DNA of 32,000 nucleotides from Candidatus Saccharimonadota bacterium (GCA_016700135.1 CP065004.1:1020001-1052000); one strand, 5' to 3'. Positions 1 to 32,000 are shown, counted from the first letter of the stretch. The notes: generated by a model not told the origin, from the letters alone. Translations and numbers: made by a program.

Positions 1-183
1 CTCCAAACAGTTGACTGCTTTTGCAACGATGCGGGCAGTTGAGGTTTTGCCCATTCCTTTCGGACCGATAAATAGCAGGGCATGAGGTAAATCTTTTGCG
101 GATAGAAGATTTGTTATTTTCGGTCGTACCTGTGAGTTGTCGAGTTCTGTGATAGTTCGCGGTCGGTATTTGAGATAAAACAT
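1..183 (-). CDS. dnaX: DNA polymerase III subunit gamma/tau, N-terminal part (gene runs off the left edge)
   Basis: Minus-strand ATG at 183-181. Translation MFYLKYRPRTITELDNSQVRPKITNLLSAKDLPHALLFIGPKGMGKTSTARIVAKAVNCLE shows the KYRP...GPxGxGKT clamp-loader N-terminus. Absent from the ORF track because it is open at the window edge. Confidence 0.8.
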   Translation of the reverse strand, partial: MFYLKYRPRTITELDNSQVRPKITNLLSAKDLPHALLFIGPKGMGKTSTARIVAKAVNCLE

Positions 184-192
184 GACAAATTG

Positions 193-268
193 GGTTGTAG
201 GTAGTAGATTGTAGCTTGTAGTAACTGTCAGAATTGTAGTTTTGACTACATCCTACCACCTACGAACC
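193..268 (-). repeat. Long imperfect hairpin between the ybeY-like stop and the dnaX start
   Basis: Arms 193-214 (GGTTGTAGGTAGTAGATTGTAG) and 246-268 (CTACATCCTACCACCTACGAACC) are reverse complements. Exceptions are one bulge, one mismatch and two positions that pair only as G.U in minus-sense RNA. The loop is 31 nt. Confidence 0.45.
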
Positions 269-274
269 ACAAGC

Positions 275-631
275 CTATTTACTGAAAATATTCTGTATTC
301 CGTGTTCGATAAGCTGATGCATCATTGCCTCAACCTTCTTTTCACGTTCTGCCGCAAGAAGAATCGCCTGCGGATAACATATCACCACTTCTCCGATTAT
401 ATTCTCCGTCGTATTTTCGGGATCGTTGATGTAGGCAAACGAAAGGACCGGCAATGCCACATCCTCGTTTTTATACGTGAGTGCGACCTGCTTCATTTTT
501 CTTTTTCCGACAAAAGCAACATTCAGTACGGATGCTGAGTCCACATGATATCTGTCCAGTACTTGCTGGGCAAATGTTTCAATGTTGTTTTTGTTGATTT
601 TGTATCGGGAAGAACTATAAATATTGATCAT
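275..631 (-). CDS. YbeY-like (UPF0054) protein, short form lacking most of the His zinc motif
   Basis: 118-aa ORF. LNVAFVGKRKMKQVALTYKNEDVALPVLSF and GEVVICYPQA resemble the YbeY core. The ORF ends ...LIEHGIQNIFSK, inside the position of the HGxLHLxGxDH motif. Confidence 0.5.
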   Translation of the reverse strand: MINIYSSSRYKINKNNIETFAQQVLDRYHVDSASVLNVAFVGKRKMKQVALTYKNEDVALPVLSFAYINDPENTTENIIGEVVICYPQAILLAAEREKKVEAMMHQLIEHGIQNIFSK

Positions 632-634
632 ATC

Positions 635-817
635 TTAACTCTTTCGATGTCTTTTTTTTGACCGTTCTTTTTCCTGTTCTTTACGTTCCTGAGAAGGTCT
701 CTTATAGTACATTCGTGAGCGCACTTCATCGACGATATCTTCTTGGATAAACATACGGGTGAATTTGCGGAACATACTGTCTTTTGATTCGCCTTTCTTT
801 TTCTTAACTACAACCAT
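635..817 (-). CDS. rpsU: 30S ribosomal protein bS21
   Basis: 60-aa very basic ORF. FRKFTRM...YYKRPSQERKEQEKERSKKRHRK has the S21 pattern. Confidence 0.8.
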   Translation of the reverse strand: MVVVKKKKGESKDSMFRKFTRMFIQEDIVDEVRSRMYYKRPSQERKEQEKERSKKRHRKS

Positions 818-906
818 GGGGAGATACTACACCTCTCTTTCAAAAAAAATGAACAATTAATAATGCCAATAAAAAAACTACCCTATTATGGGTTATGCAT
901 ATTGTA

Positions 907-1743
907 TTACATCTTTTTGAGTATTGCAATCATCTGCTGTACAGTGAGAGAAGAAGGAATGCTGTTTGGATTTTTCGAAGATCCGTTGAGAAGCATATGT
1001 TTCGACGCATGCAGAAACCAAGTTGCTTTTCCGTCGACTTCAAGCATCTTTTCGTAGAGCGATGTAAGGTTGTATTTCGGATCGGGCTGAGTTTTTATCC
1101 TCAGTGTATTATTTTCGGGGTCACGGCGGACAACCATTTCATATCCTTTTTTGAGGGCATATTTGACGGCGGCTTCATTTTTCGTTTCCATGACAAGAGT
1201 TTTCCCCCAAGGGGTTTTCAGTATTACGCCTTCCTTTATCTCTCCTTCCGCTTTCAGATTGTTTTTGACGGTAAACAAAATACTGTCCAGGATGAGCATG
1301 ACCATGCTCATGATTTCATGATCACTGGTCAGTTGGCCGCGGAGCGGATAAATGAACTCATGGAGACAGAACGTATACTTCACATCTGTCGGATCCGGAA
1401 ATCGGACTTCACCGAAATTATCAATCGTCGTCACGAAGTTTGTCATTTGCTCCAGTGCTTCAAGATCCCGTTCTTTTATATAACCTTCTTCAGCAAGATA
1501 ATCAAAGACCCGTTTGGTAGCCGACAGTTCTTCACTGAATTGATGATGGTCAAACCTCCCCAGTCCTGTATCAACATGAATAATATCAGGATTCTCATCA
1601 GGTTTCATGCCCTCATAAGTCTCCCCTGCCGGCACAAATGCATGCTCTGCTTCATCCCATCCCGGTAAATATCTTTTGATGAGCCATGAAGACGTTATGG
1701 CATCTAAATCAGGAGACATATGGGTGACTATAAGTTTAGACAT
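907..1743 (-). CDS. DHH-motif phosphoesterase-like protein
   Basis: 278-aa ORF with THMSPDLDA (DxD), HVDTG and FDHHQ (DHH) motifs in that order. The family call rests on motifs only. Confidence 0.45.
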   Translation of the reverse strand: MSKLIVTHMSPDLDAITSSWLIKRYLPGWDEAEHAFVPAGETYEGMKPDENPDIIHVDTGLGRFDHHQFSEELSATKRVFDYLAEEGYIKERDLEALEQMTNFVTTIDNFGEVRFPDPTDVKYTFCLHEFIYPLRGQLTSDHEIMSMVMLILDSILFTVKNNLKAEGEIKEGVILKTPWGKTLVMETKNEAAVKYALKKGYEMVVRRDPENNTLRIKTQPDPKYNLTSLYEKMLEVDGKATWFLHASKHMLLNGSSKNPNSIPSSLTVQQMIAILKKM

Positions 1744-1877
1744 AATAGGATATCAAATTCTTAATTTTATCTTGTTCGTTACCTTCGCTCCAAACTAATT
1801 TGTTGGCCTTGGCGCGACTTTTTATTGCTGGTAGCATCATGTCGCGAATCGGCACAAATCAATTTGTTCGCTTGGTA

Positions 1878-3131
1878 TTAGGACACCAGGTCCTTCAGCT
1901 GTTTTATGGCATCCGTAACTGAAATGATTTTCGCATCTTTTTCATTCCTCTTTTTCCATTCGATCTTGTCCTCTGTACGTTTTGATATGACAAGCCTCAC
2001 CGGGATACCGATGAGATCTGCATCAGCAAATTTTGCACCTGGTCTGACATCCTCGCGGTCATCAAACAGCACTTCAATTCCCTCATTCTGAAGCTTTTGA
2101 TACAGAGCAAATGCTTTCTCTTTAACTCTTGCATCAGTGAGATCAAGTGTGACCAGATGGACATGATAGGGTGCAACTTGTATCGGCCAAATAATTCCTT
2201 TTTCGTCATGGAATTTCTCGACGAGGACTCCCATTACTCGCGAAGTACCTATACCGTAGCATCCCATATAGACCAGCTTCCGGTCACCGCTTTCATCAGT
2301 GTATGTAAAGTCCAAAGCTTCTGAGAATTTCGTATTCAGCGGAAAAATATTTCCGACCTCCGCAGCTTTTACTATTTCATATTTCGGGTTATCCAAATCC
2401 TTTACCACTTCCTTGTTGTAATATACATCTTCTTCCTTATCGTAATACAATGTATCTTCTCCTGTTTCACAAAGCGTCTGAAACTCGTGTGAGTATTTTT
2501 CGGTAAAATCTCCGCCTGAAGCAAGAGCTATAACAGTTGACTCACCAAGACCCAGTCTTTTAAAAGTATTGATATAGGCAGGTTTTGCTATATTGTCATA
2601 GTAATCCAGTAAATCTTCTTCGGATGTGTGGAAACTATAGAGATCCTTCATTCTGAATTCACGTCCACGTAAAATTCCTGATTTAGCCCGAGGTTCATTT
2701 CGGAATTTCGTCTGAATTTGATAGACAGCGAAAGGCAGCTCCTTGTAGCTTGATGTAAAAAGCTTTGCAAGAGGCGTGACTACTTCCTCGTGAGTTGGGT
2801 TGAGGATATATTCAGCATCATTTCGTTCACGCGATATCTTGTTAGCTCCGTTTACTTTAAAAAGCACATCCACAACCTCAAGACGCTTTGTATCCTCCCA
2901 GAGTTTGGTCGGAACAATAGACGGCATCAGTACTTCCTGGCCGATTTTGTCCATTTCAGACCGTACAATCTGTTCGATCTTGGAAAGAACCTTCATCCCG
3001 AGCGGGAGGTAGCTGTATACGCCGGCCATAGTTTGATGAATAAACCCCCCGTTCTGGAGGTACGTGGCGTTGACCGAATCGTATTCCTTGCCTTGTTTTT
3101 GTGGTTTAGGGAATAGTTTTGAATACAGCAT
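1878..3131 (-). CDS. proS: Prolyl-tRNA synthetase, short bacterial-type form without the INS editing domain
   Basis: Class II aaRS with GVYSYLPLGMKVLSKIEQIVRSEM, NPTHEE, FRNEPRAKSGILRGREF, GCYGIGTSR and a C-terminal anticodon-binding domain. The start is set at ATG 3131 (MLYSKLF), not the ORF-track start at 3155. Confidence 0.9.
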   Translation of the reverse strand: MLYSKLFPKPQKQGKEYDSVNATYLQNGGFIHQTMAGVYSYLPLGMKVLSKIEQIVRSEMDKIGQEVLMPSIVPTKLWEDTKRLEVVDVLFKVNGANKISRERNDAEYILNPTHEEVVTPLAKLFTSSYKELPFAVYQIQTKFRNEPRAKSGILRGREFRMKDLYSFHTSEEDLLDYYDNIAKPAYINTFKRLGLGESTVIALASGGDFTEKYSHEFQTLCETGEDTLYYDKEEDVYYNKEVVKDLDNPKYEIVKAAEVGNIFPLNTKFSEALDFTYTDESGDRKLVYMGCYGIGTSRVMGVLVEKFHDEKGIIWPIQVAPYHVHLVTLDLTDARVKEKAFALYQKLQNEGIEVLFDDREDVRPGAKFADADLIGIPVRLVISKRTEDKIEWKKRNEKDAKIISVTDAIKQLKDLVS

Positions 3132-3137
3132 GCAGTT

Positions 3138-3146
3138 ATTATAGCA
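3138..3146 (-). promoter_or_regulatory. Extended -10 promoter TGcTATAAT, 6 nt upstream of the proS ATG (leaderless-type)
   Basis: Minus strand reads TTTGCTATAATAACTGCATG. The 6-nt gap places +1 on the A of the ATG. Confidence 0.45.
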
Positions 3147-3182
3147 AAGGCTCAATAGGTTGTAGCTGGTAGATTGTACAAA

Positions 3183-3452
3183 CTAGACTTCTTCCTCCCG
3201 GACGACGGTGATGGTGTATTCTTTTGCTAAAACCAGTAGAGTTGCAAGGATCGCAAGAGGTGCTGATATAAGTGCTCCGATGATACCGAACGTCAACGGA
3301 AAGTCAAATATCTTTTTTCCTTTCTCGTCTTTAATGGTAATTTTTCGGATATTTCCCTGATGAATAAGATCCTTTACTGTTTCGACAACCAGTTCTCCGG
3401 TAACTTTTACCGTTTCCGTGACCTGTTTTTTTGTTGTTTTTTTCTTCGGCAT
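3183..3452 (-). CDS. DUF4342-like small protein
   Basis: MPKKKTTKKQ...GELVVETVKDLIHQGNIRKITIKDEKGKKIFDFPLTFGIIGALISAPLAILATL fits the DUF4342 pattern. The ATG lies 1 nt after the stop of the upstream gene. Confidence 0.55.
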   Translation of the reverse strand: MPKKKTTKKQVTETVKVTGELVVETVKDLIHQGNIRKITIKDEKGKKIFDFPLTFGIIGALISAPLAILATLLVLAKEYTITVVREEEV

Positions 3453-3453
3453 A

Positions 3454-4008
3454 TTATTTGTCCTTTCTGTTGATATATCCCAGTTTGTCGAGCACTTTCC
3501 CGACTGTTTCATTCGGTCCTGACGAATACGTGTCAATAATCACGTGATAGTATTCAGGACTAAAAAAATTATAATCCCCGTAAATGCGTTTCCATTCCTT
3601 AAAATTCCCTTCTTCTCGCTCTCTGATATACTGTTTAGCCTGTTCAATCGTGACATTGTCTCGGTTTGCGACACGGTCAATCCGTAAAGCATCGTTGTTA
3701 CATGTCAGAAGAATCCTGAGTGTATCTTTGCGATCCCGTGCCATAAAACCGGCGAGCCAGGCTTCAATAGCGATATTTCCTTTTTCAAGCAGATTTTTAG
3801 TCCTGTCATCGAGCTGGTGATGAAATTCGTCAGGAGCAAGACTTGCCAAAGGCTGTACGTATTCCTTTGCAAAATCCCGAAGAAGTTGACCTCCAGATGT
3901 GAAGGTCCATCCCAACGGTTCAAGATACGGTTTCAGAGCATTGTGCAAGGTATTTTTTCCTACTGCAACGCCTCCTGAAATGGTTATATTTCGATATTTA
4001 AGGTTCAT
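3454..4008 (-). CDS. P-loop kinase, cytidylate-kinase-like family
   Basis: Walker A ISGGVAVGKNT lies near the N-terminus when the start is taken at MNLKYRNITISGG (ATG 4008). Small nucleotide-kinase size. Confidence 0.5.
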   Translation of the reverse strand: MNLKYRNITISGGVAVGKNTLHNALKPYLEPLGWTFTSGGQLLRDFAKEYVQPLASLAPDEFHHQLDDRTKNLLEKGNIAIEAWLAGFMARDRKDTLRILLTCNNDALRIDRVANRDNVTIEQAKQYIREREEGNFKEWKRIYGDYNFFSPEYYHVIIDTYSSGPNETVGKVLDKLGYINRKDK

Positions 4009-4015
4009 AAAAAAG

Positions 4016-4021
4016 ATTATA
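4016..4021 (-). promoter_or_regulatory. -10 hexamer TATAAT, 7 nt upstream of the kinase ATG (leaderless-type)
   Basis: Minus strand reads AAAGGAGTATAATCTTTTTTATG in the 28-nt gap after the rseP stop. Confidence 0.35.
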
Positions 4022-4036
4022 CTCCTTTGTCGGAAA

Positions 4037-5116
4037 TTATCCCCAGAATTTTTGGATATCAAAAATCGTAATCAGAAGACTGAGACCGAGAAGTATGATG
4101 ATACCGATCAGATTCAAATATTTTTCCAGATTCTGATTTGATTTTCTTCCCGTTACCCATTCGTACAGAACGAATACCAGTCTTCCGCCGTCGAGTGCAG
4201 GGAACGGCAGAATATTGATCACGGCTAAATTTAATGATAAAAGTGCAGTAATCTGGAGCAGTGCATTTATGCCATACTGACGTGCTTCACCAACGACTTT
4301 TGCAATGCCAATCGGACCGGAGAATTCGACATCAGGAGCTGTCTTCGAGATCAGTGAAGCCGGAATTTTCAACAGTTCCACCGTAATCATTTTCGTCATG
4401 CTGGCAGCTTCAATAAGTCCGTAATAAGGTGCCGTGTACCAAGGGTATTTCTTGGTTTCTACAAGCTGAGTGATAACAACTCCCATGGTTCCCTGACCTT
4501 TCGGGGGATTTTTGCGGGGAACAATAAAGACGGTTTCCTGTTCTCCTTTTCGTTCCACCGTAACTTCGACCGTATCGCCGGCATATTTATTGGCATTATT
4601 GATTAGGTCGCCGGTCAAAACAATGTCTTTTTTTGTATCATTATGTTTTATGCTCACAAAACGGTCACCTTTCTGCAGTCCGGCTTCCATGGCCGGACTA
4701 TTGGGTTGGACTTCCTCAATCGCGACACCTGTCGGTGAAGGAATACCGCTTGTCAGAAGATAGGAAATGAGTGCCCATCCCAAAAGGAAATTCATGATTA
4801 CACCGGCCGTAATGATGATCGTTTTCTGCCAGGGTTTTTTGTTTACAAATGCCCGGTTTTTCGGGATTTTTTTGTCCTCCACTTTCTCCGTCGATTCGTG
4901 ATACTCCTCTCCGAATAATTTTACGAATCCGCCGATCGGGAGCAAATTGATACTGTAAAGAGTCTCTCCGATTTTTTTACCAATCACGCGGGGCGGAAAT
5001 CCGAAACCGAATTCTTCAACATAAACACCGGTTTTTTTTGCTGCATAATAATGTCCGAACTCATGAATCAGGACAAGAACAACGAGGATAACAATAAAGG
5101 TTAAAGCGGTAAGCAT
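4037..5116 (-). CDS. rseP: Site-2 (RIP) zinc metalloprotease RseP, M50 family
   Basis: HEFGHYYAA (HExxH), a PDZ-like middle region and the LNLAVINILPFPALDGG motif. Multiple hydrophobic segments. Confidence 0.9.
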   Translation of the reverse strand: MLTALTFIVILVVLVLIHEFGHYYAAKKTGVYVEEFGFGFPPRVIGKKIGETLYSINLLPIGGFVKLFGEEYHESTEKVEDKKIPKNRAFVNKKPWQKTIIITAGVIMNFLLGWALISYLLTSGIPSPTGVAIEEVQPNSPAMEAGLQKGDRFVSIKHNDTKKDIVLTGDLINNANKYAGDTVEVTVERKGEQETVFIVPRKNPPKGQGTMGVVITQLVETKKYPWYTAPYYGLIEAASMTKMITVELLKIPASLISKTAPDVEFSGPIGIAKVVGEARQYGINALLQITALLSLNLAVINILPFPALDGGRLVFVLYEWVTGRKSNQNLEKYLNLIGIIILLGLSLLITIFDIQKFWG

Positions 5117-5156
5117 AGTATATTAGGTAAATTACGACACGGACAATGAGAGCACG

Positions 5157-5717
5157 TTAGACTGCCATGATCTCCTGTTCTTTCTTTTCTTTGACGGTTT
5201 GAAGTTCTTCGTTCGATTTTGCAGTTTCAGCGTCAATATCTTTTTCCAATCGGTATTTGTCATCTTCAGTGAGCTCCTTTATATCAAACATGGCTTTAAT
5301 ATCTTTACGGATGCTTTCACGTTCCCGTCTGATTGCATTTTTCGTATCTTCAATCATCTGAGACACGAGTTTCATATATTTCATTCTCTGTTCTTCAGAA
5401 AGTGCCGGTACGCGGACTGTGATCCGGTTGCCTTCCGTTTTAGGGGTGATTCCCAGGGGAGATGCCAGGATTGCTTTTTCAATATCCTGTACTGTCGACG
5501 GATCAAAGGGCATGATGATGATTGCATCGGTGCCTTCAGTGGTCAGTGATGCCAGTTCCTGGAGTTTCATTTTCATGGATCCTCCGTATGCTTCTACAGG
5601 CAGTCCCTCGACCATTCCTGTGTGAGCACGTCCGGTACGGATACCGCGAAGTTCATCACGAAGTTTTTGAATGTGTTTCTGAATGTTGGTTTTGAATTCT
5701 TGCGTAAAATCGTTCAT
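5157..5717 (-). CDS. frr: Ribosome recycling factor
   Basis: LRGIRTGRAHTGMVEGLPVEAYGG...RVPALSEEQR is a typical RRF. The start is set at ATG 5717 (MNDFTQEF). Confidence 0.9.
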   Translation of the reverse strand: MNDFTQEFKTNIQKHIQKLRDELRGIRTGRAHTGMVEGLPVEAYGGSMKMKLQELASLTTEGTDAIIIMPFDPSTVQDIEKAILASPLGITPKTEGNRITVRVPALSEEQRMKYMKLVSQMIEDTKNAIRRERESIRKDIKAMFDIKELTEDDKYRLEKDIDAETAKSNEELQTVKEKKEQEIMAV

Positions 5718-5724
5718 GGAACTA

Positions 5725-5730
5725 ATTATA
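5725..5730 (-). promoter_or_regulatory. -10 hexamer TATAAT, 7 nt upstream of the frr ATG (leaderless-type)
   Basis: Minus strand reads TTGTGTATAATTAGTTCCATG. Confidence 0.4.
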
Positions 5731-5791
5731 CACAATAAGCCCCTGAAAAAGAGACGGAGTTATGAGATATTTGAATTCAGATTGAAGAGAA

Positions 5792-6247
5792 TTACTCGCC
5801 CAGTTCCCATCGCTGAAATCGTGCGATACGGATGTTTTCACCGAATTTGAGGATTGCTTCCTTTATCATGTCATCGACGGTTTTTCCCGCTTCACGGATG
5901 TAGTCCTGCTTCAGAAGTTCTTCAACGTCTTTTGCGGGAACTGAAGCAACCTGCATGGCAAGTTCGCTCCCGAGTTTTTTGAAGTCATCATTCCCCGATA
6001 CGAAATCTGTTTCACAACCGAGCTCAAGCATTGCAGCAACAAGATGATTGTGATGGACGTATGAATAAATTCCTCCTGCTTTGATTTCGCGGTCTGATTT
6101 ACCTTCCGCTTTTTTGATTCCCCACTCTTTCAACTTTGCTTTTGCCTTTTCCATATCGTTATCCATTTCTTCCAGTGCTTTTTTGCACAGTGAAAAAGAA
6201 ACTTTTGTATCGGCACGAAGTTGTTTGAGTTTTTGATAATCAATCAT
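5792..6247 (-). CDS. tsf: Elongation factor Ts, very short form (151 aa)
   Basis: N-terminal UBA-like LKQLRADTKVSFSLCKKALEEMDNDMEKAKAKLKEWG, then LELGCETDFVSGNDDFKKLGSELAMQVAS. Sits in the rpsB-tsf context. Confidence 0.85.
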   Translation of the reverse strand: MIDYQKLKQLRADTKVSFSLCKKALEEMDNDMEKAKAKLKEWGIKKAEGKSDREIKAGGIYSYVHHNHLVAAMLELGCETDFVSGNDDFKKLGSELAMQVASVPAKDVEELLKQDYIREAGKTVDDMIKEAILKFGENIRIARFQRWELGE

Positions 6248-6277
6248 GGGAAAAAGGAAAATGTAATATAAAACGGG

Positions 6278-7012
6278 TTATTTACTCTTGATTTCTTTAC
6301 TTTCTTTGCTTTCCGCTTTCTCGACCGATGAGACATAGGCATCAAGCATGCTTTTGAGTAAATATTCGACGACTTCAGCTGCATCGTCATTTGCAAGCAC
6401 CGGATAGTTGATGTCTTCCGGATTGGAGTTGGTATCAACGATAGCGACAACGGGAATGTTGTACATCTGTGCTTCTTTTACTGCATTTTTTTCTTTCTTT
6501 GTGTCGACGATAAGAATAATATCAGGTCGGACATTCAGATTTGCGAAACCTCCGTAGAGTTTTTCCAGTTTGGAAATTTGTTTTTGCATCTGTGTTTTTT
6601 CATGCTTGACGAGTTTAGTTGTTCCGTCTTCACCTGCGACCTGTGCTTTGAAGTCACTCAGCTTTTTGACGTTCTGCATGATGGTCTTGAAGTTGGTGAG
6701 AAGTCCCGGAAGCCATTTTGTTGCGACGAACGGAACATTGTTGGCTGCACAGTATTCTCTTAAAAATGATGCTGCGGTCTTTTTGGTACCGACAACGAGA
6801 ATGGTTTTATTTTCTTTAGCTGCGTTTGAAAGATATTTTTTTGCTTTTTCAAGCTGCTCTACTGTAGTTGTGAGATCAATGACGGTTGTACCGTTGATGA
6901 TCTGGTAGACATTTTTTTTAGCTTTCGGATGAAGTCTGCTTTTTTTATGACCCAGATGTGCTCCGAGTTCAAATAACTTTTCGACTTCCTTGAGTTGTGT
7001 TTGGTTCATCAT
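6278..7012 (-). CDS. rpsB: 30S ribosomal protein uS2
   Basis: LFELGAHLGHKKSRLHPKAKKNVY...ILVVGTKK...IILIVDTKKEKNAVKEA...IPVVAIVDTNSNP. Confidence 0.95.
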   Translation of the reverse strand: MMNQTQLKEVEKLFELGAHLGHKKSRLHPKAKKNVYQIINGTTVIDLTTTVEQLEKAKKYLSNAAKENKTILVVGTKKTAASFLREYCAANNVPFVATKWLPGLLTNFKTIMQNVKKLSDFKAQVAGEDGTTKLVKHEKTQMQKQISKLEKLYGGFANLNVRPDIILIVDTKKEKNAVKEAQMYNIPVVAIVDTNSNPEDINYPVLANDDAAEVVEYLLKSMLDAYVSSVEKAESKESKEIKSK

Positions 7013-7020
7013 AAGCCTTT

Positions 7021-7048
7021 ATTGTAGCATATATTACCTGGATTGCAA
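7021..7048 (-). promoter_or_regulatory. rpsB promoter: TTGCAA -35, 16-nt spacer, extended -10 TGcTACAAT
   Basis: Minus strand reads TTGCAATCCAGGTAATATATGCTACAATAAAGGCTTATG. The -10 ends 8 nt before the ATG. Confidence 0.5.
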
Positions 7049-7061
7049 CATTTTTATTGAC

Positions 7062-7093
7062 ATAAAAACTATACCTTTCTCCAGGAAGAAAGG
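7062..7093 (-). terminator. Intrinsic terminator after galU
   Basis: Minus-sense CCTTTCT-TCCTGG-AGAAAGG (7-bp stem, 7093-7074) is followed by TATAGTTTTTATG. Confidence 0.5.
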
Positions 7094-7114
7094 GACGGGT
7101 TTTGGAGGGTTGTC

Positions 7115-8002
7115 TTAAGTAATAATTGACTTAAGGTAATCTCTGAACTCCCCGTTTAATTCCGGATGACGGAGGGCAAAATCAACAACGGTTTTGAGAT
7201 ACTGCATTTTGTTGCCCGTATCATAGTACTTTCCGTTTTTGATCTCGATCGCATAAATCTTTTTACTGTCTGAAAGCATTTTCTTCAGTGCATCATTGTA
7301 GTACAGCTCTTCTCCTTCCTTCAGTGACTCCAAAGCGCTTTCCAGATAGTTGAAAATATCAGGTGTAAAAATAAAGCCTGATACGTTTGCCAGATTGGAA
7401 GGAGCATTGTCTTTACCCGGTTTTTCAATGATCTCAGAAACGTCCATGACGCCTTCTTCGACTTCGGTGCCTCCGGTGAATCCGTATCGGTCATAATCCT
7501 CATCCTGAGTGACACGGACACTGGCAAGACAGGTGGACTGATATTTGTTGAAAGCTTCGATCAGCTGCTTGAATCGTGAGGGTGATGCAGAAATAAAGTC
7601 GTCACTCCACGTGTAGATAAACGGTTCGTTGCCGACAATATGCCGGACATTCAGAAGCGGAGTACCGTTTCCGTAGGGTCCTTTTTGTCGGACATAAATA
7701 AAATTGGCCAGATCACTGATAGCCTGTACTTCATCAAGATAGTGTTTTTTCTTTTCTCCACCGAGTTTCAGATTTTCAATAAGTTCACGGCTCGGGATAT
7801 CGAAATGATCTTCGATCGTGCGTTTGTGGTATCCGGTGACGATAATAATATCAGTAATGCCTGCTTCGACAAGTTCTTCTACCACGTATTGTATGACAGG
7901 TTTGTCAACAATCGGCAGCATTTCTTTCGGCATCGCTTTTGTCTGCGGTAGAAAACGTGTACCGAAACCTGCTGCAGGAATAACTGCTTTTGTGATTTTC
8001 AT
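7115..8002 (-). CDS. galU: UTP--glucose-1-phosphate uridylyltransferase
   Basis: KAVIPAAGFGTRFLPQTKAMPKEMLPIVDKPVIQYVVEE. The start is set at ATG 8002 (MKITKAV); the ORF-track start is an upstream TTG. Confidence 0.9.
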   Translation of the reverse strand: MKITKAVIPAAGFGTRFLPQTKAMPKEMLPIVDKPVIQYVVEELVEAGITDIIIVTGYHKRTIEDHFDIPSRELIENLKLGGEKKKHYLDEVQAISDLANFIYVRQKGPYGNGTPLLNVRHIVGNEPFIYTWSDDFISASPSRFKQLIEAFNKYQSTCLASVRVTQDEDYDRYGFTGGTEVEEGVMDVSEIIEKPGKDNAPSNLANVSGFIFTPDIFNYLESALESLKEGEELYYNDALKKMLSDSKKIYAIEIKNGKYYDTGNKMQYLKTVVDFALRHPELNGEFRDYLKSIIT

Positions 8003-8003
8003 A

Positions 8004-8417
8004 TTATTTGAATTCAACTGTTATTTTGCGTAAAAGTTTCTTATTATCAACCATGGCGTCGATTTCTGCAACCCCAGGTGATGAAGAGGAAAGTTGGAAG
8101 AGGGCTTTTCCGTCAGTATCAGTGACGGCTGATCCTGTCTGAAATGAGCCCACGGATGAAGTTAAAGTTACTTGTTTACCCTCAAGCCCCTTACCGTCGA
8201 TATTTCTTACAAAAACAGTCACTTCACTCGTACTTTGTCCGTCAGCAGCGACTGAGAGAGGCCATGCAAAAATAAGGGAATTTTGCTCTGAGGGGTTGGT
8301 ATTTTCTACTGACGCGCGGGTGAGGACATTGAAGGAACCACTGAAAAATACGTAGCCCGTAAAGACGAGAAACGCGATTACAAACAGTGTTGACAGACCG
8401 ATAAGTTTTTTATCCAT
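8004..8417 (-). CDS. Membrane-anchored or secreted protein with a bacterial Ig-like (Big_1-type) domain
   Basis: N-terminal hydrophobic anchor LSTLFVIAFLVFTGYVFF, then SEVTVFVRNIDGKGLEGKQVTLTSSVGSF...TDTDGKALFQLSSSSPGVAEI. Confidence 0.55.
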   Translation of the reverse strand: MDKKLIGLSTLFVIAFLVFTGYVFFSGSFNVLTRASVENTNPSEQNSLIFAWPLSVAADGQSTSEVTVFVRNIDGKGLEGKQVTLTSSVGSFQTGSAVTDTDGKALFQLSSSSPGVAEIDAMVDNKKLLRKITVEFK

Positions 8418-8435
8418 ATCTATTGGCGAAAACTG

Positions 8436-9137
8436 TTAGGCCTTACCCGGGATGATATTTCTGTTCTGCAATACTTCAATTACTTCAGTGTGAATATCTT
8501 CCTTACTTCGTATTGTACCATGTTTCATGCAGTCAATGATAATCCAATGATCAGACCGCTCTGCCAGTGCGGTATACATATCGTGCGTCACGGTGCGGTA
8601 ATTTTCGTCTTCTTCCTGAATATCCGTTTTGTCGCCGAGGTAGCTTCGCTCCCCTTTCTGTTTGGTAAGATCTGCAGAAATATCTGACGGCATCCTAAGG
8701 TAAATAACCAGATCTTCATGCGGCAATCCGTGATAACCGTATTCAAGATCTTCTACCCATTTGATAAATGTATTGCGTTCCGTATCATTTGTAAATTTAC
8801 TGCCTTGATGAGCGATATTAGATGTGACGTAGCGGTTTGCAACGATGATATTACCTTCATTCAGTTTATTCAGGATATCTTCTTTTACCGCATATCGGTC
8901 AAGGGCAAATGTCAGTGCGGCAAGATATGGTGAGACTTCCTCAAGATTTCCGAATTCTCCGCGCAAAAACTGTGCCACGATTTTTCCGTAAAAACTGTCA
9001 TATTGAGGAAAATCAAGATACGCATAAGGAATGTTACGGCTGTTCAGATACTCGATGAGAAGCTTAGACTGAGTACCTTTTCCTGAACCGTCTCCCCCTT
9101 CAAAGACGATTAATTTACCTTGTGATCTATCATTCAT
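8436..9137 (-). CDS. tmk: Thymidylate kinase
   Basis: GKLIVFEGGDGSGKGTQSKLL P-loop and DRY-type segment LDRYAVKE. Confidence 0.9.
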   Translation of the reverse strand: MNDRSQGKLIVFEGGDGSGKGTQSKLLIEYLNSRNIPYAYLDFPQYDSFYGKIVAQFLRGEFGNLEEVSPYLAALTFALDRYAVKEDILNKLNEGNIIVANRYVTSNIAHQGSKFTNDTERNTFIKWVEDLEYGYHGLPHEDLVIYLRMPSDISADLTKQKGERSYLGDKTDIQEEDENYRTVTHDMYTALAERSDHWIIIDCMKHGTIRSKEDIHTEVIEVLQNRNIIPGKA

Positions 9138-9144
9138 AGTTCAA

Positions 9145-9153
9145 TGATACAAT
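9145..9153 (+). promoter_or_regulatory. Extended -10 TGaTACAAT upstream of the HAD hydrolase gene
   Basis: Plus strand reads TGATACAATAAAACTTATAAAGATG. The gap to the ATG is 13 nt, implying a 6-7-nt leader with no SD. Confidence 0.35.
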
Positions 9154-9166
9154 AAAACTTATAAAG

Positions 9167-9793
9167 ATGGCACAAAAATACTCAACTCTCATTTTCGACT
9201 TTGACGGGACTGTAGCAGACAGTATGGGTGTTTTGTTCAGAGTCTATTCAAGTCTTCAGGAACGTTTTGACCTGCGCCCGCTCACCGGACCTGATATTGA
9301 GAAAATGCGCGGAATGACGCCGCAGCAGGTACTTTCTTTTCTGAATATATCATTGTTCAAGTTGCCCCGGCTACTCCTGAACGGCAGAGCAAAATACAAG
9401 GATTTTCTATCGGATGTTGAGCCGATCCCGGGTATTCCTTATGTTCTGATTGAGCTGTCAAAAAAGTATCAGATGCATGTTTTGACCTCAAATGAACAGG
9501 ATATTGTCCTTTCGTTTTTACTTGAACATCAATTAAGCTGTTTTGATACGGTGATGAGCGAACGGAATATTTTCGGAAAAGATGCTGCTCTGAAAAAAAT
9601 GCTGAAACAGCTCGGCAAACGGAACAAGGAAGTCCTGTATCTCGGTGATGAGGTCCGCGATATTCACGGCTGTCAGAAGGCGGGTATTGATGTGGCTGCG
9701 GTGACATGGGGTTTGAATACGGAGGAAATCCTGTATGAGGCGAAACCGACATATCTTATAAAGAGCCCTGATGAACTGTTAACATTGCTGTGA
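9167..9793 (+). CDS. HAD-superfamily hydrolase (phosphoglycolate phosphatase-like)
   Basis: LIFDFDGTVADS (motif I), VLTSN (motif II) and LYLGDEVRDIHGCQKAG (motif IV). Ends with TGA. Confidence 0.8.
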   Translation: MAQKYSTLIFDFDGTVADSMGVLFRVYSSLQERFDLRPLTGPDIEKMRGMTPQQVLSFLNISLFKLPRLLLNGRAKYKDFLSDVEPIPGIPYVLIELSKKYQMHVLTSNEQDIVLSFLLEHQLSCFDTVMSERNIFGKDAALKKMLKQLGKRNKEVLYLGDEVRDIHGCQKAGIDVAAVTWGLNTEEILYEAKPTYLIKSPDELLTLL

Positions 9794-9809
9794 TATACTG
9801 CTTCAACTT

Positions 9810-10679
9810 ATGCAAAAATTTAAGACTTTCATACAATCTTTTCAGCGGAGTGTCACCGATTTCAGTTATTATCGTGAGCTTCTGAAGTATGATTTCTGGT
9901 TCTCTATAAAGTATATTTTCTTACTGACGTTCCTTTCAATATTTTTGCAAACTGTCATTTTCGCTGTCCAGACCGCATTTTTACTGCCGCGGCTTCCTTC
10001 GGGAATGGATTATCTGGAAAAACGATTGATTGAGATGTACCCGCAGGAGCTTGTTGTTAAAATTGAAGACGGTAGGCTTTCTACCAATCAGAGCAATCCG
10101 TATCATATTGATGTCCCTGAAATGAAAGAACTGGGCAATTTCAGGCATTTTATTACAATCAACACTGAAGCTTCAATCAGTGATTTTGAGAAAGCAGGCA
10201 GCTTTATGCTTGTGACTGACAGGGCTATTGTCCTTCCCGATGATCCGACCGGACAGCAGCTCTCAAGTTATCAGGTGATGAGTTTGAACGATATACCTGA
10301 TGATGTTGTCATTGATCAGAAAACCTATCGTTCATGGATCGGAAGACTGGATCCCGTTTTTGCTATGATTCCGAAAATTGCGCCGTTTGTACTTCTGGCA
10401 GGTGTCCTCATCATTCCGATTTTCGGAATGTTGTATAGTGCCGGATCAAATTTGCTCATTCTTCTCCTTCTAAATGTGGTTGTCTGGATGGTTTCGATGG
10501 CATTTGGATTGAAATTGGGATACTGGAAGCTGTATCAGTTGGGAATCCATGGCCTTACTATTCCAATGCTTCTTACCATGATTCTTACCGGCATGAATGT
10601 TTATATGCCGCTTGTGTTTACTTCGGCCTTTTTATTGTGGATGGTGCTGGTGCTGTCACATCTGAGTAAGACGAAATAA
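9810..10679 (+). CDS. Polytopic membrane protein, possibly DUF1189-like
   Basis: 289-aa ORF with an N-terminal TM segment, a soluble middle region and about 4 C-terminal TM segments. The family guess comes from the N-terminal pattern only. Confidence 0.4.
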   Translation: MQKFKTFIQSFQRSVTDFSYYRELLKYDFWFSIKYIFLLTFLSIFLQTVIFAVQTAFLLPRLPSGMDYLEKRLIEMYPQELVVKIEDGRLSTNQSNPYHIDVPEMKELGNFRHFITINTEASISDFEKAGSFMLVTDRAIVLPDDPTGQQLSSYQVMSLNDIPDDVVIDQKTYRSWIGRLDPVFAMIPKIAPFVLLAGVLIIPIFGMLYSAGSNLLILLLLNVVVWMVSMAFGLKLGYWKLYQLGIHGLTIPMLLTMILTGMNVYMPLVFTSAFLLWMVLVLSHLSKTK

Positions 10680-10722
10680 AGTCTTTGAATCCTTGCTCCA
10701 TGTTCATTTATTGGCATCAAAT

Positions 10723-10805
10723 GTCATTTCGAACGAAACGAAGTGAAGTGGAGTGGAGAAATCTCTCAGGAGTAAAGGGATTCCTCGACTTACGCTCGGA
10801 ATGAC
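10723..10805. repeat. Pair of inverted GTCATTYCGARCG...GAGRAATC hairpin modules between convergent genes
   Basis: 10723-10765 reads GTCATTTCGAACGAAACGAAGTGAAGTGGAGTGGAGAAATCTC. The reverse complement of 10777-10805 reads GTCATTCCGAGCGTAAGTCGAGGAATCCC. Confidence 0.5.
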
Positions 10806-10846
10806 AAACAAGTAGTGGAAATAATTTGTGGATAGAAAACAATCTT

Positions 10847-13117
10847 TTACAGATTGATCGTATCGCCTTCGTGGACTTTGCCTTCGAGGATGATTTTGGC
10901 GATTTTGTCTTCCAGTTTCTGACGCATGACTCTCTCAAGATTGCGGGCGCCGTACTGGACATCATATCCGTCAGCAGTGAGACTTTTGATAGTCTCATCA
11001 GAGATTTCGACATGAATTTTGTACATGTCATAGATCGACTGCGAGATTCTCTGCACCATGGCCTGAGCGAGAGTTTGAGCCGTGTCTTCTTCGATCGGCT
11101 TGTAGGCGATCACACCGTCGAAGCGGTTCAGGAATTCAGGGGAAAACAAATGCTCTTCAACGAGATAATCGACGAGTGCATTTCCAGACAGTTCATCATT
11201 TTTAAGTTTTGCGACGGATTGTTTGATCAGCATCTGATGGATGTGGTCAGCCCCGGCATTTGAGGTTGCGACTATAACCAGGTTTTTGCAGTCAACCCGT
11301 TGACCGTATCCGTCGGCGAAGTATCCCTCATCAACAATGGTCAGAAAGATATTCAAAAGATCAGGATGGGCTTTTTCGATTTCATCCAAAAGCAGAACTC
11401 CATAGGGATGTTCGCGGACTGCATTGGTCAGCTGTCCGGGGTTCAGAAGTTGCACTGATCCGATCAGTTTTTCAATATCATTTTTGGTCTGATATAGTGA
11501 CATATCAAATCGGACAAGGTATTCATGTGAACCGAAAAAAACCTCTGATATGGCTTTGGCCGTTTCGGTCTTCCCTACTCCGGTCGGTCCCAAAAAAAGA
11601 AATGATGCCAGCGGTTTTTTCCGTTTTCCGAGCATGAGGAATGACCGTCTCATAGCGGATGAGATTTCTTTGATCGCATCTTCCTGTCCGAGAATCCGCG
11701 TCTGGAGAAGTTTCTCGAGGTTCAGTAATTTATCCTTTATCTGGTCAGTGAGTGTTGTCGGTACGTGTGTGCGGTTCGTGAGGACAATATCAACCGTGGC
11801 CGGCATGGCACGCTTCTGTTTGAGCGTTTGGGTTGTATAGATACAGACACTGTCAAGAAGCTGCAGGGCTTTTTCTGGAAACGGGATGTTCGTGATGAAA
11901 AAGTTGCTTTTATCGACAATGGTGACGATGGTTTCATACGGGATCGTGATTTTGTATCGCTGCTCAAACATAAGTGCTTTTTCCATAAGGATATAGAGCG
12001 CCTTGTCTTTTGAGACTTCATCGACGTTGATGCGGGTAAAAATGTCACTGATTTTATTGTTGTTGTAAATATATTGCTGGTATTCGAAAGGAGTGGTGAT
12101 CCCGATGATCTGGAGCATGTCGGTTTGTGCATATTTCGCGATGACATCCGTCAGATCGAAATGGTTGTCACCTGAGGAAACGTATTTTTCAAAATTGTCT
12201 ATGAGCAGAATGACGCTTTTTGCTGCGGTTGCTTCCGCAAGAAGGTCTTCCATAAACTTCTGACGTTCCTGATCATCGGTATATTCGCTGAGGATCTTCT
12301 CCATATTGAGCTTCAGAAGCCGTTTATATGCCAGAAGCGTAGTTGTTTTTCCTTCATAAATTTTTTTTGCAAAGGAATCAATGATCGTATGCTTCCCGAC
12401 TCCTGCTTCTCCGACTATTATGGCATTGGCTTCGTCTGACTTTGAAAGAGTTCGCTCGATCATAGCAGTCTCGGCTTCTCGGCCTATGATATGATTTCTG
12501 ATTTTGAGTTGGTATCCGGGATCAGTGAGATTGTCGGCATAGTTGTCGAGGGTCGGAGTAAATCCCACAGCCCAGTCGCGTGCCAGAGGCGGGATTGTCA
12601 TAAGCTGTTGGAGTTTCCACCAGTGGCGGGGTTTGAGCATCATGTCGTACATATATTCAAACCACTTTTCTACCATGAGCTTGCTTGAAGGTGTGAGCAT
12701 GTGATTGACGATAAATTGTTCTTTGAAACGGGCTTTCCGTTCTTTTTCATTTTCCGTGACAGCGAATGTCAGCATCGCAATCGGAATCGAAACGACAAGC
12801 CACAGCAAAAGAAACGGGATAGTAATGATGTAGAGCATTTGCGTCAGAAGATAAAAGATGATGATCGAAACCCGCATGGAAAAGCCGATCCAACGCGAGA
12901 TGAAATCAAACATCACATCGCTCGCCCACTCTCCCAAGGACGGCTTTTTCTTTTTGACTGCGGTGATCTTTTTCCAGGGAGCAAACAAGGTTTTGAAGAG
13001 CGGCCCGATCGAAAAAAAGTACGGGAAGAAAATAAAAAGGTTTATGATACCCTCAAAATAGTTGTCGATGTATGCTTTGATGTTGTCATGTTCCTCACGT
13101 GTGGCCATGAAATTCAT
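10847..13117 (-). CDS. Membrane-anchored double-ring AAA+ ATPase of the ClpA/ClpB/ClpC (Hsp100) family
   Basis: 756 aa. Residues ~25-120 are hydrophobic TM-like segments in place of a Clp N-domain. D1 has GEAGVGKH and LLIDNFEKY. D2 has GPTGVGKT, LLLDEIEKAH, SPEFLNRFD and YGARNLER. Confidence 0.85.
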   Translation of the reverse strand: MNFMATREEHDNIKAYIDNYFEGIINLFIFFPYFFSIGPLFKTLFAPWKKITAVKKKKPSLGEWASDVMFDFISRWIGFSMRVSIIIFYLLTQMLYIITIPFLLLWLVVSIPIAMLTFAVTENEKERKARFKEQFIVNHMLTPSSKLMVEKWFEYMYDMMLKPRHWWKLQQLMTIPPLARDWAVGFTPTLDNYADNLTDPGYQLKIRNHIIGREAETAMIERTLSKSDEANAIIVGEAGVGKHTIIDSFAKKIYEGKTTTLLAYKRLLKLNMEKILSEYTDDQERQKFMEDLLAEATAAKSVILLIDNFEKYVSSGDNHFDLTDVIAKYAQTDMLQIIGITTPFEYQQYIYNNNKISDIFTRINVDEVSKDKALYILMEKALMFEQRYKITIPYETIVTIVDKSNFFITNIPFPEKALQLLDSVCIYTTQTLKQKRAMPATVDIVLTNRTHVPTTLTDQIKDKLLNLEKLLQTRILGQEDAIKEISSAMRRSFLMLGKRKKPLASFLFLGPTGVGKTETAKAISEVFFGSHEYLVRFDMSLYQTKNDIEKLIGSVQLLNPGQLTNAVREHPYGVLLLDEIEKAHPDLLNIFLTIVDEGYFADGYGQRVDCKNLVIVATSNAGADHIHQMLIKQSVAKLKNDELSGNALVDYLVEEHLFSPEFLNRFDGVIAYKPIEEDTAQTLAQAMVQRISQSIYDMYKIHVEISDETIKSLTADGYDVQYGARNLERVMRQKLEDKIAKIILEGKVHEGDTINL

Positions 13118-13150
13118 TATAGATAGATATTATGGAGAATTCTAGGGGTA

Positions 13151-13235
13151 GGTACGGACATGTCACTTACTCAGTATCAATAAGAGGAAGCATGCTCCCC
13201 TATATGACAAACCTTTCAATGACATGTCCGTGACC
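13151..13235. promoter_or_regulatory. Two copies of the palindromic core GACATGTC within 12-bp inverted repeats, upstream of the AAA+ gene
   Basis: ACGGACATGTCA at 13154-13165 and TGACATGTCCGT at 13221-13232. This is either a 12-15-bp stem with a ~55-nt loop or two operator-like palindromes 64 bp apart. Confidence 0.35.
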
Positions 13236-13245
13236 GCAGTTTGAG

Positions 13246-13425
13246 TTAGAAACCGCCGTTGGAGAAAGCGAACCACGCCATGAGCGCCGTAAAGACGATT
13301 AGGGTGTTCCGAAAAAAACGCTTGATGTCATCAGCAACGCTGATCTCAATGTCAAATCTTTTCGGCCCCAGATAAAACAGGCTCCAGAAGTAGACATCGA
13401 ACAAAAGCGCAAGTGATAACATCAT
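13246..13425 (-). CDS. Small hydrophobic protein (59 aa), hypothetical
   Basis: MMLSLALLFDVYFWSLFYLGPKRFDIEISVADDIKRFFRNTLIVFTALMAWFAFSNGGF. The ATG lies 3 nt after the stop of the preceding small ORF. Falls below the ORF-track size cut-off. Confidence 0.35.
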   Translation of the reverse strand: MMLSLALLFDVYFWSLFYLGPKRFDIEISVADDIKRFFRNTLIVFTALMAWFAFSNGGF

Positions 13426-13428
13426 GTG

Positions 13429-13542
13429 TCACACATTCCTGTTCTCAAACACCCGGATGATCAATCCGGCTGTCAAAGACAGGAGCATCGTTGCCGATCC
13501 AAAAAACAGAATTGCTTTAACTGATTTTTCAAGGTCAGACAT
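13429..13542 (-). CDS. Small single-TM protein (37 aa), hypothetical
   Basis: MSDLEKSVKAILFFGSATMLLSLTAGLIIRVFENRNV. Preceded by AAGGGAG with a 5-nt spacer, one of the few strong SD sites in the window. Confidence 0.4.
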   Translation of the reverse strand: MSDLEKSVKAILFFGSATMLLSLTAGLIIRVFENRNV

Positions 13543-13637
13543 TTCAACTCCCTTCTGGTTAGTATCAAACTACGGTATCGGAATTATACATTTCTATAGG
13601 TTAGTTGTCTATGTTTGAAGAAAGTTGGGTTGAAGTG

Positions 13638-13827
13638 TGGACTCGAGAGGGCTCGAACCTCTGACCTTTCGGAGCTGCCCGCCGTGCAAATGTGTGGAAC
13701 CGAGAGGGCTCGAACCTCTGACCTTTCGGATGTAAGCCGAGTGCTCTACCAACTGAGCTACGGTTCCTCATTGCACTTTGGCAGGCGCGGTGTAAGCCGA
13801 GTGCTCTACCAACTGAGCTACGAGTCC
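13638..13827 (-). tRNA. tRNA-Val(UAC) gene interrupted at position 37/38 by a 117-nt insert that contains a second complete tRNA-Val(UAC)
   Basis: 5' part 13827-13791 reads GGACTCGTAGCTCAGTTGGTAGAGCACTCGGCTTACA. 3' part 13673-13638 reads TCCGAAAGGTCAGAGGTTCGAGCCCTCTCGAGTCCA. Joined, they give a 73-nt cloverleaf with a perfect acceptor stem GGACTCG/CGAGTCC. Confidence 0.6.
13695..13767 (-). tRNA. tRNA-Val(UAC), uninterrupted, nested in the insert of the outer tRNA-Val gene
   Basis: GGAACCGTAGCTCAGTTGGTAGAGCACTCGGCTTACATCCGAAAGGTCAGAGGTTCGAGCCCTCTCGGTTCCA. Has 7-bp acceptor, D, anticodon (loop CUUACAU) and T (TTCGAGC) arms. No encoded CCA. Confidence 0.9.
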
Positions 13828-13879
13828 TTCGTATGTCAATGAAGTGGGTCGACTTCGCTTTTGCTTCGTCGGACCGATG

Positions 13880-13952
13880 TGGGCGTGGAAGGAATCGAAC
13901 CTTCGACCTCGTTCTTATCAGGAACGCGTTCTAGCCACTGAACCACACGCCC
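13880..13952 (-). tRNA. tRNA-Ile(GAU)
   Basis: GGGCGTGTGGTTCAGTGGCTAGAACGCGTTCCTGATAAGAACGAGGTCGAAGGTTCGATTCCTTCCACGCCCA. All four arms pair, the anticodon loop is CUGAUAA, and no CCA is encoded. Confidence 0.9.
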
Positions 13953-13967
13953 AATTCTGAAAATACT

Positions 13968-13995
13968 AGTATAGCATTTTCATATCATATTCCAA
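13968..13995 (-). promoter_or_regulatory. Promoter of the tRNA cluster: TTGGAA, 16-nt spacer, extended -10 TGcTATACT
   Basis: Minus strand reads GTTGGAATATGATATGAAAATGCTATACTAGTATTTTCAGAATTGGGCGTG. The predicted +1 is about 9 nt before the tRNA-Ile 5' end. Confidence 0.5.
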
Positions 13996-14274
13996 CACGA
14001 ATTCGTGTTTGATTATTATAGCACACAGATCTTCATATTATAAATTGAATATATGATTATTACGGCGTCAGCATAATGAAATCAGAGATACGGTATTATT
14101 CTTCTTACAGTCTGAAAAGCTGACAAAAGTGTCATTGAAGCTGACAAAATTGTATGATAACATCATACTGTTTAGTATCGTAAATAAACGGTGGAATATG
14201 GTGAGAAAGTAGTGTATATTAAAAACTTCTCATTCTACAGTTGCTCCGTATTATTAATTTCTAAAAACATAATC

Positions 14275-15069
14275 ATGTTTGTTTCAATCATTACGGATTG
14301 TCGTGATTCCAATGAAATGGGTCGTCAGACCACTCGTGCTTCAGTTCTTTTCCCCGGCGCAAATATTGACGTCGTCGGTGTTGGCAATTTCAGCGAAATC
14401 GAGGCAGCCGGAAATCTTATTGATGTCATTGACGGTGCAACAGGCGGAGATGGCGTAGTCATGGTAAATGCAGCACCCCGTCACGGATCAGGCAAAAAAT
14501 ACCCTAACGGTACACCGTTCGGATTTTTCAAATATGCAAATAAAACTATCGTCTCCACAGTTGCAGGGGAAACGCTTTCCCTCGCTAAAAAATTCGGGAT
14601 AATCGATGAACTGAAAGTCACCGATTTGCCGACCGTCATTGATGCTTTTGTCAAAAAAGGTAAATTCGAAGCAGATGCCCAGCAGCGAACTGTTCTGACA
14701 CAGTTCAGAAGCTTTGAATATATGCCTTTCCTGGCAAAGTGGGTACATGAAGGTGAAGATGTTCCGGCAGAGGTCATGGCACTTGATGATATTCCCGAAG
14801 CTCCTCAGACTATCTGGTGGATCGACAACTTCGGTAACTCCAAAACAACCATGCTTCCTGATGAGATCGGTTTTGAACCGGGTAAAAAGATCAAGACAAA
14901 AGTCGGTGAATTCACTTGCTACAATCGCCTGAAAGATGTCCCGAACGGTGAGGCAGGCATGACGGTCGGAAGTTCCGGTTATCAGAACAAGAGATTTGTC
15001 GAGATCACGGTCCAGGGGAAGAGTGCAGCAAAAGAATTCGGTCTGACAACTGGAATGGAATTGATGTAA
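14275..15069 (+). CDS. DUF62 / SAM hydroxide adenosyltransferase (chlorinase-fluorinase superfamily)-like protein, divergent copy A
   Basis: N-terminal IITDCRDSNEMGRQ (compare TDFG..D.Y.G.MKG), VMVNAAPRHG (compare VDPGVG), IWWIDNFGNSKTT (compare ID.FGN.ITN) and MTVGSSGYQNKRFVEITVQGKSAAKEFG (compare GSSG.LEIA..GSAA). The start is set at MFVSIITDC. Confidence 0.6.
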   Translation: MFVSIITDCRDSNEMGRQTTRASVLFPGANIDVVGVGNFSEIEAAGNLIDVIDGATGGDGVVMVNAAPRHGSGKKYPNGTPFGFFKYANKTIVSTVAGETLSLAKKFGIIDELKVTDLPTVIDAFVKKGKFEADAQQRTVLTQFRSFEYMPFLAKWVHEGEDVPAEVMALDDIPEAPQTIWWIDNFGNSKTTMLPDEIGFEPGKKIKTKVGEFTCYNRLKDVPNGEAGMTVGSSGYQNKRFVEITVQGKSAAKEFGLTTGMELM

Positions 15070-15096
15070 GAGTCTATTTCATATTCTGAATTGTTG

Positions 15097-15188
15097 AATG
15101 TTTCAGATTCTGTCCTCGCTTTCCTCCCACCAGTGCTCATTTCACTGCGCGCTGTCGGGATCCCTCCAGCTCGGCCAACTGAAACATT
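15097..15188. repeat. 92-nt element bounded by perfect 10-bp inverted repeats, in the spacer between the two DUF62-like genes
   Basis: AATGTTTCAG at 15097-15106 and CTGAAACATT at 15179-15188 flank a comparatively GC-rich 72-nt core that includes the palindrome GGGATCCC. Confidence 0.4.
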
Positions 15189-15191
15189 ATT

Positions 15192-15200
15192 TGTTATACT
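15192..15200 (+). promoter_or_regulatory. Extended -10 TGtTATACT, 9 nt upstream of the DUF62-like copy B ATG
   Basis: Plus strand reads TTGTTATACTCATATTTATATG. Confidence 0.35.
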
Positions 15201-15209
15201 CATATTTAT

Positions 15210-16031
15210 ATGAAAAAACTCATTGTAGTCGCCGACTGGGCTGATGATACACTGACATGTCAGGAAATTCGTACCGCCGTTGAAGGATATTCGAATGAAC
15301 CGCAAAAAGTCCGTATTTCTTTTGTCTCCTCTACTCCGTCTACAATCCATACGTCATTTCTTTTGAGGCAGGTTGTTGAAACAGAAGAAAAATACGGCAG
15401 ACCTCTCGAAACCGTGATTTTGCAGAATACTGATCCCCGACTTCATTCGAAGACACCTTTACAAGGATCTCTCGGAGCTGAACTTGTCATTATCCGTTTG
15501 AAATCCGGTATTCACCTCCTAGGACCAAATTCAGGATATGATTATTCGATGCTTTTGGATAAAGTTGATGTTGTCTTTACGTATCCGGGTATGAATAAAG
15601 GCAGTCAGTTCCTTTCACGAGATCTGCATGCACGAATTGCGGCACACCTGATGGAAGCAATGCAGGATGATATGGAACTGGAAGAAGCACATATCGGTAT
15701 TCTCCCCGGCCTTCAGGGTGACTATATCGGACATGTTGACAATTATGGCAATATCAAGACGACCCTACATGAAACTATTTTTAAAGAAAAATATGCATAT
15801 GGAGATGAAATGAATGTCACCATAAACCGAGTTACGAAAAAAGTCCGCTATGTTGACAACTTCTTCGGTGGTAACCGTGGCGAACTGGTCATTTTTCCGG
15901 GTTCATCGGGTGACAGTAGAGATCCGTATCTTGAGATCTCCGTCTGGAGACACTTTGACGAAGAAGATCAAAGTACCGGAGCGGCAATTTTCAACAATGC
16001 CAGACCAGGCATGAAAGTCGTGGTAGAATAA
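15210..16031 (+). CDS. DUF62 / SAM hydroxide adenosyltransferase-like protein, divergent copy B
   Basis: LIVVADWADDTLTCQE, ILQNTDPRLH, LLGPNSGYDYSML (compare GPDNGLL), GHVDNYGNIKTT and VIFPGSSGDSRDPYLEISV. Confidence 0.6.
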   Translation: MKKLIVVADWADDTLTCQEIRTAVEGYSNEPQKVRISFVSSTPSTIHTSFLLRQVVETEEKYGRPLETVILQNTDPRLHSKTPLQGSLGAELVIIRLKSGIHLLGPNSGYDYSMLLDKVDVVFTYPGMNKGSQFLSRDLHARIAAHLMEAMQDDMELEEAHIGILPGLQGDYIGHVDNYGNIKTTLHETIFKEKYAYGDEMNVTINRVTKKVRYVDNFFGGNRGELVIFPGSSGDSRDPYLEISVWRHFDEEDQSTGAAIFNNARPGMKVVVE

Positions 16032-16035
16032 CGAC

Positions 16036-16404
16036 ATGCTGAAGAATCTCCAAAAAAAAATAAACAACAAGTGGTTTTATACTGAGATGCCATGGTGGGG
16101 AAAAATTCTTCTGATATACGTGCGCGGAGATCTTTTTATGATTTTCCCGCTTCTTCTAGTAATCCTGATAATCGGTCTTTTTTCATTCAGATATGCCCTG
16201 CTATCTTTCGGACTTTTGATCGTCGTACGACAGTCCGGTGAGCTTGTATACTGGCTCCTGCAACAGTTCGGTGACAGGAAATATCGTCCGTCTGACTTCG
16301 GTTTCTCTAACCTGGACAATAGCGCCATATATATTCTCTATCAGACCTTTGCAATAGTGGGAATTGTTACGGGGTTACTTCTAGTTCTGACCGTTGTGAA
16401 GTAA
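16036..16404 (+). CDS. Small membrane protein (about 3 TM), hypothetical
   Basis: 122-aa ORF starting 4 nt after copy B. Hydrophobic segments include LFMIFPLLLVILIIGLFSF, LLSFGLLIVV and IYILYQTFAIVGIVTGLLLVL. Confidence 0.5.
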   Translation: MLKNLQKKINNKWFYTEMPWWGKILLIYVRGDLFMIFPLLLVILIIGLFSFRYALLSFGLLIVVRQSGELVYWLLQQFGDRKYRPSDFGFSNLDNSAIYILYQTFAIVGIVTGLLLVLTVVK

Positions 16405-16998
16405 AGCAAGTGCTTTTTGGATTCCTTCATATTGCGAAGGATCGTGTTTGACAAGAACTCCGAATTCTTCTTTGGTAAACATTTCAAAATGAAGATGAGT
16501 CCCCGTTGAATTTCCGGTTGAACCCATGACGCCAATTTCATCTCCCTGTTTGACCGTATCTCCTTCTTTGATACTCATATCGTTTAAATGGGCGTAAAGA
16601 CTGAATACTCCTCCCTCATGTTCGATGACAACGAGTTTTCCGTATCCCCATCCGTACGGACTGGTCATGTATCTCGTATCTTCCGCAAACACCACTGTCC
16701 CGTCTTGGATAGCATAAATGCTCGGATGAGACACCGTTGTGTTTGATGCAAAATCAAGTCCCGGATGAAAAAGTGAATACTCAGTCGAAATATACACTTC
16801 TTCCATTTTCACAGGATAGTACTTCGGTTCTTTGTAGATAACGGGTGGTGCAGGCGGTTCAAACGAAGGCCTGTCGGGAGAGGGAGTCGGACCGATTGCC
16901 GGCTCTGCTGCGACGACCTGAGACATCGAAACACCGGCTACGATAAGTAGCAAGTATGTAAATATGACCAATTGTTTTAATACATGATAAATATGCAT
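16381..16998 (-). CDS. Secreted M23 (LytM-type) metallopeptidase
   Basis: Signal-like N-terminus, then HPGLDFA, GYGKLVVIEHEGGVFSLYAHL and GSTGNSTGTHLHFEM. The 3' end overlaps the convergent membrane-protein gene by 24 nt. Confidence 0.85.
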   Translation of the reverse strand: MHIYHVLKQLVIFTYLLLIVAGVSMSQVVAAEPAIGPTPSPDRPSFEPPAPPVIYKEPKYYPVKMEEVYISTEYSLFHPGLDFASNTTVSHPSIYAIQDGTVVFAEDTRYMTSPYGWGYGKLVVIEHEGGVFSLYAHLNDMSIKEGDTVKQGDEIGVMGSTGNSTGTHLHFEMFTKEEFGVLVKHDPSQYEGIQKALALLHNGQN

Positions 16999-17117
16999 AA
17001 AAAACAGGGAAAAATGAGAAAAAAGAAGAGGTCGCTCATGCTGTATGCGCTAGGCGGACAGATGAAAGAAGACGAATTGGCTGCTCAGTAAATGAGTTGT
17101 TTGAATTTGTTAAATAA

Positions 17118-17151
17118 TTAGTACTTTTAGTCCAGTAACCGGGTTAGGAAG
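17118..17151 (-). other. 16S precursor trailer segment complementary to the leader (processing helix, 3' strand)
   Basis: Plus strand TTAGTACTTTTAGTCCAGTAACCGGGTTAGGAAG matches the reverse complement of 18834-18866. Exceptions are one extra T and three positions that form G.U pairs in the minus-sense RNA. Confidence 0.7.
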
Positions 17152-17240
17152 GTGATAACACTGGTTTCTGAAACCATGCTATCTCCTTCTTAAGTGTAAA
17201 ACTTATTGAAGGGCTTCTAAAATTTTTAAAAAAAAATTAG

Positions 17241-18738
<1,498 letters not shown>

Positions 18739-18833
18739 GTTTAATCCCAAGCGATCTCATTTTACTGAGATGCTTAAAAGATTGAATGTTTTGTTCGGAA
18801 ATTTCCCACTAACCTTTCGGTTTCGCAGGACAA

Positions 18834-18866
18834 CTTCCTAACCCGATTACTAAACTAAAGTACTAA
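18834..18866 (-). other. 16S precursor leader segment complementary to the trailer (processing helix, 5' strand)
   Basis: See 17118-17151. Together they form a helix of about 33 bp that encloses only the 16S gene, roughly 90-95 nt from each mature end. Confidence 0.7.
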
Positions 18867-18933
18867 CTTTTTAATGTGCTCTTTGAAACCGCTTTTGAAA
18901 CAAAAGAAATATTCGCTTCAATAGCGGATCACT

Positions 18934-18962
18934 ATTTTAGACAATCCATAAATGAATGTCAA
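18934..18962 (-). promoter_or_regulatory. 16S rRNA promoter: TTGACA, 17-nt spacer, TAAAAT
   Basis: Minus strand reads TGCTTGACATTCATTTATGGATTGTCTAAAATAGTG, with an A-rich stretch upstream. It lies about 190 nt upstream of the mature 16S 5' end and about 100 bp from the IS end. Confidence 0.65.
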
Positions 18963-19050
18963 GCATTCTTTTTGGAGGCAGTATAGAAGAATTTCTACTT
19001 TCCTCTTCACAAGAAGTGTATTGCTATTATATTGTGTGACTGAGGTAAAG

Positions 19051-20134
19051 TCAACTGGATGTATGAGTTCCATACATATGGCACTCTTTAGGTAAAATAG
19101 ATAATAGGTAATCCATAGGTGAAATATTGTTCAGGCTTTTGTGAACTCGCTTTGTATTGTACCAGACGAGGTATTCAATAAGGTGACGATTGAATGATCC
19201 GATACCGGTCCACTTGGTATAGATGTAGGGGTTCATAAATTCTTCCTGGAGTGTTCTGTTTGCTCGCTCAATAAAGGCATTGATCTTGGGACATCTGGGG
19301 TAGATAAAGAGGTGTGGGATATTGTTTTCTTCCAGATAGTCATGGAAGTTTCCCAGATACTCGAGGCCGTTATCTGTTTGTATGGTTTTTATACCATCTT
19401 GTATTGGGTATACTAGTTCCAGTCTTCTCATAAAATCAGCACCGTTTCGGCTGTTGAGTTTTGAGTATCCGTAGGAGAACTGGAATTTGAGTTTGATGTC
19501 CACTGCATTGAAGACATACAGCTTGATTCCGTGTACAAACTTCGTGATGGTATCAATCTCAATGTATCCGGTATCTTCCACGCCAGGGAGACCGCTTGAC
19601 CTTCTGTCGGTACTTTACTTTCCGTTTTGCAAAGCCACTTGCTGGATTGTGATAGATCCGGTAGGTCTTGCGCTGCAGGTTGTGTCTTTTGATCACTTTT
19701 CCAATGGTTGACTCAGATATAGTTGAAATTCCTTCCTGTAGGCAATACTCATCAAGTAAGGGCTTGATCTTCTCCTTTCCCAAACAAAAGTATTGTTCTC
19801 GAATCTCTTTGATAAAGGATATGACCTTCAGGTGAGTCTCCATACGTCAGGGTGTCTTTGGCTTGGTTGTCTCTGGTATCAGGCTATCCAACTGCCCTTC
19901 TGAATCTCGCCGTCTCTTCCTCCATCGAAACAATGTCCTTCGTGATATCCCATATGCATCAACTGCAGCTTGTATCCCGTACTTCTCTGCAAATGTCAGA
20001 ACATCGTTTCTGATTTGTGCTACATCTGACTGATTGTAGTCTGATAGAGATCGTATCTTTTTCATAAGATCTCTATTGTACTGCCAGTCATAACTCCTAA
20101 TTACTCGAAGCTGATCTCCTCCCCATTTACTCAT
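19051..20134 (-). pseudogene. DDE (rve-type) transposase interrupted by one in-frame TGA and one frameshift
   Basis: Three ORF pieces: an HTH part (20134-19847), a middle part in the same frame after TGA (19849-19847), and the catalytic part (19581-19051) in a different frame. The catalytic part carries IEIDT, QTDNGLEY and IERANRTLQEEF as D, D, E candidates. Confidence 0.65.
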
Positions 20135-20178
20135 AGATGTTAGTTCCCTATGAGTGCCATATCTTTCGTAACTTATTC
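19063..20178 (-). mobile_element. Insertion sequence, ~1.1 kb, IS481/IS3-type (DDE rve transposase)
   Basis: Imperfect ~25-30-bp terminal inverted repeats share the core ATATGGCACTC (19076-19086) / GAGTGCCATAT (20151-20161). Flanked by the direct repeat ACTGGATGT at 19054-19062 and 20179-20187. Ends are uncertain by about 2 nt. Confidence 0.7.
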
Positions 20179-20321
20179 ACTGGATGTGCAGTGAGTATTC
20201 ATGGTCAGTTTTCAAGTCGCTCGTAACCGAAAATTTGTTCGGAAGTGAACTCGCACTAAGTGTGTCAGCTCAAACATCCACTTCACTCACAAATTTTGAT
20301 TACTTCGCTTATCACAAGGAA

Positions 20322-21383
20322 TCAATATGTAGGAGCCGCGATCTTGTAAATGGTCTCATTGTCCTGATCCAGCCGCATCATGCCGTAGATTGTCGCGTCA
20401 GCATAATGTTCGACTACGTACGTATCGATTTTGAGTTCCTGGTGAAAATACTGTTCAATCCCCGGGACACCGGCAATTTTCCCGGTGAGTGCGATACCGT
20501 TTTTGAAAATGGCGTCAGCGACCTCCGGCTGAGAGCCTTCGATAAGCTCCCGTGTTGCATCAATCACCTGATGAAACTGACTGATCAGAGCCTCACGTAT
20601 ATCTGAAGTTTTTAGTTTAATTGATTTCGGCAGTCCTGTTTCCAGTGATTTTCCTCTTACCGTGATAGTCTCTTCCTTATCGGTAAAGTTCAACAGTTCA
20701 ATTTTGATATTCTCACAGGTATTCTCACCCAAAACAATTCCATGTTTGAGATACATATAGTGTGCGATCTGCTTGTTCATATGTTCTCCGGCATTCTTGA
20801 GAACCTTTTGTCCGACAATTCCACCGCCTGAGACGACACTGACTTCCAGTAATCCACCACCAAGGTCAATTACCATCTGAGGTTCATGAGAAAAAATATT
20901 GAAACCGCAGCCTGCAGCGGTAGCCAAAGCACGCTCGACTATGGTCACTTGCGTGCAGCCTGATTTTTGTAATGATTCTTCAACGGCTTTACGCTCGATT
21001 TCAGTTGCAATTGAAGGTGTCGCCGCAACGGCATGAATGGGAGGCTTAATCAGTGCATACTGATCAAGATACGGTTTGATCGCTGTCTCCATACTGTATC
21101 TGAGAAAAGAGACTTCTGCGTCAAAATCCGCTAAAATTCCGTTTGTCACTGGCCTTACGATATGCAGAAAATCAGGTGTTTTCCCTTGAATAGTCTTTGC
21201 TTCCGTGCCGAAAAACATATATTCCTTTGTTTTTGCGTTGTATCCGAGGTATGTGGGTTCACGGTATACGACGCCTTTCTTTTTCACGGCAATTCTTGTG
21301 TTTGTTGTACCGAGATCAAAGTATGCCTTGAATGAAGAGAAAAATGGAACTCGTATGTTTTTGAGATTGTTTATAATGGACAT
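20322..21383 (-). CDS. mreB: Rod-shape / actin-like protein MreB
   Basis: FDLGTTNTRIAV, IVRPVTNGILADFD, AVAATPSIATEIERKAVEES, MVIDLGGGLLEVSVVS and GENTCENIKIEL. The start is set at ATG 21383. Ends with TGA. Confidence 0.85.
   Translation of the reverse strand: MSIINNLKNIRVPFFSSFKAYFDLGTTNTRIAVKKKGVVYREPTYLGYNAKTKEYMFFGTEAKTIQGKTPDFLHIVRPVTNGILADFDAEVSFLRYSMETAIKPYLDQYALIKPPIHAVAATPSIATEIERKAVEESLQKSGCTQVTIVERALATAAGCGFNIFSHEPQMVIDLGGGLLEVSVVSGGGIVGQKVLKNAGEHMNKQIAHYMYLKHGIVLGENTCENIKIELLNFTDKEETITVRGKSLETGLPKSIKLKTSDIREALISQFHQVIDATRELIEGSQPEVADAIFKNGIALTGKIAGVPGIEQYFHQELKIDTYVVEHYADATIYGMMRLDQDNETIYKIAAPTY
21372..21377 (+). promoter_or_regulatory. -10 hexamer TATAAT, 7 nt upstream of ATG 21385 (leaderless-type)
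   Basis: Plus strand reads TTGTTTATAATGGACATTATGCTC. Confidence 0.4.
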
Positions 21384-21384
21384 T

Positions 21385-23406
21385 ATGCTCAATAAATTTC
21401 AAACTTCTGATTTTATGAATCGTACGATTCGTTTTCTGTATTATCTTCTTTTTCTTCTGACACCGCTTCTGATGAGTGCCAGAACCACAGAGATGTTCGA
21501 GTTCAATAAAATTATCTTTATTTATACAATATCAATACTCGCCAGTACAGTCTGGATAATTCATTATATCTTACACCGGCCGAAATTGTATCTGCCAAAA
21601 CTGCTGTACGTATTGTTATTCTTTCTCGGAACGCAGCTCCTCTCTTCGTTTTTTTCAATTGATACGCATACGTCACTGTTCGGATATTACGGCCGGTGGA
21701 ACGGCGGACTCTTGTCAATAGCTTCCTATACTGCTCTCTTTTTTGTATTTATTCAAAGTTTCGGGAGAAAAGATGTTGCAAACCTTTTGCAAACTTCTTT
21801 AATGGCTTCGGTTGTCGTCATATTGTGGGGACTTCCGGCAAAATTCGGCGGAGATTTGTCCTGCCTAGTCTTTACGGGTGAATTCACTAATGCATGCTGG
21901 ACGGCTCAGTTTCAGCCGGCACTTCGCATGTTCTCTACTCTCGGTCAGCCGAACTGGCTCGGAGCATATCTAGCCGTTCACTTTTTCATAGGGTTATATT
22001 TTCTCTTCGATACAATTATCGAAAACAAAGACCCTATCTATACACTGAAAGGCATAAAGGAACGTCTGATGAGGCTCGTTCATCTTGTTTTTAGGGAAAA
22101 GAGAGTTAATTGGCTGTCATATCTTTACGGCGGATATCTTGTTTTGAACCTTTTAGCAATACTTTTTACCAGGTCACGGTCGTCTCTACTAGCAGTTGCT
22201 TTGAGCATGCTTATCGGAGGTATCCTCCTGATTACGGATCAGGCTCAATCAAAACTGAGATTCCTGTATAGAAGTATTCTTATTACCGCAGTATTAGTAA
22301 CAAGCTATTTTATAGTTTCAATCACCAGTTCAAGTTTGCCGACTGATACGCCGGAACACCTTCAGGTTACCGATTCTTTTCAAATTCGACAAGTAGTATG
22401 GAAAGGAGCACTCGAACTCGGACTGCGATATCCTTTATTCGGTACCGGGCCGGAGACGTTTGCCTATTCATATTACTTTACCCGTCCTCTTGAGCACAAC
22501 CTTACCTCAGAATGGGATTTTATTTACAACAAAGCACATAATGAGTTTCTGAACTATTTTGCAACGACAGGATTTATCGGATTTGCCGGATATCTTGCAT
22601 TTATTGGATATGCGATTTATACAATATCCCGTGAAAAAGCTGAACTGCGGTCGGTTAGTTTTCTGATGGCTTATATCACCATTCTGATTACCAACTTCTT
22701 TGGATTTTCGACATCAACACAACAGCTTTTCCTCTATTTACTACCTGCCGCGATCCTGGCTGCCGGTACCCAAAAGGATGAAATGAAGTCGGCAGGAAGG
22801 CTTGCAAAGCTCCAGGCAGTTGCAGCTTTTGGCGTGGGATTATTCCTTTTATGGAATACTTGGCACTATTATCAGGCCGACAGACTGTATAAGCTTGCTC
22901 AGGAAGCAGAAGGAGAAAACGATTATCAGACTGCTTCCCAGTATTACATAAGGGCAATTGATAAGAAGTATGAACATGTCTATGAAGACAAGCTTTCAAC
23001 CGCGCTAGCTCAACTTGCTTTCCTGACATCTTTCGGCGGAGATGCCTCTTCAGCACCTGATCTGATTGCGCTGTCCCGTGATTCAAACACCAGTGCTCTT
23101 CAACACTCTCCGGATAATCTCCAATACTGGCGTACCAAAGCGAAAAATAACTATATCTATTATCAGATGACCGGTGACATCAACGATCTGAAACGTTCAG
23201 TTGACAGTATGAGATATACGACAGTTATTGCCCCGACTGATGCGCAGAGCTACTACATGCTCGGACTTTTTTATTCGCTTCTTGACCAGGAAGTTGAGAC
23301 GGATGAGTATCACCAGAAAGCCGTCGAATCAGTAGAGTATGCCATCAAACTGCGCCCCAACTTCATAGAGGCTCAGGAGCTACTCGGACAGATAAAGAGT
23401 GAGTGA
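21385..23406 (+). CDS. O-antigen ligase/polymerase (Wzy_C)-like polytopic membrane protein with a C-terminal TPR-like region
   Basis: Many TM segments, the AHNEFLNYFATTGFIGFAGYL signature, and C-terminal repeats (YYQADRLYKLAQEAEGENDYQTASQYYIRAI..., AQSYYMLGLFYS...AVESVEYAIKLRP). The start is uncertain between 21385 and 21415; the ORF-track start at 21205 overlaps mreB. Confidence 0.7.
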   Translation: MLNKFQTSDFMNRTIRFLYYLLFLLTPLLMSARTTEMFEFNKIIFIYTISILASTVWIIHYILHRPKLYLPKLLYVLLFFLGTQLLSSFFSIDTHTSLFGYYGRWNGGLLSIASYTALFFVFIQSFGRKDVANLLQTSLMASVVVILWGLPAKFGGDLSCLVFTGEFTNACWTAQFQPALRMFSTLGQPNWLGAYLAVHFFIGLYFLFDTIIENKDPIYTLKGIKERLMRLVHLVFREKRVNWLSYLYGGYLVLNLLAILFTRSRSSLLAVALSMLIGGILLITDQAQSKLRFLYRSILITAVLVTSYFIVSITSSSLPTDTPEHLQVTDSFQIRQVVWKGALELGLRYPLFGTGPETFAYSYYFTRPLEHNLTSEWDFIYNKAHNEFLNYFATTGFIGFAGYLAFIGYAIYTISREKAELRSVSFLMAYITILITNFFGFSTSTQQLFLYLLPAAILAAGTQKDEMKSAGRLAKLQAVAAFGVGLFLLWNTWHYYQADRLYKLAQEAEGENDYQTASQYYIRAIDKKYEHVYEDKLSTALAQLAFLTSFGGDASSAPDLIALSRDSNTSALQHSPDNLQYWRTKAKNNYIYYQMTGDINDLKRSVDSMRYTTVIAPTDAQSYYMLGLFYSLLDQEVETDEYHQKAVESVEYAIKLRPNFIEAQELLGQIKSE

Positions 23407-23439
23407 ACGAGATACTATCTTACATAGTCACAATGTAAT

Positions 23440-23526
23440 GTCATTCCCGTGAAAACGGGAATCCCTTATAAAACAGGATGACACCAGTTTTCAGTATCCT
23501 GGATCCCCGATCAGGTCGGGGATGAC
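23440..23526. repeat. Cluster of GTCATYCC...GGRATCC hairpin modules between convergent genes
   Basis: 23440-23465 reads GTCATTCCCGTGAAAACGGGAATCCC (7-bp stem). 23474-23501 reads CAGGAT...ATCCTG. The reverse complement of 23501-23526 reads GTCATCCCCGACCTGATCGGGGATCC (8-bp stem). Confidence 0.55.
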
Positions 23527-23655
23527 AACTGTATCGGTGGAAGCAGAAACTAATACAGCATTAAATTACTAGGGTACTCGCCCGCAGCCTACATAGTCTG
23601 CATATGACAAACTAGCTCTAACATCATTAAATAATAGCTCATTATTATTTTCTAC

Positions 23656-23683
23656 AAAAAAAAAGCGGGCATTTCTGCCCGCT
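23656..23683 (-). terminator. Intrinsic terminator of the major pilin gene
   Basis: Minus-sense AGCGGGCA-GAAA-TGCCCGCT followed by nine T residues, starting 21 nt after the pilin stop codon. Confidence 0.8.
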
Positions 23684-23704
23684 TGTCAAGTTTCAATGAA
23701 AAGA

Positions 23705-24256
23705 TTAGAGGATGTTTCCGTTGTCGTCTGTAAAGATCTCAAACCATCCGGCATCATCGCCTCCGTCCTGTGTAACTTTCTGTTCATTTGCCTGTGATTC
23801 CTGGCGGACACGGATTTCATAATCCGTCGATCCTGCTCCGTCGACACGGAATTCGTATCGTGTGGCACCGCTCGCTTGAGTACCTGCACCAGTTACGACC
23901 TCTCGGTTTCGGCCGTTTGTCGGATCGGTCGGAATGGTATTTGCATAATCGCACAAGTTCACGTTGAACCAGTTGTTGCTGCATGAATGGACAGTAGTTG
24001 TTCCTCCGACCTGGGTGCTGTTGATACCTGCTGCCACTGACCAGCCGGCAGGAATATTGTTTGTAGGATCGGCAATGTATTGTTCAATAACTGTCTGAAG
24101 GGTCTGGGCATCACGTATTCTTTTTGCATCTCTTGATTTCCGCTGCGCTTCTGCAGGATTCAATGAAACCATCAAAGTAACGGCAAGTATTCCAATGATT
24201 CCTATTACGATGAGAAGCTCGACAAGTGTGAAAGCTTTCTCCGATATATTTTTCAT
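23705..24256 (-). CDS. Type IV pilin / Com-type major pilin
   Basis: Class III signal MKNISEKA-FTLVELLIVIGIIGILAV with Glu at +5 and Ala at -1. Has its own promoter and terminator. Confidence 0.85.
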   Translation of the reverse strand: MKNISEKAFTLVELLIVIGIIGILAVTLMVSLNPAEAQRKSRDAKRIRDAQTLQTVIEQYIADPTNNIPAGWSVAAGINSTQVGGTTTVHSCSNNWFNVNLCDYANTIPTDPTNGRNREVVTGAGTQASGATRYEFRVDGAGSTDYEIRVRQESQANEQKVTQDGGDDAGWFEIFTDDNGNIL

Positions 24257-24296
24257 AATAAAATGTATATGTAGAATAAGTAATGTCTATTACTAC

Positions 24297-24324
24297 TTTA
24301 TAATACTTTGTAAACCTTTGTCAA
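24297..24324 (-). promoter_or_regulatory. Major pilin promoter: TTGACA, 16-nt spacer, TATAAA
   Basis: Minus strand reads CACTTGACAAAGGTTTACAAAGTATTATAAAGTAG, immediately after the pilC stop codon. Confidence 0.55.
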
Positions 24325-24329
24325 GTGGT

Positions 24330-25535
24330 TTATTGCAGCGAATTGGTCAGTGAGAAAATCGGTGTGATGACCGCCATTACCAAAAAGCCTACAGAAACAC
24401 CCAAAACAATAAGGATCATCGGTTCCATCATGGTAAGCAGTCCTTTCACTGCCATTTCAGACTCGGTCTGATAGTATTCTGAAAGTTTCAGCAATGTCTC
24501 GTCCAGATGTCCAGTTTGTTCTCCGACGATTGCCATCTGGATCAGTGATTCGGGGAAAATCGGTTCATTGGACATGGCAGATCCCACTGACATTCCTTTT
24601 TCGACCTTTTCCTTAATTCTCTGAAATGCCTGTTTAAAAACAATGTTGCTGTTGACATCGATAACAATCACCAACCCGTCAAGAATCGGCACACCCGATG
24701 ATATCAGAATTGAAAGAGTACGGGTAGCATCTACAAGTCCGGAGGTCTTTACGATGTTCCCAAGAAGAGGGATTTTAAAAATATAACGGTCAAATATTTC
24801 CTGGCCTTTCTTCGTATTCTTCAATCTAAGAAGCGTCACGATCAGGGCAATAATTGCGATAAGTACAAACGGCCAATAGTTTTTCATGAATGTCGAGATT
24901 GCCATTATAATCTGTGTGGATTGCGGAAGTTCGACTTCGAAGCTGTCGTACAAAGACAAAAGCTGAGGCATCACGAAAGCAAACATGACAAACATCATAA
25001 CGAACATAGCAGAGATGACAACAACAGGATAGATCATTGCATTTCTGATTTTCTGACTGAATGCCCGTTGTTTTTCCAAATGTTCAGCCAGTTTCTCGAG
25101 AATACTGTCCAGTTTTCCTGAAGCTTCTCCAGATTTAACCAATGCAACGTAAAAATGTGAAAACTGTCTCGGATATTTTGACAATGCCTGCGAAAAGGTT
25201 TTACCGTCGCGGAGCGATTTGTCAATTTCTGAAAGCATTTTTTTGAGAGCAGGTTTTTGGACCTGCTTCATAATAATCTCAATTGAATCAATGAGAGTTA
25301 GTCCGGCGTCAAGCATGATAGCAAACTGCCTTGTCATATAAGTCACATCCTGAAAAGATACCTGTTGGAGCAATGTTGTGATATTGTCGAGAGAACTCGG
25401 CTTTTTTTCCTTGATCTCAATGGGGAAATAAGAGTTCTTTTTGAGATATTCAGATATTTCTTTTTCAGAACTCGCATCCATTTCTCCGCTGATTTTTGTT
25501 CCGTCTTTTTGGAGTGCTTTATATGTAAACAGCAT
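24330..25535 (-). CDS. pilC: Type IV pilus platform protein PilC (GspF/T2SSF family)
   Basis: 401 aa with two T2SSF-type repeats (FTRQFAIMLDAGLTL..., ATRTLSILISSGVPIL...) and 3 TM segments. Confidence 0.9.
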   Translation of the reverse strand: MLFTYKALQKDGTKISGEMDASSEKEISEYLKKNSYFPIEIKEKKPSSLDNITTLLQQVSFQDVTYMTRQFAIMLDAGLTLIDSIEIIMKQVQKPALKKMLSEIDKSLRDGKTFSQALSKYPRQFSHFYVALVKSGEASGKLDSILEKLAEHLEKQRAFSQKIRNAMIYPVVVISAMFVMMFVMFAFVMPQLLSLYDSFEVELPQSTQIIMAISTFMKNYWPFVLIAIIALIVTLLRLKNTKKGQEIFDRYIFKIPLLGNIVKTSGLVDATRTLSILISSGVPILDGLVIVIDVNSNIVFKQAFQRIKEKVEKGMSVGSAMSNEPIFPESLIQMAIVGEQTGHLDETLLKLSEYYQTESEMAVKGLLTMMEPMILIVLGVSVGFLVMAVITPIFSLTNSLQ

Positions 25536-25538
25536 TAG

Positions 25539-26591
25539 TTAGGCCATAAATTTTTCAATTTCCTTAGTTCTTATCGCGTATGCGTATGCATCCTCTCTTG
25601 AAATCAGATTCTGTTTGTAGAGGCGGGACAGGTATTTGTCAAAAAGAATCATCTCGTGTTCTTCGCCTGTTTCCAGAACATTATCAATCATGAAGGTTTT
25701 GCCTTCACGTACTAGTGAGGAGACTGCAGGAGTGTTGAACAGTATTTCAAGTGACGGGATTCGTCCGTTTTTCTGAAAGTTCGGAACGAGTCTCTGATAC
25801 ACAACGGCTTTCAGGACAGTCGCAAGCTGATTGCGGATCTGATTCTGCTGATGACCCGGGAACACGTCGATAATGCGGTTGATTGCTTCCGGAGTACTGT
25901 TTGTATGCAAGGTTGAGAATACAAGATGACCCGTTTCTGCAATTGTCAGAGCTGCCTGTATAGTCTCCAAATCCCGCATTTCTCCGACCAATACAACATC
26001 GGGGTCCTCACGAAGTACTGATCTCAATGCTTTTGACCACGAATGTGTGTCAGAATGCAGTTCCCGCTGTGAAATTATTGATTTTCCTGTAGGATAGACG
26101 AACTCAATCGGATCTTCAATCGTGATAATATGTTTCTTTTCAGTAATATTTATTTCATTAAGCAGTGCCGATATAGTAGTTGACTTCCCTTCTCCGGTAG
26201 GTCCTGTGAGCAGTACCAATCCGTTGCTGTACTTGGCCAGCTTATGCAGAGTGGAAGGAATGGCCAGTTCTTCGAGCGTTTTCAGTTTTTTTGGTATAAG
26301 CCTGAACGCACCCGCCAGTCCGCCTTTGACGTGATAGTAATTTATTCTGAATCTGATGTCTCCCCATTCATACCCGAAATCCGTTTCTTTATTCGTATGC
26401 AGTTCATCCTGTTGGGATTCATTAAGAATTTTTTCGAGCAAAGCTTCCGTCTGTTCTTTCGTCAGGGCGCTGCTCCCCTGCACCGGCACCAGATCGTTGT
26501 GTATGCGAAGCATCGGCGGATAATCAGGAATAATATGGAGGTCAGATGCCCCTTTCTCAAGTGTTTGCTGGAATAATTCTTCAAGTTTCAT
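25539..26591 (-). CDS. pilT: Type IV pilus retraction ATPase PilT
   Basis: 350 aa. ASDLHI..., Walker A GPTGEGKSTT, ITIEDPIEF, REDPDVVLVGEMRD and GHLVFSTLHT. Confidence 0.9.
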   Translation of the reverse strand: MKLEELFQQTLEKGASDLHIIPDYPPMLRIHNDLVPVQGSSALTKEQTEALLEKILNESQQDELHTNKETDFGYEWGDIRFRINYYHVKGGLAGAFRLIPKKLKTLEELAIPSTLHKLAKYSNGLVLLTGPTGEGKSTTISALLNEINITEKKHIITIEDPIEFVYPTGKSIISQRELHSDTHSWSKALRSVLREDPDVVLVGEMRDLETIQAALTIAETGHLVFSTLHTNSTPEAINRIIDVFPGHQQNQIRNQLATVLKAVVYQRLVPNFQKNGRIPSLEILFNTPAVSSLVREGKTFMIDNVLETGEEHEMILFDKYLSRLYKQNLISREDAYAYAIRTKEIEKFMA

Positions 26592-26612
26592 GATAAATAT
26601 AAATAGTAATAG

Positions 26613-28337
26613 TTATGTTGTCTCTGTGACTCTCATAATTTCTTCAATAGTTGTTATACCTTTGAGTGCTTTCAGGAATCCGTCCTGTTTCATGAGTACC
26701 ATTCCTTCTTTTTGCGCCTGTCCTTCAATTTCATGTGAAGATGCCCCCTTCAAAACAAGATCATTCAAAGCAGGTGAAAATTTCAAAATTTCATAGATAC
26801 CGATACGTCCCTTATAACCTGAATTGTTGCATTCTTCACACTTACGTCCACGGGTTAGCTGAATAGGTGTCCCTTCCTGATACTGGCGTGGAAGGAGCGG
26901 ACCGAGAACGTCTTTTACAGTCTGCTGTATCTCAATAGGAGGTTCGTATGTCTCCTTGCAGTTGTCACAAACGCGTCTTACGATACGCTGGGCCATCACA
27001 GCACTCAACACCGATGCAATAAGAAACGGCTCTCCTCCCAAGTCAGTCAAACGAGGAATAGCCGTTGCCGAATCGTTGGTGTGAAGCGTCGAGAATACTA
27101 AATGACCCGTCAGAGCTGCCTGTATAGCAAGCTGGGTTGTTTCTTTATCGCGGATTTCTCCGACCAGAATAATATTCGGATCCTGACGCAAAAATGACTT
27201 CAATCCTGCAGCAAACGTTAGTCCTGCCTGCGGATTGATTTGTACCTGATTGATACCTTCAATCTGGTACTCTACCGGATCCTCCAGAGTCACGATATTC
27301 ACCGCTTTTGTATTCAATTTGTTCAAAACAGAGTAAAGAGTCGTCGTTTTACCTGAACCTGTAGGCCCGGTTACCAATACAATACCGTATGACCGTCCCA
27401 TACCTTCCTCAAATCGTTTCAGTTGAGTTCCTTCAAGTCCGAGTTCCTGCAATGCCGGCATTCCTCCGCTTTTTCGAAGAAGTCGCATAACGACCTTTTC
27501 GCCATGAACAGTCGGCAAGGTGGATACACGCAAATCAATTTCTTCTTCAGTTGTCTTAAAATTGAATCGGCCGTCCTGCGGGACGCGCTTCTCATCAATC
27601 TTCATTTCCGAAAGAATTTTGATACGGGAAATTAGAGATTCATGAATGCTTGCCGGAAGTGACAGTTTTTCCTGAAGGATACCGTCAATACGGTATCTGA
27701 TACGCGTTTTAAGTTCCTGCGGTTCGATATGGATGTCCGATGCACGGCTTTTCACCGCAAATTCAAGAATGGTATTTACGATCTTTGCAATCGGAGCTGT
27801 TGTGAAATCGCTGCTGGTTTCAATTGCTTTTACCGTTTCCTTCGCAGGTTTGGCGGGTGCCACCTGTTGAAGAGCCTGTTCTACTTCAGGCGATAAGTTT
27901 TTTGTATACGCGACCGTGATTGCTTTTGCAATGTCTTCCTGAAGTGCAAGAGCAAGTATTGCCTTTGCCCCTGTTTTCATTTCAATAAAATCCTGCAGAC
28001 TGACGTTTAAAGGATCAGATGTCGCGACATATACTTTATTGGCCTGCTGATCATACATATACGGCATAATCGTATGTCGCTCTGCTATTGCCTGAGGGAT
28101 AAATTTAAGTGCCTGCGGATCGACTGCCGTGGTTGAAATATTTACATACGGCACGTTCAGCAGATCAGCTTTTGTTTTCATTATCTCCTCACTTGAGATA
28201 TTGGTATACTGTAGCAAGTAGCGATCAACGGGAATATTTTTTTTCAAACTGTCCACCTCATATTGCGAGGCTACCTGTTGATCCACAACGCCTTTTTGGA
28301 CCAGTTTCATCAGAAATTCTTTTGGAGAAATACCCAT
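26613..28337 (-). CDS. pilB: Type IV pilus assembly ATPase PilB (GspE family)
   Basis: 574 aa. N-terminal T2SSE_N-like domain, ASDIHIEP, Walker A GPTGSGKTTT, LRQDPNIILVGEIRD and a tetracysteine CDNC...CEEC. Confidence 0.9.
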   Translation of the reverse strand: MGISPKEFLMKLVQKGVVDQQVASQYEVDSLKKNIPVDRYLLQYTNISSEEIMKTKADLLNVPYVNISTTAVDPQALKFIPQAIAERHTIMPYMYDQQANKVYVATSDPLNVSLQDFIEMKTGAKAILALALQEDIAKAITVAYTKNLSPEVEQALQQVAPAKPAKETVKAIETSSDFTTAPIAKIVNTILEFAVKSRASDIHIEPQELKTRIRYRIDGILQEKLSLPASIHESLISRIKILSEMKIDEKRVPQDGRFNFKTTEEEIDLRVSTLPTVHGEKVVMRLLRKSGGMPALQELGLEGTQLKRFEEGMGRSYGIVLVTGPTGSGKTTTLYSVLNKLNTKAVNIVTLEDPVEYQIEGINQVQINPQAGLTFAAGLKSFLRQDPNIILVGEIRDKETTQLAIQAALTGHLVFSTLHTNDSATAIPRLTDLGGEPFLIASVLSAVMAQRIVRRVCDNCKETYEPPIEIQQTVKDVLGPLLPRQYQEGTPIQLTRGRKCEECNNSGYKGRIGIYEILKFSPALNDLVLKGASSHEIEGQAQKEGMVLMKQDGFLKALKGITTIEEIMRVTETT

Positions 28338-28388
28338 ATATTCAATATAAGTGATTTACCATAAAATTCAACTCTATTACTCATACAT

Positions 28389-29039
28389 ATGCACCCCCAG
28401 ATCATTCAATTAACGATACATCAGGACCCTCAGGAGGTTATCGACCTTATTCTTACGAAACATAGTAATAATCAATATAATCTTATGACCGTTTCGCCGG
28501 CCGGAAGTTCGATTACGATTGACCAGATCCGCGAGTTAAGACGCGAAATACAGCTTATGGGATCAACGAACCGTGTTATCGCATTTTATTCGTTTGAAAA
28601 AGCGACCCTTGAAGCTCAAAACGCAATGCTCAAAGTTCTTGAAGAGCTCAGTACGAAACATTTCTTTCTGCTGTTTACCAGCAATATTGATGCATTGCTT
28701 CCTACAGTCCGTTCCCGATGCAGTTTGAACCGATCATATGAGGTCCGAGAGTCTGTCGGGGGCAATCCTGAAATCAACGACATGATATCAGCCGTCCGGA
28801 AAGGAAAAGCTGCTGAGGAAATGGCAAAGTCCTGTCTTCAGCCGGGGTCTCTCGATGATGCACGTGCTCTTTTTAAAACTATTATCCATGAACTCCGCCC
28901 TTCCGCACGTCTGGGAGACATCTGGTCTCAGCAATCTATCAAAAAAGCGTTGGAGCTTCTTGCTCTATCGGAAAACAACAATCTCAATGCACAGCTTTCG
29001 GTCGATCTGTGGGTACTTGATGCAAAAAGCAGAGTTTGA
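28389..29039 (+). CDS. holB: DNA polymerase III delta-prime-like clamp-loader subunit, short form
   Basis: AQNAMLKVLEE...FFLLFTSNIDALLPTVRSRC (sensor-1 / SRC motif). No P-loop is visible in the N-terminal 60 residues. 216 aa. Confidence 0.55.
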   Translation: MHPQIIQLTIHQDPQEVIDLILTKHSNNQYNLMTVSPAGSSITIDQIRELRREIQLMGSTNRVIAFYSFEKATLEAQNAMLKVLEELSTKHFFLLFTSNIDALLPTVRSRCSLNRSYEVRESVGGNPEINDMISAVRKGKAAEEMAKSCLQPGSLDDARALFKTIIHELRPSARLGDIWSQQSIKKALELLALSENNNLNAQLSVDLWVLDAKSRV

Positions 29040-29083
29040 AACTATTTCCATCCTTCGGGAAAAAGTATTATACTGATCGTATT

Positions 29084-29563
29084 ATGCAAAAATACCATCT
29101 TTCAAAAGGCTTTACTTTAATAGAAATAATCGTTGTTATTGCAATTATAGGTATTCTTCTCGGCATAGCGACTGCCTCGTACGGGAACTCTCTCCGTCAC
29201 GGACGCGATCAGAAGCGCATCGTCAATGTCGAAACTGTCAGATCAAATCTGGAGCTGTTCCGAAGCAGCCAGGTGATGGGAGTATATCCCACAAGTATTA
29301 CAACGGGTGCATTCCCCACTTTATATCCCCTGCCACCGGATCCGCAGACGAATCAAACAAATGTGTACACTTATGCGCCAAGAACTTCTGCCGGCGGCGC
29401 ATGCAACAATACAACGACATTTTGCTCAACATATACCTTGTCAACCAGTCTTGAGATTGAAGGTAATACCTATACTGTCACACCCTCAACATCAAATGTC
29501 ACGAATAATCTTTTTGTCCGGATATTTGTCGCATTTTCAAATCAGATTGCCCGAATTATTTAG
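29084..29563 (+). CDS. Pilin-like protein (prepilin-type N-terminal cleavage/methylation domain)
   Basis: MQKYHLSKG-FTLIEIIVVIAIIGILLGIA. The start is set at ATG 29084. Confidence 0.8.
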   Translation: MQKYHLSKGFTLIEIIVVIAIIGILLGIATASYGNSLRHGRDQKRIVNVETVRSNLELFRSSQVMGVYPTSITTGAFPTLYPLPPDPQTNQTNVYTYAPRTSAGGACNNTTTFCSTYTLSTSLEIEGNTYTVTPSTSNVTNNLFVRIFVAFSNQIARII

Positions 29564-29578
29564 CTTTGAAATCACCAC

Positions 29579-30079
29579 ATGATCAAAACGCTTCGATTAG
29601 CGCAGGGATTTACTCTTGTTGAGATTATTGTCGTCATGGCCGTTATGGGGATATTCCTGGTGGTCGGGACGACGACTTACACCAATCAGGTACATGAGAA
29701 AGAACTGAAAACGGATGCAGACAGGATCGTAAATGAAATTGAAAAAGCAAGACAGGACGTACTTGCAAGAAACGTATTCGGATATACCGCCTGCAATCAT
29801 AACGGAATCAGTCTTTACGGATATTCACTTCCCAATTCGACTTACAACATCGTCTTACACTGTGTGACGACATGGCACAATATCCGGGAAGGGACTCTAG
29901 AACACAGTTATATTGCCCGAACCGAGCCATTCCTTCAGATCTATTTCCCGTATCCGTATGGAGTGCTCATGAACAATGAGCTTGTAACGATTCACCACAA
30001 TACAACAAACCGTTGTATCAACATTAATACGGGACCTTATACCCCGGCAACCGCTTCTGACCCCTATGATTGCACATAA
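29579..30079 (+). CDS. Pilin-like / minor pilin protein
   Basis: MIKTLRLAQG-FTLVEIIVVMAVMGIFLVV. Confidence 0.8.
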   Translation: MIKTLRLAQGFTLVEIIVVMAVMGIFLVVGTTTYTNQVHEKELKTDADRIVNEIEKARQDVLARNVFGYTACNHNGISLYGYSLPNSTYNIVLHCVTTWHNIREGTLEHSYIARTEPFLQIYFPYPYGVLMNNELVTIHHNTTNRCININTGPYTPATASDPYDCT

Positions 30080-30569
30080 ACTGTCACACCACAAGATCAT
30101 CAAACAGAAAGAAGCATTCAGTCTTATAGAAGTGATTGTATTTATGACGTTAGTAAGTATAGTATTGATATCTGCCGTCGGATTTACCATGCGGCTCGTG
30201 CACAACATGTCATACAATCAGCACAAGCTGTATGCGACTCATTATGTGCAGGATCTCAAGGAATGGCTGGACGGTGAACGGGAAGCGGACTGGCAGGCGT
30301 TTCAAAGTTATTCATCTCAAGCAGGAACTACTTATTGTGCCAACAATGCATTGGCTATTACCGATACGCTTGCATCATTGAGTACCGGAACCTGTCCGTT
30401 TACCGGTGTCGGGACACAAGACCCGCGGGTATTTAGAAGAACCCTCATTCTTACCAAGGACGTTGCCGGTACGGCCACAAGAGTTACTGCCCTTCTTGAG
30501 GTTGCTTGGATGGAAGACGGAGTACAACAGACGGAAAGCATTACAACAGTTTATTCACTCTGGCAATGA
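30066..30569 (+). CDS. Pilin-like / minor pilin protein
   Basis: ...KIIKQKEA-FSLIEVIVFMTLVSIVLISAV, with Ala at -1. Overlaps the upstream gene by 14 nt. Confidence 0.7.
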   Translation: MIAHKLSHHKIIKQKEAFSLIEVIVFMTLVSIVLISAVGFTMRLVHNMSYNQHKLYATHYVQDLKEWLDGEREADWQAFQSYSSQAGTTYCANNALAITDTLASLSTGTCPFTGVGTQDPRVFRRTLILTKDVAGTATRVTALLEVAWMEDGVQQTESITTVYSLWQ

Positions 30570-31153
30570 TGCAACAAATAAAGAAAAAGGGGTATACGCT
30601 GATAGAGATGATGCTTGTGATAGCGCTGGTTGCTCTATTGATGCCTGCAGTATTCAGCATTTTGTACGTCATCATGCAGCAGCAGGTCAAGATCTATGAG
30701 CTCACCGAAACAAAGCGGCAGGGCGATTATGTCATGCAGCTGATGAAAGAGAAAATAATGAGAGATGCAGTAAGCTTAAGACGTGATGATGACGGGATTT
30801 TTGCAAACGTCGCAGTAATCACGAACATATGCAACAACACCGGTACCAGCTTTACATCAGCAAGTAACGGTCAGGATTTTGTTTTTCTGAATGATCTTAA
30901 CAATCCGTTCCAGTACGTCCAGTCCGGAAATACAATAAGGTTTCGGGAAATCGGAACGCCGAATGTGGATGCTGCATTAAGCAGTAACCGTGTCATTATC
31001 TCGAATTTTCAGATTACATGCGCAGTCAAATCAACCTACACTGATCCAGTCGTGAGTTTTTCCTACACGGCAACTTTTAATCGCGCTGTTCCGAATCCAC
31101 AACTGGGTACTACACAACTTCAGTATCAGACAAAAATTAAGTTGAGGATTTAG
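30566..31153 (+). CDS. Pilin-like / minor pilin protein
   Basis: MMQQIKKKG-YTLIEMMLVIALVALLMPAV. The ATG overlaps the upstream TGA (ATGA). Confidence 0.75.
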   Translation: MMQQIKKKGYTLIEMMLVIALVALLMPAVFSILYVIMQQQVKIYELTETKRQGDYVMQLMKEKIMRDAVSLRRDDDGIFANVAVITNICNNTGTSFTSASNGQDFVFLNDLNNPFQYVQSGNTIRFREIGTPNVDAALSSNRVIISNFQITCAVKSTYTDPVVSFSYTATFNRAVPNPQLGTTQLQYQTKIKLRI

Positions 31154-31199
31154 CGATCCTGCATTGATTTTTAGTACTCCTCTCTGCTACTCTTAATGT

Positions 31200-32000
31200 A
31201 TGGCAAGCAATTTTTTTTCCATAGATTTAAGTGAACAGTATACCCGCCTCGCACATCTTGAAACAAAAAAAAATAAGATTGAGCTACTGTCTCTCGGATA
31301 TGATGCAACCATGCCGAATTTTTATACAAATCCTGATGAAAAATCCGCTCAGGAAGAAGCGAAGCTGATAACTACTCTTCACCGTCAGCTAAATATTTCT
31401 TCAACCCGTGCACATGTGGTGGTGCCTGATACTCTGACGTATTCGCAACTATTATTGATGCCGGAACTTTCTGAAGAAGAGCTTGTCAAGGCCATTCGTC
31501 TCCAGGCTGATGAATTGGTTCCGCTCCCGATAAGTGAAGTATATCTTGATCTTGAAATTATCAGTAAGCTTCCAAACGGTAAGCTGCTTATTCTGTTTGT
31601 TGCTTCACAAAAGAAAATCGTCGATCATATTTACAAAACTATCGAATATGCCAATCTCGAACCGATTTCACTTGAGAATGAACTTACTGCAATAGGACGT
31701 TTTTTGACGGAGTTTTTTAAGTTTATAAAAGAACCGTCAATCCTTTTGAATTTCGGCTATTCCGGAAGTACCATATATGTGATCAATCCCGCATTTCCCT
31801 TTTTTCAGGTTACCCGGACATTACGGATCGGTTTTGATGTCATTTTCAGAGACTTAAAACTGAATACAAACCTGAGTGATCAAAAAGCTCTTGAAGCATT
31901 GAAGACAATTGGCCTAAACGCGAGCGGGAGCGTCAATGTATACTCGGTAATATACCCCGTACTGAACGAACTGTTTTCTGAGGTGGAAAAAACGATACTT
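31200..32000 (+). CDS. pilM: Type IV pilus assembly protein PilM (actin-like ATPase), N-terminal part; gene runs off the right edge
   Basis: Frame open from ATG 31200 to the window end. MASNFFSIDLSEQYTRLAHLE...HVVVPDTLTYSQLLLMPELSEEELVKAIRLQADELVPLPISEVYLDLEII... has the PilM pattern. Absent from the ORF track because it is open-ended. Confidence 0.6.
   Translation, partial: MASNFFSIDLSEQYTRLAHLETKKNKIELLSLGYDATMPNFYTNPDEKSAQEEAKLITTLHRQLNISSTRAHVVVPDTLTYSQLLLMPELSEEELVKAIRLQADELVPLPISEVYLDLEIISKLPNGKLLILFVASQKKIVDHIYKTIEYANLEPISLENELTAIGRFLTEFFKFIKEPSILLNFGYSGSTIYVINPAFPFFQVTRTLRIGFDVIFRDLKLNTNLSDQKALEALKTIGLNASGSVNVYSVIYPVLNELFSEVEKTIL

Follow-up and report, generated by a model that had tools for sequence, protein, structure and literature searches.

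How a complete tRNA gene can lie inside the anticodon loop of another gene for the same tRNA, and which of the two still does the work, is the question raised by a 190-nt unit on the minus strand of the window, as we call the whole 32,000-nt stretch of DNA analyzed here. Read in the 5' to 3' direction, the unit starts with the 5' half of an outer tRNA-Val(UAC) (tRNA positions 1-37; 13791..13827), whose acceptor strand GGACTCG marks the resident "type O". It is followed by a 23-nt left cassette end which forms the 5' arm of a stalk (13768..13790) and whose first 11 nt, CCGCGCCTGCC (13780-13790), are a conserved end motif. Next come a whole inner tRNA-Val(UAC) of 73 nt (13695..13767) with the "type I" acceptor GGAACCG/CGGTTCC, and a 21-nt right cassette end which forms the 3' arm of the stalk (13674..13694) and closes with the 10 nt GGCGGGCAGC (13674-13683), a place taken by GGCGGGCAGG in relatives. 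The outer 3' half (positions 38-73; 13638..13673), with acceptor strand CGAGTCC and discriminator A, completes the unit. The outer halves are thus collinear on one strand and 117 nt apart, of which 73 nt are tRNA and 44 nt are not. Since the junctions hold no sequence redundancy, the break can be placed unambiguously between A37 and U38, which is the site typical of tRNA introns, and the outer exons join with no base gained or lost, i.e., with no target-site duplication of the kind a transposon or MITE would leave. Neither copy encodes CCA.

When joined, the outer halves are identical to the inner gene at 69 of 73 positions. The mismatches are confined to positions 4, 5, 68 and 69 and amount to two compensatory acceptor pairs, and a repeat search accordingly returns the half-duplications as 38-39-nt direct repeats of 95% identity with spacings of 60 and 57 nt. 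Standard ARAGORN and Rfam searches of the region report the inner gene (70.1 bits with the Rfam tRNA model) and a tRNA-Ile(GAU) only, leaving the outer 3' half as an orphan T-arm that no call covers. When overlapping long introns are allowed, ARAGORN also reports tRNA-Val(tac) c[13637,13827] for the outer gene and places its 117-nt intron at position 38, and the joined outer halves tested alone are called tRNA-Val as well. Many other ARAGORN "intron" calls join halves of neighbouring tRNAs in clusters; these are artefacts and were disregarded. The first-pass annotation of this DNA had described the five-part minus-strand layout, the 69 shared positions with their two compensatory pairs and the break at the canonical 37/38 site, and had proposed running ARAGORN with and without long introns. 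Its description agrees with the coordinates as re-read from the sequence, with direct comparison of the copies and with both runs. The inner tRNA-Val(UAC) is presumed to be the working gene.

The minimum-free-energy fold of the unit gives a stalk of 9 bp, an AAA bulge and a further 8 bp, about 17 bp in total, which begins directly at the exon junction. That the flanks pair around an AAA bulge had been noticed before, although the helix had been drawn too short. The flank duplex of the window nest has an energy of -24.2 kcal/mol, compared with a median of -8.3 kcal/mol for the flanks of 111 tRNAs at related loci, and such pairing is specific to nests, where it ranges from about -20 to -33 kcal/mol. 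The fold of the whole 190-nt unit has a z-score of -3.39 against shuffled sequences. An extended stem-loop in a structural RNA gene is also what characterizes the intervening sequences (IVS) removed by RNase III. The inner part of the stalk varies by lineage yet still pairs (GTGCAA/TTGCAC vs. CTTAG/CTAAG), and of three changes on the branch leading to the window, two create additional stalk base pairs. In L001, one of the relatives described below, the stalk is relaxed and the outer gene is broken.

The locus lies beside a gene for a ClpC-like protein whose affinity assigns the organism to Candidatus Roizmanbacteria of the Microgenomates group, candidate phyla radiation (CPR). The protein has no exact record match, and relatives were reached through its close homologues. 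The window further holds a 16S gene recognized by the bacterial 16S model and unlinked to a 23S gene, housekeeping genes, type IV pilus genes and an IS3-like transposase. Upstream of the nest, on the same strand, lies the tRNA-Ile(GAU) (13879..13952), which is of the "inner type" found inside the tRNA-Ile nests of L024 and L037. Two sigma-70-like promoter matches with TG-extended -10 elements, identified by consensus, precede it at 13968..14044 on the minus strand in a region alignable between the window and L001. This region is a probable promoter for the tRNA-Ile and nested tRNA-Val unit, and a single transcription unit is plausible because the promoter-like sites stand upstream of tRNA-Ile. 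A further promoter-like site lies downstream of the nest. Among the ORFs of at least 80 aa that we scanned across the 32-kb window, no Pfam match was obtained for a GIY-YIG nuclease, an RNA ligase or a splicing endonuclease, including EndA-type endonucleases and RtcB-type ligases.

Relatives found through the neighbouring gene retain the synteny, and the nested layout, which the first-pass annotation had suggested looking for in related genomes, recurs at the syntenic Ile-Val-ClpC site. It is present in four independent assemblies, i.e., the window and, from related Candidatus Roizmanbacteria, NCBI GCA_964394215.1 and two Logan runs. The Val site is nested in L001 (ClpC-like protein 94% identical in amino acids to that of the window) and in L002 and L003 (82%), all three of which have window-like junctions and an inner gene identical to that of the window. 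L004 and L035 (72% each) form a sister clade in which an uninterrupted tRNA-Val with the type-O acceptor GGACTCG/CGAGTCC occupies the same place. As these sister lineages carry the type-O gene uninterrupted at the syntenic site, the outer halves represent the resident gene, and relatives therefore differ in having or lacking the cassette at one exact site. Presence/absence polymorphism at an exact site among close relatives is also a mark of homing. Both states occur in a more remote clade: the tRNA-Val genes of L038 and L039 are plain and of type O, that of L039 at the same site with a different T-stem, while L037 has a partial nest made of an inner-type gene (GGAACCG), the homologous 3' flank CACTTATGGCACGGCGGGCAGG and an outer 3' half, the outer 5' half being absent. 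In the tree of the neighbouring gene, nested and plain states are interleaved. The outer halves and stalk are identical at 114 of 118 positions between the window and L002, compared with 74-82% DNA identity in the neighbouring genes and 54-75% in the intergenic DNA.

The comparison with relatives shows outer halves that are decaying and dispensable. In L001, the T-loop of the outer gene is replaced by 28 nt, C72 has changed to T, and the joined outer is not recognized by ARAGORN, although the inner copy remains identical to that of the window. The remaining outer 3' half of the L037 tRNA-Val has a 32-nt insertion in its T-arm. Elsewhere the outer 3' half is absent (L032, L014, L034 and L031) or the outer gene is broken (L021 and L027). 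Multi-level shells occur in L028 and around the tRNA-Leu of L023, and some shells have no anticodon loop, a GC hairpin or stalk replacing the entire anticodon arm. The first-pass annotation had named decay of the outer halves beside a conserved inner copy as what would speak against its own reading of a tRNA acting as an intron; L001 presents this pattern, and L037 is without the outer 5' half.

The near-identity of outer and inner copies in the window appears to have another origin than selection on the outer gene. Both copies share the derived states A26 and C32 together with the inner-type T-stem AGAGG/CCTCT, where L004, L035 and L038 have G26, T32 and ACAGG/CCTGT in their plain type-O genes. 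A D-loop peculiar to the outer gene, GCTTACG(C/T)TGG, is common to L001 and L002, whereas the D-loop of the window outer is that of the inner gene. Given the neighbouring-gene tree and the inner-type states in the outer copy, the simplest history is that the outer halves have been repeatedly gene-converted by the inner gene, with conversion ending short of the acceptor ends. Such conversion from the inner copy best explains the 69/73 identity as judged from these shared states, and the identity with its two acceptor pairs would thus need no selection on the outer gene. This weakens the earlier argument that zero drift outside the acceptor pairs speaks against decay.

Nests are not restricted to this site. 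A metagenome scan returned 26 loci, among them about 14 distinct nests. Val-in-Val nests occur at many loci, Ile(GAU)-in-Ile nests in L024, L028 and L037, and further nests involve Leu(UAG) in L023, Lys(CUU) in L017 and Gly(UCC) in L032. In L019 an Ala(UGC) gene is flanked by a stalk, and broken Gly(GCC) and Arg(UCU) copies adjoin intact ones. Wherever the interrupted copy has a readable anticodon, this is also the anticodon of the intact gene that it encloses or adjoins, and an orphan T-arm scan found no interrupted tRNA lacking an intact same-anticodon twin. This constant match between cargo and target anticodon speaks for a replacement cassette; the means by which a cassette would obtain a cargo fitting its target is a difficulty for that reading. 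In L009, a tRNA-Gln has stalk-like flanks around which no convincing outer Gln halves can be drawn, and the outer Val 3' half of the same locus is an uncertain parse.

The ends of the inserts are shared between loci. The 11-mer CCGCGCCTGCC follows TTACA identically in L002, L009, L022 and L024, and GGCGGGCAGG directly abuts the 3' exon in L001, L002, L022, L024 and L037. Two classes of ends can be distinguished, one in which CCGCGCCTGCC follows exon base A and GGCGGGCAGG precedes exon base T (L002, L009, L022 and L024), and one with CCTGCCCGC(C) after the A and GCGGGCAGG at the 3' border (L017, L019, L027 and L031). The pair CCTGCCCGCC...GGCGGGCAGG constitutes terminal inverted repeats at many nest junctions, with CCGCGCCTGCC...GGCGGGCAGC as the window variant. 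In about 350 kb of sequence, the 10-mer GGCGGGCAGG/CCTGCCCGCC has 13 matches, of which 11 fall on nest junctions. Within the sequence covered, the end motifs show no excess away from tRNA loci, where the component 6-mers CCTGCC/GGCAGG occur at chance frequency, which speaks against a REP- or MITE-like genome-wide repeat. The inner-type acceptor GGAACCG moves together with the stalk into different outer genes (L024 and L037).

When the insertions are removed exactly in silico, nine of 13 outer genes become valid tRNAs, and several are perfect once relieved of one to five precisely placed hairpins. The tRNA-Ile of L037 carries five insertions, and its exons, when joined (an example of a join is GGTTCATCGGTAGAACGCTTTCC), match the working gene of L038 at every base; the outer gene of L017 is valid after removal of three. 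In L022, outer and inner copies differ around the join, the outer join being GCGCUUACA to UCUCAAAGG and the corresponding spliced-outer junction GTTGCGCTTACATCTCAAAGGTC. Insertions lie mainly in loops, among them small hairpins in the D-, T- and anticodon loops, and recurring small hairpins mark them, e.g., TCAGCC-NNN-GGCTGA in four contigs. Between L020 and L023 the tRNAs are 73-78% identical, with inner Val genes identical at 73 of 75 positions and identical outer 5' halves, a likeness that is partly due to ascertainment by the search pattern. It lends support, with the same reservation, to recent recombination or transfer of the nest unit. A scan of a genome collection (species representatives) for a doubled Val anticodon arm gave only the L001 contig and two chance matches in coding sequence; nests with the exact doubled-arm pattern are rare among species representatives. 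In viral contigs, the 3' junction motif had 19 chance matches in GC-rich coding sequence, none of them near a tRNA.

Related loci also point to a link between the cassette process and small predicted GIY-YIG nucleases. Five distinct GIY-YIG ORFs of 59-91 aa, consisting of the catalytic domain only, all lie less than 400 nt from tRNA genes, and L002, L019, L021 and L023 have such an ORF in or next to the inserted segment. At the very locus of the window, L002 has a broken window-type tRNA-Ile, an 86-aa GIY-YIG ORF and then an intact tRNA-Ile of the other type. The broken copy is intact up to the T-loop but has a hairpin in place of the anticodon arm. The tRNA-Gly of L023 shows the same order of broken copy, GIY-YIG ORF and intact tRNA, and in both cases the ORF begins a few nt past the broken T-loop. 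The gene order of L002 gives a direct view of replacement by insertion at this locus. The window itself has no GIY-YIG or other nuclease gene. SegB, a GIY-YIG homing nuclease of the phage T4 tRNA cluster, recognizes a conserved T-loop motif and drives the inheritance or amplification of itself and adjacent tRNA genes (PMC2330249, PMC13096335), and non-intron insertions, in part encoding GIY-YIG proteins, are also present in rRNA genes of CPR bacteria (PMC11270868).

Taken at somewhat better than even odds (roughly 55%), the explanation we favour is that an insertion cassette with inverted, stalk-forming ends splits a resident tRNA-Val and supplies its replacement, so that the inner gene works while gene conversion maintains the likeness of the outer, a mere remnant, and the stalk probably holds the halves in register in the transcript. 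In this view the resident tRNA-Val(UAC) is interrupted precisely at the A37/U38 boundary by a cassette of 117 bp consisting of GC-rich inverted ends, which pair as the ~17-bp stalk, and a whole tRNA-Val(UAC) of its own between them. Entry would take place at the DNA level, by repair of a nuclease-induced break, homing or transposition, and such insertions would survive only because the replacement tRNA comes along. The nest unit would be transcribed together with tRNA-Ile. The inner tRNA would be freed by RNase P and 3' processing, receive its CCA and then decode. The stalk would keep the halves of the outer and inner copies, which are nearly identical, properly aligned; an RNase III-type enzyme may cut it, and the outer halves would be thrown away. 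In the window, the outer copy would have been overwritten by the inner one except for its acceptor ends. The earlier suggestion of an outer gene disrupted by an inserted copy hence fits best, though as the work of a recurrent structured cassette and not as a one-off accident.

The replacement explanation has its difficulties. Nine of the 13 restored outer genes are valid, including the Ile of L037 after five insertions and the outer of L017 after three; if these are dead genes, precise insertions must therefore far outnumber substitutions. The 114/118 identity of outer halves and stalk against diverged surroundings calls in turn for recent transfer, gene conversion or selection on the stalk. 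The explanation thus requires frequent precise insertions targeted to tRNA genes, recent transfer or recombination of nests, and some selection on the stalk. It also has against it that stalk base pairs were gained on the window branch, that the window holds no nuclease gene, that no transposase accompanies the cassette and that no target-site duplication is present. An IS200/IS605-type insertion 3' of TTAC and a Helitron-like insertion between A and T were considered and set aside, as the ends pair mutually and the cassette has no transposase.

The rival that survives best, though we consider it unlikely, is a real RNA intron, in which an unknown endonuclease cuts at the stalk base and a ligation step joins the halves, so that one transcript yields two functional tRNA-Val and the small hairpins elsewhere belong to the same intron class. 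Splicing would account for an outer gene that is a perfect tRNA once joined, for outer genes that keep flawless exons around three to five precise insertions, for strongly conserved stalk ends with an inner stalk that changes while pairing, for about 97% conservation of outer halves and stalk against 54-82% in the surroundings, and for intron-less alleles in sister lineages. Mini-III RNase prefers ACC^U (PMC4357697), and nest variants with short ends, in which CCU...AGG stands between exon A and exon U at the stalk base, fit that preference. The window junction is ACCG/AGCU and not ACCU/AGGU, however, so a Mini-III cut suits these variants but not the window. RNase III-type cuts moreover leave two extra nucleotides and 3'-OH/5'-P ends, and trimming and a ligase would therefore still be required. 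Splicing does not predict an intact same-anticodon twin for every interrupted gene, nor does it agree well with a helix that begins directly at the junction, with the loss or breakage of outer genes in many lineages, among them L001 as the closest relative, with outers that have no anticodon loop and a stalk in place of the anticodon arm, or with multi-level shells.

The known routes of tRNA splicing do not fit either. In archaeal-type introns, a bulge-helix-bulge (BHB) motif of 3-nt bulges flanking a 4-bp helix directs cleavage to the two exon-intron junctions. When the 190-nt precursor was scanned exhaustively, no such motif cutting at 37 and 154 emerged, even with one mismatch allowed in the central helix; the intron bases that should pair with positions 32-35 are GGCA. 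Group I tRNA introns have a conserved ribozyme core (P3-P9) and are usually longer than 200 nt; the 117-nt insert includes a 73-nt tRNA and matches no Rfam intron family even at E ≤ 10. A split or permuted tRNA gene is excluded by the collinear halves on one strand. The first-pass annotation was therefore right that no BHB motif can be drawn and that the insert is too short for a group I intron, while the reading it favoured, a tRNA acting as an intron, finds no support in the absence of BHB cuts at 37/154 and of a ribozyme family match. That unligated outer fragments could function is unlikely, because tRNAs lose their activity when colicins or PrrC nick the anticodon loop. A wider version of splicing, in which some CPR bacteria have a new class of hairpin-ended tRNA introns in anticodon, D- and T-loops, neither BHB nor ribozyme, removed by an uncharacterised endonuclease and a ligase, with one of them housing a second tRNA so that one precursor gives two, strikes us as slightly more doubtful.

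Less probable again is that outer halves and stalk are kept as a functional RNA scaffold and not as a tRNA, i.e., as a frame presenting or insulating the inner precursor, or as a decoy or regulator. Such a role would be in line with the conservation of outer halves and stalk between the window and L002, with the joint relaxation of the stalk and breakage of the outer gene in L001, and with the recurrence of anticodon-less tRNA-like shells bearing a GC hairpin. However, many lineages keep the inner tRNA though the shell is missing or truncated, no shell architecture is conserved across loci, and plain genes function with no shell at all. A single local accident of duplication or insertion, with pseudogene decay of the usual kind afterwards and neither an element nor a mechanism dedicated to it, might be suspected from the near-identity of outer and inner copies in the window, but we regard it as more improbable still, since architecture and end motif recur in several tRNA species on many unrelated contigs and the GGAACCG acceptor accompanies the stalk into different outer genes (L024 and L037). 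Mis-assembly of reads from two tRNA-Val alleles, raised in the first-pass annotation and conceivable in so far as 37-nt repeats may mislead assemblers, can practically be dismissed, given that the four independent assemblies hold the nest and that the NCBI MAG, two Logan runs and several JGI metagenomes, which come from different samples and pipelines, agree on the junctions with lineage-specific substitutions.

Compared with known systems, the replacement cassette shares features with several and coincides with none of those compared here. Multiple and mobile tRNA introns are known from the archaeal Thermoproteales, as are split and tri-split tRNAs from archaea. Archaeal BHB and disrupted tRNA genes resemble the nests in the 37/38 site, in additional D- and T-arm insertions and in helix-forming insert ends, and evidence of mobility between tRNA genes, which the nests also show signs of, has been reported for archaeal tRNA introns (PMC10714607). 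Unlike those introns, the nest has a bacterial host, no BHB motif, a full same-anticodon tRNA as its insert and many decayed outer genes, and no splicing endonuclease was found among the Pfam-scanned ORFs of the window. SegB is alike in being a GIY-YIG protein among tRNA genes, and the ORFs of L002 and L023 follow a broken T-loop and precede an intact tRNA. The nest-linked proteins differ in being predicted, of 59-91 aa, limited to the catalytic domain and absent from the window, and SegB yields replacement or tandem amplification and not a gene nested in an anticodon loop on a hairpin stalk.

The insertions in CPR rRNA genes and the RNase III IVS are likewise short stem-loops in structural RNA genes, neither group I nor group II, some with GIY-YIG proteins (PMC11270868). 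They differ in that rRNA tolerates fragmentation while a tRNA cut in the anticodon loop cannot decode, and the nest insert carries a replacement gene. Bacterial group I introns also interrupt anticodon loops, but the nest insert has 44 nt of non-tRNA sequence, no ribozyme core and no Rfam match. Integrative elements that target tRNA genes resemble the nest in supplying the lost function, whereby the insertion is tolerated. Those elements restore only the 3' part of the gene and comprise kilobases, an integrase and direct repeats, whereas the nest has a whole tRNA in a 117-bp unit with inverted ends and no att-type repeats. The literature we searched contains no description of nested tRNA genes, and recurrent insertion that nests a tRNA gene within its own kind is apparently an undescribed kind of insertion.

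If the nests are replacement cassettes, they bear on the long debate over how split and intron-containing tRNA genes arose and on what the small GIY-YIG proteins, abundant beside tRNA genes, do there. They would also be relevant to the annotation of CPR tRNAs, in which tRNA-like debris left by cassettes is missed or mis-called by standard tRNA finders. Should it be true that outer genes are spliced, a new bacterial RNA-processing pathway would be at hand. Read conservatively, selfish DNA would enter the single-copy essential tRNA genes of streamlined genomes unspliced and bring a replacement for the gene it destroys, which would explain why tRNA-Val and tRNA-Ile genes of two lineages take each other's place so quickly among close relatives.

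The spacer between tRNA-Ile(GAU) and the nested tRNA-Val genes (window 13830-13878) contains a GC-rich hairpin of 7 bp (GGTCGAC...GTCGACC). Compared with the syntenic relative L001, this hairpin-bearing spacer differs at 2 positions in 52 nt, while other intergenic DNA shows 81-86% identity; its conservation is unusually high. Upstream of tRNA-Ile, the two promoter-like sites flank AACACGAATTCGTGTT, a palindrome that is perfect over its 16 nt (window 13994-14009). L001 and a second syntenic relative, L002, have a diverged version at this site, AACACGAAATAGTGTT, which is palindromic no more.

Downstream of the nest, a small membrane-protein ORF of 97 aa (window 13542-13246, minus strand) is divided into 37 and 59 aa by an in-frame TGA at 13429-13431, where the 94%-related L001 has TGG. 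The TGA could reflect recoding, a sequencing error or a pseudogene. Two neighbouring paralogues in the window, at 14191-15069 and 15210-16031, each have a SAM hydroxide adenosyltransferase C-terminal domain, and the pair is kept in relatives. The window also holds a solitary 16S rRNA gene (17241-18737), without attached 23S or tRNA genes, and IS3-like transposase ORFs with HTH and rve domains (19051-20134) about 300 nt upstream of it. The contig of L001 and L007 (CAYMVU010000014.1) is publicly titled 'uncultured Gammaproteobacteria bacterium', a label that is probably a taxonomic error, as gene content and nearest relatives are those of CPR (Roizmanbacteria-like).

Outer tRNA-Ile genes are also interrupted at other loci. 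In L037, from a more distant mixed clade, the outer tRNA-Ile(GAU) (3325-3640) is broken up by about five precise insertions. Two hairpins of 15 nt each interrupt the D-loop and a further two fall at position 26; the others are the stalk, containing an inner tRNA-Ile, and an insert of 33 nt in the T-loop. Once joined, the outer exons match the plain tRNA-Ile of the sister locus L038 at every base. The joined outer tRNA-Ile of the comparison locus L024 (6793-6979, minus strand) reads AAT rather than GAT in its anticodon and, set against other outer-type genes, carries a compensatory change at 6:67; this could represent either functional change or decay.

A three-part architecture recurs at two loci, L002:1742-2140 and L023:12125-12495 (minus strand). 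It consists of a tRNA 5' part that reaches the T-loop and has a GC hairpin in place of the anticodon arm, a small GIY-YIG ORF starting just past the T-loop, and an intact tRNA of matching anticodon.

The end motif (the conserved GC-rich inverted cassette ends) also has an 'empty' copy, CCTGCCGGCGGGCAGG, in L039 (8941-8962); this copy is intergenic and adjoins no recognisable tRNA gene. Small hairpins of recurring sequence are present in unrelated contigs (L037, L033, L009, L017 and L004), always within tRNA-like debris; among them are TCAGCC-NNN-GGCTGA, GTCGAGTTTGACTCG, and TCGCCTCATCGGCGA with CCTGCCGAAGAGGCAGG after it. In appearance, these hairpins resemble miniature insertion elements that form a family.
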